Assembly (NCBI GenBank): GCA_016931955.1
Contig: JAFGDV010000002.1
Span: forward strand, 38,545 to 102,544
Length of the DNA: 64,000 bases
Reading direction: 5' to 3'
Source of the DNA: Candidatus Altiarchaeota archaeon
GTDB taxonomy: Archaea; Altiarchaeota; Altiarchaeia; IMC4; QMZM01
A program made the position numbers and the translations under genes. The notes beneath the pieces are model-generated. The model was not told where the DNA came from. It saw only the letters and a program-made list of their open reading frames with translations, and made no database searches. Below, in pieces: positions 1-64,000 of this stretch. Positions within the stretch are counted from its first letter, which is position 1; every line of letters starts with the position of its first letter.

Positions 1-42
1 CTCAGCTGTTAACTGAACTGAAGAGGCTAAGAAAGGCTTAAG

Positions 43-1617
43 ATGGACTGGAGATACATTCAAGTGGGTTTTTTCCTTCTCTTATTGCTCTCAGGCCACG
101 CTACTGCCGCAGATTATGGGGATATTGACATCAGTTTGACAACAATAGACTACGCATACCCGAGCGGCTTCATCACATTCAATGTAAACTTGACCAACGT
201 AGGCGACAGAGGGGTCTGCATAGATCAGGTATTCATCAGAGGCTCAACAAGATCCAACAGGGGATGGAATCCAGGGCCATTCTGCGTTGACGTTAATGAA
301 TCAGGGACACTGCAAACCTGGACTACGGTATCGGGCAGAGAGTATACCGCAGAGGTCGTCTACCAACTGTCTTCCTGCGAGGGTGTGGAATGCTTGCCTG
401 ACAACAGGAATCGAGTTGCATACTCCAACACCCTCACGCTAGACTTCATAGAAAACCCTCGTTCTAAGACGTATTATTTCTTTGTCGCATATGGCTACAT
501 CCTGCTGTTTTTGTTTATAGTCTACCTGCTTACTCAGCCGCGTGAGAAATATATCGTCAAATCTTTCCTTCTGTTGTTAGCAGTGGTTAATCTATCAACG
601 GCGCTTCTTGACTTCATGTTTGACCTCCACGAGCGGTCTTTCTTTTTCTTCGTCTTGTTCAGTTTCTTTGTGATCGCTGTTTCAATATGGGTTGAGAAGA
701 TCCCTGGAAGGGAAATAAGGGAGTTATCTAAAGAGGAGGGGAAAAAGCACATAAACCAAATAAAGAGGGATTATCTTGTCTGGAGCGGTCTATGGTTTGC
801 GTTCGTCTCCCTTGAGTTGTTCGTACCGATCTTCTGGGGTTTGATCAAGCCATCCATTGCAGCCTTTTATGCAACAACCATATTGGTTTTCTTCGTGTTC
901 ATACTCTTCAAGAGGGGCATAGTGGATGATAGGTTCTTCACCATAGTGACGTCCTTCGTTTTCGCGTTTTTCATTATAAACCAGGTAACTTCTCCCATAT
1001 TTGAGCCCAGGGTGAACGTTATTGGGATAGAACCCATGTACGTCATTCAAAGCAGTTCAAGCAATATCAAAGGCGCTTCATACCATAGAGTGGACAGGAT
1101 AGACCTGCAGGTTGAGCCTGCCTTCCTCGGCTTCCTGCCCTCCTTTGGCGAGAGGAGGGTATTCAACGAGGTCCTGCTTTCCTTACCCGACAGCTATATG
1201 ATACGAGACCTTGCAGTAGAATACCCTTGCGGTATCAGGTTGAAAGAACAGAACACTTATGGAGTGGTATTCGAGGTGGACTCATATTCGGCAAACAACA
1301 GATTCTGCCTCTGTCAACTGGGGTGTGAGAGATTGATTGACTTATCGGCTTTAGATCTGGATTTGGAGAGAAATACGCCGTACCTCATAGACGAGGAGAA
1401 TAGAACATGGGACTGCAGTAACGTGACCATTTCAAACAAGGGTATCTTAGACATCAGGGGATACAGACACTTTCTACCTCATATGAACGGAACCTTGACC
1501 TGTTTCGTCGACAACAAAGCGTCGGAATGCAGATACGATCCCTTAGCAGGGGGATACTACATCTCAGCAGACATTGAAAGCGGTGAGGAAGTAACACTTG
1601 CCATCTGCGTTAGATGA
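43..1617 (+). CDS. Hypothetical multi-pass membrane protein (signal peptide, extracellular Ig/CARDB-like N-domain, about 6-7 TM helices, C-terminal soluble domain)
   Basis: 524-aa ORF; hydrophobic N-terminus ending ATAA; several Phe/Leu/Ile-rich stretches between about aa 145 and 315. Confidence 0.7.
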   Translation: MDWRYIQVGFFLLLLLSGHATAADYGDIDISLTTIDYAYPSGFITFNVNLTNVGDRGVCIDQVFIRGSTRSNRGWNPGPFCVDVNESGTLQTWTTVSGREYTAEVVYQLSSCEGVECLPDNRNRVAYSNTLTLDFIENPRSKTYYFFVAYGYILLFLFIVYLLTQPREKYIVKSFLLLLAVVNLSTALLDFMFDLHERSFFFFVLFSFFVIAVSIWVEKIPGREIRELSKEEGKKHINQIKRDYLVWSGLWFAFVSLELFVPIFWGLIKPSIAAFYATTILVFFVFILFKRGIVDDRFFTIVTSFVFAFFIINQVTSPIFEPRVNVIGIEPMYVIQSSSSNIKGASYHRVDRIDLQVEPAFLGFLPSFGERRVFNEVLLSLPDSYMIRDLAVEYPCGIRLKEQNTYGVVFEVDSYSANNRFCLCQLGCERLIDLSALDLDLERNTPYLIDEENRTWDCSNVTISNKGILDIRGYRHFLPHMNGTLTCFVDNKASECRYDPLAGGYYISADIESGEEVTLAICVR

Positions 1618-1672
1618 CTATAGACACAACGTATATATACCTCGTTCTCTATAAATACTTACTGAGGGTAAA

Positions 1673-1888
1673 GTGACCATCAAGGCTTGTATGAAGTGTT
1701 TCGGTAAGAGGATTAGGCGGCATTTCCACAGTAAGAATGTTGATATTGGATACTTCCCATTAGTCATGGACTGGGTATGCGAAGACTGCGGCTATAAGGG
1801 AATCCCTATAGTGTTCTGTAATGAAGAGGACTACGTGAACTTCATCACAATACATGAAAGCCACGATGATAGAGATAAGAAGGTTTGA
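1673..1888 (+). CDS. Small zinc-ribbon protein
   Basis: 71 aa with CMKC and CEDCG knuckles; GTG start preceded by GAGGGT and an upstream TATATATA. Confidence 0.6.
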   Translation: MTIKACMKCFGKRIRRHFHSKNVDIGYFPLVMDWVCEDCGYKGIPIVFCNEEDYVNFITIHESHDDRDKKV

Positions 1889-2147
1889 TTCAGCCCTCGG
1901 CATTAGGATAGAACTGCAGAACGCCAACCTGCTGCTCATTACTGCGGAGAGGGGCTATGTCATGTGCGGCTACTTGGACATAAAAGCTGCTGAAAAACTG
2001 GGCGACTCCGCCTGCATTGTAACAGGGGTGAAAACATTCGACGACGTTCTTGAATCACGGATAGTGGGAGTCAGCTCAAAGGCCAGGGAACTGGGGATAA
2101 GGGAGGGGATGAGTGGTAGAGAAGCCCTGTCTCTCTTATCTACTTGA
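1854..2147 (+). CDS. YunC/DUF1805 family protein (true start may be ATG 1866)
   Basis: Family-like motifs GYVMCGYLDI, IVTGVKTFDDVL, ARELGIREGMSGREAL. Confidence 0.8.
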   Translation: MKATMIEIRRFDSALGIRIELQNANLLLITAERGYVMCGYLDIKAAEKLGDSACIVTGVKTFDDVLESRIVGVSSKARELGIREGMSGREALSLLST

Positions 2148-2883
2148 TCTTTATATCTTCTAAGACTGGAAACTGGTTTCTGGTCTCCTTGACCCTCCGC
2201 CGATCCACCATGCACTTAAGCACCTCTTCTCTGTCGTCTCCAACAGCGAGAAGGTCGCCCCCAGGGTCAACTGCCATCGATCTGCCATTATATTTGTTAA
2301 GCAGATCCTTGCCAACGCGATTACAGGCTAGGACATAGAACTGGTTCTCTATCGCCCTCGCCTTAACCAGAACATCCCAGTGTTTCTCTCTGGTCTTCGG
2401 GAAGTTCGCACAGACTAATACGAAATCGGCTTCGTTTTCCATGAATCCCCTGAATAACTCGGGGAACCGTATATCGTAGCACGTTGCCAATGCAATATTC
2501 CCGAATCTTGTTTGCGTTATCGACGGCTCACCGCCGGCTGAGAAGAAGTTTTTCTCTTTGTTGAAGAGGTGGATCTTCCGGTATTTACCTATGACGCCTG
2601 TTTCGTCCACGAGGATGAAGGTGTTGTATATCCATTTATCGTCAACTTCTATGAGGGATCCTGCGACCATCTTATTGCCGCAGGCGTCGGTTATTTCTTT
2701 CATGGTCTTCCCATCAAGGGGCTCTGCCAACTGCACAATGCGGTTGAAGTCGAAGCCCGTTGTGAACAATTCGGGGAATAAGATGAGGTCCGCCTTTGAG
2801 CCCCTGATTATCTTCAATGCCTTGTCAAGATTCACCTCCTTCTCCCCTAACTCGATATCCATTTGTGCGATTTCCACGTGCAT
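2140..2883 (-). CDS. Carbon-nitrogen hydrolase (nitrilase/amidase family)
   Basis: E-K-C triad in LFPELF, YRKIHLF, TCYDIRFPE; start reassigned to ATG 2883, immediately after the thrC stop. Confidence 0.9.
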   Translation of the reverse strand: MHVEIAQMDIELGEKEVNLDKALKIIRGSKADLILFPELFTTGFDFNRIVQLAEPLDGKTMKEITDACGNKMVAGSLIEVDDKWIYNTFILVDETGVIGKYRKIHLFNKEKNFFSAGGEPSITQTRFGNIALATCYDIRFPELFRGFMENEADFVLVCANFPKTREKHWDVLVKARAIENQFYVLACNRVGKDLLNKYNGRSMAVDPGGDLLAVGDDREEVLKCMVDRRRVKETRNQFPVLEDIKIK

Positions 2884-2884
2884 T

Positions 2885-4159
2885 CTAGCCCACCTCCCTT
2901 TTAACCGCCTCAAGCGTCGGCTTAATAACAGTCGGCTTGTTCGCGAATCTGGAGAAGATCCCATCTAGTCTAGATAGGTGGTAGTTGATTGTTGCGTCAG
3001 GGTCCTTCAGTATGTTGCCCGTTATCACACAAGCAACCCTTTCTTTGGGATCTATTACACCCGCCTCCATGAGTTTCTTTGCGCCTGCGACTGATGCTGC
3101 GGACGCTGGTTCGCAGCCTATACCCGATGCATCGACGATTGCTTTGGCATCCATGATCTCCTGGTCGGTGACCTGCTCCACAACCCCGCAGGTCAGCTTT
3201 ATCGCCCTCAATGCCTTCTTCCAGCTCACGGGGTTGCCTATCTTTATAGCCGTCGCTATGGTCTCTGGGTTCTCCACAGCCTCCAACTCCTTCAGATTGT
3301 TCTTCCACAGGCCATAGAATGGATTGGCTCCAGAAGCCTGTATTGAAGCGATCCTTGGTATTGAATCTATCAGCTCAAGCTCTACAAGCTCGTAAAATGC
3401 CTTCCCGAAGGCTGCTGTATTCCCCAGGTTACCGGCTGGGACTATGATCCAATCGGGTGGCTCCCATTTGAATTGCTGGACTAGTTCAAATATTATGGTC
3501 TTCTGGCCTTCAATCCTCCAGGGGTTTATCGAGTTCAGTAGATACATTCCCAACTCCTCTGCGGACTCCTGTACCAGGGACATAGCGTCGTCGAAGTTGC
3601 CGTTGACCTGGAGAACCTTGGCGCCATAAGCGAGCGCCTGAGACAGTTTTCCGAACGCTATCATGCCTTCTGGGATGAAGACGATAGACCTCAGACCTGC
3701 AAGGGAGGCGTATGCTGCCATGGAAGCTGACGTGTTCCCTGTGGATGCACATGCTACCGCATTCATACCCAAGCGTTTCGCCTCAGAGATTCCAGAGGTC
3801 ATACCGCGGTCCTTGAACGAACCTGTAGGATTTTCGCCCTCATGCTTCAGCACTATGTTACTTATCCCAGTATATTCCCGAACTCTCTGATGCGAGTAGA
3901 GGAAGGTATTACCTTCAGACTTTGAGACGATGTCTTTATCCAATACGATCGGGTTAACGAGCTCACGAAATCGCCAGACTCCGCTGGTGTAAGGGAACTC
4001 CCTTGAACCTATCCTCTTGTCGAATAGCTCTTTTGATACAACCCCCCTCAGGGATTCCAGGTCAGGTACTGCATCCAGCAGGCCGCCGCAGACACACCTA
4101 TTTATCGCGCCCCCGTCAAACGATTTATCGCATTCTATGCACTTGAGTTTTACGTCCAT
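2885..4159 (-). CDS. thrC: Threonine synthase
   Basis: PLP lysine motif NPTGSFKDRG, CASTGNTSAS, PAGNLGN, N-terminal Zn ribbon. Confidence 0.93.
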   Translation of the reverse strand: MDVKLKCIECDKSFDGGAINRCVCGGLLDAVPDLESLRGVVSKELFDKRIGSREFPYTSGVWRFRELVNPIVLDKDIVSKSEGNTFLYSHQRVREYTGISNIVLKHEGENPTGSFKDRGMTSGISEAKRLGMNAVACASTGNTSASMAAYASLAGLRSIVFIPEGMIAFGKLSQALAYGAKVLQVNGNFDDAMSLVQESAEELGMYLLNSINPWRIEGQKTIIFELVQQFKWEPPDWIIVPAGNLGNTAAFGKAFYELVELELIDSIPRIASIQASGANPFYGLWKNNLKELEAVENPETIATAIKIGNPVSWKKALRAIKLTCGVVEQVTDQEIMDAKAIVDASGIGCEPASAASVAGAKKLMEAGVIDPKERVACVITGNILKDPDATINYHLSRLDGIFSRFANKPTVIKPTLEAVKREVG

Positions 4160-4199
4160 CCTCTGTTATTATAGATTCTCATCAAAATAATATAACGTC

Positions 4200-4889
4200 A
4201 TGGAAGATAAAATCAAGGTGGTGTTCTTTGACATAGACGACACCCTCTATGATAGTAGCATGCAGACCGAACGGGCAAGGAAGAACGCCATTAAGGCGAT
4301 GATAGAGGCCGGTCTGGATGTGGATGAGGATAAAGCGCTTGAAGTCCTCCATGGGATGATCAAGAAATTCGGGTCCAATTACCAGTACCAGTTCGATGAA
4401 CTGCTGAAGGAATTCGATTACGATCCCAATCCAAGGATAATAGCCGCTGGGGTTGTCGCATATCATACGACAAAGGTTGCCTATCTTGTCCCCTTTCCAG
4501 ACACGGTGCCGATGCTTCTGAGGTTGAGGGATCTGAACTACAAGCTGGGCGTTATAACGGATGGTATCGCAGTGAAGCAGTGGGAGAAATTGATACGCCT
4601 AGGAGTCCAACACTTTTTCCATTTTGTCACGATATCAGGTGACACTGGAAGTGAAAAACCCGACCCGGAGCTTTTTAGGAGAGCGATCGATAAGTCGGGT
4701 TGCGCCCCGGGCGAGACCATGATGGTTGGGGATAGATTAGACAAAGACGTCAAGGGGGCGAATGAGGCTGGCATGGTCACTGTCCAGGTTATGAGAGGAA
4801 AGTACCGTGAGGTTAAACCGAGGGAAGAAATCGAAAGACCTGATTATGTGGTATCCAAGCTGTCGGATATCCTGAGAATATTAGGTTAG
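4200..4889 (+). CDS. HAD-superfamily hydrolase (archaeal TIGR02253-like)
   Basis: FDIDDTL motif I, ITDG motif II, KP motif III, VGDRLDKD motif IV. Confidence 0.9.
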   Translation: MEDKIKVVFFDIDDTLYDSSMQTERARKNAIKAMIEAGLDVDEDKALEVLHGMIKKFGSNYQYQFDELLKEFDYDPNPRIIAAGVVAYHTTKVAYLVPFPDTVPMLLRLRDLNYKLGVITDGIAVKQWEKLIRLGVQHFFHFVTISGDTGSEKPDPELFRRAIDKSGCAPGETMMVGDRLDKDVKGANEAGMVTVQVMRGKYREVKPREEIERPDYVVSKLSDILRILG

Positions 4890-5165
4890 TCGTCTATTCT
4901 CGATCTTGAGTACGTATCCTAACTTCATCGCCTCCTCTACTAGGAATTGATCAACGTCCATCGAGTAGGTTTTCGCTATGAGTATGTTGTTGAAGTAATA
5001 GAAGTTGTGCCCTTTCTCCGCAGTTGAAGGGGATGATAGTATCCCAAATACTATGTCGTTGTTTGGGAACTCATAGCGTGCTGTTTTCCCGTATTCCCCA
5101 TCCCTCACGTGGCGTATCACCCTAACAACCGTCTTAGGTTTGACTATCCTATCCCCTTCGGCCAT
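4881..5165 (-). CDS. Hypothetical protein
   Basis: 94-aa ORF starting 1 nt after the apgM stop; no recognisable motif. Confidence 0.55.
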   Translation of the reverse strand: MAEGDRIVKPKTVVRVIRHVRDGEYGKTARYEFPNNDIVFGILSSPSTAEKGHNFYYFNNILIAKTYSMDVDQFLVEEAMKLGYVLKIENRRLT

Positions 5166-5166
5166 T

Positions 5167-6375
5167 TTATGCCCCCAACAATAGTTTCATGAATTCCTCC
5201 CCCTCCTTAAGACCGAAAAGACCCTTTGCTGCTGATCTTTCGTCATATGAGTTCACTTCATCCCCTGAGCTATCTGTTGAGTATATTGTGAATGGTACTG
5301 GGTCGCTTATGTGTGTTCTCTCCTTTATTGGGGTCGCATGATCAGCTAATACAGCGATCTTGAATTCCTTATCCTTTAATGAATTAAGGAGTCTGCCTAT
5401 AAGTCTTGAATCAAGGTCCTCGATTGCCTTTATCTTCTTTTCAAGGCTGCCTTCATGTGATGCTTCATCCGGCGCTTCCACGTGTATGTAAACAAGGTCT
5501 TTTTTCTTCAGTGCAGATAATGCCGCATCCGCCTTCCCTTCATAGTTCGTGTCCAAGTAGCCGGTAGCCCCCGGAACATTTATTACCTCAAGGCCGATGT
5601 AGACCCCTAAGCCCTTTAGTAGGTCCACTGCAGATATCATGGCGCCTTGTTTGCCGAATCTTTCGTTGAATTTCGGCAGGTTCAGTCTTCTGCCCGCCCC
5701 CCAGAGCCACAGCATGTTTGCCATTGGTTTTCCTTCCTTCTTTCTCATGAGGTTTATGGGGTGTTCCTCCAGTACCCTCTTTGATTTTATTATGATATTA
5801 TTTAACATTTCTGCCGTTTCATGCGCGGAATCATTCAGGGGCCTGACCAGATTTTTTTCAACCTCTCGATCGATCACGTCATGAGGCGGCTTACATGATA
5901 TGTCTTCAGAATACCTACTCGATCTTAGAACAAGGATGTTGCGATAACTAACCCCACTATAGAACTCTATCTCAGGTGAGCCAAACTCCTCTCCAACAGC
6001 CCCCATCAGCTCACGAGCTTCCCCTGTAGTTATATGACCCCCACTATAATCCCTAAGGATTCCATCCTCCACAGTAACCAGATTACACCTAAATGCTATA
6101 TCCTGGACTCCCAACCGTATGCCCTGGCTTGCGGCTTCCAGAGGCCCCCTGCCACCCGTATGATATTTCCTCGGATCATAGCCAAGAATGGAGAGATTAG
6201 CTACATCACTGCTAAGGGGCATGCCCTTGAATAGGGTCCTCAATAGTCCAGAACATCCCATCTCTGCAATGTGGTCCATGTTGGGCTTTCTTGCAACCAT
6301 TAAGGGTGTTTTACCACCTAACTCCTCTATTGGACGATCCGCCATACCGTCCCCAACGACGACAATATACTTCAT
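5167..6375 (-). CDS. apgM: Cofactor-independent phosphoglycerate mutase, archaeal type
   Basis: GDGMAD, SDVANLSILGYDP (phospho-Ser), HVEAPDEASH, ADHATP. Confidence 0.93.
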   Translation of the reverse strand: MKYIVVVGDGMADRPIEELGGKTPLMVARKPNMDHIAEMGCSGLLRTLFKGMPLSSDVANLSILGYDPRKYHTGGRGPLEAASQGIRLGVQDIAFRCNLVTVEDGILRDYSGGHITTGEARELMGAVGEEFGSPEIEFYSGVSYRNILVLRSSRYSEDISCKPPHDVIDREVEKNLVRPLNDSAHETAEMLNNIIIKSKRVLEEHPINLMRKKEGKPMANMLWLWGAGRRLNLPKFNERFGKQGAMISAVDLLKGLGVYIGLEVINVPGATGYLDTNYEGKADAALSALKKKDLVYIHVEAPDEASHEGSLEKKIKAIEDLDSRLIGRLLNSLKDKEFKIAVLADHATPIKERTHISDPVPFTIYSTDSSGDEVNSYDERSAAKGLFGLKEGEEFMKLLLGA

Positions 6376-6417
6376 TTTATACTTTTAATTATGTTTTCAC
6401 CTTAATAATTACTTAAC

Positions 6418-6882
6418 ATGCTCTCAGAGAAACTATCCATAAGAGCGTTCAAGGAAGACGATGCAAGACAGGTTGTGAGGCTTCACCACGAATCCTCGGA
6501 GAGATTTGAGGAATTAGAGATAACTGAGGACTTCATAAACAGCATCGCTCAGAGAAGTGACTTCAAATTTTTTGTCGCAGGCGATGGCGAAGAGGTCACA
6601 GGCTTCATAGGGCTTCTGTTTCATGTCAACGTTGGACGGGCGGAGGTAGGCCCAATATGCGTAAATCCACTGCATAGGAGGAGGGGCATAGGCACAAAGC
6701 TTCTGGACTACACTACCAACTTCCTAAAGCAAGCGGGTGTAAAGAGGATAATAGCCAAGGTGAAACTCAATAACGAAGAAGCTATCGACTTCTTCAAAGC
6801 CAACGGCTTCGTCGAGGAGGGACACTTCAAGGAATACACAGTCAAAGGCGAGGATGTGGTCCAGTTGAGAAGGTTCATCTGA
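6418..6882 (+). CDS. GNAT family N-acetyltransferase
   Basis: Acetyl-CoA motif A (VNPLHRRRGIGTKLL) and NEEAIDFFKANGF. Confidence 0.88.
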   Translation: MLSEKLSIRAFKEDDARQVVRLHHESSERFEELEITEDFINSIAQRSDFKFFVAGDGEEVTGFIGLLFHVNVGRAEVGPICVNPLHRRRGIGTKLLDYTTNFLKQAGVKRIIAKVKLNNEEAIDFFKANGFVEEGHFKEYTVKGEDVVQLRRFI

Positions 6883-6980
6883 TGTCTGAGTATTATGTTA
6901 TACTTTTAAATCCCAGATACACATAATTTTACTATACTTTTTTAATCAAAGACACTCATAATTATAATTATTGCTTACTA

Positions 6981-9026
6981 GTGACGATTACGATGATTAA
7001 GCGGTTCACCCACATATCCCTGATCTTGCTCTTGCTAGCTTCTATAGCATCGGCAGCGTATATAGACGAGATAGAAACAAAACCAAAGGACATCGATCCT
7101 AATGGAGAATTCACCATCAAGGTGTATCTTGGGGGGGAAACCTGCGGTATTCAGATGAAGATCTACGTAGACGACAAATTATTCTCCTCAAAGAACATCG
7201 GCTGTGAGAACGATGAGGTGGAGACGAACGAGTGGGATCTGAGCAAAGACATCCTGGAATGCGGAGTCCACAAGCTGCAGGTTGATCTGATCGACAGCGG
7301 ATCCCTTATTCAGACAAAAAAAGTCGACCTGAACATAGGGAATGCTCCACAGATTACGATAAGCCCAAAGGAGCCAATCCCCAACGCTGAAACAACGATA
7401 ACCTTCAAGGACAGGGAAACAGGAAAGCTTTTGAGCGACATTGACGTCAGGATATTCAATATAAGAGATGGAGCCTCATCCGCCAAAGAATACTCAACAA
7501 ACAATAAGGGCGAGATAAAATTCATATCAGATAGTGTCGGTGATTTCAGGCTCACTGTCGAAGACCCAAAGTACTGCGGAACCCTTGACTTCTGGATTAG
7601 AAAAACCATGCCATTTGCAGGCCCATTCCCCGAGGACCCGGTAGTCGGTGAAAGGATAGGTGTCGCGGTCCCAGCTGGCGTCGGCGTAAAGTACATCGAC
7701 TCCGAGGGCAACGTTTACCCCCTGAGAAACCTTGGTGGGGGGGTTAACCTCACCATCAACGAGGCGGGCGATTACACGCTCATCGCGGGGGATGTGGGCA
7801 TCATATACTGGAGGGTGGTGAAGAACTTCACCGTCTCCGATAAATCACGGATGAGTGCGAAGATTGAACCAGAAAAGGCAGTAACGAACAAGGTGGTTTT
7901 ACTAACAGTAACAACTCGGGGAGAGCCCATATCCAACACACCAGTTAAGATAACAAAGCCCATAGGCGGCTCTGAAACATTAGAGACGAATGCCAATGGC
8001 GAGATAAGGTTCACTCCTGAAACCGTGGGTACATACCACTATAAGGTAGAGAAACAACGCTATGAAACCCTTGAAGGGGACGTATCTGCTAATAACGCCT
8101 TCACTGTAGAGATAACGCCATATGAACCAACTGCAGACGAGGACATAACATTGAATGTCACAAACCAATTGGGTAACAGGGTAGATAACGCGATGGTTTA
8201 TATCGAAGACTCCTCAGGTATTGTTGTAACCGAGAGAACAGGCTTTGATGGCTCTTTTAAATTCAGGCTATCTGACCCCAGGGAGTACACGATTAGGGTA
8301 CAGAAGGAAGGCTTCTGGGATCTTGAGGATAGGATAAGGGTCTATGGAGTAATATCAATCAAGCTGTGTCCAAATGAAATGGAGATAGGCGATGAAATGC
8401 GTATATCAATAACGGACAATGAGGGTATGGAGACCCCAGCAGGGATAACGGTGACCAAGCCAGACGGCAGAACAGAGACCATAAGGAATACCACGTATAA
8501 GCCGGCAAGGGTTGGCGTGTACACAATAGAAGCCTCGAAAACAGATTACAGAACAGTCTCGGCAGAACTGACCGTCAACCCGCACCCCATAGAGGTCACG
8601 CCCACCATAGTAGACAACAACATCATCGTAGTTTTAGAAAGCCACGATAAGCCTGTTTCAGGACTTACGGTCTTGATCACCACACCCAATGGTGAGGTGC
8701 AGGCTTTGACGGACGAAAACGGAATCGTTAAAGCGCCGGTGAACAAGGAGGGCAACCTCACCATCAGCGTGAACAACATAGACACAAATGACGAATACGA
8801 GAATTTGATAATAAGGAGGCGAATAGCGAAACAATACGACTTCATCCTCTTGATCCTGCCAGTGTTCTTTGTAATCATCGTTACCTTCTTAACGATACTC
8901 GTAATAGAGTACTTCCACAGACAGAAAAAGAAAACAGACAAGGGAGAGGGACTATTCCATGGATCCAAGGAGACGAAAACAAGCGCCTATGGATCCAAGG
9001 AAAAGAAGACAAGCCTCCGGGGTTAG
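6981..9026 (+). CDS. Secreted, C-terminally anchored surface protein with repeated beta-sandwich (Ig/carboxypeptidase-regulatory-like) domains
   Basis: Signal peptide (ASIASA), recurring TKPDG/KxGY-type modules, C-terminal TM helix plus Lys-rich tail. Confidence 0.75.
   Translation: MTITMIKRFTHISLILLLLASIASAAYIDEIETKPKDIDPNGEFTIKVYLGGETCGIQMKIYVDDKLFSSKNIGCENDEVETNEWDLSKDILECGVHKLQVDLIDSGSLIQTKKVDLNIGNAPQITISPKEPIPNAETTITFKDRETGKLLSDIDVRIFNIRDGASSAKEYSTNNKGEIKFISDSVGDFRLTVEDPKYCGTLDFWIRKTMPFAGPFPEDPVVGERIGVAVPAGVGVKYIDSEGNVYPLRNLGGGVNLTINEAGDYTLIAGDVGIIYWRVVKNFTVSDKSRMSAKIEPEKAVTNKVVLLTVTTRGEPISNTPVKITKPIGGSETLETNANGEIRFTPETVGTYHYKVEKQRYETLEGDVSANNAFTVEITPYEPTADEDITLNVTNQLGNRVDNAMVYIEDSSGIVVTERTGFDGSFKFRLSDPREYTIRVQKEGFWDLEDRIRVYGVISIKLCPNEMEIGDEMRISITDNEGMETPAGITVTKPDGRTETIRNTTYKPARVGVYTIEASKTDYRTVSAELTVNPHPIEVTPTIVDNNIIVVLESHDKPVSGLTVLITTPNGEVQALTDENGIVKAPVNKEGNLTISVNNIDTNDEYENLIIRRRIAKQYDFILLILPVFFVIIVTFLTILVIEYFHRQKKKTDKGEGLFHGSKETKTSAYGSKEKKTSLRG
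8959..9018 (+). repeat. Imperfect 30-bp tandem duplication in the cytoplasmic tail (HGSKETKTSA/YGSKEKKTSL)
   Basis: ATGGATCCAAGGA occurs at 8959 and 8989. Confidence 0.8.
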
Positions 9027-9070
9027 GGAGTAGATATTTATATCCATCTAACACATAATCTTAGTGTAAG

Positions 9071-11218
9071 ATGAAGCCCATTATTTCTCATATCCTGTGG
9101 ATCGGCATTTTTACATTACTTGTCTGGGGATTTCTCGCACCCCTGGTTGATGCTGCCTTTGATATTGGTATGGACATAGAATTAAGCGATACCGAGATCG
9201 ACGCAGGCGATTCATTCAATGTCCGGATAAACATCACCAACAAAGACGATGAGGATATAGAAACATCAGATGACATACGGATAACGATCGAGGCCGATGG
9301 TGATGTAGTCCACTATGATATAGAGAACAGGAACATACCAGAGAATACATCAGAGATCATAAGCATTTCATCAAGTAATTTTAAGACAGATGAGGGGGAG
9401 GATATATGGGGCGAGTCCCTCATGGGCTACGAATGTGGGAGTATCAGCTTAAAGGTGACCGTTTCAGGCGATGTTAAATCATCAAGTGATAGTGAAACCG
9501 TGAAGATCGTAGGCGATAAGCTCTACGTCGCCATGGAGCCTGAAAACCCCACCACTGGAAAAAATATAGGGGTTCAAGTCGAAGACGAAAACGGCGACCC
9601 ACTTGATGACATATATGTGAGAATAGTGCGGCTTGGGGATGCAGGGTGGGATATCGACGACGTGAAGAGGGAGAAAAAAACAGACAACGGTGAGGCAACA
9701 TTCGACGCTGTGGATGAGGACTTTCGGTTCAAAGACGACCCCTACGGAAAATACCAATTGAGTGTCTGGGAGGACGGCTACTGCCTTTACAGGAAGGCCT
9801 TCGAAGTCACAAACAAGCTCAAGATAACAGAGGCTCCTGAAAACCCATATGCCGGAGATGAGATAAAGGTGAAAATCCTGGACATAAATGACAACAGAGT
9901 GGAGGGAGCAAGGGTAGCGGTAAGCGGTGTAGGCGGTTTAGTCGGCTCATACAACTCGGACAGCAGCGGTTATGCTAAATTCAAATTAGAGAGCCAAGGA
10001 AGCTATACCCTCCTCGCCTCAAAGACAGGTTATGAGGATAGTGACATTGTCTCAATAACGGTCAAGGACAGGAGGGGTATGGACGTTAGGATTGATCCAA
10101 TAAAGCAAGCGATAGGGCAGGATGTTTCAATAACGATAACCTCTGGGGGGAATCCCATAGAAAACGCCGAGGTCATGATAGAGAAACCCGACGGCTCAAA
10201 GGACACCCTGTCAACATCCTCAACAGGGAAGATGGTCTACAAGCCAAGCATGTCTGGCACATATGATATAACAGTCAAAAAACAGGGCTATGAAACAACA
10301 ACTTCCAGTTTCATTGCTATGAATTTCTTCAATGTCTCAGTTCCAGAGAAGCTAGAGCTAAAAGATGAAGTAACCATTACAGTGAGGAACCAAGACGGCA
10401 GAAACATTGAAGGCGCTTCCGTCGAAATCGTGGGTTCGATCATCAACGGCTTGACGGATTCCGCGGGTAAATTTAGCTTCATCTTGGATAACGTAGGTGA
10501 GTACGTCTTATCGATAAAGAAAGAGGGCTACGAGGATTATAGTGAGAAGCTAACCTTTTATGGGAGCCTTACGGTGAGGGTAACCCCTGAGGTGATAGAC
10601 CTGGGTGATTCAGTGGAGATAAGGGTACTGGATGAAGAAGGAAGAGAGATTGACGTAGACATGGTCATAGAGAAACCAGATGGTAGAAAGGAGAACATCA
10701 AGGGAAGCACTCATACATTAACGCCCAACTTGGCTGGATCCTACAACGTAACGGCGAACAAAAGGTATTACACACCATCAACAGCTGACTTCACGGTCAA
10801 CCCCTACCAACTTGACCTTAACGTCTGGGTGAGTGGCAGTAATCTGATGATAAAGGCAACCAGGAACAATGAACCGGTTGGAAACATCAGCGTGTCTGTT
10901 CTGACACCCGACGATGACGAAATCTTCCTCAAAACTGATGAGGAGGGTGTTGCAAGGCTCAACATAAGGGAACTAAACCAGACTGGGACCTTCACCATAA
11001 GTTCTGTGGACATCAACTACGAGAAAAAAACAGTCACAAGGGAGATAACTGGTGCTGGAGAGAACCTTCTGCCACTGCTTCTGTTGATAATATTGGTCGT
11101 GGTATTGCTTATCATACTGATATCCCTTACCCTGTATATAAGCCACAAGAGCAAAAGAAGCGCCTTACCAAGTGAAAAAACAAAGAAAACAAAGGGTGGA
11201 GGCCTCGGTAGGCTCTGA
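9071..11218 (+). CDS. Paralogous C-terminally anchored surface protein with repeated beta-sandwich domains
   Basis: Same module types (EKPDG, KKxGYE, NPYxLD), C-terminal TM and basic tail as the upstream gene. Confidence 0.75.
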   Translation: MKPIISHILWIGIFTLLVWGFLAPLVDAAFDIGMDIELSDTEIDAGDSFNVRINITNKDDEDIETSDDIRITIEADGDVVHYDIENRNIPENTSEIISISSSNFKTDEGEDIWGESLMGYECGSISLKVTVSGDVKSSSDSETVKIVGDKLYVAMEPENPTTGKNIGVQVEDENGDPLDDIYVRIVRLGDAGWDIDDVKREKKTDNGEATFDAVDEDFRFKDDPYGKYQLSVWEDGYCLYRKAFEVTNKLKITEAPENPYAGDEIKVKILDINDNRVEGARVAVSGVGGLVGSYNSDSSGYAKFKLESQGSYTLLASKTGYEDSDIVSITVKDRRGMDVRIDPIKQAIGQDVSITITSGGNPIENAEVMIEKPDGSKDTLSTSSTGKMVYKPSMSGTYDITVKKQGYETTTSSFIAMNFFNVSVPEKLELKDEVTITVRNQDGRNIEGASVEIVGSIINGLTDSAGKFSFILDNVGEYVLSIKKEGYEDYSEKLTFYGSLTVRVTPEVIDLGDSVEIRVLDEEGREIDVDMVIEKPDGRKENIKGSTHTLTPNLAGSYNVTANKRYYTPSTADFTVNPYQLDLNVWVSGSNLMIKATRNNEPVGNISVSVLTPDDDEIFLKTDEEGVARLNIRELNQTGTFTISSVDINYEKKTVTREITGAGENLLPLLLLIILVVVLLIILISLTLYISHKSKRSALPSEKTKKTKGGGLGRL

Positions 11219-11265
11219 CCAACTTCTTCTGCTATTTATCCTCTCTAGTCCATTCTTATAACACT

Positions 11266-12318
11266 ATGATAGAAGTAAACACCAACATACTGGGCTCATT
11301 TGCTTTAAAGGGAGGGAGGATAATAAAGAAGATACTCTTCCCAAAAGACACGATAAAACTCGCAGAAAAACTTATGGAAATAGAAAACGCCGTCTGTGAT
11401 GAAGAAAAAGAGCTTATCTCTTATTTGTTGGAAACTGGAACGAAATCCATAAAGCTCAGGGACCCGGACAGATTCTCCATGTATCGTGGGGATATGGATT
11501 TACTTGAAGACAAGACCCCAACCAGTTTGTTGGATATCGCATCAGAGCTGGGGATACCTGAGAAAGATGTTACCAAACTGCTGGATAGCGTTAATCTGGA
11601 GATAACCAAGGTAAGGATGAGGGAGATAAGCAGGGACCAGCTTATAATGCAGGCTGTCGCATCTATCGATGAATTGGAGGAATCAATAAATACACTTATA
11701 AAGAGGCTTCGTGAATGGTATTCCCTGAATTTCCCAGAACTCGATTTTTTGGTGAAAAAACATGACTTATATGCTAAGCTTGTGAGCTCTGACCTAAGAG
11801 ATGCTGATGAGGGTCTAAGAAAGAGTATTGAGGAAGCTAGGAAGCAAACCCTTGGCGTGGACTTCTCCGAGGAGGACAAAAAATCAGTAAAGTACCTGTC
11901 AGATAGTATTTTAGGTCTTTACATGGCTGAACAGAACATTGAGTCATACATCGAAGAGGCTATGGGGGGTATAGCTCCGAACATGGCTGCACTGGCTGGC
12001 CCCATACTCTCCGCCAGGATTATCTCGCTTGCTGGAGGCTTAGAGAGGCTGGCTAAACTGCCGGCGAGCACAATCCAGGTTTTGGGTGCAGAGGATTCCT
12101 TCTTTAGGTTCCTGAGGACTGGGGAGAGGCCACCCAAACATGGGGTGATATTCCAGCTCCCTGAGATAAGGTCCGCACCAAAGAAGGTCAGGGGTAAGGT
12201 ATCTCGCATCTTTGCCGCTAAGATGGCCATCGCCGCTAGAACTGACTTCTTTAGGGGGGAATTTATTGGGGATAAGCTCAGGGGTGACTTTTTAGGGAAG
12301 CTAGAAAAGTTGAAATGA
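11266..12318 (+). CDS. nop5: Nop5/Nop56-58 family box C/D sRNP protein
   Basis: LREWYSLNFPEL coiled coil, APNMAALAGP, STIQVLGAE and PPKHGVIFQ Nop-domain motifs. Confidence 0.9.
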   Translation: MIEVNTNILGSFALKGGRIIKKILFPKDTIKLAEKLMEIENAVCDEEKELISYLLETGTKSIKLRDPDRFSMYRGDMDLLEDKTPTSLLDIASELGIPEKDVTKLLDSVNLEITKVRMREISRDQLIMQAVASIDELEESINTLIKRLREWYSLNFPELDFLVKKHDLYAKLVSSDLRDADEGLRKSIEEARKQTLGVDFSEEDKKSVKYLSDSILGLYMAEQNIESYIEEAMGGIAPNMAALAGPILSARIISLAGGLERLAKLPASTIQVLGAEDSFFRFLRTGERPPKHGVIFQLPEIRSAPKKVRGKVSRIFAAKMAIAARTDFFRGEFIGDKLRGDFLGKLEKLK

Positions 12319-13220
12319 ATCCGGAGGTTACTTCATTGGGTGATGTAAACGTCGACATCATCACAGCGAAGTTGGAGAACATGCCTGAAAGGGATTCCCA
12401 GACTCTTGTTCCAACTATTAGATTAAGCTCTGGGGGTTGTGCTGCAAACCTCGCTAAGGCCTTGAACAGGCTCGGAACAAAGGCGAGGTTAATCGGCAAG
12501 GTGGGGGATGACTTCTTCGGTGGTTTCCTTGGGGGTGACTTGGAAGGCGTCGACCTGAGGCTTTCAGTCGGCAGTAGAACTGGCATTACTGTTGGAATCA
12601 CCTTCGAAGACAATACAAGGTCTTTTATAACCTATCCGGGATCGAATTCGGAATTGGTTTATGGGGACATAGACTTTGATCTTATCGAGGGTAGATGCCT
12701 CCACATCGCGAGCTTCTTCCTCCAAGGCCTAAGGGAGAACACGAAAAAAATCCTTGATTTCGCCCACAGCAAGGGGATGGTTACCTCATTTGACACGGGA
12801 TGGGATCCACGTGGTTGGTCTTCTGGGGACCAGGAATTGGTAAGAGAAACCCTGAAACACGTTGACTTGTTTTTCCCCAACGTAAAGGAGGGAGAAGCGA
12901 TTACTGAAGCTCGGGATGAGCGGACTATTTGCGGGAGGCTTCTGGATATGGGTCCACGGGTTGTTGCACTGAAGGCTGGGAACAGGGGGTGTTATGTAGC
13001 CAGTGAGGGTGATTTTTTCTTTGTACCCTCTTTTAGGGTTGATTCCTTAGACACTACAGGTGCAGGGGATGTGTTTGATGCGGGTTTTGTCTATGGTTAT
13101 CTCAAGGGCTGGGATCTTGAACTGATGGGTAGATTCGCGAACGCTGCTGCCGCATTAAGCACCACAGGCTATGGAACCCAAAAGTACCCGACCCTTGAGG
13201 AAGTGGGGAAACTGCTGTAA
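12315..13220 (+). CDS. PfkB family carbohydrate kinase
   Basis: GGCAANLA, GKVGDDFFG, DTTGAGDVF signatures; ATGA overlap with nop5. Confidence 0.9.
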   Translation: MNPEVTSLGDVNVDIITAKLENMPERDSQTLVPTIRLSSGGCAANLAKALNRLGTKARLIGKVGDDFFGGFLGGDLEGVDLRLSVGSRTGITVGITFEDNTRSFITYPGSNSELVYGDIDFDLIEGRCLHIASFFLQGLRENTKKILDFAHSKGMVTSFDTGWDPRGWSSGDQELVRETLKHVDLFFPNVKEGEAITEARDERTICGRLLDMGPRVVALKAGNRGCYVASEGDFFFVPSFRVDSLDTTGAGDVFDAGFVYGYLKGWDLELMGRFANAAAALSTTGYGTQKYPTLEEVGKLL

Positions 13221-13237
13221 GCCATCAGAAAAGGTGT

Positions 13238-13903
13238 TTAGGTGAAGAGTTTGTGGACCCATGATTTTCCTTTTTTCTCTTTTATGTTCTCTTTGGTTTT
13301 TTTGTCGATGAGTGTCAGTAGTTTTGTCGCTGAGTTTGATTCGAGTAGTATGATAAAGTTTCCTGAGACTTCTCCCTTCAGACCCTTGAATTCTACCTCA
13401 ACTATGAGACCGACGTTGACCTCTCTCCGCACCCCTAGGAGGACGAAGTTTACTATGGAGCTTGCAAAATTAAAAACCGTTACTGGTTGTGATGGATAGA
13501 TCTTTATTTCTACGAAATCGGCTATTGCATTCATGAACGTTGCCGTCAGGATGCTTCCAATCTCTTCCAGGATTGAACGACCTTCCATATCCACCATATC
13601 CGTGGTCCCGACCTCCCTGCCCTCTAGTGTGTCTATGAATATGAGGGCTGTTTTCCGCGGGAATATCAGGATGGTTGTACCAGAGATATCCCCCAGAACC
13701 CGTGAGTATACGCCTACAGACAGGACGTTATTTTTGCCGAAGTATTTTGGTATCTGGCTTATGGGTATGAGGCTTAGTTTAGTGAGCCTAACATTGACTC
13801 TCTCATCTATCATCTTTGAGAGAGCTGTGCTTGAATGCCACATCGCTATTGCTATAACCTCTTTTAGAGCATCCTTCGCTAGTTCGGTTAAGTTAAGTGT
13901 CAC
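13238..13903 (-). CDS. cheC: CheC-like protein, both ExxN motifs degenerate
   Basis: DALKEVIAI and SILEEIGSI repeats, CheC two-repeat architecture. Confidence 0.8.
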   Translation of the reverse strand: MTLNLTELAKDALKEVIAIAMWHSSTALSKMIDERVNVRLTKLSLIPISQIPKYFGKNNVLSVGVYSRVLGDISGTTILIFPRKTALIFIDTLEGREVGTTDMVDMEGRSILEEIGSILTATFMNAIADFVEIKIYPSQPVTVFNFASSIVNFVLLGVRREVNVGLIVEVEFKGLKGEVSGNFIILLESNSATKLLTLIDKKTKENIKEKKGKSWVHKLFT

Positions 13904-14104
13904 TTTTGATATTCCCGTTAAATATAAAGGGTTGCATTCATATTAAAACTTGATGCAGTTTAAACCGGTCTGGTCTGATTCCATGGGGAGCCTGATTACA
14001 GGAAAAAAAAGTCGCTAGGGTTTATGACGCAACGAGAGATAGGAAGAAAGAAATCGTCACTTTCGCTGAGTGCTTGGGGAAGAAACCTATTCTAGGAGAA
14101 TGTT

Positions 14105-14147
14105 AAAAAAGGATGGATTCTCCATTCGATCAATGGAGAATGTATCC
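14105..14147 (-). terminator. Hairpin plus U-tract terminator directly after cheW
   Basis: Perfect 10-bp inverted repeat ATTCTCCATT-cgatc-AATGGAGAAT (14117-14141), extended by GGAT/ATCC and followed on the minus strand by T6. Confidence 0.7.
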
Positions 14148-14732
14148 TCACTTTGGTTTCTTTTCCAGTGTTTTTAGCTCGTCTAACTGCTCTTCATCTA
14201 AGAGGTTTTCTCCTTCAATGGTCTTCTGTATGTTGTCTATATGTTCATAGTCTTCATCAACCAAGACCTTGCTTAGATCCAACAGGATGAGCAGTCTTTC
14301 GCCTATTATACCCACGCCTTCCAGGTAGTCTGAACTGACCCTCTTCGCTATTATTGAGGGCGCTGGCTCAACCTGGTCACTGTTAAGCCTCATAACCTCT
14401 GTGGCTGAGTCAACTATCATACCAACTGTGTTTCCAACTACTTCAAGGACTATTATCCTTGTGTCGGTGTTGGCCTTCCTCAGGGGGAGACCCAACTTCA
14501 TGGCAAGATTTATGACTACCACGATCCCTCCTCTGAGGTTGATGACTCCTTCGATGTATTCTGCTGTATTGGGTATCTTCGTTATTTCCTCCATACGGAT
14601 GATCTCTCGAACATCGCTTATGTTCACACCGAATTCCTCATCACTAAGGGTAAAGACTACAATCTGCCTCTCCTCATCATCTCCTCCTTTCATTTCTCCC
14701 TCTAATCCTAGTCTTGCAGGCATTCTATGCAC
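14148..14732 (-). CDS. cheW: Chemotaxis coupling protein CheW (true start may be slightly downstream)
   Basis: IVVFTL-EEFGVNI, IPNTAEYIEGVINLRG, GMIVDSATEV. Confidence 0.93.
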   Translation of the reverse strand: MHRMPARLGLEGEMKGGDDEERQIVVFTLSDEEFGVNISDVREIIRMEEITKIPNTAEYIEGVINLRGGIVVVINLAMKLGLPLRKANTDTRIIVLEVVGNTVGMIVDSATEVMRLNSDQVEPAPSIIAKRVSSDYLEGVGIIGERLLILLDLSKVLVDEDYEHIDNIQKTIEGENLLDEEQLDELKTLEKKPK

Positions 14733-14735
14733 CCC

Positions 14736-16868
14736 TCAGATTCTTTCATTACCTAGTTTTAATCGTCCCGTGTTTCCTATGTCATCAAAGCTTCTAGCTC
14801 CAAATTGGCCTTGCTCTCTTATCTTGAACTTGGAAACAACGGTCTTCAGCTCCTCGGCGCTGAGGTTGAATTGTTGAGCTGTCTTTGACACCTGCTGCAT
14901 GGAGGCTGTGACGCTCTGCACTGAAGAGGATACCTCCTCAGAGCTGGCCGCGTTTTCTTGAGCTACCTCTGCCATCTCAACCAGTGAGCTGGTCACACCC
15001 TGTACTAGGTCGGGTATTGCTTCGAATGACTTCATCGCCTCTTTTACGGCGGCTATACCTTCCTCGACCTGCTTTGTGTTGTCATCCATTGTGCTGACTG
15101 CATGTGATATCTCGTTCTGTATGTCCGTTATCAAACCCGCAATCTGTTCGCTTGCGCCTCTCGAGTCCTCGGCGAGCTTCCGTACCTCGTCTGCTACAAC
15201 CGCGAATCCTCTTCCAGCTTCACCTGCTCTTGCGGCCTCAATCGCTGCGTTCAGCGCCAGTAGGTTGGTCTGCTCTGCTATGTCCTTGATCGTGTCCACG
15301 ATCCTACCTATCTCCTCTGACTTTCCGCCAAGTGATCCGATCTTTGAAGCGCTTTCCTTTGATGTAACGCTTATCTGAGCCATCTTTTCGTTCACGAGCT
15401 TGGCTGACTTGCTTCCTTCTTCGGCGCTCTCTGCTGTTTTCTTGGCTAATTCCTGCGACTCTGTGGCCCCTTGTGAAACGATCTGCACCCCTTTGACGAT
15501 CTCCTGCATTGTCGAAGCTACTTGTTCCATCGCCGCATTTGTTTCCTCGGACGACGCTGAAAGCTCCTCAGCAGCTACTGCTGTTGAAGTGGCGTTATTC
15601 TTTATGTTTCCTATCAGATCCATGAGGTTGCTGGCCATTGTCGCGAATGCATTACCTATCATACCTACCTCATTCTTAGCGGATATGCCAACGACATCTA
15701 GGGTAAGATCACCAGCTGCTACACGCTGCATCTGCCTGACTATCAGGTTAAGCCGGTTGGTCAGGAAGTTCGCGAAGAAGTAAGCCGCCAGTGAACCGAG
15801 TACTATAGCCAGTGCACACACCATTATCGTCATGTCCTGAATCTGTATTATCCCATCATCGAAGTCTTCCCCGTAGGCGCTTGAAGCGATGACCCATTCC
15901 CACTCATCGAAATATGCGAAGGCTGCAAGCTTGCTCGAAGCCCTGCTTTCTCCTTTATTCGCCCACGTGTAACGGTATACGTCTGTCTCTCCCTCACTCA
16001 GGGCTGTTGCCTTGTCTATTATCTCTTGTATGAAGAGGGTTCCATCATCCAACTTCGAATTGATGATGTTCTGTCCATCGCTCTCCCTCTTGTATGAGAG
16101 AACATAGTTCCCTTTTGTGTCAAGTATCCAGATGTATCCCCGCTCTCCTATGACTACCTTGGCGAGGTTGCCCTTCAGTGTTTCCTGATACTCATTCTCA
16201 GGCACGCCAACGTATAGGACGCCTATCACCTTATTGCTTTCATCCTTTATTGGTTCATAAGCGCTTAGGTAGTACCCAGTCACCACGAATGCTCTTCCGT
16301 AGTAGGTCTGACCCCTCATCACAGTCTGATAAACCTCTGAATCAGATGGGATGTATGTTCCAACAGCCCTTGAACCATCCAGGTTAAGGACATTGGTTGA
16401 TATCCTCAACAGCCCGTTAGGGATGACTTGGAATACTGTCGCTGTCCCGCCCACCATGCTCTGGATTTCGTCAACGATCTCGTAGTTGTAAGCAAGCTGC
16501 TTTTCGCCTATCTTCATCTTTGAGATGGTTACTGGCTGGCTGCCTTGGGTTACCTGGTTTACGGCGGTGAACTCCATTGTCTCCATTGGATCCAAGTAGG
16601 GCCTGCCATAGCCATACATAACGCTGCTGGCAACCCTCAGATCAGAGTTCACCTTGCTCTGCGCCACCTCATAGATGTTCTGAACATCCTTTGAGATTAT
16701 CAGGGCTTGCTCTTGCAGCATTCCTTCGATCTGATTGAAGGTCTCTCTACTGGTCGAATCATAGCTGATGTAACCAAGCGTTACTACTGGTATCGACACC
16801 AGCAAGATGCAGATAGCCATCAGTTGCCATCTAATACTTATATCATTAAATATGTTTTTGATGTTCAT
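14736..16868 (-). CDS. Methyl-accepting chemotaxis protein (TM, Cache_3-Cache_2-like sensor, TM, HAMP, MA domain)
   Basis: Hairpin tip [30 protein letters not shown]; [18 protein letters not shown] Cache motif. Confidence 0.93.
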
Positions 16869-17172
16869 CTATATCACCTTTTTCTTTCTTTATTTTGTTT
16901 TTTTAATCTTATATGGGCAGTTTGATAGCTGGGGTGGGTGCGCCCATCAGACCACCCTAAGTTTTATCTTCTAAAGTTATTTCTGCAAACTTATATAAAT
17001 ATGTTTCTATATTTCTACGTCGGCATAGTGATATCTCAACATAATTATCATTTGACTAAACGCTCATGAGCCACATTATAAGTCAAAAGAATGCATATAA
17101 CATCTGAAGATGGCTGTATTAGATCAACAAAAAATAGGTTAAGTATTTACTTATTACTGCCATCTTATGCTA

Positions 17173-17586
17173 TCACTTATAAAAGATAGGTTTACCTTTA
17201 GATCGGACCAACCAATACTCTACAGTCCTGCCAACCCTCTTCCTTGAGATAACACCCTTGCTCTCCAAACTCTTAAGATGTTTACTGAGGGTTGGTTTGG
17301 TTACCCTTGTTTTCCCGAGCAATTCAGTAAAATTCAGTTTACCTTTGTCTAAGGCTGCTAATATACTGTCTTCAAGATTTTCCTCCCCAATTGTCAACCT
17401 TTCTTTACCAATCATCGACTTGATCTCCATTACCTCCATAAACAACCGAGGGATTATGCCAGAATCCTCACCCAGTAGCCTGCGATTCAAATCCCTCAAG
17501 TCCTCCAATATCTGGGCTATCCTCACATCATCCACACTTCTGCGCCCTATTTCCCCCCTCAATCTGCTAAGATCATCGGAATCCAT
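17173..17586 (-). CDS. Winged-helix (ArsR-like) transcriptional regulator with N-terminal helical extension
   Basis: C-terminal LNFTELL-TKPTLSKHLKSLESKGVISRKRVGRTVEY; start reassigned to ATG 17586, 1 nt after the cheC stop. Confidence 0.75.
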   Translation of the reverse strand: MDSDDLSRLRGEIGRRSVDDVRIAQILEDLRDLNRRLLGEDSGIIPRLFMEVMEIKSMIGKERLTIGEENLEDSILAALDKGKLNFTELLGKTRVTKPTLSKHLKSLESKGVISRKRVGRTVEYWLVRSKGKPIFYK

Positions 17587-17587
17587 C

Positions 17588-18262
17588 TCACCCAAGCCCC
17601 TCCCCAAATGGAGAACCAAGCTTCGTTTGAATGGCTTTGAGGATATTCCCAATTGATTTGTCATCAAGTAGGAAAACGAATTCCCCCCTCAGAGATCCCC
17701 CAGAACACATAAACTCGGTCTGGGATACTAGAGAATAATTTATTGACTCCTTCACACTCAAAAGCACAAAATAGACAATAGCGCTTGCTATATCAAAGAC
17801 TACTGACGGCACAGACAACTCAACCTCCAGATCCAAGAACTCAGCTAAGGTATTGACATACGATGCAGAGAGTATGCTCCCCAGCTCGCCCAAGGCAGAC
17901 CTATCAATGCTCTTCATAACATCCGTAGTTCCAGGCTCCCTACCGTTCAGTACATCAACCAGGGACAATGCGCTCTCCCTTGAGAAGAATAGGAGGCTTG
18001 TGCCGGCAAGATCCCCCCTCAACCTCACGTATATGCCAGTCACAAGCATATTTTTCTGTCCCACGCAGCTTGCAATCTGGTCTAAGGGGATCAGATCCAT
18101 TCCAGACATCTCTATGTCGACCCTCCTATCAATCAATTCAGATAAAGCGATTGTTGCATGGCCCATACCGATAGTCGCTATCTCCTGTAGCGCGTCAAGC
18201 TGAAGCTCTGTCAACTTCCCATACAAGCTATCGCTCTCCACCGCTTCCTTCCTATAGGACAT
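17588..18262 (-). CDS. cheC: CheC-like protein, both ExxN motifs degenerate
   Basis: DALQEIATIG and SALGELGSIL. Confidence 0.82.
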   Translation of the reverse strand: MSYRKEAVESDSLYGKLTELQLDALQEIATIGMGHATIALSELIDRRVDIEMSGMDLIPLDQIASCVGQKNMLVTGIYVRLRGDLAGTSLLFFSRESALSLVDVLNGREPGTTDVMKSIDRSALGELGSILSASYVNTLAEFLDLEVELSVPSVVFDIASAIVYFVLLSVKESINYSLVSQTEFMCSGGSLRGEFVFLLDDKSIGNILKAIQTKLGSPFGEGLG

Positions 18263-18275
18263 GTTGCTCCCCAGA

Positions 18276-18896
18276 TCAAAGAGACTTCAATTTTCTGTCA
18301 ATCTTGTTAACCAGAACGCCCAACGAAGACGAATCCAAGAGGAATATGAAATCACCCGTTATCTCGCCCCTCTTCCCCCTGAATTTGACCTGGATAATCA
18401 AAACAGACTCTATCCTCTTATCAATGCCTCGAAGCACGAAATCTATCAGAGACTTTGCGACGTCAAAAACAATGCAGGGAGGAGAATGATACAAGGTAAC
18501 ACCTAAAAAGTTGCCCAACTCGGTGAGGTAACTTGCCGTCAATATGTTACCAACCTCTCCCAAGGCAGAGCGATCATCGTAACTTAGAATCTCCGTGGTC
18601 CCAATATCCCTGCCGTAGAGCAGGTCAGATAAAGCCAGTGAGCTCTCACGCGAGAGGACCAAGAGGCTTGTTCCGCCCAGGTCGCCCATCATCCTCAAGT
18701 AGATACCCATTGCAAGCGTATCTGGACCCCCCACCCTCTTCGGCACTTCCCCTATAGGCAGAAACTGCACCTTAGACATCTCTACCTCAACACGGCTTTC
18801 AACCATCTTGGAGAGCGACTTTGTGGCAGTGACCATGCCTTTATCCGCAACGCCCTTTAAAGCCCTCTTTTGTCCCTCCGTAAGTTGAGCAACCAT
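18276..18896 (-). CDS. cheC: CheC-like protein, only the second motif intact
   Basis: RALKGVADKG (degenerate), SALGEVGNIL (intact). Confidence 0.82.
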   Translation of the reverse strand: MVAQLTEGQKRALKGVADKGMVTATKSLSKMVESRVEVEMSKVQFLPIGEVPKRVGGPDTLAMGIYLRMMGDLGGTSLLVLSRESSLALSDLLYGRDIGTTEILSYDDRSALGEVGNILTASYLTELGNFLGVTLYHSPPCIVFDVAKSLIDFVLRGIDKRIESVLIIQVKFRGKRGEITGDFIFLLDSSSLGVLVNKIDRKLKSL

Positions 18897-18906
18897 CTTC
18901 TTTTAC

Positions 18907-19386
18907 TTAGATCGAGGTAGTCGGACCATGTATCCTGCTGACGACGACCTCACCTGTTTCGGTGTCGAACCAGATAGATCTGCCCTCGGTCCCGCCAACA
19001 TCCTCGGCTACTATCTCAATGCACTTCTCTCTGAGCTTTTTTCTGACTGCTTCCACATTTTTCTTGCCTATGTCAGATATCCTTGGTACGTTGGGGAAAA
19101 TCTCGGCTCCGCCGCATAGTTTCGCTTTTATATCATGTGTCTTGCAGCCGAGGATGAGCATGCTCTTTACCATGGCATCTACTGTCTTGTCGACGAACCT
19201 CAGGGGATTGATACCCTGAGCAGCCTCTTTGCTATCTGGGAGGATTATGTGAGCTAAAGCGGCTATCTTTGTCTTCTCGTCTCTTAGACAGATGGCTACG
19301 CATGAGCCCAAACCAAGAACCTCCAGTATGCAAGGATTATGTATTATCTTGAACTCTGCCATGCCGACTGTTATCTTCTTAGTCAT
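18907..19386 (-). CDS. cheD: Chemoreceptor glutamine deamidase CheD
   Basis: GLGSCVAI and AHIILP (catalytic Cys and His), KLCGGA, EDVGGTEGRSI. Confidence 0.9.
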   Translation of the reverse strand: MTKKITVGMAEFKIIHNPCILEVLGLGSCVAICLRDEKTKIAALAHIILPDSKEAAQGINPLRFVDKTVDAMVKSMLILGCKTHDIKAKLCGGAEIFPNVPRISDIGKKNVEAVRKKLREKCIEIVAEDVGGTEGRSIWFDTETGEVVVSRIHGPTTSI

Positions 19387-20032
19387 CTTTTTTTTCTTCC
19401 ATCTCCAAGAGGTACCTGACGTTTTTGATAAGCACGCCCATGTGAGAGTAAAACAGAACTACGAAGTGGCCGGTTATCTCCAACCCTTCTACGAGGAATC
19501 GGGTGTTGAACAAGAGGGCATTTTCGACATCGCAGGCATGTTGCGCTATTATGGGGTCCATCACAGAGTCGAGCATATCCGCTGCCAGCGCTGGAAGAGA
19601 CTCCACAAGGCTCAGGTTAAGGTACTCTGCAATTGCAGAGAGATAGCTTCCTGCGAGGATGTTTCCGATCTCCATCAATGTGGAACGATCCATATCCGAC
19701 AGCTCTTCAGCTCCAGTTGCTTCCTCCCCTTGCAGGATCTTCGCAAGTGTTGCCGCATCCTTTACAGGGAGTACCAGAAGTAGACTGCATACCTCGAATT
19801 GGTTATCAAGGGATGTGCCATCAATATGCAGGTATATGTTGGTTATCTCCTTCTCTGGTCTGCCCATCTTGGATGTGACGGTTTCAAGGGGACACACCTC
19901 CATCCAAGGAAAGCTTACCTCGATCTTCTTGTCTGTAAGGGACGATAGGGCGATCGATGCATGCCCAGCTCCAATGGAGGATATCTCCATCAGGGCATCT
20001 AACTCCAGTGGCGTCAGGTTCTTGAATTTCAT
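19379..20032 (-). CDS. cheC: CheC-like protein, only the second motif intact
   Basis: DALMEISSIG, STLMEIGNIL. Confidence 0.85.
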   Translation of the reverse strand: MKFKNLTPLELDALMEISSIGAGHASIALSSLTDKKIEVSFPWMEVCPLETVTSKMGRPEKEITNIYLHIDGTSLDNQFEVCSLLLVLPVKDAATLAKILQGEEATGAEELSDMDRSTLMEIGNILAGSYLSAIAEYLNLSLVESLPALAADMLDSVMDPIIAQHACDVENALLFNTRFLVEGLEITGHFVVLFYSHMGVLIKNVRYLLEMEEKKDD

Positions 20033-21033
20033 AGTATCTCAACGATTTTATCTGCGATACCCAGCAAAGGCAGGATGAAATCCGCATCCCCGTTTCTTAT
20101 AATCATTTTAGGCATTCCAAATATTAAACTTGTTGATTCATCTTGGACTATGATCTTTCCACCATTCTTTTTTACCCACTTCACCCCATTCGCGCCGTCA
20201 TCTCCCATACCAGTTAATATAACCGCTATTACGTTTTTACCGCATACCTTCGAAACGGACTTCAATGTGACGTCTATGCAAGGCTTTACTATAGTATGTT
20301 TTTTGTTTAATTGAGTAAATAAATGTTTCCCTTTTTGCACTACCTCCAGGTTGTAACCCCCAGGAGCCACTAGAACCTTGCCTTTATCAAGTAGGCTGCC
20401 TTCTTTTGCTTCTTCCACCTTTAGTGGGCACACTGCATCCAGCGTCTCAGCGAACGCCTTAGTGAATCCCGCCGGCATGTGTTGTACGACTAGAACGGCA
20501 GCTGGAAAATCCTTTGGGAACGAAGACAGTATAGTTCTAATTGTGGCCACACCACCGCAGGAAGCACCCAATACCAAAACCTTCTCGGATATCTTAGGCG
20601 CAGACAATTTTTTCTTCGGCTTCTTTATCACGAGTTTTTTTATCTCAAGGGATGATGCGACTCGCACCAATGCTATCAGCTCTTCCTTCATTTCCTCCAG
20701 ATCGCTGAGCCGGTTAGGCATCACTATGAAGTCCACTGCCCCATAGCCTAAGGCACTCAGCATCTCCCGCCTTCCCAGATCAGATTCTCGGCCGACCACT
20801 ATCGTTGGAGTAGGATCAAGCAGCATTATGTTGTAGAGGATGTCCAATGCATGTACTCCCTTCATCTCTATGTCTAGTAGAACAACATCCGGCTCAAGGA
20901 GCTCAATCTTGTCTAAAGCCTCCTCAGCTAGACCAGAGCGGTGGATGACCTTTATCTCTGGTTCGGACTCCAGCATACATGTAAGCTTGACCCCAAAAAA
21001 ATAAGAATCCGCTATTATGAGGACCTTGATCAT
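20029..21033 (-). CDS. cheB: Chemotaxis methylesterase CheB with a degenerate receiver domain
   Basis: Esterase triad in GASCGG, VQHMP, LTGMGDDG; N-terminal REC-like domain. Confidence 0.92.
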   Translation of the reverse strand: MIKVLIIADSYFFGVKLTCMLESEPEIKVIHRSGLAEEALDKIELLEPDVVLLDIEMKGVHALDILYNIMLLDPTPTIVVGRESDLGRREMLSALGYGAVDFIVMPNRLSDLEEMKEELIALVRVASSLEIKKLVIKKPKKKLSAPKISEKVLVLGASCGGVATIRTILSSFPKDFPAAVLVVQHMPAGFTKAFAETLDAVCPLKVEEAKEGSLLDKGKVLVAPGGYNLEVVQKGKHLFTQLNKKHTIVKPCIDVTLKSVSKVCGKNVIAVILTGMGDDGANGVKWVKKNGGKIIVQDESTSLIFGMPKMIIRNGDADFILPLLGIADKIVEIL

Positions 21034-21042
21034 TCTCCCATT

Positions 21043-21411
21043 CTATGAGAATCTCCTGACAACATCAAGTATCTGCTCCCTCTTGAATGGTTTGGTTACG
21101 TAGGCCTTTGCACCTATCCTCATCGCTTCTTTCATAGGATCCCCATGGCCTATGGCGGTTACCATGACAATGACCGCTTTTGGATCTATTTTCATGATCT
21201 CGGCTAAGACCTGCAGACCATCCTTCTCTGCCATTATTATGTCCAGTAAGACGATGCCGGGCCTTTCTTTCTTGTAGACCTCAACTGTTTCAGTCCCGTT
21301 CTGGGCTTCAACGATATCGCGATAACCTTCCTCAGAGAGCATCGTCTTAAGCATATTCCTCATGAAGGCAGAATCATCTGCCAACAATACCTTAGGTTTT
21401 GCCATTTTCAT
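21043..21411 (-). CDS. cheY: CheY-like single-domain response regulator
   Basis: LADDSAFMR, LLDIIM, MVTA, VTKPF. Confidence 0.9.
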   Translation of the reverse strand: MKMAKPKVLLADDSAFMRNMLKTMLSEEGYRDIVEAQNGTETVEVYKKERPGIVLLDIIMAEKDGLQVLAEIMKIDPKAVIVMVTAIGHGDPMKEAMRIGAKAYVTKPFKREQILDVVRRFS

Positions 21412-21775
21412 CCAAGAGTTTGTTTATGTTTTTAATCAACTTTGCCTCAGTTATCGGCTTTGATATGTATGAGCACGCCCCTCGTTTGATGCAGTCCTCC
21501 ATGGTCTTCTGATCCCTTATTATGCTCGACACTATAATCTTCACCTCGGGTTTGATCTCCATCAGCCTATCGAGCACATACAACCCGTCATTGCCAGGCA
21601 TCTTCAGATCGAGCAATACGATATCTGGATCCTCTACACCGCACTTTAGTATGCAATCGTTTCCGTTAACGGCCTCGACGACATCACTGTACCCGTTTTT
21701 TTGGAGGATGCTAATCAACGCCCTGCGCTCGAACATGGAGTCATCTGCTACAAGTATCTTGACCATCAGCACCAC
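21392..21775 (-). CDS. cheY: CheY-like single-domain response regulator (FER subtype)
   Basis: VADDSMFER, LLDLKMP, ISKPI. Confidence 0.88.
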   Translation of the reverse strand: MVLMVKILVADDSMFERRALISILQKNGYSDVVEAVNGNDCILKCGVEDPDIVLLDLKMPGNDGLYVLDRLMEIKPEVKIIVSSIIRDQKTMEDCIKRGACSYISKPITEAKLIKNINKLLDENGKT

Positions 21776-21800
21776 TATCTTGACTAATTAAATATCTATC

Positions 21801-21834
21801 TTCTCATTTATATCCTTTTTGTTTTTCTCATTTA
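21801..21834. promoter_or_regulatory. Divergent cheY/hypA promoter region with a 10-bp direct repeat TTCTCATTTA
   Basis: Copies at 21801-21810 and 21825-21834, each abutting a TATA-like TTTATA or TTTAAA. Confidence 0.45.
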
Positions 21835-21852
21835 AAGTTCTATTCTATTATA

Positions 21853-22215
21853 ATGCACGAGTTCTCGATAGCTGAAGACATCCTGGAGGTCGCACTGGAT
21901 GAGGCGGAAAAGCATAAAGCTTCCAGGATAAAACACATCTCTGTGGAGGTTGGAGGGCTCATGATGGCGAACCTCGAGCAATTGGATTTCGCCCTCAGAT
22001 CCCTGTCAGTTGGAACCCTTGCAGAGGATATGGAAGTCGACCTGAAGACGGTCCCTGGGAGATTCAAGTGCGACAACAACCACGTGAATGAGGTAAGTAT
22101 TGAGGAGGATGACCTCTACCTGGCCCTAGCCTCTCTCAGATGCCCTGAATGCGGCAGCCCTCTAAGGGTGTTGAGCGGAAAAGAGTGCGTGCTGAAGAGG
22201 ATAATCGCCGAATAA
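21853..22215 (+). CDS. hypA: Hydrogenase nickel metallochaperone HypA
   Basis: MHE N-terminus, CPECG knuckle, SGKECVL. Confidence 0.9.
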   Translation: MHEFSIAEDILEVALDEAEKHKASRIKHISVEVGGLMMANLEQLDFALRSLSVGTLAEDMEVDLKTVPGRFKCDNNHVNEVSIEEDDLYLALASLRCPECGSPLRVLSGKECVLKRIIAE

Positions 22216-22222
22216 CGCTAAA

Positions 22223-22873
22223 ATGCATGTGATAGACGTAGACAGGGATATCATGGAGATCAACAGGAGGATATCTGAAAGGAACCAAAGAGTCTTGGAA
22301 GAGAACAATGTCTTTGGATTCGATGTTTTGGGGGCTATCGGCTCTGGCAAGACCTCCCTGATTGAGGCCTTGGTTGGGAGGATCGGGAAAAAACTGGGGA
22401 TCGGAGCGATAGCGGGTGACGTTATTAGTGACGCCGACGCCAGCCGTTTGAAGAGGTGTGGAATCCCAGTCATCGGCTTGAACACTGGAAGGGAGTGCCA
22501 TCTTGACGCCCACCTCGTCGAGCATGCGCTTGAGAGCCTTCCATTAAAGGACCTCGACATTCTGTTCATAGAGAACGTGGGGAACCTCATATGTCCAGTA
22601 GACTTCCCGCTTGGGGCACATCGGAGGATCGTTGTAGTAAGCGTGAGCGAGGGGGACGACACCGTAGAAAAGCACCCCATGATCTTCCTGGACTCTGATC
22701 TTGCGGTGATAAACAAGATAGACATCGCAGAAGCGGTTGATGCGAGCGTTGAGAAGATGGAATACGACGCCAAACGGATCAATCCACGGCTGCCTGTGAT
22801 AAAAACAAGCATGAAGAAGGGTATCGGTCTAAACGAAATAGTCGATTGGATAAGAAAAGAATCCAATCTATAG
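22223..22873 (+). CDS. hypB: Hydrogenase nickel-insertion GTPase HypB
   Basis: GAIGSGKT, ECHLDA, ENVGNLICP, NKID. Confidence 0.95.
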   Translation: MHVIDVDRDIMEINRRISERNQRVLEENNVFGFDVLGAIGSGKTSLIEALVGRIGKKLGIGAIAGDVISDADASRLKRCGIPVIGLNTGRECHLDAHLVEHALESLPLKDLDILFIENVGNLICPVDFPLGAHRRIVVVSVSEGDDTVEKHPMIFLDSDLAVINKIDIAEAVDASVEKMEYDAKRINPRLPVIKTSMKKGIGLNEIVDWIRKESNL

Positions 22874-22888
22874 TTTAATGGTGATATC

Positions 22889-23128
22889 ATGTGTCTGGCT
22901 ATCCCAGGAAGGATCCTGGATATAAAGGACAATGAAGCATCTGTTGACTTCGGCGGCGTGAAAAGGCCTGTTAGGATTGACTTAGTCGACGCCAAGGTGG
23001 GAGACTACGTCATCGTCCATACGGGATACGCAATCGAGGTATTGGATGAAGAGGAAGCTCTTGAAAGCCTGAAACTGTGGAGACAAATCCTCTCCAAAAT
23101 GGACGATGATCCTAAGAGATTTCCGTGA
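22889..23128 (+). CDS. hypC: Hydrogenase maturation protein HypC
   Basis: MCLAIPG N-terminus, GDYVIVHTGYA. Confidence 0.95.
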   Translation: MCLAIPGRILDIKDNEASVDFGGVKRPVRIDLVDAKVGDYVIVHTGYAIEVLDEEEALESLKLWRQILSKMDDDPKRFP

Positions 23129-24176
23129 TAGGGGGCTTGCCTTGAAGGCGTCAAAGGAGATAGGGGATATGGCATCAACCTTGGGCAAGGTAAAGATCAT
23201 GCACGTCTGCGGAACCCACGAAGACACAATAACCCGTTTTGGGATAAGGTCTCTTCTCCCAGAGAATGTGGAGGTGATATCCGGTCCTGGATGCCCTGTC
23301 TGCGTTACGACGAACAGGGAGATAGATGAAGCCATATCGCTCGCACAAAAAGGCATTACTGTGACGACGTTCGGTGACATGCTCCGGGTCCCTGGAAGCC
23401 GCTCCTCGCTGGCGGACTCGAAGGCTGATGGAAATGATGTGAGGATCGTCTACTCCGTAACTGACGCAGTAGAGATCGCCCATAAGAATCCGGAGAAAGA
23501 GGTTGCTCACATCGCCATAGGCTTCGAGACAACGATACCATCCAACGCGGTCGCCCTCCAAGACGCTCCTGAGAATTTCTCGATCCTATGCTGTCACCGG
23601 CTTATCCCTCCAGCGATGGAGTTGCTCTTGGAGTCTCACGAGGTGAGGATAGACGGCTTCATAGATCCTGGGCATGTTTCAGCCATAATAGGAGTAAAAC
23701 CCTATAGACCTCTGGCGGAAAAATACAGGATACCTCACGTAATCGTCGGCTTCGAGCCCCTTGACGTTCTCTTCTCCATCATAATGCTGCTGGAGATGAT
23801 AAAAAACCATGAATGTGAGGTAAGGAATGAGTACAGCCGCGTCGTCAAGGAGGAAGGCAATCAGAAGGCCTTAAGTATCATGGACGCTGTCTTCGAACCC
23901 TGCGACGTGGATTGGAGGGGCTTTCCTGTGATCCCAAGATCCGGGCTCATGTTGAGGGAACGATTCGCTGAACACGACGCAAGAGAGAGGTTCGAGCTTA
24001 GGGTAGAACCGACAGAGGATCTTCGGGGATGCAGGTGCTCTGATGTCTTGAAGGGGTTGATATATCCCAGAGAGTGCCCGCTCTTCGGTAAGGCGTGCAC
24101 TCCCAAGAAGCCTGTCGGTCCCTGCATGGTCTCTGCTGAGGGCGCATGCTCTATAATGTACAGACACACTAGCTAG
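23106..24176 (+). CDS. hypD: Hydrogenase maturation protein HypD
   Basis: HVCGTHE, GPGCPVC, GFETT, C-terminal Cys cluster with PVGPCMVSAEGAC. Confidence 0.95.
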   Translation: MILRDFRDRGLALKASKEIGDMASTLGKVKIMHVCGTHEDTITRFGIRSLLPENVEVISGPGCPVCVTTNREIDEAISLAQKGITVTTFGDMLRVPGSRSSLADSKADGNDVRIVYSVTDAVEIAHKNPEKEVAHIAIGFETTIPSNAVALQDAPENFSILCCHRLIPPAMELLLESHEVRIDGFIDPGHVSAIIGVKPYRPLAEKYRIPHVIVGFEPLDVLFSIIMLLEMIKNHECEVRNEYSRVVKEEGNQKALSIMDAVFEPCDVDWRGFPVIPRSGLMLRERFAEHDARERFELRVEPTEDLRGCRCSDVLKGLIYPRECPLFGKACTPKKPVGPCMVSAEGACSIMYRHTS

Positions 24177-24177
24177 G

Positions 24178-25176
24178 ATGGAAAGGATAAAACTCTTACA
24201 CGGTGGCGGGGGGGAAGCCATGCAGGAATTGATCTCTGACGTGATTAAGAACCTCTCCCTCACAAAGGTTGAGGGTGGGATCGGCTTGGATGCCTTGGAC
24301 GATTCAGCAACCATACCCTTTGGAGACAAGCACCTTGTCTTCACCACGGATGCGTACACTGTAAAGCCGTTGTTCTTCCATGGGGGGGACATAGGCAGGC
24401 TCTCTGTTTCAGGGACCATAAACGACCTCGCTGTTATGGGCGCTAAACCAATCGCTCTCGCCTCTTCTTTCGTTATCGGTGAAGGCCTCCCATTTGAAGA
24501 CTTGCGGAAGATAACGAAGTCCATGAACCAGGTCTGCAAGGAGGTCCCAGTACCTATTATTACAGGAGACACCAAGGTCATGGAAGACCTTGATATGATC
24601 ATAACAACGTCTGGCATAGGTTTAACAGAAAAACCGATACTGGACTCCGGGATGCGGCCAGGTGACAGGATAATAGTGAACGGCACCCTCGGCGATCACG
24701 GTATGGCGATCATGGCTCAGAGGGAGGGCATATCTTTCGAGACCGAACTGAGGTCTGACTGCGCACAGTTGTGGGGTCTTATAAAAAAGATCCTTAGATA
24801 CGAGATACATGCCATGAAGGATCCTACGAGAGGCGGCCTAGCGAACGCCTTAAATGAGATGGCTGAGAAATCAAAATCAGGGGTTTTGTTGTATGAGGAC
24901 CAGATACCCATGAAAGATGAAGTACTTGCGGCGTCTGAGATGCTTGGCATAGATCCCCTGTCTGTGGCAAACGAAGGGAAAGCCATTATTGTCACAAGCG
25001 AAAATGATACTGAGAAAATCCTAGAAACGATGAAGAAGACCCGCTTGGGTCGGGATGCCTCCATAATAGGTGAGGTGACCGAAAAAGATAAGGGACGGGT
25101 GATAATGGAGACCCGCATAGGTGGCAGAAAGATCCTCAGCAAGCCTGCCGGCGACCCTGTCCCAAGGGTCTGTTAG
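24178..25176 (+). CDS. hypE: Hydrogenase maturation protein HypE
   Basis: HGGGG, FTTDAYTV, DPTRGG, C-terminal PRVC. Confidence 0.95.
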   Translation: MERIKLLHGGGGEAMQELISDVIKNLSLTKVEGGIGLDALDDSATIPFGDKHLVFTTDAYTVKPLFFHGGDIGRLSVSGTINDLAVMGAKPIALASSFVIGEGLPFEDLRKITKSMNQVCKEVPVPIITGDTKVMEDLDMIITTSGIGLTEKPILDSGMRPGDRIIVNGTLGDHGMAIMAQREGISFETELRSDCAQLWGLIKKILRYEIHAMKDPTRGGLANALNEMAEKSKSGVLLYEDQIPMKDEVLAASEMLGIDPLSVANEGKAIIVTSENDTEKILETMKKTRLGRDASIIGEVTEKDKGRVIMETRIGGRKILSKPAGDPVPRVC

Positions 25177-25177
25177 G

Positions 25178-25639
25178 ATGAAAACCCTGATACTGGGCAT
25201 TGGGAATCCTATACTGACCGATGACGGCGTTGGTGTTTTGATTGCTGAACGCCTACGTGATGTTGTCTCAGACCCGGAAATCGATGTCCGTGAGGAATCA
25301 ACGTCTGGTCTTGACATCATAAGCCTTGTTAGGGGTTATGATAGGCTCATCCTCGTGGACGCTATAAAGACGGGTAAAGCCAGGGTTGGGGAGATACTCC
25401 GGCTCTCGCCTCAGGATATTACCAAGGAGCCTGCACTTCATTTCTCGACCCTTCATGACGCGGATTTGATGACATCCCTGAATCTTGGTAGTGAACTTGG
25501 GATAGATATCCCTAGCGAAATAGTGATATACGCTGTTGAGGTCGAAAACGTGGAGGAATTTGGCGAGAAGTGCACACCTGAAGTGGAAAAAGCCATACCC
25601 AAGGCAGTGGAATTAATAAAGGAGGAATTGGGTCTATAA
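25178..25639 (+). CDS. Hydrogenase maturation endopeptidase (HyaD/HycI family)
   Basis: GIGNPILTDDGVG, LVDA, STLHD; start reassigned to ATG 25178. Confidence 0.9.
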   Translation: MKTLILGIGNPILTDDGVGVLIAERLRDVVSDPEIDVREESTSGLDIISLVRGYDRLILVDAIKTGKARVGEILRLSPQDITKEPALHFSTLHDADLMTSLNLGSELGIDIPSEIVIYAVEVENVEEFGEKCTPEVEKAIPKAVELIKEELGL

Positions 25640-27010
25640 CCTCGGGAGGCTGGGGCTGTATGCCCTACATGCCATTTCTATCTTGTTGAGGTCTCTTCTT
25701 TTTGTGTTATTATTCCTGATCAATCCATCTGCCACCTGTTTTACAGAGACGCATATAGCCGCATTGTTGTGGTTGCTGCCCGTTATTATGTCCGCCTTCT
25801 CTACGATGCCTTTCTCGTCTGTCACATAGTGGTGGATGAGTGTCCCTGAGGGTGATTCTATAACGCCCACACCCTCCCCTTGCGTGTTTTCTGGAACATT
25901 CATCAGATTGTTGTCAGTAATCTCCGGATCCTGTATCAGCTCCAAAGCAAGCTCGGCTGAATAAAGCATTTCTATGAGGTCGGCCCAATGAAACGCCAAG
26001 GTGTGATGGCAGGGTTTCGGCAGTGTGTCAAGCATCCTCTCATATGCTTCCTGTGCCTGAGGTGTTTTCAATCCGTAGGCAACGTTTAATCTGGCCAGTG
26101 ACCCGACCCGGTAAAGCCAAGAACGATCAGCGTCAGATAGCCCCTTCCAGCCAACCTTCCTCAGATGTGAGAAACCCAGATTAGACCATGATTCCTCGTG
26201 TTCTTCCACGTGCTGGGGGTAGTCTTCTCCCCTGAACCTTAAGATCTCCCTTCCGTGGGCGTCCACGACTTTTAGATCGCCATCATAGAGTTCAAGGCGT
26301 TCTTTTTCGTCCACTGTACCCATGTAGTTCGTCTTTATATGGTAGAGCCCCTCATCGAACAGTAGATCCACGTATGCACGATTCTTTAACACGATTTCTT
26401 CGAACAGATTTAATGTAAACGCTGCGAATTCTGTAAATGACTTTACTTTGCCCTCTACCCAATCCCTCTCCTCTCCAGTGATACCCCGAGAGACGCCTCC
26501 GGGAAGCCCGCTTACTGGATGAACTGCCCTTCCCCCCAAGACCTGGAGTATCCTCTGTGCACGAAGAAGGTTTTCTGCCGCGTCCTTTGAGGTTTCCCTC
26601 CCGAGCCTCGCCGTTATTGCAGTGAGATTCCTTTCGCGAGCTGCTGAATCAGGGTTGATGAATAGGTCTGGAGCATTCAGGTAATAAAAATTTAGTAGTT
26701 TATTCCCAAAATGGGAGATATGGTATGTTAGTCTCCTTAGCTTGTCTGCTGTGGGTGTTGGCTCTGTTTTCCACAGAGCATCAAGTGCCTTCACAGACGC
26801 TATATGATGGGCCCAGCTGCATAGCCCGCTCATCCTTGAAATGATCCTCGGCATCTCCTCAGACGGCTGTCCGCGACATAATTCCTCAAAACCCTTCATA
26901 CCCTTCGCTTGAAAGTACGCACTCACTCCCATCTCCCTATCTGAAAATATAGTTATCCTAGCGTGGCCGTTTATTCTCGTTACCGGGTCTATTATTATCT
27001 TTTTCCTCAA
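25634..27010 (-). CDS. MvhA-like [NiFe]-hydrogenase large-subunit homologue lacking Ni ligands (pseudo-enzyme, intact ORF)
   Basis: End-to-end similarity to the large subunit at 45312; L1 is RMSGLC, L2 is RAYSPSLPRL-stop, RINGH replaces RxEGH, ESPSG replaces EAPRG. Confidence 0.88.
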   Translation of the reverse strand: MRKKIIIDPVTRINGHARITIFSDREMGVSAYFQAKGMKGFEELCRGQPSEEMPRIISRMSGLCSWAHHIASVKALDALWKTEPTPTADKLRRLTYHISHFGNKLLNFYYLNAPDLFINPDSAARERNLTAITARLGRETSKDAAENLLRAQRILQVLGGRAVHPVSGLPGGVSRGITGEERDWVEGKVKSFTEFAAFTLNLFEEIVLKNRAYVDLLFDEGLYHIKTNYMGTVDEKERLELYDGDLKVVDAHGREILRFRGEDYPQHVEEHEESWSNLGFSHLRKVGWKGLSDADRSWLYRVGSLARLNVAYGLKTPQAQEAYERMLDTLPKPCHHTLAFHWADLIEMLYSAELALELIQDPEITDNNLMNVPENTQGEGVGVIESPSGTLIHHYVTDEKGIVEKADIITGSNHNNAAICVSVKQVADGLIRNNNTKRRDLNKIEMACRAYSPSLPRL

Positions 27011-27987
27011 TTTCTAGATGCCCTCCTTTGTTTCTTTAGGATGCTCGACGACAGGCTGAAGCGGTAGACTGTTCCACCAAGGGAGGGTATGCTCTCAACC
27101 GTCTTTCTTATGGTGGTCTTCTCTCCACCGCACATAATGGAAGCTAACGTCGATATGTAGGCTCCACCCATGTCGAGGATTCCCTCAGCTGGTCCAAGGC
27201 ATCCCCTACAAGGCATATTGGCTGAAACACACTGGCTTCCGCACCCGGCTCTTGTTACAGGACCCATGCACAGCAGCCCCTGGTCAAGCAAGCAGACCTT
27301 ATCGTCGAAAACCTTTTCATAGGGTCTGTGGAATACCTTGACGCTTTTCCCCTTCCTCGCTCTCTCACATTCGTCGCAGAGTGTCCTCCCAGAAGCGAAC
27401 ACTGAGCCTTTAGGAGGTAGTTTGTTCTCCAGCATGCTGACGAATAGCTTCAGGATCATTGAAGGTGTTGGGGGACAACCTGGGATGAGATAGTCCACAT
27501 CAATGACACCGCTTAATGGACTGATGAAGTCGCATGGCTCCGGAAGTGGAAGTATGCCCTCAGCAAGCTTTACCCTCTTCCTTGATTTTTCCTTCCCCTT
27601 GCCCTGTAGACCCAGCATGCCAGGTATTCCGCCCATGCAGGCGCATGATCCAACCGCTGTGATTATCTTGGATTTTTTTCTTAGAATCTGGGCCATGTCC
27701 ATCTGCCCCCTGTTCATCACAGCACCGTTGAAGAGACAGAGGTCGATTGTTTTGTCATACATCCTCTTTACCCGAGAGTATCTGAAATCCGCTATTAGAG
27801 GCCATAAAACGACGTCAATGTTTTCAGTTATATCCAAGAATCTCTCGCCCAATCCTATGAAGGAGAGATCACAACCACCACATCCTCCTGCCATGTACAG
27901 TGCAACCTTCGGTTTTCTTCCTGGACTAATCTTCCTTACAGCTTCCGCTACCTGCGACCAGTCTTCTCTGAATGCCTTAAGCTTCAT
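27007..27987 (-). CDS. mvhG: MvhG-like hydrogenase small (Fe-S) subunit
   Basis: GCGGC, GSCACMGGIPG, PGCPP, CDEC, CLLDQGLLCMGPVTRAGC-CRGC. Confidence 0.88.
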   Translation of the reverse strand: MKLKAFREDWSQVAEAVRKISPGRKPKVALYMAGGCGGCDLSFIGLGERFLDITENIDVVLWPLIADFRYSRVKRMYDKTIDLCLFNGAVMNRGQMDMAQILRKKSKIITAVGSCACMGGIPGMLGLQGKGKEKSRKRVKLAEGILPLPEPCDFISPLSGVIDVDYLIPGCPPTPSMILKLFVSMLENKLPPKGSVFASGRTLCDECERARKGKSVKVFHRPYEKVFDDKVCLLDQGLLCMGPVTRAGCGSQCVSANMPCRGCLGPAEGILDMGGAYISTLASIMCGGEKTTIRKTVESIPSLGGTVYRFSLSSSILKKQRRASRN

Positions 27988-28366
27988 TCTCCCACCTTAG
28001 GGGTCCCAGGGATTTAAGCTTTGACGTCATCTCCTTGACAAGTTTCATGAACCCAAAGCTCTCAGACTCCTTAAGGCATTCGAAGCGTAGCCTTTCCCTG
28101 CTTATCCTCAGATCAGAGAGCAACCTTTGGAGGAGAACAAACCTCTTGAATGCTTCCCCGTCTTCCTCCGCTGAGTGGCATTCCCCCGGAGGGCTGCACA
28201 GCATCAGGATTCCGTCTGCGCCTTTTTTGAGTTCTGAGAGCAGAAGCTTTGGGTTAAGGTGATTAACACATCCCTCCCTTACCAGGGGGATTTCCTCAAG
28301 GCCGACGTTTTTAGGCAGACAGGATTTACAGGCAAAGACAATGATCTTGGGCTCATATTCTTCCAT
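27977..28366 (-). CDS. Divergent MvhD/FlpD-like Fe-S protein
   Basis: EPKIIVFACKSC, GADGILMLC-GECH, ERLRFE-KLKSLGP match the MvhD layout. Confidence 0.75.
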   Translation of the reverse strand: MEEYEPKIIVFACKSCLPKNVGLEEIPLVREGCVNHLNPKLLLSELKKGADGILMLCSPPGECHSAEEDGEAFKRFVLLQRLLSDLRISRERLRFECLKESESFGFMKLVKEMTSKLKSLGPLRWENEA

Positions 28367-29216
28367 TTATGATCTTCTCCGTTATTCCCTCATACGCGCT
28401 CTTCACCTTCCCATCCGACCTATAATGGGAGAGTGGCAAGCCTCTTTTCTGCGCTTCGTAGACCTTTTTGGAGTATGGTACTATGAAAAGGTCTCCTCTG
28501 AACCCAACGCCTACCGACAAATGCAGCCGTAGTTTGTCTTCAAGCTCACTGAGGGGGTCTTCAAGAGACAGAAACCCTGATAGTTTCGGTACCCTATCCC
28601 TCAGCATCTTGTGTATTGGACGCACCGTGGGTTCCTGGAACCTTGTAACAATCACAGTGTTGATCCCCTTCTTCACGCCCTCCCTTTCTTCTATATTCTT
28701 CAGTATCTCAGCAAAGGTTTCGATGCTGTCTATGGAGAAGAAACCGCTGTCCAAGGGTAGTATGATAGAGTCTGCTGCAACGATTGCATTGGTCAGTAGT
28801 GGCGTGTAGCTGGGGGGCGTATCTATCAGTATGTAATCATAGAGTTCTCTGACATCGTCTAGGGCTCGATCAAGTATCTGGGAGGAACCCTTAGCCTTCT
28901 GCATGTGACCAAGGATGTTCGCCAGATTCAGTTCTGACGGAGCCAGATGAAGATCCTCTATCTCTGTTGCAAGTATCACATTCCTGAACCTTAACTTCCT
29001 TTTTCTCCCGCATCCCTCAAGAAGCACATCATATACCGAGAACGGCAGGTATCTTTTGTTTATATTCAAACCAGCGGTTGCGTTTGCTTGGGGGTCCATG
29101 TCGACGACAAGGACCTTCTTGCCTCTTTTCACCAGTTCCCCCGCAATGTTTATGCATGAGGTCGTCTTGCCCGTGCCGCCCTTATGGTGGGCGAATGCTA
29201 TGCATTTAGCCCGCAT
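28353..29216 (-). CDS. Orphan ParA/Soj/MinD family ATPase
   Basis: Deviant Walker A KGGTGKTT, DMDPQAN, IDTPPS; start reassigned to ATG 29216. Confidence 0.9.
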   Translation of the reverse strand: MRAKCIAFAHHKGGTGKTTSCINIAGELVKRGKKVLVVDMDPQANATAGLNINKRYLPFSVYDVLLEGCGRKRKLRFRNVILATEIEDLHLAPSELNLANILGHMQKAKGSSQILDRALDDVRELYDYILIDTPPSYTPLLTNAIVAADSIILPLDSGFFSIDSIETFAEILKNIEEREGVKKGINTVIVTRFQEPTVRPIHKMLRDRVPKLSGFLSLEDPLSELEDKLRLHLSVGVGFRGDLFIVPYSKKVYEAQKRGLPLSHYRSDGKVKSAYEGITEKIINGRI

Positions 29217-29321
29217 CCTAATCAACAATATCGCAGAAAGTTCAGCCAGATGGATTACAAGAGACGCACGCTTGAGCCTCTTTAAGCATATATTAAGTAG
29301 AACTATTATAAATACGTGTAA

Positions 29322-29951
29322 CTATTCCCCGACCTTCTTGTCAAGTTTTTCTATGATCAGCTTCAGTGATTTTGAGTCTGGGAGGAATATCAATCTCCCC
29401 TTTATCGTGGTCTCCTTCGCCGTGAACTCCGTCGCCAGAATGAGTGCCTTCTTTATCTCCCATGTGAAGCCCTTCCTTATGTCGGTGACAGACCTCTCCG
29501 TCATTGTGAAAGAAACCAGTGGAACATGATGGCACGGCCGCACATCCAAAAAATCGCTGAGTGCTGTAAGATATGATCCAAAGAGTATGTTGGATAACTC
29601 ACTCAGAGCATCCCGCGATATCTGATCCAACACACTGGTTTCTTTTCTTACCAGGATATTGCTGATTATTATGTCAGCCAATTTCGTCGCATCTTCTCTC
29701 TCAAAGACCATCACTATCAGGGCATTGATGTCGCCTGTTATGAGGGAGGAGATTTCGACGAGCAAATCCCTCGGAGGTGCAAGGGTTGAGGGTACTTCGT
29801 CGATGCCGACCAGTTTCACCCATGGAACCCTCAACATTATCTCGCAGTCTAGCATCTCTGAGAGGGCGACGCTTGAGCTCCCGGCGCCGATAGTCCCTAC
29901 CTCTCTAAGAGCATCCAGCTGCAGCTTCGTCATACCTATGTCTTCCGTCAT
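29322..29951 (-). CDS. cheC: CheC-like protein, only the second motif intact
   Basis: DALREVGTIG, DALSELSNIL; ATG 29951 fits the upstream TATA spacing. Confidence 0.82.
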   Translation of the reverse strand: MTEDIGMTKLQLDALREVGTIGAGSSSVALSEMLDCEIMLRVPWVKLVGIDEVPSTLAPPRDLLVEISSLITGDINALIVMVFEREDATKLADIIISNILVRKETSVLDQISRDALSELSNILFGSYLTALSDFLDVRPCHHVPLVSFTMTERSVTDIRKGFTWEIKKALILATEFTAKETTIKGRLIFLPDSKSLKLIIEKLDKKVGE

Positions 29952-30000
29952 CCTCTTATAGATTTTACTCAATCATGTATAAAAACATGTGAACGGCAGA

Positions 30001-30013
30001 AAGTATTTATAAG
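30001..30013 (+). promoter_or_regulatory. BRE/TATA promoter of the cheY-cheY-cheA-cheC-cheD operon
   Basis: AAGTATTTATAAG; GGGTGA ribosome-binding site before ATG 30054. Confidence 0.55.
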
Positions 30014-30053
30014 AGAAATACAAATACAATTATCAAATTATCGGGTGATCTGA

Positions 30054-30419
30054 ATGCCTAAGATTTTGACCATAGAAGACTCTACTTTTGAGAGGAAGGC
30101 CATACGCGATATGCTGGCTAGGGCAGGGTACACCAGCGTAGTGGAGGCTGAGAGCGGCGAGATCGGCTTAGAGAGGTACAAGAAGGAAAAACCTGACCTT
30201 GTTTTATTGGATCTCCGGATGCCAGGTATGCCTGGGATGGAAGTCTTAGAGGAGTTGAAGAAGATCAATCCAAGAGTCAGGGTGATAATAGTCAGCATAG
30301 TGAGGAAGAAGGAGACCGTCGACGAAGCGTTGAAGCTGGGCGTCGAAGCCTATGTTTCAAAACCGATCACTACCGAGAAACTAATACCTGAAGTTAAAAA
30401 AGCATTAGGAGGGAATTAA
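30054..30419 (+). CDS. cheY: CheY-like response regulator (FER subtype)
   Basis: IEDSTFER, LLDLRMP, VSKPI. Confidence 0.88.
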   Translation: MPKILTIEDSTFERKAIRDMLARAGYTSVVEAESGEIGLERYKKEKPDLVLLDLRMPGMPGMEVLEELKKINPRVRVIIVSIVRKKETVDEALKLGVEAYVSKPITTEKLIPEVKKALGGN

Positions 30420-30779
30420 ATGACCAAAATACTATTAGCGGATGATTCTGCCTTTATGAGGAAGATACTGACTAACATATTAACCAAGAAGGGATACACT
30501 GACCTCATCGAAGCTGTGGATGGAGAAGAGACTGTGGCAGCCTATACCAGAGAAAAACCGGACCTTGTTCTCTTGGATATAGTAATGAAGAAGAAATACG
30601 GAACCGAGGCGTTGAAGGACATAATGCAGATGGATCCAAACGCCAAGATAATAATGGTATCGGCAGTAGGGCAGGAGAAGGTTATCGAGGAGGCAATTCA
30701 ATTAGGCGCCAAGGGTTTTGTTGTTAAACCCTTCAAGGAAGAGGAAGTCTTAAGCAAGGTTAAGGAAGTCCTTGGCTAA
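30420..30779 (+). CDS. cheY: CheY-like response regulator
   Basis: LADDSAFMR, LLDIVM, VVKPF. Confidence 0.92.
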   Translation: MTKILLADDSAFMRKILTNILTKKGYTDLIEAVDGEETVAAYTREKPDLVLLDIVMKKKYGTEALKDIMQMDPNAKIIMVSAVGQEKVIEEAIQLGAKGFVVKPFKEEEVLSKVKEVLG

Positions 30780-30797
30780 TTCTCTGAATGCTCGGAA

Positions 30798-32387
30798 ATG
30801 GCAGATGACATGAGTGAATATAAGGAGCTCTACCTGAAGGAGGCGGAGGAATTACTGCAAAGCCTGAATTCTTCACTACTTGAGTTCGAGAAGAACCCGA
30901 CAAGGGAGGACCTTATAAAGGAGATGGCACGTTGTGCCCATACACTCAAGAGTAATTCTTCTTCAATGGGTTTCGAGAAACTGGCGGAATTATCTCACTC
31001 CATGGAGGACGGGTTGTTGATGCTCCAGGAGTCCGGCATTGAAGCCAGCGATGAGATCATCGACCTCCTCTTTGAATGCTTCGACTACCTGGAGGTCTCA
31101 GTGGACAAGGTAAGCACTGGTGAGGAGGAACCAGACAACACAGATCTTTTGAAGAAACTGGAGGTGCTGAAATCCACTGACATAAAGAAGAGGAGTAAGG
31201 AGGAGTCTGGTGTGAAACTCGCCGAACGGCCTCAGACCATCAGGAGGCTTCGCTCAATCAAGGTGGACATCAAGATCCTAGATAAATTGGTGGACTTGGT
31301 TGGAGAACTACTGACCGCAACCATGAGGTTCCAGAACCTGAACTCAACGTACAAGATCAAGGAATTCGACAAGATAATAAACCAGCTGAATATGCTAACG
31401 GAGGATATCCAATACGAGGTCACTGAAGCAAGAATGATCCCTGTTGGCCAGGTATTCAACCGGTTTCCGAGGATGGTGCGAGACCTGGCGAAGAGGGAGA
31501 ACAAGAAGGTGGACTTCACCATTGAGGGAAGCGACATACAACTGGATAGAACTGTGTTGGATCAGATCGGTGAGCCACTGATCCATCTGCTGAGGAATTC
31601 CATAGACCACGGCATCGAATCTCCGGAGGAGAGGATTAAGGCAGGCAAACCCGAGACAGGCAAAATCCATTTGAGAGCCAGTAGAGAGAAAAACGCCGTA
31701 ATCATTGAGGTCATTGACGATGGCGCAGGCTTCGATGAAGACAAGATAAAGGAGATAGCAATAAAAAAGGGCGTGATAACGGAGGAGGAGGCTAAGACCA
31801 TACCCAAAAAGCAGTTACTGGATATCCCATTTCTGCCCACTTTCAGCACATCCGATAAGGTCACCAAGGTCTCCGGCAGAGGGGTTGGATTGGATGTTGT
31901 CAAGACAAAGATTGATGAACTAAATGGGTCGCTGAAGATGGAGACCGAAAAGAGCAAGGGGACGAGATTCATCCTAGGTCTGCCGCACACTCTAGCAATC
32001 ATCAAGTGCCTCCTAACGTACGTCGGCGAGGAACGCTATGCTTTGCCCATCATTGATATCTCAAGGATCGTCAACATCGAAGAATCTAGGATGCAACACA
32101 TCGAAGGCAATGAAGTCTTCATTCTCGATGGCGAAGACATACCCCTGATAAGGCTGCGCGACGTATTTAATCTGCCCCGCAAGAAAGACAGAAAACTGAC
32201 GGTAATAATTACTGAGAGAACCCAGGAGAAGAACGGTATTGCTGTGGATGGGATCATCGGTGAACAGGAGCTTATGATAAAGTCGGTGACTAAAACGCTG
32301 AAGAAGATCAAGGGAATAGCAGGTGCTACCATCCTTGGCGATGGTCAACCCGCCATGGTCTTGGATATTAATGGCCTGCTTGCTTAG
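30798..32387 (+). CDS. cheA: Chemotaxis histidine kinase CheA (no P2 domain)
   Basis: HPT AHTLKS, HLLRNSIDHGIE, DDGAG, SGRGVGLDVV, C-terminal CheW-like P5. Confidence 0.95.
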   Translation: MADDMSEYKELYLKEAEELLQSLNSSLLEFEKNPTREDLIKEMARCAHTLKSNSSSMGFEKLAELSHSMEDGLLMLQESGIEASDEIIDLLFECFDYLEVSVDKVSTGEEEPDNTDLLKKLEVLKSTDIKKRSKEESGVKLAERPQTIRRLRSIKVDIKILDKLVDLVGELLTATMRFQNLNSTYKIKEFDKIINQLNMLTEDIQYEVTEARMIPVGQVFNRFPRMVRDLAKRENKKVDFTIEGSDIQLDRTVLDQIGEPLIHLLRNSIDHGIESPEERIKAGKPETGKIHLRASREKNAVIIEVIDDGAGFDEDKIKEIAIKKGVITEEEAKTIPKKQLLDIPFLPTFSTSDKVTKVSGRGVGLDVVKTKIDELNGSLKMETEKSKGTRFILGLPHTLAIIKCLLTYVGEERYALPIIDISRIVNIEESRMQHIEGNEVFILDGEDIPLIRLRDVFNLPRKKDRKLTVIITERTQEKNGIAVDGIIGEQELMIKSVTKTLKKIKGIAGATILGDGQPAMVLDINGLLA

Positions 32388-32403
32388 ATACCACAGTACC
32401 AAA

Positions 32404-33081
32404 ATGACTGAACTATCAAAATTCGAGATCGACGCGATAGCTGAGATAATAAACATCGGTGCAGGGCATGCATCCAACGCACTATCCGTGATGACTCGCA
32501 AGGACATACACATGAGCTTCCCTGAGGTGAAACTATGTCCGATAGAAAAGATACCCCAGCTCCTTGGCAATCCCGAGGACCTGGTTGCCGCAGTTTATCT
32601 CAAGATCGAGGGCAAGAGTAACAACAAACTCATCCCCGTTGGAAGCCTGATCTTTATGTTACAGCATGATAGCGCAGAGGAGCTTGCGGCGCTTTTAGAG
32701 AACAGGAAACCGCCTAAAGAGAAGAGTTTCGAACTCGGTGAGATGGATGTATCCGCATTAGAGGAGACTGGAAACATCCTCAGCGGTGCTTCATTAACAG
32801 CGATAAGCAAGGTCCTTGACATGCAATTGGTCGAGTCACTGCCACATTTCGCACACGACATGCTTCAAGCAGTATTGAGTTTCTGTTTGATCGAGCTGGC
32901 CCCAAAGGCGACGGATGCGTTGACATTTACGACCGCATTCGAGGTCGAAGGCCACGAAATAGACGCCTACTTCCTCCTTTTATTAGACCCAGAGAGCTTA
33001 GAGCTCCTCAGTAAGAGACTGAGGACACTATTTGAGGATATGCTAGCGGAATACATAGAAGAGGAGTACTCAGATGCGTGA
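32404..33081 (+). CDS. cheC: CheC phosphatase, both motifs intact
   Basis: DAIAEIINIG and SALEETGNIL; start reassigned to ATG 32404. Confidence 0.88.
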   Translation: MTELSKFEIDAIAEIINIGAGHASNALSVMTRKDIHMSFPEVKLCPIEKIPQLLGNPEDLVAAVYLKIEGKSNNKLIPVGSLIFMLQHDSAEELAALLENRKPPKEKSFELGEMDVSALEETGNILSGASLTAISKVLDMQLVESLPHFAHDMLQAVLSFCLIELAPKATDALTFTTAFEVEGHEIDAYFLLLLDPESLELLSKRLRTLFEDMLAEYIEEEYSDA

Positions 33082-33553
33082 GAAACAAGCATATTTGAAC
33101 ATAGGGGAGGGCAGGGTAGTTAATGAACCGACGATTCTCGAAGCAGTTGGCATAGGCTCATGCATCGTAATCTGCCTTTATGATAAAGAAAAAAGGGTGG
33201 CTGGCATGGTCCATGCCCTATTAGGCAACAATCCGCATGACGAAAAAGCGGATCTGAATCCCATGAGGTTCGCCGATACTGCTATAGATCTCCTATTAGG
33301 GGAGATGGCCGAAAAGGGCTGCCAAAAGGGGAACATAGTCGCGAAGATCTTCGGCGGGGCTAAACTCTTTACCTTGGAACACATCAACGTGGGCGAAGAT
33401 AACATATTTGCTGTAAGACAGAAACTCGAAGAGGTTGGAATACCAATAGTAGCTGAAGACACCGGTGGAAAACACGGCAGGAATATCTGGTTCGACACAG
33501 AAAACGGGAAAGTAGTTGTTGGGAGGGTCTTCGGACCCACGTTGGAGTATTAG
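33074..33553 (+). CDS. cheD: CheD deamidase
   Basis: GIGSCIVI, MVHALL, KIFGGA, EDTGGKHGRNI. Confidence 0.9.
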   Translation: MREKQAYLNIGEGRVVNEPTILEAVGIGSCIVICLYDKEKRVAGMVHALLGNNPHDEKADLNPMRFADTAIDLLLGEMAEKGCQKGNIVAKIFGGAKLFTLEHINVGEDNIFAVRQKLEEVGIPIVAEDTGGKHGRNIWFDTENGKVVVGRVFGPTLEY

Positions 33554-34371
33554 CTAACCTTCCTGAATATCCTCTCAGAGAGGCTGACCAGATTGAATTT
33601 CTTATGCATTGCCTCATGCATTGTCTCTGTTTTCCCTATTACGAGATAACCCTCCTTGGCCAGTGAGTCATAGAATGCCTCAAAGATTTCCTTCTGCGTA
33701 TCCCTTGAGAAGTAGATGAAAACGTTCCTGCAGAATATCACGTCCACATAGTGCTGAGGCTTTCCGTTTATCAGGTCGCTTTTTTCGAATTTCACCATGG
33801 ACTTTATGCTGTCCCTTAACCTGTAATAGTCGCAGACCTTGTCGAAGTATTTTTCCAGTAACTCAACACCAACATTCTTGAGAAGGTCTTTTTCGTATAA
33901 GCCTCTCACAGCATCCCCCAGGCACTTTTCATCGATATCTGTCGCCTTTATAGCTACTACAAAGTTCTTCATATCATCCCCAAGTAGCTCTTGGAGGATG
34001 ATTGCTATGCTGTAGGGTTCTTCGCCGGCTGCGCATCCGGCAGACCATATGCTTATAACCTTCTTTCCCTCCCTCTTCTTCCTATCAATCAGTTCGGGAA
34101 AGATCTCTTCCCTCAATAGATCAAACATCTCCTTGTCCCTGAAAAACTCGGTGAAATTGATCGTTAACACATCCACTAGCTTGTCGTATTCCCTCTTGTT
34201 GTTTATGAGTAACCTTATGTATTCCCCATATGACTGAACATTATTGACCTTCATCCGGACGTTGATCCTCCTCTTCAGGGTCGTGTCTTTGTAGTTTTTA
34301 CAGTTGAAGCCCCTCTCCCTTTGTATCATGTCCTTGAGCAACTCGAAATCGTCTCTCGTCTCCATCTTCAA
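33550..34371 (-). CDS. cheR: Chemotaxis methyltransferase CheR
   Basis: TINFTEFFRD, WSAGCAAGEEPYS, ATDID, IFCRNVFIYF. Confidence 0.95.
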   Translation of the reverse strand: MKMETRDDFELLKDMIQRERGFNCKNYKDTTLKRRINVRMKVNNVQSYGEYIRLLINNKREYDKLVDVLTINFTEFFRDKEMFDLLREEIFPELIDRKKREGKKVISIWSAGCAAGEEPYSIAIILQELLGDDMKNFVVAIKATDIDEKCLGDAVRGLYEKDLLKNVGVELLEKYFDKVCDYYRLRDSIKSMVKFEKSDLINGKPQHYVDVIFCRNVFIYFSRDTQKEIFEAFYDSLAKEGYLVIGKTETMHEAMHKKFNLVSLSERIFRKVS

Positions 34372-34474
34372 GTAATAAATTTGGCATTCAGGTATTTATC
34401 CGTTGAATCGCTGGGGGTAAAAGATATATACTAGTTAATCCAATTAATCTAACAAATAGTTTACAGGTGATAAC

Positions 34475-35083
34475 ATGTACGACTTGAATGACTTTCAGAA
34501 GGATGCCTTGAAGGAGCTGGGCAGTCTGGGGTCTGGAAAGGCTTCAGCAGCGCTTTCAACTTTAGTGGATACGGAGGTAAGACTTGACGTACCCTTCGTC
34601 GACTTGGTGCCTACTAAGAATGTACCGAACCTCGTCGGAGGACCGAGGAAGCTGGTCATTGGGACATATTCGACAGTTATCGGCGACGTATCTGGAACGA
34701 TAGTTGTGGTCTTCCCGATTAAGAGCGCTAGACTGCTCGTCGACATACTGAATAAAGAGCCATCAGGTACGTGCGAGGTACTGAAACTCAAGGACAGAGA
34801 CAACATAAGGAAGATTGGGGAAATCCTGTCCTCGGCCTATCTTGAAACACTCGCTGAGTTTCTGGACATACACGCAACCCACGAAGACCCGAGGATTGTT
34901 TCGGCGTTCGGTGAATCGCTCCCGGACTTTGTGCTTTTGAATATTACGGGAGAATATGCTCTACTCCTGAAGACCGTATTCAAGATTCCGTCGACGGAGG
35001 AGCTTGAAGGTAACTTCGTGCTGCTGTTGACTGCTGAATCGATAGAGAAGCTCCTGGAAACAATAAAGAGCAAACTCTCCTAA
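34475..35083 (+). CDS. cheC: CheC-like protein, both motifs degenerate
   Basis: DALKELGSLG; DNIRKIGEIL. Confidence 0.8.
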   Translation: MYDLNDFQKDALKELGSLGSGKASAALSTLVDTEVRLDVPFVDLVPTKNVPNLVGGPRKLVIGTYSTVIGDVSGTIVVVFPIKSARLLVDILNKEPSGTCEVLKLKDRDNIRKIGEILSSAYLETLAEFLDIHATHEDPRIVSAFGESLPDFVLLNITGEYALLLKTVFKIPSTEELEGNFVLLLTAESIEKLLETIKSKLS

Positions 35084-35084
35084 A

Positions 35085-35687
35085 ATGCCTCTTGACCTCA
35101 AAAAAGAGATTGGAAACAACAAGATTCTGGTCTTAGTCATACCCAATGACACATACACAGAGTGTGTTATAGAATTATCAAAGCAGGTTGGAGGCATTTA
35201 TGGAAAGACCTGCTACGTCAGCCTGAACAAGCTGTTCACGGCCCTCCTGAACAGCCTCAAGAATAATGGAGTGAACACCGAGGGTTTCTTCTTCATCGAC
35301 GCTATAACGAAGTCCGCCCTTCCGGGGGTAGAGAACACATTCAACTGCAATTATATATCCTCCGCTTCCTCACTACAGGAGCTGGCGATAGCGATAAATA
35401 ACGAATTAAACAAGGAGGACTATGAAGCCTTGATCTTCGACTCCCTGTCCACGCTTCAGATATACAATAGAGAGGACGTTATCACGGAATTCATAAAGTA
35501 CATGATGGCCAGGGTCAGGTTGTCTAACTGCGTCGCTATCCTAACCTGCCTTGAAGGCGACACTGATTCCCAGCTTATAAGAAACCTTGCCATGTTCAGC
35601 GACAAGATAATACACATCGAAGCCCACATAATCATGGAAGACACGGAGACGACGGTAACCTTCGAAGCCAGGGGCTCAACAATCTAA
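35085..35687 (+). CDS. RecA/KaiC-fold protein lacking Walker A (DUF835-like), paralogue 1
   Basis: CYVSLNK, FFFIDAIT, LIFDSLSTL (Walker B-like), FSDKII; no GxxxxGKT. Confidence 0.6.
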   Translation: MPLDLKKEIGNNKILVLVIPNDTYTECVIELSKQVGGIYGKTCYVSLNKLFTALLNSLKNNGVNTEGFFFIDAITKSALPGVENTFNCNYISSASSLQELAIAINNELNKEDYEALIFDSLSTLQIYNREDVITEFIKYMMARVRLSNCVAILTCLEGDTDSQLIRNLAMFSDKIIHIEAHIIMEDTETTVTFEARGSTI

Positions 35688-35696
35688 GGAGCAGGG

Positions 35697-36299
35697 ATGG
35701 CACACAACCTAAAACAGGAGATCGGGAAAAACTGGATAATACTTGTGGTGATACCCCATGAGACCTACCCCGACTGCTCAATTGAAGTATCCAAGCAGAT
35801 AGAGCGCATGTACCAAAGGATATGTTACGTGAACACTAACAAGCCCTTCACCACCCTTATGAAGACCTTCAAGGACAAGGGCATAAACACGGAGGGTTTT
35901 TTCTTCATTGATATGGTAACTAGATCTGCTTTCCCAGGCGTGAAAGACGGCCCCATATGTAGATACATATCCTCTGAGTCGGCGTTGGACGAGCTTGGCT
36001 CAGCAATCAATGAAGAGCTGGATAAGGGGGTATATAAGGCATTGATCTTTGACTCCCTGTCTTCACTGCTTGTGCACAACGACGAAGACGTTCTCATAAA
36101 ATTCGTGAAGTTCATTGTGACAAAGATCAGACACTCGGACTGCATCGCTGTTCTTAAATGCGCTGAGGGGGACATCGACTCAAAGCTTATGAAGAATCTA
36201 AGCATGCTCAGCGACAAGATAATACGCCTTAGCACGCACACCGTCATGGGCCTCGACGAGACAATAGTGAGCTGCGACCTTCATAAACCCAAGGCCTAA
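35697..36299 (+). CDS. RecA/KaiC-fold protein lacking Walker A (DUF835-like), paralogue 2
   Basis: CYVNTNK, FFFIDMVT, LIFDSLSSL, LSDKII; colinear with the upstream gene. Confidence 0.6.
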   Translation: MAHNLKQEIGKNWIILVVIPHETYPDCSIEVSKQIERMYQRICYVNTNKPFTTLMKTFKDKGINTEGFFFIDMVTRSAFPGVKDGPICRYISSESALDELGSAINEELDKGVYKALIFDSLSSLLVHNDEDVLIKFVKFIVTKIRHSDCIAVLKCAEGDIDSKLMKNLSMLSDKIIRLSTHTVMGLDETIVSCDLHKPKA

Positions 36300-38176
36300 C
36301 ATCCCAGTATCTTCTTCTCATTCAACGGCTTCTTCTGCAGTACATCCTCAAAATAGCATCTCAGGAGTTCGGCGACAGAGCACGCGTAGGATATGCACCC
36401 CCTTGGAGTGAACGGCGGCTCGCCCTCCAGGAATTCCGATACAGTGCCCAGACCTGCGTTGTTCAGGTGCTGGACAAGTATCTGCTCCATGAGCTCCTTG
36501 ACCCTCAGCCGGCTCCCATACAACCTAGTATGTGCCTTGACATAGGGACCGAAAAACCAAGGCCATACACCCCCATTATATGGAGACCCTTTATCGTATC
36601 TGGGATCCTCTGGACTCAGGGTCCTTAAACCGAATGGAGTCAGTAGCTCACTTTCAACAGCTGACATGATCTTACCTGCGATGGTGTCGTCAACGAGACG
36701 ATAGTCCAGAGACAACAGTATCACCTGATTGGGGCGGAGCGCGTCGTCGTCGATAGAGTCCTTAAGATATCTGCCATTCCAGTAGGTTTCCATGAATTTC
36801 TTCTCAATCCGCTTGCATGTGGACTTATAGGCTTCAGCATCATCGTCCATGATCCCAGAAAAATGCTCCATTATCTTCAGCGCATTATACCATAGGCCTT
36901 GGGCTTCCACGGCGTTTTTCCTCCCAGATTTCATCCAGGTTCCGCCTTCGTGTGCGAGGATGCCTTCCCTCTCCCTCTCTCCAAGGTTGCTCATGATGTC
37001 TTTAAGAACCCACCAGTAGGTGTGCAAAAAACTCCTGCTTTCATCTATTCCAACGTACTTAATGTACTGGTGTATTCTGTCAACAAGCCACAGGCTGGTG
37101 TCTATGTCTTTGTAGAGGGGCTCTCCTTTAGAGAATTCACTTGGTATGCCCTTGTTCGTTGCCAGATTCAGGAAACGCTCTAATATATCCTCAGCATCCA
37201 CGTGTCTGCCTTTTATGAGGGTCAGCCCTGGGAGGGAGATCATGGCATCCCTCCCCCTCTCCCCATAGCATGGATAACCTGCTATTATGGTCTTCTTCAG
37301 GCCAGCATCAACTATGAACGAGTCCGCTACACTGAGGAGGGAGAATATCGAAGCACCTCTCCCACTTGAGAGGATCCTTCTGGTACCATGTCCTCCCAGC
37401 AGCCCCTTCAACACCTGTGCCGTCTCGTTCTCTGTTGGGTAGGCTACCACCACAACCGTCAATTCCTGGGTCGTGTCCGGCTCAACCTTTAGGGATAGGT
37501 ATGCTGGACAACAACAATATTCCTCTGAACTTTCCTTCGAGTGGAACAACCTATTCCACCGTGATTTTTCGGGTGTTTCCAAGAATTCTCCGTTATCCGA
37601 CCTCAAAGCCACATATCCATTGTTTAAATTGATGCCCACTATATTTTTGGTGAAGAACCTCGGTGTTGACTCCATATTCTTCTCAGATAATTCCCAGATG
37701 CCCCTTGAGTTCAGCAGAGGCTTTACGGTTAATACCACATCCAGTTCTGAGTTGTTTTCTATGGAGTACACCACCACTAGGGAATTATTATCTGGGAGGG
37801 GGGTTATCTGTTTGTCTACGTAGACCCCCTTAGCCTTGTAGTAGAATGAAACTGATTCGTAGCTGAAGTCGAACCTGTTCAGGTATCTATAACCTTCTGT
37901 TATCTCCCCTTGAGGGTATTCATTCACCGAAAGCTCGATTACCGTTTTTCCTAGGGAGAGTTCATCGTCCAGCTTCTGTAGGTATAGCATCCTCTTGAGA
38001 TTCCTGCATCCGGAAACGAGGAGGCCGTGGAATCTGCTGGTATTCAATCCGATCGATGTCGTGGAGGAATAACCCCCCAGCTTGTTCGTTATAACCCATT
38101 CAAGCCCCTTTGATTTTTCTATGCTGAGCTGGTTTGGGTTGAAGGACGCGAAGGGGAATGCTTTCCTGGAGCCCAT
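36296..38176 (-). CDS. Glycogen debranching enzyme (amylo-alpha-1,6-glucosidase), archaeal type
   Basis: EWVITNKLGGYSS, IAGYP-GRDAMISLPG, LRPNQ, PFGLRTLSP, YNGGVWPW. Confidence 0.88.
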   Translation of the reverse strand: MGSRKAFPFASFNPNQLSIEKSKGLEWVITNKLGGYSSTTSIGLNTSRFHGLLVSGCRNLKRMLYLQKLDDELSLGKTVIELSVNEYPQGEITEGYRYLNRFDFSYESVSFYYKAKGVYVDKQITPLPDNNSLVVVYSIENNSELDVVLTVKPLLNSRGIWELSEKNMESTPRFFTKNIVGINLNNGYVALRSDNGEFLETPEKSRWNRLFHSKESSEEYCCCPAYLSLKVEPDTTQELTVVVVAYPTENETAQVLKGLLGGHGTRRILSSGRGASIFSLLSVADSFIVDAGLKKTIIAGYPCYGERGRDAMISLPGLTLIKGRHVDAEDILERFLNLATNKGIPSEFSKGEPLYKDIDTSLWLVDRIHQYIKYVGIDESRSFLHTYWWVLKDIMSNLGEREREGILAHEGGTWMKSGRKNAVEAQGLWYNALKIMEHFSGIMDDDAEAYKSTCKRIEKKFMETYWNGRYLKDSIDDDALRPNQVILLSLDYRLVDDTIAGKIMSAVESELLTPFGLRTLSPEDPRYDKGSPYNGGVWPWFFGPYVKAHTRLYGSRLRVKELMEQILVQHLNNAGLGTVSEFLEGEPPFTPRGCISYACSVAELLRCYFEDVLQKKPLNEKKILGC

Positions 38177-38211
38177 CTCATCTAATTATTTCACTCGCTT
38201 CGTTAAAAGGC

Positions 38212-39216
38212 TCAGGGCAGCTTGGATATCACGTAATCCGTGAATTCTGAAAGCCTGGCCTTCCCCCCAAGATCATAGGTCAGTTTCTTTCCTTCCAGGA
38301 ATGCTTCGTCGAGCGCCTTTGTTATCGCATCTGCTGCCTTTTTTTCGCCCAGATGCTTCAGCATCAAAATCCCGGAGAGGATTGTCGCCGTAGGATTCAC
38401 CTTATCCATTCCAGCATATTTTGGAGCGGAGCCGTGCACTGGCTCGAATACGGCTATTTCTTCGCCGATGTTCGCCCCGGGTGCGATGCCTAGTCCGCCG
38501 ACCAAGCCGGCGCATAGGTCTGATAGTATGTCCCCGAACATGTTCGTCGTGACAATCACGTCATATAGTTCTGGTTTCACTACGAGCTGCATGCTCATGT
38601 TGTCTATTATCCTGTCCTCGAATTCTATCCCTTGATAGCTTTCCGCTATTCTCCTTGCAGCTTCCAGGAATATTCCATCCGTTACCTTCATTATGTTGGC
38701 TTTATGTACGCATGTTACCTTCTTTCTTTTTTCTCTTTCAGCGTACTCGAATGCGAACCTCGCTATCCTCTCAGAGGCCTTCTTGGTTATCCTCCTTATC
38801 GTTTCTCCTGAACTCTTGTCCTCTGATGTGTATTTTTCTATTCCAGCATACAGTCCTTCGGTGTTCTCTCTCACAATAACCAGGTCGATATTCTCATATC
38901 TTGTCCGGATTCCCTTGAAGGACTTCGCAGGTCGCAGGTTAGCATATAGGTCCAGTTCTTTTCTGAGCGCGACGTTAACGCTCCTGAATCCCGATGCTAT
39001 TGGAGTCGTTATCGGACCCTTTAAAGCTACCTTGTTCTTCCTGATGGACTCGAGCACTTGCTCAGGTAGGGGTGTTCCCTCCCTCTCCATCACTCCAGCG
39101 CCTGCGTCAACCTTCTCGTATTTTATCTTCACGCCCGCTGCTTCCATAACCTTGACGCATGAGTCCGTGACCTCCGGACCTATCCCGTCGCCAGGTATTA
39201 GAGTGACCTTGTGCAT
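38212..39216 (-). CDS. Isocitrate/isopropylmalate (beta-decarboxylating) dehydrogenase family
   Basis: [41 protein letters not shown]. Confidence 0.92.
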
Positions 39217-39429
39217 TTTATCGATTCACGTAAGTAATATATTGTTTTGCTTATTTAATTCCAAAACCGTTGGTCTGCTTAAAGCCCCATATTGCTCCCA
39301 GTACATGGGGGATAGTCCTCAAAAAAAAAAGCAAAGGATTTTATACTTGAAGAGTAAAAAATATTTAGAGATATTGGTTAATGTTATTTAGATATCTGGA
39401 TATACACAAATGATAAGGAGGGCTATAAG

Positions 39430-40314
39430 ATGACAGAAGCTGAAAATCAATCCGCTACATACGCTTTTTCTATTACAGTATTGACTAGGGCAATGGAGGC
39501 TGGGGAGGAGGTTATGGGTTCCGGTGCTACTGTTTTATTACGTAGATTCGGTAAACCCGTCAGCAGGATTCTATTGGGTAGTGAACGCTTTGAGAGGAGT
39601 GGAACAGTCGATCTGCAGAAAGCAGCTGAGGAAGCTAAGAGGGGCATATCTGACATAAAGACCTTCGGGGATACGGAGATACAAAGTGCTGGAGGGGATG
39701 TTGTTTCACTTATACAGAAGGGTTGTTTAAGGCGGATTGAGGAATACGGAAAGAATCCTGGGGGGATGAAGTCGTGTATCCTCTGCATGGGTTTGATAGA
39801 AAGCTTTTTTAGGGATGCTACGGGTAATAGTGCTCTTAGAGCAACACTTGACCGTTTTGATAACGATAACTGTTATATATCAGTGAAGCAATGGGGTTCT
39901 GGAGCAGGTGCTGGTCCGGCTGAAGTGGACGTGGTGGATATTGCCAAGGCTTTTGAGATATACAACTTCCTACTGAAGACATTCGCTGCGAAAGCTGATG
40001 AAAAGGTCTTTGGTGGATCTAAGATGTTCATGCGAGGCCTACAATCCACGCTGACTGAACTGAAGAGCTCAGAGAGTGGTATGCCAGCAATAGCGATAAA
40101 GAATGATTTTTCAGTGGATGCACCCGGCTGTAAGGATTCCAAGAAACTGGCGAAGTATATGAATATCGCCATTAAGAGTACGATGAATTCCATTGCAGAT
40201 GAGCTTAATCCAAAGGTAGTGGATGGTATCGGAGCCTTTTTGGACAAGGAAATACACACTAAGTTCAGTGCAGATGCGGAGAAACTCAATATATCAAATG
40301 TCTTGAAGGGATAA
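39430..40314 (+). CDS. Hypothetical protein with N-terminal V4R-like Cys-containing domain and a C-terminal helical domain
   Basis: V4R-like spacing KGCL, SCILCMGLIE, DNCYI; AGGAGG ribosome-binding site. Confidence 0.6.
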   Translation: MTEAENQSATYAFSITVLTRAMEAGEEVMGSGATVLLRRFGKPVSRILLGSERFERSGTVDLQKAAEEAKRGISDIKTFGDTEIQSAGGDVVSLIQKGCLRRIEEYGKNPGGMKSCILCMGLIESFFRDATGNSALRATLDRFDNDNCYISVKQWGSGAGAGPAEVDVVDIAKAFEIYNFLLKTFAAKADEKVFGGSKMFMRGLQSTLTELKSSESGMPAIAIKNDFSVDAPGCKDSKKLAKYMNIAIKSTMNSIADELNPKVVDGIGAFLDKEIHTKFSADAEKLNISNVLKG

Positions 40315-40341
40315 AATAAAAAAAATGTGGAGGAAAAAAAA

Positions 40342-41388
40342 ATGGTTGACGCAAAAACTAAATTGCTGATATTCTTTGTTGTTGTAGGTATTATACCCGT
40401 AGTTGTGATGGGCGGTAGCATGTTTTTAATGATGGGTTACCTTGACTCAAGGATGACTGCGGATGCGCAGAGCAAGGTCACAACGTTTTTGGGGATAGCT
40501 AATGCTGTCTATAATGAAGAATTAGATGATGTTAAGAGGACTGCAGTTGCTGCCAGCTTGCAGGATAGTGTGGGTAGTTCTCTGAGAACGGGCACAGTTG
40601 CAGCAGATTTGCAGCCTTTGTTAGATAAGATGGTCGATGAGTCGGAGATAGATCAACTGACTGTTGTTGATAAGAGTGGAAGGGTCATCATAAGGGCAAC
40701 CACAGATGCCAAGGGGGATGATATGTCTTCAAAGCCCTGGATTACGGCAGCATTGAAGGGGCAAACCCTCTTATTTACAAGGATTACTCCGGAGGCTGAG
40801 CTTGCATTAGACGGTCTCACAGAGCAGGCGCGCTTGGATTTTGTAGAAAGCCCAACTGCGAAGCCGACAACCAAAACAGTAGAGAAAGATGGTATGGTAC
40901 TCACCGCTGTTACGCCTGTGATGGATGATTCAGGAAATGTTATCGGAGCTGTTGTAGCGAGTAATCTGCTGACAAAGAACTATGAGATCGTAGATAAGGC
41001 AAAGGCAGTCTATGGAGAGAAGGGAGGCCCGACGGTTACGATATTCCAAAGCGATCTTAGGATCTCAACGAATGTTATGAGGGAAGGCAAGCGAGCGATT
41101 GGTACACGGGTTTCTGCGGAAGTGTATGATCAGGTCTTGGGTAAGGGCCAGACCTATGTGGGACGCGCATTCGTCGTTAACGACTGGTATATAACAGCAT
41201 ATGAGCCAATAAAGGACGTTGAGGGAAATATCATTGGTATACTGTATGTTGGTCTGCTTGAGAGCGAGGTTAAATCAGAGATTTCGTCGTTCCTCAACTC
41301 AGCCATATTTATGAGGCTGATCATTGGTGCAGTGATTGCGATAGTTTCAGCCCTCGTTGTAATGCAGGTTTATCTGAGGAGTCTTTGA
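40342..41388 (+). CDS. Stand-alone TM-Cache-TM protein without cytoplasmic output domain (1)
   Basis: Two TM helices; TIFQ-RISTN-RAIGT-YVGRAFVV-YEPIKD-GILYVG Cache motif; stop directly after TM2; GGAGG before ATG 40342. Confidence 0.8.
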   Translation: MVDAKTKLLIFFVVVGIIPVVVMGGSMFLMMGYLDSRMTADAQSKVTTFLGIANAVYNEELDDVKRTAVAASLQDSVGSSLRTGTVAADLQPLLDKMVDESEIDQLTVVDKSGRVIIRATTDAKGDDMSSKPWITAALKGQTLLFTRITPEAELALDGLTEQARLDFVESPTAKPTTKTVEKDGMVLTAVTPVMDDSGNVIGAVVASNLLTKNYEIVDKAKAVYGEKGGPTVTIFQSDLRISTNVMREGKRAIGTRVSAEVYDQVLGKGQTYVGRAFVVNDWYITAYEPIKDVEGNIIGILYVGLLESEVKSEISSFLNSAIFMRLIIGAVIAIVSALVVMQVYLRSL

Positions 41389-41402
41389 TCCAGGTAAAAA
41401 AA

Positions 41403-41663
41403 ATGAACGAAGAATTTGATTTCAGAGGGAAGATAGATCCAATGCTTACAGTGGAGACGATAAAGAAGGTTAAAGAGTACAGGGCTAAGCTGGACAGCGG
41501 CGAAATAAAGGAGGAGGTTGTCCTTTCCTTTACTATCGACCATCAACCTGCGACGAGAAGCATTCCAGACACCCTGTCTAAGACGGGTCTCGGAGATTAT
41601 AGGATATTGAGGGCGAAGGATAAGCAATTATGGAAGATCGTGGTAACGTTAAAGAAAACATAG
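41403..41663 (+). CDS. TusA/SirA-like protein without the catalytic Cys
   Basis: FDFRGKIDPM aligns to the TusA DxRGxxCPx motif, plus DHQPATRSIP and terminal WKIVV; contains no Cys. Confidence 0.6.
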   Translation: MNEEFDFRGKIDPMLTVETIKKVKEYRAKLDSGEIKEEVVLSFTIDHQPATRSIPDTLSKTGLGDYRILRAKDKQLWKIVVTLKKT

Positions 41664-41674
41664 GAGGTAAAAAA

Positions 41675-42829
41675 ATGGTTGAAGACTGGGAAGAAATCGA
41701 ACGCGGAACGGGGGCCAAGGCGGCAGCCCGTGTAAAAACTGAGTCAATGAGTACCCCCACAATCGGTAGAACAAAGAAGACCGGCGTTAGGACTAAGTTG
41801 ATGCTGGCTTTTATAGCGACTGCAGTTATACCTGTTCTTGTGATGAGCGTATCCCTGTGGATGATGGCCGGGGATATCAACAATTTCATGACAGACAACG
41901 CACAGGAAAAAGTCAACACGTTTTATGGGATAACTGACCAAGTATATCAGAGCGAGATGCATAACGTGAAGGAAACTGCAATAGCGGCGGCTTCATTAGA
42001 CTCTGTCGCTGATCTGGTACAGGGTACCGGTAACAAGGATAGTGTGAGAAAGATCCTGTTGGGATTACAGAGTGCTGAGGAAGTCGGCTATTTGACGGTG
42101 TTAGATGCAAGCGGTAGGGTTGTGCTCAGGTCTAATCCAAACTCTGCCTCAGGTGATACAAAATCAGATGCATGGATCAGGACTGCCTTAGCAGGAACTG
42201 CGACAGTATCCTCTGAGGTGCTTAATGCAAACACCCTCGCAGAGTATGGACTTGACGTGCAATCAAAGTTGTTTTTAATCACAACTGATAACGCCAAACC
42301 GACGAGTAGAACAGTGGAGACCTCGAGCTTGTCCATAGTCGCCGCCGCACCCATAAAGGATAGCACAGGACGTGTTATTGGCGCAGTTGAAGTCGGTGAA
42401 CCCCTAACAAGGAATTATAAGATAGTGGATAACGCCAAGGACATATATGGTACAAGCGGCAGTCCAACAGTTACTATCTTCCAGGATGATCTGCGGATTT
42501 CAACGAACGTTAAGACAAAAGGCGGTTCAAGGGCAATCGGTACGCGTGTGTCTGTGCCAGTGTATGAACAGGTTTTAACCAGGGGCCAAGAATATGTGGG
42601 ACGCGCATTCGTCGTAAACGACTGGTATATGACATTGTATAAGCCAATAAAGAGCGGAGGCGGCAGTACTGTTGGAATACTCTATGTGGGTCTCCTTGAG
42701 AGGGATATTAAGACAGACATTGGAAACTTTATCTCCCAACAGGTTTCTAACCGGATACTTTTCGGTGGAGTGATTGCTTTTATATTAGCTATGCTTTGTA
42801 TGTGGCTCTACCTGAGAGGGTTGGAATAA
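41675..42829 (+). CDS. Stand-alone TM-Cache-TM protein without cytoplasmic output domain (2)
   Basis: Paralogue of 40342; same Cache motif; ends YLRGLE after TM2; GGAGGT before ATG 41675. Confidence 0.8.
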   Translation: MVEDWEEIERGTGAKAAARVKTESMSTPTIGRTKKTGVRTKLMLAFIATAVIPVLVMSVSLWMMAGDINNFMTDNAQEKVNTFYGITDQVYQSEMHNVKETAIAAASLDSVADLVQGTGNKDSVRKILLGLQSAEEVGYLTVLDASGRVVLRSNPNSASGDTKSDAWIRTALAGTATVSSEVLNANTLAEYGLDVQSKLFLITTDNAKPTSRTVETSSLSIVAAAPIKDSTGRVIGAVEVGEPLTRNYKIVDNAKDIYGTSGSPTVTIFQDDLRISTNVKTKGGSRAIGTRVSVPVYEQVLTRGQEYVGRAFVVNDWYMTLYKPIKSGGGSTVGILYVGLLERDIKTDIGNFISQQVSNRILFGGVIAFILAMLCMWLYLRGLE

Positions 42830-42840
42830 ACCTAGTACCC

Positions 42841-42875
42841 CTCTTTCTTCTTTATTTTTTTCCTTTTTCCTCTTA
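42841..42875 (+). terminator. Polypyrimidine/T-tract archaeal terminator
   Basis: CTCTTTCTTCTTTATTTTTTTCCTTTTTCC right after the stop at 42829. Confidence 0.5.
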
Positions 42876-43045
42876 TCAAAGCCGATCTGCCAGACTACTT
42901 TCCATATTTTGTTACAGCTTAAGCCCTCAACATACCTGTTCACGTTTGAAATCAGGCGCATGGACAATAGTGGGATAGCACAGTTCAAAAAACAAAGGGA
43001 TATATATAATGATGCAGAATACTTAACTGAGGTAAAACATCGGAA

Positions 43046-43516
43046 GTGTCGATAATGAGGGAAATAATAGGTATTGGAAACGACTTATTCGGCGACGACG
43101 GTTTCGGTCCAATGGTGGTGGGCTACATAAAAGCCAACTACATGCTGGCTCCAGATGTTGAAGTAATCGATGCAGGGTCTTCTCCCGACTTTCTATTGAA
43201 CGAACTCCTGGAGACCGAAACCAAGAGGATTATCATAATAGACGTCTTCGATAACGGAGGGGTTCCTGGTGAGATATCGATACTCTCCTCAGAGGATCTG
43301 CCGGATGTTTTCCCTCAACGGCTCACACATAATATGCCAATAGCGGAGATAATAAGAGAGCTATCTAACAGCAGAGACATGGACATCAAGGTGATCGCGT
43401 GCCAACCAGAGAAAATAACCGTCCCGGACGTGTGCGTCGGCCTATCTAAGCCCCTCGTCGACGCCGTACCCAAGGCTGCTGATCTAGCCGTCAGGTTAAT
43501 CAATCAGGATAATTAG
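43046..43516 (+). CDS. Hydrogenase maturation endopeptidase (FrhD-like)
   Basis: GIGNDLFGDDGFG, IDAG, IIDV, LTHNMP. Confidence 0.88.
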   Translation: MSIMREIIGIGNDLFGDDGFGPMVVGYIKANYMLAPDVEVIDAGSSPDFLLNELLETETKRIIIIDVFDNGGVPGEISILSSEDLPDVFPQRLTHNMPIAEIIRELSNSRDMDIKVIACQPEKITVPDVCVGLSKPLVDAVPKAADLAVRLINQDN

Positions 43517-43532
43517 CAGGTGATCTAAAAAA

Positions 43533-43784
43533 ATGGTTCAAATAGAAGTAGACGAAAGCCTCTGTAAGGGGTGTGGGATGTGTGCTGACGTATGCCCTAC
43601 AGGGGTTCTGGAGAAACAGGAAAACTTCGAGCCAACCAAGGTGGTGAACCCGGATGACTGTATTCAGTGCCTCTCCTGTCTGGAGATATGTCCAGCTTAT
43701 GCTGTGATACACAAGGAGTTGATTCCTGTGAGGAGGCTGCAGATAGAGACCTCAACACTGGACATGATTAAAAAAATACTTTAG
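43533..43784 (+). CDS. 2x[4Fe-4S] ferredoxin
   Basis: CKGCGMCADVCP and CIQCLSCLEICP. Confidence 0.92.
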   Translation: MVQIEVDESLCKGCGMCADVCPTGVLEKQENFEPTKVVNPDDCIQCLSCLEICPAYAVIHKELIPVRRLQIETSTLDMIKKIL

Positions 43785-44333
43785 GTGTTTAGGATGGTAA
43801 TCAAAAGAGAAACGTACACCGATTACGAGATAGAGTTCGCGATGAGGGAGAAGGAAGACTTCGAGAAATCGATGCAGGCCCTGATGGACATTGTCGGCGC
43901 AACAGTAAGCACTCTCGAATCGGTGGCTGGGATGGGTGCCAGAGCCATGAGCTACATGGCGGGCAAGAACATCGGCAAGAGGATAGGTAGAATGATCGGC
44001 AGAAAACCCGACGTTGAAACCGCGATAGATGCCCTCACAGACCTGATGGGCGACGCGTGGAAGATCGAAATATGGAAGCCTGCAACCGAAAAGGAATTGG
44101 TGAAGAAGACTGACAAAGGCTTCCAGTGCAAGCTTCTCTTCAGGGACTGCATAGTAAGGCAGACCCTTGAGAGGGAGGCGATACCGCAGAAGGGGACCAT
44201 GTGCTACCTCACCAATGGATACGTGTGCGGAGCCTTGGAGGTGATGCTTGGAATGCGCGGCAAACTTGATTTCCTCCACAGCGGAAACAACGCTTGCCTG
44301 AAGGATCTGAATTTAACTAGGGAGGGCGTGTAA
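43785..44333 (+). CDS. V4R (4-vinyl reductase-like) domain protein
   Basis: FRDCIVR, TMCYLTNGYVCGALE, NACL; AGKNIGKRI helix typical of the family. Confidence 0.75.
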   Translation: MFRMVIKRETYTDYEIEFAMREKEDFEKSMQALMDIVGATVSTLESVAGMGARAMSYMAGKNIGKRIGRMIGRKPDVETAIDALTDLMGDAWKIEIWKPATEKELVKKTDKGFQCKLLFRDCIVRQTLEREAIPQKGTMCYLTNGYVCGALEVMLGMRGKLDFLHSGNNACLKDLNLTREGV

Positions 44334-44334
44334 A

Positions 44335-45315
44335 ATGGCTAAGACAACACTGGCCTATGTCGCGGGAGCGATATGCGGCGGATGCGCCACCACCATGCTC
44401 GATGTTCACGAGGAGCTTCCAGACCTCTTAGAAAAAATCGATATCGTTTATAATACGTTGTTAATGGATGTAAAAAAGATCCCCGAATGCGACATCGGCG
44501 TGTGGGGCGGGACCGTAAGGACCGATGAACACAGAGAGCAGCTGATTGAGCTGAGGGGGAAGTGCAAGACACTTATCGCCTTCGGGACATGTGCCGTATA
44601 TGGCGGCATCCCCGGGCTGAGCTTCTACTGGCCCATATCCGAGTTACTTAAAAAAGTCTACACCGGTACTAAGGGCATCACCAACGGAACCCCACCCAAG
44701 CAGGATGTCCCCAACCTGATGAGGGAGCTGTATCCAGCCGACCAGGTTGTTGAGGTAGACTACTACATGCCAGGTTGCCCTTGTCCGCCAGACTGGTTCA
44801 TGAAAGCTGTTGAAGCACTCCTCGAAGGCAAGGTGTCTGAGCTCAGGCATAAAACAGTCTGCTCCGAGTGTCCGAGAAGGATGACTCGTCCAGTGAATTT
44901 CCCGATAAAGAGGAAGATTGGGAAATTCGACGACACCGTCGTTAAAACAGAGAAGGACGGAACTGTAAGGCACAGATGCTTCCTGTCTCAGGGGATACTC
45001 TGCCTTGGCTCTGTGACAATCAATAGATGCGGGGCCTCCTGTCAACTGCATAATATGCCCTGCTCCGGATGCTCTGGCCCGTCCCTCGAGGTTTTGAGGG
45101 AACAGGGAAGGGACCCACTGCTCATGATTGCGAAGAGGATGGCCATCCTCTCCGGGCAGGACCCTGAAGCCATCATCAGCGGGCAAATACCACAGGATAT
45201 CATAGACCAGTTCTACGACATAAAACACCAGTTTTACGGGTATATCTCAACCCATCCCGCATTGTGGAAGAAAGCAGCTTCAAAGATACCCGACCTAGTG
45301 GAGGTTGAAAAATGA
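44335..45315 (+). CDS. [NiFe]-hydrogenase small subunit (MvhG-like)
   Basis: CGGC, GTCAVYGGIPG, PGCP, CSEC, CFLSQGILCLG-RCGASC-PCSGC. Confidence 0.9.
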   Translation: MAKTTLAYVAGAICGGCATTMLDVHEELPDLLEKIDIVYNTLLMDVKKIPECDIGVWGGTVRTDEHREQLIELRGKCKTLIAFGTCAVYGGIPGLSFYWPISELLKKVYTGTKGITNGTPPKQDVPNLMRELYPADQVVEVDYYMPGCPCPPDWFMKAVEALLEGKVSELRHKTVCSECPRRMTRPVNFPIKRKIGKFDDTVVKTEKDGTVRHRCFLSQGILCLGSVTINRCGASCQLHNMPCSGCSGPSLEVLREQGRDPLLMIAKRMAILSGQDPEAIISGQIPQDIIDQFYDIKHQFYGYISTHPALWKKAASKIPDLVEVEK

Positions 45316-46748
45316 GCGAGATAATAATAGACCCCATGACGAGGTTGGAGGGTCACGGAAAGGTTACCATCGAACTAGACGACGGAGGCAAGGTGAAGGA
45401 TGCAAGGTTCTCGATAGTCTACCTGAGAGGCTTTGAGAAGTTCCTTGAAGGCTGCGCCCTGGAGGATCTTCCAAAGTTCACCCCAAGGATATGCGGCGTC
45501 TGCCCGGTCGCACATCACATGGCGAGTGCCAAGGCATGTGACGCAGTCCTAAAAGCCAAGCTGACGGAGACCGGAGAAAAGATCAGACGCCTATGGTACG
45601 CAGTCAACGGCGTGCACGACAAGATGTTGATATTAGCGGGCACAGGCGCTCCAGATCTGTTGCTGCCGGATGCAAACCAGAAGACGAGGAACGTGATAAC
45701 CTTGATAACGAAGAACCCTGAGCTCGGTAAGAAGATCCTCGAACTAAGGAAGTTCGGCCAAGAGAGTAATAGAGTAATATCAGGAAAAGCCATCCACCCA
45801 TTTACTGCAGTACCTGGCGGCGTCTCCTTCAAGGTGACAGAGGACCAAGTCAAACAGATCAAAAAGCTGGGGAAGAACGCACTACATATTGCAACAGAGG
45901 TGGTAGAGCTGATAAAGGATAAAACCTATGAACTTGTAGAAAAAAAAGGCGACCTCTTGGAGAAATTAGGTAATGTCGAGACGAACTACTTGGGTTTGAG
46001 GGCTTCGGATGGGACAAGCGACCACTATGATGGCGATGTTGCTTTCATGGATTCAAAGGGGAAGATCACGGAATTCCATCCATCGGATTACCTGAATTAT
46101 CTGGCTGAGAACACCTCTGATTACTCCTTCGGCAAGTATCCCTACTGGAAGGCCTTAGGTTTCCCTGAGGGGATCATAAGGGTCGGTCCACTAGCGAGGT
46201 TGAATGTTGCTGAGAAACTGAGCACACCTAAGGCGCAGGAGTACTTTGAAGACTTCAGGAAATCCTTCGGCAGACCAGCGCATGTGACCATGCTATACCA
46301 CTACGCCCGCGCTATCGAGTTGTTGAATTGTGCGGAGATGGCAATGGACCTCTTAGATGATCCCGCAATTCTAGGTGACGACACCATAGGCAGCATGGGT
46401 CCGCTTGGAGCAGGTCAAGGCGTTGGCATAGTGGAAGCCCCAAGAGGGACTTTAATACACCACTATGAGACAGACGAAAAGGGTCTTGTAAAGGACATCA
46501 ACCTGATTGTTGCCACGACATTCAACAATGCACCAATAGACAGGGATATCAAGGCTGCATCTCAGAAGCTGATAACCAGCAAGTCGCCTAATGAGAAGAT
46601 ACTGAACACTATAGAGATGGTTGCAAGGGCATATGATCCCTGCCTCTCATGTGCTGCACACAGCGTTGACGGCGGCTATCCCCTGAAGATAGAGATATAT
46701 GACTCGGAGGGTAATAGGGTGGGGGAGATAAGCAATACACGGAGGTGA
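45312..46748 (+). CDS. mvhA: [NiFe]-hydrogenase large subunit, MvhA/group 3c-like, intact active site
   Basis: TRLEGH, L1 RICGVCPVAH, EAPRG, L2 RAYDPCLSCAAH followed by a cleavable C-terminal extension. Confidence 0.92.
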   Translation: MSEIIIDPMTRLEGHGKVTIELDDGGKVKDARFSIVYLRGFEKFLEGCALEDLPKFTPRICGVCPVAHHMASAKACDAVLKAKLTETGEKIRRLWYAVNGVHDKMLILAGTGAPDLLLPDANQKTRNVITLITKNPELGKKILELRKFGQESNRVISGKAIHPFTAVPGGVSFKVTEDQVKQIKKLGKNALHIATEVVELIKDKTYELVEKKGDLLEKLGNVETNYLGLRASDGTSDHYDGDVAFMDSKGKITEFHPSDYLNYLAENTSDYSFGKYPYWKALGFPEGIIRVGPLARLNVAEKLSTPKAQEYFEDFRKSFGRPAHVTMLYHYARAIELLNCAEMAMDLLDDPAILGDDTIGSMGPLGAGQGVGIVEAPRGTLIHHYETDEKGLVKDINLIVATTFNNAPIDRDIKAASQKLITSKSPNEKILNTIEMVARAYDPCLSCAAHSVDGGYPLKIEIYDSEGNRVGEISNTRR

Positions 46749-46781
46749 TCCCTCATTTTTACTTTAATTGCGTGATCTAAA

Positions 46782-46991
46782 ATGGTGAAGATTAAAATCA
46801 AAAACGTGCAAACAAGGCAGGTTGATGTATTCGACGTCGAGGAACGTGACACGATGAAGGATGTCCTGCAGGCGATGGGCTTCAAGGTGGATGACTTTTT
46901 CATAACCGACGACCAGACAGGCCGCTTCTTCGACCCACGCATTAAATTCGGCGACACCGACAAGCGCTCCTTCGGTATCCTGAAGAAATAA
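46782..46991 (+). CDS. Small beta-grasp (ubiquitin-like) protein without C-terminal diglycine
   Basis: beta-beta-alpha pattern; DVEERDTMKDV parallels ubiquitin EVEPSDTIENV. Confidence 0.5.
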   Translation: MVKIKIKNVQTRQVDVFDVEERDTMKDVLQAMGFKVDDFFITDDQTGRFFDPRIKFGDTDKRSFGILKK

Positions 46992-47010
46992 AACCCCTTA
47001 CTTCTTTTTT

Positions 47011-47514
47011 TTAATCTAATCTGAAGCCTCCGTGTTTCCTGAAGTGCGCAGCTAATCCTCCGTCTCCAAGAATCCTCAGCATGAAATCAGGCATCGGCTT
47101 AACATTCAGTTTTTTATCTATTGTCTTGTCTTCGATAACGCCTACTTCCAGGTCCACCTCAAGCAGGTCTCCTCCCCCTATTTCATCTGCCCCATTACAT
47201 TCTATCGCTGGTAGCCCAATGTTTATCGAATTCCTGTAGAATATTCTGGCGAAGGATTCCGCAATCACTGCCGATATCCCCGCATACTTTATCGCTAACG
47301 GTGCTTGTTCTCTCGAGCTGCCGCAGCCGAAGTTTCTCCCAGCCACGATGAAATCACCTCCCCCTATCTTCTTGTAGAATTCAGGATCCAGGTCTTCTAA
47401 CACATGCTTAGCCAATTCTTTATCATCGAGAGTCTTGAACTTGTATCTTCCAGAGATTATCAAATCCGTGTTGACGTCGTCTCCCACCTTATGGGCTCTT
47501 CCCTTGAACCTCAT
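47011..47514 (-). CDS. 3-isopropylmalate/homoaconitate dehydratase small subunit (LeuD/HacB family)
   Basis: [34 protein letters not shown]. Confidence 0.93.
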
Positions 47515-47611
47515 GTTAATGATTAGAACCAGGGGTATAAATCAAACGCCGATGAGAATTCATTCCTTGTAACTTTTTCTATATAAAAAAACAATATCCT
47601 AACAAGAAAGA

Positions 47612-47932
47612 ATGGCAGACGATAAATCCATGCTTGTCAGGATAATGGGTGACCACCCAAGCATCAGGATCCTGGACTTCCTGATAGACAACAAGAACTT
47701 CGACTACTCCAAAACGGACGCCTGTGAGGGGGCTAACGTGAGCCCAGGCTCTTTATACAAGATCTGGCACAATCTGGAGGAATCAGAGATCGTCGTAAAG
47801 ACGAGACAGTATGGTGCGACAAAACTTTACAGGCTGAACAAGGAAAACCCATTAGTCAAAAAGTTGCTGGAATTGGATCTAGAATTATGTAGACAGTATG
47901 CGCAATTCGAAGCCGCTTCTACGCCGGCATAA
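47612..47932 (+). CDS. Winged-helix DNA-binding protein
   Basis: RILDFLI-SKTD-SLYKIW-LEESEIV-TKLYRLN pattern. Confidence 0.7.
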   Translation: MADDKSMLVRIMGDHPSIRILDFLIDNKNFDYSKTDACEGANVSPGSLYKIWHNLEESEIVVKTRQYGATKLYRLNKENPLVKKLLELDLELCRQYAQFEAASTPA

Positions 47933-48328
47933 TCAAGCATTCCTTAGCTTCTCTGCTTCTTTGTTGAGGTCTACTTCCGTCTTAGGGTAGTTGCTCTGCG
48001 GGAATCCACTGATACCATCTCCTTCCTTTGAAGGGAACAACGCTATGTGTAAATGATGTATTCTCCCGCCTCGGATGAACATGCACACGTAATCGGGCTT
48101 ATAGGTTTTCTTTATCTTCTTAGCGACCTTCTTCGCCGCAGTGAATAATCTTCCTAAATCCCCATCATCCATCTCATAGAATCTCTCCACGTGTTTCTTC
48201 GGCACCAACAGGCAGTGCCCTGGAGCACAGGGCTGAATATCCAGTACGCCTACACAGAAGTCGTCCTCGTAGACCCTCCAAGACCCTATCTCTCCCCTAA
48301 CCAGCTTACACAGTATGCAGTCTCCCAT
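47933..48328 (-). CDS. HIT family nucleotide hydrolase (third His of the triad replaced)
   Basis: CILC N-terminus, LDIQPCAPGHCLLVPKKH, HHLHIALFP. Confidence 0.85.
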   Translation of the reverse strand: MGDCILCKLVRGEIGSWRVYEDDFCVGVLDIQPCAPGHCLLVPKKHVERFYEMDDGDLGRLFTAAKKVAKKIKKTYKPDYVCMFIRGGRIHHLHIALFPSKEGDGISGFPQSNYPKTEVDLNKEAEKLRNA

Positions 48329-48367
48329 ATTCCCATCATGGATTATTAGATCGCCTGAACTATTAAG

Positions 48368-48381
48368 TAAAGTATTTATAT
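48368..48381 (+). promoter_or_regulatory. BRE/TATA promoter of the histidine-kinase array
   Basis: AAAGTATTTATAT about 25 nt upstream of ATG 48403. Confidence 0.6.
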
Positions 48382-48402
48382 CCTCAAGGAGAAGAAGATA
48401 AT

Positions 48403-49989
48403 ATGTTCTCCAAGTTATTCAATTGGTTGGTTAAGCGGATGCCGTACACTTCCGCCCTTGTCTTGATCTGTTTTACCTGGGCTATCCTGGTCACCGTCTT
48501 CGGAGCCTTACTGGTCATCATCGGCGCCAGGGAAAATTTTGAGGTTACTGGAACCAGAGACCTATATTTGATGCTCTATTTCGGTGGTGTTTCAATGGCT
48601 TCCACCCTCATCCTGATAGAATACAGCATCCTCCGCGTTTTCGGGATCAGGTTTGAGAGGAAAGAGTTCACTCCACTAAACGACAACATCGTGGACGGTC
48701 ACTTCAGAGAGAATATCTCAGATGATGACCTTGTGAAGGCCTACTATGCTCTCGTCAACCTAACCAAGTGGAAGGAGACACGGGATGTCGTCTATGCTCA
48801 GATAGTCGTCTTCGGCGCCGCCTTCGGGGAGTGGCTTATCAGCGGACAGTTGATGAACGTGCCCATCATCTTTGTAGGCAGCGAAATCGCGGTTTTTTCG
48901 CTTTACGTGTATGCTGCCGTCTTCCATGACACCATAACCTCTCCAGCTAGGAGGGAATGCAAGCTTCTCATGGCTGAACGAGGAATACCATTCAAAGAAA
49001 CCCCCATGTTGAGTCTGAGGACTAAGTCAAGGTTCTTCATTGCCTTGATTGGCTTGGCTCTTCTAGCGATCCTTATCCTGATAAAGCCCTTTAATCCGTT
49101 GATTGTGGTCCTCGCCTTGATAACCCTCGCCATAGTCAGCATGTTAAACGACTTCGTATCTAAGTCTATTCAAACAGAATTTGAGGAGATTAAGGAGTCA
49201 GCCCATAGCTTGGCGGAAGGCAAAAAGGCGCTGTTTTTCTCAGGCAGCTCTGACAGGGAGATGTTTGATCTAACGCAGAGTTTGAATAAAACCGCCGGAG
49301 AGATAACAGATTACCAGAGATCCCTTAAAGAAAAGATAAATGAATTGGAGGAGTATATGTCTGTGGCTTCACACGACCTCCAGCAGCCCCTGGCGACGAT
49401 TCAGGCTTATACGCAGATTCTTAAGGTGGTTGAACAGGATGATGAGAAACTGAAGAAAGTCAAGGTCGTTGAATCCCAGGCAGACTTCATGAGGGAGATG
49501 CTCAATGATCTACTGGAGTACTCCCGCGCCAAAAAGACTATGGAATACGAAGAAGTGAAGCTCCATAAAGTCCTTGAGGAAATCAGAGAACACCTGAAAG
49601 TGCAGATACAAGAAAAAGAAGCTAAGATAATATTCAAAGACATTCCTGAAACAATAATAGGACAACCTAAGAGAATAGAGCAACTATTCCTGAACCTAAT
49701 AGGCAATGCAATAAAGTACTCAGACAAACCGATAATAGAAGCAGGCTGCACCGACCGAGAACAGGAATACGAATTCTACGTAAAAGACAACGGAAGAGGA
49801 ATAGAACAAAAATACCACGAAAAAATATTCAAACCATTCTGGAAGCTCGGCAAAGAACCAGGAACCGGAATGGGTCTCGCAATATGCAAAACCGTGGTCG
49901 AAAACCACGGAGGAAAAATCTGGATAGAATCCACCCCAGGAAAAGGCTCAACATTCAAATTCACAATACCAAAAAAACAGGGGGGATGA
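48403..49989 (+). CDS. Membrane sensor histidine kinase HK1 (multi-TM, HAMP-like, HisKA, HATPase)
   Basis: SHDLQQPL H box, NLIGNA N box, DNGRG G1, GTGMGL G2. Confidence 0.92.
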   Translation: MFSKLFNWLVKRMPYTSALVLICFTWAILVTVFGALLVIIGARENFEVTGTRDLYLMLYFGGVSMASTLILIEYSILRVFGIRFERKEFTPLNDNIVDGHFRENISDDDLVKAYYALVNLTKWKETRDVVYAQIVVFGAAFGEWLISGQLMNVPIIFVGSEIAVFSLYVYAAVFHDTITSPARRECKLLMAERGIPFKETPMLSLRTKSRFFIALIGLALLAILILIKPFNPLIVVLALITLAIVSMLNDFVSKSIQTEFEEIKESAHSLAEGKKALFFSGSSDREMFDLTQSLNKTAGEITDYQRSLKEKINELEEYMSVASHDLQQPLATIQAYTQILKVVEQDDEKLKKVKVVESQADFMREMLNDLLEYSRAKKTMEYEEVKLHKVLEEIREHLKVQIQEKEAKIIFKDIPETIIGQPKRIEQLFLNLIGNAIKYSDKPIIEAGCTDREQEYEFYVKDNGRGIEQKYHEKIFKPFWKLGKEPGTGMGLAICKTVVENHGGKIWIESTPGKGSTFKFTIPKKQGG

Positions 49990-49990
49990 G

Positions 49991-50356
49991 ATGGTTAAGG
50001 TTCTCGTAGTTGACGACTATGCTCCGCTTAGAGAGATTGCAGTCATGATCCTGAAGTCTAAGGGTTTCGATGAAGTGTTTGAAGCGGAGAGCCCGGAGGA
50101 GGGGATGAGGTTATTCGAGGAACATAAGCCAGAGCTTGTCATATTAGATATAATAATGCCTGTCACCAATGGAATAGACTTGGCTGCGGAGATCAAGAAA
50201 GTTAATCCAGAAACTAAGGTGGTCATGCTCAGTGTCTTGGGCGAGAACACTCATGGAAAGAAACGAGTAGAGGAGGTGGCTGATCTTTACTTGGTGAAAC
50301 CTTTAACCCATGAAAAAGTCGATAAAATCAAGGAGATACTAGACTCAGGGCCTTGA
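49991..50356 (+). CDS. Single-domain response regulator
   Basis: VVDD, ILDIIMP, MLSV, LVKPL. Confidence 0.9.
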   Translation: MVKVLVVDDYAPLREIAVMILKSKGFDEVFEAESPEEGMRLFEEHKPELVILDIIMPVTNGIDLAAEIKKVNPETKVVMLSVLGENTHGKKRVEEVADLYLVKPLTHEKVDKIKEILDSGP

Positions 50357-50363
50357 TAAAAAA

Positions 50364-52025
50364 ATGTTCTTTAGATTGTTCGAATGGTTGGTGAAGAGGA
50401 CTCCTTATACCCTAGCATTTATTACTCTTGGTTTTTCTTGGACTGCATTGGTTGCGAGTTTTGGCGCTTTATTGATTATCATTGGGGCTGATTTTGAAGC
50501 CACTGGGACAAGGGATATTTTTCTCTTGCTTTTGGCGGAAACGGTAGGAATTGCTTCCTTCCTCACCTTCTGGGAATACGGTATCTTCCGGCTTGTTGGG
50601 ATAAAATGGGAGAGAAGAGAATTCACGGTTCTTAACGAGAATATCATCCAAGGTCATTTTCGGCAGGATGTTTCCAATGAAGCGCTTTTAGAGGCCTATG
50701 ATTCTCTTAAACAAATAACAAGATGGACAGTACTCAAAAATATTCAATACGGTCAGATAGTAGCTTCTTTTACTGCCTTGGGGGAATGGTTGTTTAGTGG
50801 TCAATTAACAAATGTCCCAATCATATTTGTTGGGCTTAACATTGCTACTATTTCACTTTATATATATGGGGCTGTCTTCTATGACTCAATGACCTCCCCA
50901 GCTAGGAGGGAGTGTAAGAGGCTTTTAGCTCAGAGGGGCATTCAATTTGATGAGTCTTCTTTCCTGAGCCTAAGGACTAAATCAAGGTTCTTCCTTACCT
51001 TGATAGGCTTCGCTCTTTTAGCAATGTTGATCATCATCAAGCCATTTAACCCGCTTAGTGTAGTGCTCGCCGTTACTACCTTAGTTATAATCGGCTTACT
51101 GAACGACTTGGTATTTAGGTCTATCTACATGGAATTCACTGAAGTCGAAGAATCGGCCAAGAATCTAGCGGAAGGCAGGGAAGCATTATTTTTCTCAGGC
51201 AGCTCAGACAAAGAAATACTTGACCTGTCAGAGAGCCTGAATGAAACCGCTCAAGAGATCAGGGAATATGAAAAAGCCCTTGAGGAGGAGAAGGCCTCCC
51301 TAGAGATCAAGGTAAAGGATAGAACCAAGGAGTTGGAGGAGCTAACCAAGAGCCTTGAGGAGAAGGTAGAGAAAAGAACCCATGAGCTCCAAGACAGAAT
51401 TGAAGAGCTTGAAGAGTATACTTCTGTTACTTCCCACGACCTGCAACAACCCCTAGCGACAATTCAGGCATATACGCAGCTTAGTGTGCAGAATGCTAAG
51501 GTGATTGAGTCTCAGGCGAACTTCATGAGGAATTTACTTGAGGACTTGTTAAGCTATTCACGGATAAAGGAGAAGGCGCCCTCCGAAGAAGTAAAACTCC
51601 TGGAAGTCTTAGATGAAGCAAAAGAGCACCTGTCAGCGCAGATACAAGAGAAAGAAGCGGAAATAACACTCAAAGACATTCCAGACACCATCACTGGACA
51701 GCCTAAGAGGATAGAGCAACTATTCTTGAACCTGATCGGGAACGCAATAAAATACACTGATGATAAGCCGGTGATTGAAGTAGGATGCACAGAACAAGAA
51801 CAAGAATACCTATTCTGGATCAGAGACAATGGTAGAGGAATCGAACAAAAATACTTCGAGAAAATATTCAAACCCTTCTGGAAGCTCGGCAAAGAACCCG
51901 GAACCGGAATGGGGTTGGCGATCTGCAAAGCAGTAGTGGAAAACCACGGAGGAAAAATCTGGATAGAATCCACCCCAGGAAAAGGCTCAACATTCAAGTT
52001 CACAATACCCAAGAAGAAAACATAG
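50364..52025 (+). CDS. Membrane sensor histidine kinase HK2
   Basis: Same H/N/G boxes; extended coiled-coil linker. Confidence 0.92.
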   Translation: MFFRLFEWLVKRTPYTLAFITLGFSWTALVASFGALLIIIGADFEATGTRDIFLLLLAETVGIASFLTFWEYGIFRLVGIKWERREFTVLNENIIQGHFRQDVSNEALLEAYDSLKQITRWTVLKNIQYGQIVASFTALGEWLFSGQLTNVPIIFVGLNIATISLYIYGAVFYDSMTSPARRECKRLLAQRGIQFDESSFLSLRTKSRFFLTLIGFALLAMLIIIKPFNPLSVVLAVTTLVIIGLLNDLVFRSIYMEFTEVEESAKNLAEGREALFFSGSSDKEILDLSESLNETAQEIREYEKALEEEKASLEIKVKDRTKELEELTKSLEEKVEKRTHELQDRIEELEEYTSVTSHDLQQPLATIQAYTQLSVQNAKVIESQANFMRNLLEDLLSYSRIKEKAPSEEVKLLEVLDEAKEHLSAQIQEKEAEITLKDIPDTITGQPKRIEQLFLNLIGNAIKYTDDKPVIEVGCTEQEQEYLFWIRDNGRGIEQKYFEKIFKPFWKLGKEPGTGMGLAICKAVVENHGGKIWIESTPGKGSTFKFTIPKKKT

Positions 52026-52035
52026 AAGATAAAAA

Positions 52036-53700
52036 ATGTTTTATGGGATATTTAATTGGTTTGTGAAGAGGCTTCCGTATAGTCTAGCAGTGATGATCTT
52101 CAGTTTTATTTTGAGTGCTTTGATGATCGTCTTCGTTGCCTGGTTTATTCTGATCGGGACTGATATTGAGTCTGAAGGAACCGCTGGTGTTGTGATATCC
52201 GCTCTTTTCTTGGCAGGGTTTGTCTCCTTCATATTATGTATCATAGAATACGGTTACGGCATCTCTTTTGGACTGGAGGGGAAAAGAAAGGGTTTCAAGG
52301 TCCTCAACGACAACATCATAGAGGGGCGCATTAGACAGGATATATCTGACCAGGCACTCTTAGAGGTCTACGACGCCCTTAAAAAAATAAACAGGTGGAT
52401 ATTGAGCAGACATATGTTATATGCTAACTCCATAGCAACCGCTGGTGCTTTAGCAGAACTGCTGACAAGTGGGAATTTAATGAATGCAGTTATCATTTGG
52501 GCTATTGGATTAATCTGGGGCAATATAGCAGTCATAACAGGAATCGCCTATGACCTATTCACTCTCCCAGCTAGGCGTGAATGCAAGCTGCTCTTGAATT
52601 CGAGAGGCATCCCCTTCAAGGACGACGCCTATTTCCTTGGTCTTAGGATTAAATCCGACCTATTCATCATCTTAACTGCCTTTGGTTTGGGTGTGATTTT
52701 ATTGATTTTCCGCCCAATCACCTGGGAGCTTGTAGTATCTGCCGCCATCATCCTCCTCACCGTTGTCTTATTAACTAAGCTAGTATTCGAGACCATCTAT
52801 GCCGCGTTATTGGAGATTAAAGACTTAGCCAGTGATCTGGAGCATGGAAGGAAGGTTTCTTTCTTCACCGGCAGCTTGGACCGGGAAATCGTGGACCTGT
52901 CTAAGAGCCTGAATGTCGCAGCTGATGAGATCTACTTTACTAAGAAGGCCCTTGAGGAAGAGAAGACTTCCCTGGAGCTTAAGGTTGAAGATAGGACTAA
53001 GGAGTTGAAGGGACTTAATGAGAGCCTGGAGGAGAAGGTAAAAGAGAGAACTAAAGAGCTTGAGGGGAAGATAGGTGAGTTGGAGGAGTATACCTCCGTC
53101 ACCTCCCATGACCTCCAGCAGCCACTTGCTGCGATTCAAGCCTACACACAGCTCACTCAAAAAAATGCTAAGATGATAGAATCCCAGGCGAACTTCATGA
53201 GAGAGTTGCTTGAGGACTTGTTAAGTTATTCACGAATAAAGGAGAAGGCACCCTCTGAGGAAGTGAAACTCCAAGATATATTGAAAGAGGTAAAAGAACA
53301 CCTGAAAGTGCAGATACAAGAAAAAAACGCAGAGATAACACTCAAAGACATACCTGAAACAATAACAGGACAACCTAAGAGGATAGAGCAACTATTCCTA
53401 AACCTGATCAGCAACGCATTGAAATACACCGACGGAAAAACAACAATTGAGGTCGGCTGCGAGGGGGGAGAGAGGGAATATGAATTCTGGGTGAAGGACA
53501 ATGGTATAGGAATCGAACAAAAATACTTCGAGAAAATATTCAAACCCTTCTGGAAGCTCGGCAAAGAACCCGGAACCGGAATGGGCCTCGCCATATGCAA
53601 AGCAGTAGTGGAAAACCACGGAGGAAAAATCTGGATAGAATCCACCCCAGGAAAAGGCTCAACATTCAAATTCACAATACCCAAGAAAAATGTTCCTTAG
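52036..53700 (+). CDS. Membrane sensor histidine kinase HK3
   Basis: Same H/N/G boxes; extended coiled-coil linker. Confidence 0.92.
   Translation: MFYGIFNWFVKRLPYSLAVMIFSFILSALMIVFVAWFILIGTDIESEGTAGVVISALFLAGFVSFILCIIEYGYGISFGLEGKRKGFKVLNDNIIEGRIRQDISDQALLEVYDALKKINRWILSRHMLYANSIATAGALAELLTSGNLMNAVIIWAIGLIWGNIAVITGIAYDLFTLPARRECKLLLNSRGIPFKDDAYFLGLRIKSDLFIILTAFGLGVILLIFRPITWELVVSAAIILLTVVLLTKLVFETIYAALLEIKDLASDLEHGRKVSFFTGSLDREIVDLSKSLNVAADEIYFTKKALEEEKTSLELKVEDRTKELKGLNESLEEKVKERTKELEGKIGELEEYTSVTSHDLQQPLAAIQAYTQLTQKNAKMIESQANFMRELLEDLLSYSRIKEKAPSEEVKLQDILKEVKEHLKVQIQEKNAEITLKDIPETITGQPKRIEQLFLNLISNALKYTDGKTTIEVGCEGGEREYEFWVKDNGIGIEQKYFEKIFKPFWKLGKEPGTGMGLAICKAVVENHGGKIWIESTPGKGSTFKFTIPKKNVP
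53295..53378 (+). repeat. 84-bp block identical between HK3 and HK5 (second copy 56495-56578)
   Basis: AGAACACCTGAAAGTG through GGACAACCTAA reads identically at both positions. Confidence 0.85.
53508..53585 (+). repeat. 78-bp block identical between HK3 and HK2 (other copy 51836-51913)
   Basis: AGGAATCGAACAAAAATAC through CCGGAATGGG reads identically at both positions. Confidence 0.85.
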
Positions 53701-55321
53701 ACTATTCAACTGGCTGGTTAAGAAAAAGGATGTGCCTTATACCTTTGCAGTGATTTTCCCAGGCAGTTCTTTCGCTATCTTGGGTGCTGTTTTAGGCGGC
53801 ATCATCCTACTCCGCCGAGCCGATTTCGAGTCTACTGGAACTGGGATGATATTCGTCCTCAGTCTTACCCTTCTGATGACTTTCGTCGTTTCGCGTACGC
53901 TTATAAGGGCTGGAGCTCTTAGGGTTTTTGGAACCATTTTAGGGGAGAGGAGAGAGTTTAGTATCCTTAACGACAACATAATCAGCGGCGTTATTCGTTC
54001 TGATGTATCTACCTCAACACTCTTGCAAGTATATGGCTCACTCACTCAATTGAATAATCATATGATGAGGATGCATCTAAGTGACATATGTGTCGTAGTC
54101 CCAAATGTTGCGGCAATAGAGTTCATTGCTAGCTGGTTTATCACTGGTAGCTTCCAGCTTACAAATACCTTAATGATACTTTTGGTCGGAGCCATAATAG
54201 CTGCCTTAGATATCATCTGCGATCTGCCGTTGTGGGAGCTGTCGATTTATCCGACCCGGAAGGGATGTAAGACCCTCTTAGCTGAGAGGGGCGTTCATTT
54301 CGAAGAAACCCACTTCATGAGCTTGAGGGCTAAGTCAAGATTCTTCATCATATTGATGGCTATTATATTGTTGGCTATGTGGACACTCGCTGAATCCCCA
54401 AACCTTGACCTCATAGTTTTTTCTATTATCATCTTATCCCTTACTGTCTTATTAAGCGATATGGTGTTCCAATCATTTTATAAAGCATTCGCTGAGGTTG
54501 AGGAATCCGCAAGAGACCTGGCGAAAGGCAACAAGGTCCTGTTTTTCTCAGGCAGCTCAGACAGGGAAATATTAGATTTGTCAAAGAGCCTGAACATCTC
54601 CGCCGACGAAATCTATTCCACCAGAAAAGAACTTGAACAAGAGAAGCTTTCCCTTCAAGAGAAGATAGATGAACTTGAAGAATATACATCAGTTACGTCA
54701 CATGATCTGCAGCAGCCGTTGGCGACGATCCAAGCCTACACGCAGCTACTTAAGGCTGCGGAAAAGGATGAAGTAAAAAAGAAAAACGTGGACGTAGTAG
54801 AGTCGCAGGCAAATTTCATGCGAAGCCTCCTTGAGGATCTGCTGAATTATTCGAGGATGAAGAAGGAGATGCCTTACGAGGAAGTGGATGTCAAAAAAAT
54901 ATTGGAGGGAGTTAGAGAACACCTCAACCCCGAAATAGAGAAAAAAGAAGCGGAGATAACATTCAGAGATTTGCCCGATAAAATCATCGCACAACGAAAG
55001 GCGATAACACAACTATTCCACAACCTCGTAGACAACGCATTAAAGTACTCAGATGAGAAACCAGTGGTGGAGATAGGCTGCGAAGAACGTGAGCAAGAAT
55101 ATGAATTCTACGTCCGGGACAATGGAATAGGAATAGAAGAACACTTCCACGAGAAGATTTTTAAACCATTCTGGAAGTTGGGTAAAGAACCCGGCACAGG
55201 AATGGGGTTGGCGATCTGTAAAGCCGTGGTAGAAAACCACGGAGGCAGGATATGGGTAGAATCAGAACCCTGGAGGGGGTCAACATTCAAATTCACAATA
55301 CCAAAGAAAAATGTTCTTTAA
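53690..55321 (+). CDS. Membrane sensor histidine kinase HK4
   Basis: SHDLQQPL, NLVDNA, DNGIG, GTGMGL. Confidence 0.92.
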   Translation: MFLRLFNWLVKKKDVPYTFAVIFPGSSFAILGAVLGGIILLRRADFESTGTGMIFVLSLTLLMTFVVSRTLIRAGALRVFGTILGERREFSILNDNIISGVIRSDVSTSTLLQVYGSLTQLNNHMMRMHLSDICVVVPNVAAIEFIASWFITGSFQLTNTLMILLVGAIIAALDIICDLPLWELSIYPTRKGCKTLLAERGVHFEETHFMSLRAKSRFFIILMAIILLAMWTLAESPNLDLIVFSIIILSLTVLLSDMVFQSFYKAFAEVEESARDLAKGNKVLFFSGSSDREILDLSKSLNISADEIYSTRKELEQEKLSLQEKIDELEEYTSVTSHDLQQPLATIQAYTQLLKAAEKDEVKKKNVDVVESQANFMRSLLEDLLNYSRMKKEMPYEEVDVKKILEGVREHLNPEIEKKEAEITFRDLPDKIIAQRKAITQLFHNLVDNALKYSDEKPVVEIGCEEREQEYEFYVRDNGIGIEEHFHEKIFKPFWKLGKEPGTGMGLAICKAVVENHGGRIWVESEPWRGSTFKFTIPKKNVL

Positions 55322-56894
55322 GTTATTCAACTGGCTGGTGAAGAGGGTTCCATATGTATTAGCTGTTTTACTCCCCGTCGACATATGGAGTGTATTAATG
55401 GGAGTTCCAGGCTTTGTCCTTATCTGGGTTCTCGAAATCGATTTAATGGGGAATACCACAACAGGAGGCCAGTTCATCTTTGTCTGGTTTTTCTTTCTTT
55501 TCCTTGCCTTCGTGGGGGCTGCTTTGGAGATGGGTATTCTGAGGCTCTTTGGAATAAAATTTGAGAGAAAACACATAAGGCCTCTTAACGAGAACATCAT
55601 TGATAATCATATTCGGCCGAATATTTCAACACCTGAACTTCAACAAGTTTACTTCGCCCTCAATAAGTTCGATAGGTGGGTGATAAAAACGCATATTAGA
55701 TATGTTTCTGCTGTCGTATTTTGTGACGCTTTTGTGATGGGTTTAATTACCGGCGACTGGGATCTTGCCCTCTTCATCTTCGAGGTCGCATTCCTCAGTG
55801 GTCCTTTGGCTTTGATATGTGGTATCCCTCTTTGGGAGTTGTTTGTGGCTCCCGTACGTAAGGAATGTAAGATGCTTCTACGTCAGAGAGGTGTGGATTT
55901 TGAGGAAAAGCCGTTCATGAGCTTGAGGATTAAGTCGAAGTTTTTCACTATCTTGGTTGGTTTTTCTCTTTTGGCGTTCTTAATTCTCCTCCGTTCCTGG
56001 GATCCTTTTTTTATAGTATTTACGATTATCATCTTACTTATCCTTGCTTTTCTAAGCGACTTGATATTTAAATCAATCTACTCCGCCTTCTTAGAAATCG
56101 AGGAATCTGCCAAGAATCTGGCTGAAGGAAAGAGCGTATCATTCTTTTCAGGCAGCTTTGATAAGGAGATACTTGACTTATCACAAAGCCTAGACGAAAC
56201 CGCTGGAGAGATAAGAGACTACCAGAAATCCCTTGAAGAAAAGATAAAGGAGTTGGAGGAGTACATGTCTGTTGCTTCACACGACCTGCAACAGCCCCTT
56301 GCTGCGATCCAGGCCTACACTCAACTTCTTAAATCGGTCGAAATGAACGAAACAGGTAAAAGGAATGTGGGAGTGATTGAGTCTCAGGCAGACTTCATGC
56401 GCGATCTACTGAACGATCTGCTGGAGTATTCTAGGGCGAAGAAGACCATGGAATACGAGAAAGTGAAGCTCAGAGAGGTCTTGGAAGAAGTCAGAGAACA
56501 CCTGAAAGTGCAGATACAAGAAAAAAACGCAGAGATAACACTCAAAGACATACCTGAAACAATAACAGGACAACCTAAAAGAATCAGTCAATTATTCCTG
56601 AACCTCATAAGCAACGCAATAAAATACACCGAAGGAAAGCCAGTGGTTGAGGCAGGCTGCGTGGAGAGAGAGGAGGAATATGAATTCTGGGTGAAGGACA
56701 ATGGTATAGGAATCGAAGAGAAATACTTCAACAAAATATTCAAACCCTTCTGGAAACTGGGAAAAGAACCCGGAACCGGAATGGGGTTGGCGATCTGCAA
56801 AGCCGTGGTCGAAAACCACGGAGGCAGAATCTGGATAGAATCAGAACCAGGAAAAGGCTCAACATTCAAATTCACAATAGAGAAGAGGAGTTAA
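55311..56894 (+). CDS. Membrane sensor histidine kinase HK5
   Basis: SHDLQQPL, NLISNA, DNGIG, GTGMGL. Confidence 0.92.
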   Translation: MFFKLFNWLVKRVPYVLAVLLPVDIWSVLMGVPGFVLIWVLEIDLMGNTTTGGQFIFVWFFFLFLAFVGAALEMGILRLFGIKFERKHIRPLNENIIDNHIRPNISTPELQQVYFALNKFDRWVIKTHIRYVSAVVFCDAFVMGLITGDWDLALFIFEVAFLSGPLALICGIPLWELFVAPVRKECKMLLRQRGVDFEEKPFMSLRIKSKFFTILVGFSLLAFLILLRSWDPFFIVFTIIILLILAFLSDLIFKSIYSAFLEIEESAKNLAEGKSVSFFSGSFDKEILDLSQSLDETAGEIRDYQKSLEEKIKELEEYMSVASHDLQQPLAAIQAYTQLLKSVEMNETGKRNVGVIESQADFMRDLLNDLLEYSRAKKTMEYEKVKLREVLEEVREHLKVQIQEKNAEITLKDIPETITGQPKRISQLFLNLISNAIKYTEGKPVVEAGCVEREEEYEFWVKDNGIGIEEKYFNKIFKPFWKLGKEPGTGMGLAICKAVVENHGGRIWIESEPGKGSTFKFTIEKRS

Positions 56895-56937
56895 GCTATT
56901 TATAGGATAAACCCCAATAAAATATATTCTACTCAGA

Positions 56938-57318
56938 ATGGAATCGAAGGTCCTCATAATAACATTGGTAGTCGACGACTATGCTCCGCTGAGGGAAGCT
57001 GCTGTCGAGATCTTGAGGTCGAAGGGTTTCAGAAACATCTTTGAGGCGGAAACCCCTGAGGAAGGTATGGATTTGGTCAGAGAACATAAACCCGACCTCG
57101 TCATCTTGGACATAATCATGCCTAGTATAAGGGGGATAGATCTGATAGACGACGTCAAAAAGATTAGTCCAGAAACCAAGGTGGTGATGTTGAGCGTTTT
57201 AAGCGGAGAAGCCACCATACAGGAGTCAATGACTAAGGGAGCTGACCTCTATCTGGTGAAACCCTTGACTCCAACAAAAGTCGACGAGATCAAGAAAGTG
57301 CTTAGGGTACAAACATAA
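56938..57318 (+). CDS. Single-domain response regulator (paralogue of 49991)
   Basis: VVDDYAPLRE, ILDIIMP, YLVKPL. Confidence 0.9.
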   Translation: MESKVLIITLVVDDYAPLREAAVEILRSKGFRNIFEAETPEEGMDLVREHKPDLVILDIIMPSIRGIDLIDDVKKISPETKVVMLSVLSGEATIQESMTKGADLYLVKPLTPTKVDEIKKVLRVQT

Positions 57319-57331
57319 CATTTCCCCTGCA

Positions 57332-57862
57332 TCATTTTTTATCGCATACGTAGATGTTCACGCCCTCAATTGAGTTTTTACTGTATTTGCCGAGTTTTTT
57401 TAGCTCAGACTCCAGCCACCTGAAGTCGACCATCTCATACCCAGAGGGATGTGTTTTCTTGAATCTCGTAGCCGAGTAGTCTGCTATCACCACCTTCTCC
57501 CTCGCGACCCTGAACATTTCTCGGACGCATTTCCCTCGGTCTTCAGAGGCGATGTGGTGAAGCGCTCCATAGCATATCACTGCATCAAATGAGTCGTCAG
57601 GATAGGATAGGGAGGTAACGTCCCCTCTCTTGAAGTCTATTCCACGTATCTCGGACGCTTCGGCCTTCTTCTTATACCTCAGAAGCCTTTTATCGTCTAA
57701 GTCTATGGAGGTTACCTTGCAGCCGTAGTCTCTGACTGCGATGAATGCCAGAGGCCCGGCCCCAATATCCAACACGCTCTTGTTCCATAAATCCGCCTCC
57801 CTGAGGACCACAGCCCTCAACCTGAGTCTCTCTTCCTCATCCATTTCACGGCTAAAATCCAA
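57332..57862 (-). CDS. Class I SAM-dependent methyltransferase
   Basis: VLDIGAG motif I, SIDLD, GDVTSLSYPDDSFDAV, ALHH. Confidence 0.88.
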   Translation of the reverse strand: MDFSREMDEEERLRLRAVVLREADLWNKSVLDIGAGPLAFIAVRDYGCKVTSIDLDDKRLLRYKKKAEASEIRGIDFKRGDVTSLSYPDDSFDAVICYGALHHIASEDRGKCVREMFRVAREKVVIADYSATRFKKTHPSGYEMVDFRWLESELKKLGKYSKNSIEGVNIYVCDKK

Positions 57863-59573
57863 GCAAGATAATCCTCAGTATTCCGCCGACCAGAAACGCG
57901 GTGCTTACCATGATCAATGCAGACTCTATCGTATCCCGCAACCCTAACTCCTTGAATAGAGTTGCAAAGGATGCCGCGCAAGGGAAGTACATTGTAAGCA
58001 CTACGGCGGTTACGACAAACTGCTCCGGCGTCATCATGCCGCTTATCCTTGGACTGAGCAGCATTCCAACGGCAAGGTCCTTTCTCAGGAATCCAGCAAG
58101 GAGGACGACCACCACCTCCCGCGGAAGACCGAACCATGACTCAACGAGTGGTGCGAAGATTCCCCCTATCAAATCAAGGAATCCTAGGGTATAGAGCATA
58201 TTCACGAGGAAGATCCCGAAGAACAGCCAGGGGATCGCATCCGCCAGAAACCACTTAACCCTTAAGAGTGTCTTCTTCAGGAGGGTTTTCAAACTTGGTC
58301 TCCGGTAGGGTGGGACCTCGAGGAATATTTCAGGGCATTCCCCTTGTACGAATCTGTTCATGATAAGGCCTCCTATGACGTAGACTAGTATCAGTGTAAT
58401 GAATATTAGGTACAGGTACTCAACCCTGTCGCCAAGTATTGCGAAGATCATGGCAGTCTGCCCCATACACGGAACCGCTATAGCCATAAGAGTTGCCGCA
58501 ATAAACCGCTGCTTTCTTGTTTCAAGAGTTCTTGTCGCGATTATCCCTGGAACGTTACAACCAAGACCCAGGAATACTGGAACGATTCCATGACCGTGCA
58601 TCCCAAGGCGATGGAATATATTGTCCATCAGGGTAGCGAGCCTCGGCAGATACCCAGAGTCCTCCAAAACAGAGAGCATGAAATAGAACGCTACGATATA
58701 TGGCAGAATGACTGCGAAGGGTACGTAAAGCCCCGTAGTCAGCAGGCCAAGAGACTCCATAAAATCTATTCCCCCCCCAGATAGTTCCCCAACAAGTATA
58801 TAGTGCAGGGGTGTGCCATAACCCAGCAGTAGGCTTAATTGCATAACCAGTGGCTTGTATAGTTCAAAAATCGGATCAAAGAGGATGCTCTTTAAGCCCT
58901 CCCCCACCAACGCAACCATCATGAATGTTACGGCGAGCACTGCGAGGGCGAATGGTACACCCGTCAGTGGTCTTATGGTCGCATCCGCGATTCTCTCTCC
59001 GATGGTGTGATGCCTGTGTCTCACCACCTGCACCTCTTTGACGATCTTGCCTATGTCCACCCATCTATCGTCGCGCGTGTGTTTTTTGACATCCGGCGAC
59101 TTCGCCTCAGAGATCCTTGAAACCAGTTCCTTGATGCCTTCACCGGTCACCGCCACCGTTGGGATGACCGGGATGCGGAGTATTTCCTCCAGTTTTTCTC
59201 TGTCTATTTCGATACCTAGATGCTTGGCTTCATCCCACATGTTCAGGGCCACTATCAGAGGGATGTCCAACTCCAACAGCTCCAAGGTCAGGTAGAGATT
59301 CCTCTCCAGATTTGTTGAGTCAACGACGTTTATGACCACGTCGGCTTCCTTTATCATCTGTGCTGTGACTTCCTCTACCTTCGACCTGGGCTCTAGGGAA
59401 TAAGTTCCTGGTGTGTCTATCAGCTCGGATGTTTCTTCGCCTATGCGCATACTCCCATTCGTGTATTCCACCGTGGTCCCTGGGTAGTTGGAGACTACAA
59501 CGTCTACGCCAGTCAGCCTGGAGAACACAACCGATTTACCCACGTTCGGGTTTCCTACTAGGAGTATCTTCAT
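57852..59573 (-). CDS. feoB: Ferrous iron transporter FeoB
   Basis: GNPNVGKS, NYPGTTVE, DTPG, NMWD, GLGCNVP gate; start reassigned to ATG 59573. Confidence 0.95.
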   Translation of the reverse strand: MKILLVGNPNVGKSVVFSRLTGVDVVVSNYPGTTVEYTNGSMRIGEETSELIDTPGTYSLEPRSKVEEVTAQMIKEADVVINVVDSTNLERNLYLTLELLELDIPLIVALNMWDEAKHLGIEIDREKLEEILRIPVIPTVAVTGEGIKELVSRISEAKSPDVKKHTRDDRWVDIGKIVKEVQVVRHRHHTIGERIADATIRPLTGVPFALAVLAVTFMMVALVGEGLKSILFDPIFELYKPLVMQLSLLLGYGTPLHYILVGELSGGGIDFMESLGLLTTGLYVPFAVILPYIVAFYFMLSVLEDSGYLPRLATLMDNIFHRLGMHGHGIVPVFLGLGCNVPGIIATRTLETRKQRFIAATLMAIAVPCMGQTAMIFAILGDRVEYLYLIFITLILVYVIGGLIMNRFVQGECPEIFLEVPPYRRPSLKTLLKKTLLRVKWFLADAIPWLFFGIFLVNMLYTLGFLDLIGGIFAPLVESWFGLPREVVVVLLAGFLRKDLAVGMLLSPRISGMMTPEQFVVTAVVLTMYFPCAASFATLFKELGLRDTIESALIMVSTAFLVGGILRIILLGF

Positions 59574-59574
59574 C

Positions 59575-59799
59575 TTACAGCCTCTCCACAAGGACCTTCA
59601 TCGCCATGCCTCTGCCTATTGTGATGGTCATGTTGTCCACCTTTATCACAATCGGCCCCCCGAGTGGTTGTATGGCCAGGGTCTCAACCACTTTGCCCTT
59701 TCTGACACCCATCGTTTCCAGATTCCTTTGGAACCCATGGCCGCCTTCGAATCCTATAATCCGCCCTCTCTCCTTTCTTCTTAGATCAGTGAGCCTCAT
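59575..59799 (-). CDS. feoA: FeoA
   Basis: LETMGVRKG, PLGGPI, IGRGMA; start reassigned to ATG 59799. Confidence 0.92.
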   Translation of the reverse strand: MRLTDLRRKERGRIIGFEGGHGFQRNLETMGVRKGKVVETLAIQPLGGPIVIKVDNMTITIGRGMAMKVLVERL

Positions 59800-60211
59800 T
59801 TTCACAGTAGCTCCTGAAATCTTCAATCAATTTTGGGTGCTTTGACGGGTCGATAAAGTCTACGAACCTCTTCAACTGTTCAATGGTCTCTGGACTCAGC
59901 TCGTGTTCAATCCTGCATGCGTCCTTTTCGGCGGTTTTGTCTGAGACTTGGATGATCCTAAGGAGCTTTCTTATGGTGTTGTGTCTCTTCTTAACTGACT
60001 TGGCTATCTTCTCGCCTTCAGTCGTTAATGTAACCCCGCCGTATCTCTTGTAATCCACAAGGTCTTTTTCATCCAACTTCCTGAGCATCTCTGTAACGCT
60101 GGGTGAGCTGATCCCAAGTTCACTGGATATGTCTTTTGTCCTTGCGTGCCCTTTTTTCTGTGCGATGCCCAGTATCACCTCCAGATAGTCTTCGATTGCT
60201 TGAGAGTACAT
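59786..60211 (-). CDS. DtxR/MntR family metal-dependent repressor
   Basis: EDYLE, PSVTEML, RHNTI, DACRIEH. Confidence 0.93.
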   Translation of the reverse strand: MYSQAIEDYLEVILGIAQKKGHARTKDISSELGISSPSVTEMLRKLDEKDLVDYKRYGGVTLTTEGEKIAKSVKKRHNTIRKLLRIIQVSDKTAEKDACRIEHELSPETIEQLKRFVDFIDPSKHPKLIEDFRSYCENEAH

Positions 60212-60229
60212 TTTAGGCTGACCTAAAAT
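60210..60229. promoter_or_regulatory. Palindromic DtxR-type operator overlapping the start of the dtxR-feoAB operon
   Basis: ATTTTAGG-CTGA-CCTAAAAT perfect 8-bp arms; minus-strand TATA (TTTTATAT) at 60245-60252. Confidence 0.75.
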
Positions 60230-60254
60230 AATAAGGTAAGTCCAATATAAAAAT

Positions 60255-61529
60255 CTAACACCTCAGCCTATCAAATAACTGCCTCAAGGTGTCCTCATCA
60301 GATTCAGTGAAAGAAAAAGGTGGCTCGACGAATTTCTTCAACGGCAACGGCACATTATCCAACCTATAGATAGTGCCACTAGACTCCATTCCAGCCACGA
60401 CACCTGGGAGAACAACATCACTAAACAATGCTGTGGGACATTGAGATACGTTAACTGATACAATAGGAATCCCCTTCATAAAGCGGACAACATCCCTCGG
60501 CATATGGGCTACCAGATCCGCCGCCACGATAAGCATAGCATCCACCTCCCCCCTCCGCAGAAGATCGACCGTCGTATATTCCCCCGGATTGTATCTAGGA
60601 TACCCCCTGCTATAGTCTACCCCAAACGGGTAACCTGACGCTGAAGTCATTGCCTGGATGAAACCTGAAACGTTCCCATGCCCCAGATTAGGGATTATGA
60701 CAAATCTTGTGAACCTGTTAAGGTCTCTCACCAACTTCATCAATCGTTCGAGGTTCCTGTATTTCCCAAGAGAGCTGGCAAGACCCAATCCGATGAAGAC
60801 CGCACCGAATTCACAGTTCTTCATCAAGTCAGCCAGCTCATAGATGGTTTCTCTTCCTACACCTGCAACATCCCCTCCCACATCATTCCCCTTCAGTATC
60901 GCCATAACGGCAGACATCAGCTCATAGTCTTTGTTGGGATCCACCTGAACGTGCAGGTCAGCGATTTCTGCAGTCTTCGTCTTCCTCGGATCAACGACCA
61001 CAAGCTTTCTGTCCCTTCTCCCGCCTTTCCTGAAACGACCCTCTGGGAACAGGGAATATCTGCTGAGGTGTCTCAGATGCGACTGTAGGGGATTAGCGCC
61101 CCAGAAGACAACCAGATCAGCCCTGTTCCTGACCTCTCCGAGGGTCGAGGAAGGCATGCCAGCCTCTTGGATACCCATTATCATAGGCCCCTCGCACAAA
61201 GTTGGGTGACTGTCTACAACGCCGCCCAGGTATTCTGCGATCCTTATTCCCTGACGCATGGTCTCGGTTGACGTTACAGAGCCGATGAATATGAGAGGAT
61301 GCTCCGCATTCTTCAGGATTTTAGCAGCCTTATCCAGCGCCTGATCCCAATCAACGTGAACACCACCTACCAGCGGCTCCTTTATCCTGTCCTCGTTGGT
61401 GAGTTCCTGGAACCTCGCTCTTCCGAGAGCGCACGCGTTTTTTACCTTGATTTCTCCACCCACAAGCCCCACTTCTATGTCGTCACATACCGCGCCACAG
61501 ACGCAGCAGACCACGTTCCTGTGTTTCAT
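60255..61529 (-). CDS. fwdB: Formylmethanofuran dehydrogenase subunit B (divergent active-site residues)
   Basis: CCVCGAVCDD cluster, TLGEVRNRADLVVFWG, GYPFGVDYSRGYPRYNPGE. Confidence 0.92.
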   Translation of the reverse strand: MKHRNVVCCVCGAVCDDIEVGLVGGEIKVKNACALGRARFQELTNEDRIKEPLVGGVHVDWDQALDKAAKILKNAEHPLIFIGSVTSTETMRQGIRIAEYLGGVVDSHPTLCEGPMIMGIQEAGMPSSTLGEVRNRADLVVFWGANPLQSHLRHLSRYSLFPEGRFRKGGRRDRKLVVVDPRKTKTAEIADLHVQVDPNKDYELMSAVMAILKGNDVGGDVAGVGRETIYELADLMKNCEFGAVFIGLGLASSLGKYRNLERLMKLVRDLNRFTRFVIIPNLGHGNVSGFIQAMTSASGYPFGVDYSRGYPRYNPGEYTTVDLLRRGEVDAMLIVAADLVAHMPRDVVRFMKGIPIVSVNVSQCPTALFSDVVLPGVVAGMESSGTIYRLDNVPLPLKKFVEPPFSFTESDEDTLRQLFDRLRC

Positions 61530-61891
61530 CGTCTGATCAGCTCCACTAGATCCAAGACATCCTCCTCAGTTCCCTCTACCTCAGCCCCCATGCCTTTATA
61601 GAAGGGCGAACCTGTCTCAAATGTGTTGGAGCTTATCACCGTGTTAGCCCAAGGCCCCCGAGGCATGAACACATGACCTTCCCTGATTCCTTTATCCTGT
61701 CGAGCATAGACCACGACTTCCCCACAGTCTGTGGAAACCTTTACCTTCCTTGGATCAGACAATCGCCTCAAATCAGCCGAGTTCATGAAGCAGACTGCGG
61801 CCTTTTCTTTATACTCCTCAGTCATCTTTTTGCCGCCCTTGGCCGCAATACCCTGGTCCAATGTGGATCCTGTATTCAGTACAAACTTCAT
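61526..61891 (-). CDS. fwdD: Formylmethanofuran dehydrogenase subunit D
   Basis: LNTGSTLDQG, VFMPRGPWAN, GSPFYKG; start reassigned to ATG 61891. Confidence 0.9.
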   Translation of the reverse strand: MKFVLNTGSTLDQGIAAKGGKKMTEEYKEKAAVCFMNSADLRRLSDPRKVKVSTDCGEVVVYARQDKGIREGHVFMPRGPWANTVISSNTFETGSPFYKGMGAEVEGTEEDVLDLVELIRR

Positions 61892-61892
61892 T

Positions 61893-62666
61893 CTAATCCC
61901 GCACATACAATCTGCCTCTGCCGCATTCAGCCAGATCACCTTCGTACCCTATAAAAGCCCCGCTTAAACCCTTGACCCCATCAACCCTGCCCCTCTCCTT
62001 GAAGCTTGGCAGCATTTCTTTTATCCCCCCTTCAACGATTATTATTCCATCGATCATCCCGGCTCCGACGCGCAGACCAGCGTTCCCGGAGATGATGAGG
62101 ACTCCGCCTTTCATTCCAACGCCTGCGAACTCGCCGGAGTCCCCTCCAACCGTTATCCTACCAGCCCCCATGTTGCCCCCAAGGTTATGGCCTGCATTGC
62201 CTTTGATCTCTATCTCTCCCTCAGTCATCCCACAACCCCTCCCACGATAAGCCGCCCCAAAAAAGTTGCCGGCATCGCCTTCTATGGTGATCCTGCCCCC
62301 AGACATCTCCATGCCCGCCCACGAGCCAACACTTCCAGAAACCCTTATTTCTCCGCCACTCATCCTAGAACCCAGATGCATTCCAGCATCCCCTTCGATG
62401 ATAACCTCGCCTGCGCTCATCCTCTCCCCTATCCTCTTCACCTTCGAGGCATCACCTCTGATTACGATCCTCAAGTCCTCAGGTTTTTCCGACGCCTCTC
62501 CTCCAACGGTGAAGTACTCCCCCAGCTTCTTTTTTTTGTTTCCAACAAAAACATCCAATGCCCTGATCTCTTTCAGTGATTTTTCGGCGAACATGTCGGG
62601 TGAGATGTTCTCTGCTTCCATCCCAATCCCTGGAATTGCCTTGGGTTTCAGCCTTATCTCTTTCAT
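61893..62666 (-). CDS. fwdC: Formylmethanofuran dehydrogenase subunit C
   Basis: EAENISPD; GXGXG beta-helix repeats (GDAGMHLG, GSWAGMEM, GMKGG). Confidence 0.93.
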   Translation of the reverse strand: MKEIRLKPKAIPGIGMEAENISPDMFAEKSLKEIRALDVFVGNKKKKLGEYFTVGGEASEKPEDLRIVIRGDASKVKRIGERMSAGEVIIEGDAGMHLGSRMSGGEIRVSGSVGSWAGMEMSGGRITIEGDAGNFFGAAYRGRGCGMTEGEIEIKGNAGHNLGGNMGAGRITVGGDSGEFAGVGMKGGVLIISGNAGLRVGAGMIDGIIIVEGGIKEMLPSFKERGRVDGVKGLSGAFIGYEGDLAECGRGRLYVRD

Positions 62667-64000
62667 TTCGTATCCAGTTCAACGCCGTTTCGTATATACG
62701 CTGACTCAACTATGTAGTTTTCAGGCTCTATTGTATAGTACCTGAATCTTTCCAGGATATCCTCTTTGATGTCCTTTTCAGTCCTTGTCTTAACCCAGAA
62801 GGTTCTTCCATTGATTTCCCGAACAACCCTCCCGTCTTTAACAACAATGTCGCCGTTCTTTATCGTATACGCTGCTGAGCTGAATGCCTCCTCGATCTTC
62901 TCTCCCTCAGTCTCCTCGGGGCTTATGTCGTAGACCGCTAGATTGGCTTCATCGCCTATGGAGAGGGACGCTCTTAAATCAAGCCTCTTGGCCGGACCTG
63001 CTCGAGTCATCACCACAATCTCCTCCAGTGAAAGCTCCCTATCCAAGGAAGGTAGGGTTGTCCTCTCCAAAGCCCATCTATGGCATTCCCCCAGCACCTT
63101 GTCCCTATAGCGCTTGTCCATGAGCCATGCTATTATCCTCGGATAATAGATGAACGGCGCCGCATTGGGATGGTCTGTGGTCAGGTAGACCCTCCAGGGA
63201 TCCTTGACATGGAGGGCCAGTTCCAGGCCGATCGCCCACTGCACCGCGTTTACGCCAGAGCTCTTCCTGTACGTGTAAGGCGTTACACCCCCTCCTGATT
63301 CGTTTTCGACATCAGCGTTACTCCACTTCATCCCAGTGAGCTGTGATAGATGGTATTCGAAGGGTGCGTCCGCCGTTATCGTCGTTGTTTCGCCGAAGAC
63401 TACCTGCCCCATATCCACCGTAATCTCCGCTCTCCTGTTTACTTCCTTTGCGACCTTCTCCGCCTCCGAGCAGAAGTCCTTCCAAGAATCCCCACCGTAT
63501 GAGCTGAATTGTGCATGCGTTATATGCATGGGTCCCATCCTCATAGATTCCAGGGTTGTTTCATAGTTCCCTGGATTCCCCAAGTTGTTCAGGTGTATGT
63601 GCAGTGGATGAGGCAGCCTTAAAGTGGCACAACCTTGGATTAAGCCGGATATTATCTCCTTGGGCGTGACATTGTAGCAAGGAACCTCATCATCCAATGA
63701 ATTGATGTACTTATTCCATCCCCATGCGAAAACCCCCCCAGGGTTTACCGCCTTCACTCCATATGTTTTGGTTGCATTGAGCATGTATGAGATCCAGGAA
63801 TTCAAGGACTCCTGGTCTTCCTCTGCCACGTATTCTATAACCTGGTGATTGTTCCCTAGTAGGAGGAGACCTGATTTATCCAACATCGGCGTTTCGTTGA
63901 ATTCCTCATGGGTGTGCCTTGACTTCATGGGCGGCACCGCCGGTTCATTCGCCAGTGTGTATCCCATCCTAGCGTATAGGTAACCCGTCAGATGCGTTGT
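62663..64000 (-). CDS. fwdA: Formylmethanofuran dehydrogenase subunit A (5' end outside the window)
   Basis: Frame stays open to the window edge (GYLYARMGYT); GVKAVNPGG, HIHLNNLG, HITHAQF, TTDHPN. Confidence 0.93.
   Translation of the reverse strand, partial: TTHLTGYLYARMGYTLANEPAVPPMKSRHTHEEFNETPMLDKSGLLLLGNNHQVIEYVAEEDQESLNSWISYMLNATKTYGVKAVNPGGVFAWGWNKYINSLDDEVPCYNVTPKEIISGLIQGCATLRLPHPLHIHLNNLGNPGNYETTLESMRMGPMHITHAQFSSYGGDSWKDFCSEAEKVAKEVNRRAEITVDMGQVVFGETTTITADAPFEYHLSQLTGMKWSNADVENESGGGVTPYTYRKSSGVNAVQWAIGLELALHVKDPWRVYLTTDHPNAAPFIYYPRIIAWLMDKRYRDKVLGECHRWALERTTLPSLDRELSLEEIVVMTRAGPAKRLDLRASLSIGDEANLAVYDISPEETEGEKIEEAFSSAAYTIKNGDIVVKDGRVVREINGRTFWVKTRTEKDIKEDILERFRYYTIEPENYIVESAYIRNGVELDTK

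Follow-up and report, generated by a model that had tools for sequence, protein, structure and literature searches.

The window, the 64,000-nucleotide stretch of Altiarchaeota DNA analyzed here, encodes a natural variant of the formylmethanofuran dehydrogenase B subunit (FwdB) that keeps the W/Mo-ligating cysteine and has lost both the histidine and the arginine of the second sphere. The variant appears to be maintained by selection, and our tentative preference is that its CO2-reducing site has been decommissioned and that the complex works like the bacterial Fhc complex through an intact FwdA. Archaeal CO2 fixation begins with formylmethanofuran dehydrogenase, which also serves as a model for catalysts of CO2 reduction, and the debate over the mechanism of FDH and Fwd enzymes turns on what the second-sphere His and Arg do. 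An active variant would be a natural experiment on that disputed mechanism, revealing which residues can be dispensed with or how the directionality of the reaction is adjusted; an inactive one would be an archaeal intermediate on the path from Fwd to Fhc, so far inferred only from its bacterial end-point, and would show how parts are recycled by an organism dismantling the Wood-Ljungdahl pathway.

A variant B subunit in a four-gene fwd operon

The variant gene (P0001; 60255..61529, minus strand) encodes a 424 aa protein of the Mo-type FmdB lineage that scores 545.5 bits in a profile search against the FwdB/FmdB equivalog TIGR03129 (cut-off 327.8), and the closest solved structure is the Mo-type 9SW6_J (E 7.8e-148). 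It is the final gene of a tight minus-strand operon, fwdA-fwdC-fwdD-fwdB. The first of these, fwdA (62663..64000, minus strand; TIGR03121, 730.9 bits, full ORF L087:708-2354), is truncated by the window end; complete, it encodes 548 aa and reaches window-equivalent position 64309, and its metal-site residues (HxH, Lys, His, His and Asp) align with those of 5T5I_A, so that the FwdA ligands are intact. It is followed by fwdC (61893..62666, minus strand; TIGR03122, 249 bits, cut-off 130.65) and by fwdD, which encodes the pterin-capping subunit (61526..61891, minus strand; NF042908, 99.9 bits, and PF01568). The fwdD start is probably Met17 of the listed ORF, as both 9SFI_S and 5T5I_D match from residue 17, and its stop overlaps the fwdB start, with fwdB translationally coupled to fwdD. 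We conclude that P0001 belongs, as the B subunit, to a formylmethanofuran dehydrogenase-type complex encoded by four genes (FwdACDB), and that it descends from an Altiarchaeota Mo-type FmdB. A NikR-like regulator lies divergently upstream of the operon, and an MntR/DtxR-like regulator and feoB lie downstream of fwdB. A neighboring gene encodes an MFS transporter of the formate/oxalate family.

Residue-level alignment to the M. wolfeii protein 5T5I_B, the Mo-type 9SW6_J, and 9SFI_Q separates what is kept at the active site from what is replaced. The original prediction had given the canonical motifs as CHGP, PMRGHYN and HAHPRH, all three correctly, and had read them here as CEGP, PNLGHGN and QSHLRH, substitutions that are confirmed by all three alignments. 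It had also taken the metal-ligand Cys and the N-terminal [4Fe-4S] Cys to be retained, and both are. The four-Cys motif (Cys8, Cys11, Cys15 and Cys33; 61431..61508, minus strand, codons checked) is invariant in canonical sequences and in all nine analyzed database members of the variant clade described below. The metal-ligand segment H108-P-T-L-C112-E113 (61191..61208, minus strand, codons checked) aligns with Cys118-His119 of 5T5I_B: Cys112 (61194-61196) corresponds to the W/Mo ligand Cys118 of M. wolfeii FwdB, and with the change of svCHGP to tlCEGP the catalytic or gating His119 is replaced by Glu113 (codon 61191-61193). His108-Pro109 forms a new clade-specific pair near the metal ligand. 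In the substrate-pocket segment L282-G-H-G285-N-V-S288-G-F-I291-Q-A-M294...S298 (60636..60686, minus strand, codons checked), PMRGHYN has become PNLGHGN and the formate/CO2-binding Arg288 of 5T5I_B is replaced by Leu282 (codon 60684-60686), accompanied by correlated shifts from polar to hydrophobic or small residues. The smaller residues Gly285, Ser288, Ser296 and Ser298 might expose the internal formate tunnel to solvent, as in Fhc. Cys118, His119 and Arg288 are the catalytically important FwdB residues according to the Fhc structure paper (PMC6926001), and in FDH the Arg binds formate, CO2 and azide, and the His gates the formate channel (PMC10385643, PMC11656701). His119 and Arg288 are each invariant in one set of 101 and another of 41 canonical sequences, and P0001 departs at both from every structurally characterized Fwd/Fmd B subunit, in line with the difference from canonical Fwd stated in the original prediction.

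Two further substitutions involve positions that are equally constant. Arg39 (61413..61415, minus strand) replaces a family-invariant Lys (101/101 and 41/41 canonical sequences); within the variant clade it is found only in P0001 and its closest relative, P0002, and K39R recurs in other active-site variants. Leu152 (61074..61076, minus strand) replaces the Pro of the HPRH motif, which is present in 101/101 canonical sequences; Leu is found here in 8/9 database members of the variant clade and also in several independent Arg-less lineages. Across the 64 positions at which 41 diverse canonical proteins never vary, P0001 departs only in K39R, H113E, P152L and R282L. All 23 shared fold positions are kept, as are 6 of 8 canonically invariant positions that are usually lost in Cys-less FwdB-like proteins (21% retention in those proteins), and there are no large insertions or deletions relative to 5T5I_B that could fill the pterin cavity. 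P0001 thus resembles canonical methanogen FwdB/FmdB (M. wolfeii 5T5I, Mo-type 9SW6, M. hungatei 7BKB) in its TIGR03129 match, length, domain order, four-Cys motif, Cys ligand and company of FwdA, FwdC and FwdD in one operon, but differs in these four substitutions, in an operon lacking polyferredoxin and Hdr genes, and in a host without Mcr, ACS or detectable Moco biosynthesis.

Lineage distribution and operon context of the substitutions

We searched for homologs in a collection of 5.8 billion proteins and in 49 genomes of the same order. P0002, which is 84% identical to P0001 and comes from a separate data source, has identical motifs. P0003-P0008 and P0010 (57-69% identity) keep the Cys-His pair and replace the Arg with Leu or Phe; with the copy in genome G004 counted, there are eight such proteins beyond P0002. 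The remaining database matches are canonical, except for Methanosarcinales paralogs lacking the Cys ligand and/or the adjacent His. Among the 49 same-order genomes the Arg-to-Leu change is shared by G004 only (68% identity), and His-to-Glu by none. The possibility that the variants are common in normal Fwd/Fmd is rejected for canonical orthologs: methanogens, Bathyarchaeia and Asgard archaea have none of the substitutions in their canonical FwdB, and at the variant positions the residues Lys, Cys, His, Pro, Arg and His are all present in the canonical orthologs from Bathyarchaeia, Asgard archaea and Methanospirillum.

The ten variant sequences, all from Altiarchaeota, are monophyletic (SH-aLRT 99), and loss of the Arg to Leu or Phe is common to the whole clade, with His-to-Glu confined to P0001 and P0002. 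The clade is nested within canonical Mo-type FmdB as sister to canonical Altiarchaeota proteins. Its stem is short (0.09 substitutions per site) and that of the His-to-Glu pair is longer (0.33), and branch lengths are ordinary. A clade signature surrounds both active-site segments, comprising H108, P109, L152 (8/9), L282 (or Phe), G285, S288, L/I291, M294 and S298. P0001 and P0002 have diverged by 16%, yet positions 84 and 404 are their only differences among 119 highly conserved columns, and they have all clade-specific substitutions in common. The few conserved-column differences, the constant signature and the ordinary branch lengths together give a pattern that looks like remodeling under selection and not decay. 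We give almost no weight to the possibility that the gene is an artefact of sequencing or assembly or a decaying pseudogene released from selection. All that speaks for this is the origin of the sequence in a MAG, and it is opposed by an intact 424-aa ORF coupled to fwdD and by the change of only 4 of 64 invariant positions; sequencing or assembly error specifically is rejected by the same motifs in the independent, 84%-identical P0002.

The operon context of the B subunit differs among relatives. In G014 and G018, which have canonical FmdB-type proteins, the order is HdrA(+MvhD)-polyferredoxin-HdrC-HdrB-FwdD-u219-NTPase-FwdB with a convergent intact FdhD gene, and in G001, also with a canonical B subunit, it is fwdA-fwdC-hdrA-polyFd-hdrC-hdrB-fwdD-fwdB. 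The Arg-to-Leu relatives (G004 and contig L096) have HdrA2-polyFd-HdrC-HdrB-FwdD-FwdB, followed by a ModE-N-like gene, u129, u212, NTPase and Ftr. The window's fwdA-fwdC-fwdD-fwdB operon lacks the Hdr/polyferredoxin insert found in G001, G014/G018, G004 and L096. It also lacks ftr, which lies within the fwdDB operon of the Arg-to-Leu relatives; two ftr genes are located elsewhere in the window's genome, and its u129-u212-NTPase-Ftr block is on another contig.

These comparisons indicate that Arg-to-Leu arose in a Hdr-wired, ACS-bearing background, whereas His-to-Glu and K39R are seen in a background without ACS, the Hdr link or a detectable cofactor supply. The two active-site changes are thus successive events in different genomic contexts, with Arg-to-Leu occurring first and His-to-Glu, together with Lys39-to-Arg, following in the window's sub-lineage. 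G004 encodes FwdA and ACS along with its Hdr-FwdDB-Ftr operon, and the Arg-to-Leu protein is its only FwdB; its Wood-Ljungdahl pathway appears to depend on this protein, so Arg-to-Leu alone seems compatible with function.

C1 pathway and cofactor supply in the host genome

The window belongs to a 1.55-Mb Altiarchaeota-like MAG that is 92% complete. No second, canonical fwdB was found in this genome with TIGR03129 or PF00384; P0001 is the sole FwdB and the sole protein of the molybdopterin-oxidoreductase family (PF00384), and the genome therefore has no FDH. Searches of the 92%-complete genome also found no McrA. The C1-pathway genes present include two Ftr genes, a Mch-like gene and a bifunctional Fae-Hps, and an MvhAG-HdrABC cluster with HypF is kept.

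CdhC, the acetyl-CoA synthase, was not found in the window's genome, although 13 relatives encode it alongside FwdB, among them G004 and G001, the latter of the same genus. In G001 the gene order is MoaE-MobB-CdhA-CdhC-CooC-CdhD-CdhE-AcsV-Mch; at the syntenic site in the window's genome, a symporter and a weak MobA-like gene are followed by CdhD-CdhE-AcsV-Mch, in the middle of a 114-kb contig. The loss of MoaE-MobB-CdhA-CdhC-CooC beside CdhD-CdhE-AcsV-Mch is a real deletion, and this mid-contig synteny with G001 indicates that the ACS genes are truly lost.

Profile searches of the genome recovered none of six Moco-biosynthesis markers, among them MoaA, MoeA_N, MoaC, MoaE and MoCF_biosynth. When every ORF of the Moco clusters of relatives was used as a query, the Moco-pathway ORFs had no convincing counterpart in the window's genome, and the only matches were weak similarities of the radical-SAM or generic ABC-ATPase kind, together with non-Moco genes from the cluster flanks. 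No Mo/W transporter of the ModA/WtpA type was found there either; weak SBP_bac_11 matches were rejected as candidates and correspond to two PstS proteins and a phosphonate/iron-type system. Strong ModA/WtpA genes adjoin Moco genes or the canonical fwdB in G018 and G001. We note that, of the 13 relatives with a canonical FwdB, five likewise gave no match to any of the three Moco markers tested, and that Moco genes are clustered, so that a single missing contig could hide them; the absence of Moco genes from MAGs is weak evidence, and across relatives the presence of Moco genes follows the type of FwdB too irregularly for the correlation to be decisive. An FdhD equivalog is present, but it lacks the 17-residue loop that bears the conserved Cys motif, and its hallmark GRHNALDK motif is altered to SRRNSLYK. 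We dropped the retention of FdhD as proof of cofactor retention in view of these changes; whether the FdhD cysteines are essential is debated (PMC6239281), and the FdhD evidence on cofactor retention is ambiguous.

Possible functions of the altered site and related FwdB variants

The interpretation that we favor, although with less than even confidence, is that the CO2-reducing site is decommissioned and that the complex operates in an Fhc-like manner. In this organism the FwdB/D module would no longer perform CO2/formate redox catalysis; it would probably be without a Mo/W-pterin, or poorly supplied with one, and may mainly give structural support, perhaps together with its Fe-S site, to FwdA and FwdC. 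Catalysis would then fall to FwdA, a binuclear-metal amidohydrolase, which would interconvert formyl-methanofuran and formate plus methanofuran as bacterial Fhc does. It would lie at the end of an oxidative H4MPT route from Fae-Hps through methylene-H4MPT, Mch and Ftr to formyl-MFR and formate, which might dispose of formaldehyde or supply C1 units, with Wood-Ljungdahl CO2 fixation having been lost. Such a complex would be an archaeal Fwd that has taken only the first steps from Fwd toward Fhc. Replacement of both His119 and Arg288 by chemically unlike residues argues for this interpretation, as do the lack of all six Moco markers and of Mo/W uptake genes, the deletion of MoaE/MobB and CdhA/CdhC, the loss of the Hdr/polyferredoxin link and the atypical FdhD; the intact FwdA ligands and the presence of two Ftr genes, a Mch-like gene and Fae-Hps, with no McrA or FDH, point specifically to an Fhc-like role. 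The loss of ACS and the lack of visible cofactor-synthesis genes also suggest that P0001 is probably no longer a conventional CO2-fixing enzyme.

The FhcB of Methylorubrum extorquens (6S6Y; PMC6926001) provides the nearest precedent, being a FwdB homolog without the catalytic His and Arg; in the M. extorquens complex the A subunit hydrolyzes the formyl-furan carrier to formate, and the H4MPT pathway runs oxidatively with no CO2 fixation through it (PMC6926001). The resemblance is limited, however, and the original prediction was right to set the two apart. In FhcB the Cys ligand is replaced by Ser62, nothing remains of the Fe-S domain or the FwdD cap, and loops fill the pterin site (PMC6926001), whereas P0001 has Cys112, the Fe-S domain and an adjoining upstream fwdD, with no Ftr fused into the operon. 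The alignment of P0001 to 6S6Y_B (E 1.4e-8) is partial, beginning only at query residue 56.

An alternative explanation is that the site is re-tuned and active, which we regard as possible and give somewhat over one-third of our confidence. FwdB/D would bind Mo/W-bisPGD and interconvert CO2 and formate in a pocket remodeled to be more hydrophobic (Leu282, Ile291, Leu152 and Met294), with the new His108 and/or Glu113 serving as a proton relay. Without a cationic Arg and with an anionic Glu by the ligand, formate would bind poorly, and this may bias the enzyme toward CO2 reduction with fast expulsion of formate into the FwdA tunnel, or may merely lower the rate to one that is tolerated. The features that count against decommissioning are those that argue for this alternative: the Cys ligand, the Fe-S Cys, FwdD, 60/64 invariant and 6/8 site-specific positions are retained, the FdhD-like and MobA-like genes survive together with the MvhAG-HdrABC cluster and HypF, and the sole FwdB of the ACS-bearing G004, in its HdrA2-polyFd-HdrCB-FwdDB-Ftr operon with FwdA encoded as well, is an Arg-to-Leu protein. 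Furthermore, the signature positions are constant in a clade with identities as low as 57%, the clade stem is only 0.09, no large indels are present that would fill the pterin cavity, and absence data from a MAG are weak. Nonetheless, both catalytic residues are gone, and no characterized FDH-type enzyme works without the Arg (PMC10385643); in addition, cofactor-biosynthesis and Mo/W-uptake genes were not found in the window's genome, MoaE/MobB are deleted at the syntenic site, the operon has no polyferredoxin/Hdr partner and the FdhD is missing its Cys loop. A broader proposition, that the Altiarchaeota clade as a whole is a functional Mo/W-pterin enzyme reducing CO2 (or turning over another small molecule) in a remodeled hydrophobic pocket without the Arg, a residue held to be universal for formate/CO2 binding in FDH-type catalysts, and that the window's sub-lineage also dispenses with the gating His by using His108 and/or Glu113, seems to us rather unlikely. 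The suggestion that the substitutions signal an altered substrate, an altered directionality or a non-catalytic subunit stands in part, in that genome context favors a non-catalytic or non-CO2-fixing role, while sequence conservation makes an active, re-tuned site almost as likely.

It is improbable that the Mo/W-pterin site acts on a substrate other than CO2 or formate, or is a pure electron-transfer center. In periplasmic nitrate reductases Thr and Met stand where FDH has its Arg and His, and R. capsulatus FDH carrying H387M/R587T and an added Arg gained nitrate-reductase activity (PMC10385643), such that the same two second-sphere positions set specificity in a Cys-ligated Mo-bisPGD fold and swapping them helps to turn an FDH into a nitrate reductase. 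P0001 has Glu and Leu at these positions, however, and not Met and Thr, and nothing in its operon provides a link to nitrate. Loss of the Arg with retention of the Cys has arisen at least 6 times in the FwdB family, including in deep paralogs with their own fwdB-fwdD-fwdA-like operon, which is consistent with new chemistry; but the fwdACDB operon with its intact FwdA and the co-transcription of Ftr in relatives tie the gene to formyl-MFR chemistry, the neighborhood offers no candidate substrate, and the problem of cofactor supply is the same as for a re-tuned CO2 site.

Active-site variation is widespread in the family. A literature search found no paper describing such FwdB variants, and in a survey of 150 representatives of 50%-identity clusters, non-canonical sites are frequent among uncharacterized FwdB-like proteins. 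Annotations as "FwdB" therefore hide several independent active-site variants, which matters when Wood-Ljungdahl capacity is inferred from MAGs. Methanosarcina FmdB paralogs (e.g. P0114 and P0119; motifs GN...LRS) share K39R and a His-to-Asn/Gln change in an otherwise well-conserved FmdB, but they differ from P0001 in having lost the Cys and kept the Arg, and the methanogens that carry them also have canonical copies. The tree shows at least five independent Arg losses within the canonical clade in addition to a deep clade (support 99) of Arg-less, Cys-retaining FwdB-like paralogs from Baldrarchaeia, Promethearchaeota, Thermoprotei and Methanosarcinaceae MAGs, one member of which lies in an operon of fwdB-, fwdD- and fwdA-like genes. 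Across the survey, K39R, His-to-Gln/Glu and P152L recur alongside Arg loss. The deep paralogs resemble P0001 in keeping the Cys ligand and Fe-S Cys and lacking the Arg, often with K39R, His-to-Gln and P152L, but they form an ancient separate clade with long branches, are usually a second copy beside a canonical FwdB, and have their own divergent FwdA. The window's variant clade falls outside this deep clade, with a branch support of 99 between them, and on this phylogeny it is of separate origin from the deep Arg-less family.

Active-site variants in other FwdB and FmdB proteins

Loss of the formate/CO2-binding Arg is seen in a deep and well-supported clade of FwdB-like paralogues that retain the Cys metal ligand, often with Lys39 replaced by Arg and the adjacent catalytic His by Gln. 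Members include P0131, P0161, P0248 and others, from Asgard archaea, Thermoprotei and Methanosarcinaceae MAGs, and every named member is annotated either as FwdB or as a hypothetical protein. In one promethearchaeotal example (locus L077, 222–3563) the Arg-less fwdB-like gene shares an operon with genes for FwdD-like and divergent FwdA-like proteins. FmdB paralogues of Methanosarcina and its relatives (P0102, P0103, P0106–P0108, P0114 and P0119) have the metal-ligand Cys replaced by Gly and the His by Asn or Gln but keep the Arg, and constitute another, independent kind of active-site variant. Single substitutions of the Arg in otherwise canonical Mo-type FmdB proteins occur in genome G022 (L008) and in P0121 (Arg to Met; Arg to Thr), both of which belong to other lineages of the Altiarchaeota order.

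Genes accompanying fwdA and fwdB

In G018, a relative with canonical FmdB-type genes, a NikR homologue is the first gene of a cluster (contig C8, L178) with MoaA, a WtpA-like protein, a permease, an ATPase, MoaC, one more gene, and MoeA. Its counterpart in the window's genome, 67% identical, adjoins fwdA just past the window end (L087, 2418–2843) and has no comparable cluster downstream of it.

We also identified a conserved module of u129, u212 (which matches no family) and a THEP1-like NTPase, joined by Ftr in all three loci where we found it: the contig of a relative with the Arg to Leu change (L096, 11676–14124), L023 (7661–10111), and contig C8 of the genome carrying the window, G000 (377–2786; L183). 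In canonical relatives (L025), a u219-NTPase pair is placed between fwdD and fwdB. The module accompanies fwdB in three lineages of Altiarchaeota and is possibly a maturation or assembly factor.

One-carbon and redox genes elsewhere in the genome

Outside the window (contig C23, 72413–80064; L193, 2413–10064), G000 keeps CdhD and CdhE, together with a corrinoid activator resembling AcsV and an Mch-like gene. The CdhA, CdhC, CooC, MobB and MoaE genes that flank them in the same-genus G001 are lost; they are replaced by a gene for a sodium/solute symporter together with a weak MobA-like gene in which the LAGG motif is changed to LLGK. ACDS has thus kept its corrinoid/methyltransferase half but not its CODH/ACS half.

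An FdhD equivalog is located about 17 kb ahead of the window start (contig C5, 21228–21905; L182, 7229–7906); a 17-residue deletion removes its conserved Cys-bearing loop, and SRRNSLYK replaces GRHNALDK. Divergent from fdhD is a gene for an oxalate/formate-family (SfMCT-like) MFS transporter. Also ahead of the window start is an Mvh-Hdr cluster (C5, 25957–34137; L182, 11958–20000), apparently regular in make-up, which contains HypF, an HdrA2-like protein fused to an MvhD domain, VhuG/MvhG, a large subunit resembling VhuA/MvhA, HdrC and HdrB. A bifunctional Fae-Hps (contig C37, 24428–25609; L190, 1498–2679; 592 bits) indicates RuMP-type pentose synthesis, with formaldehyde fed into the H4MPT pathway.
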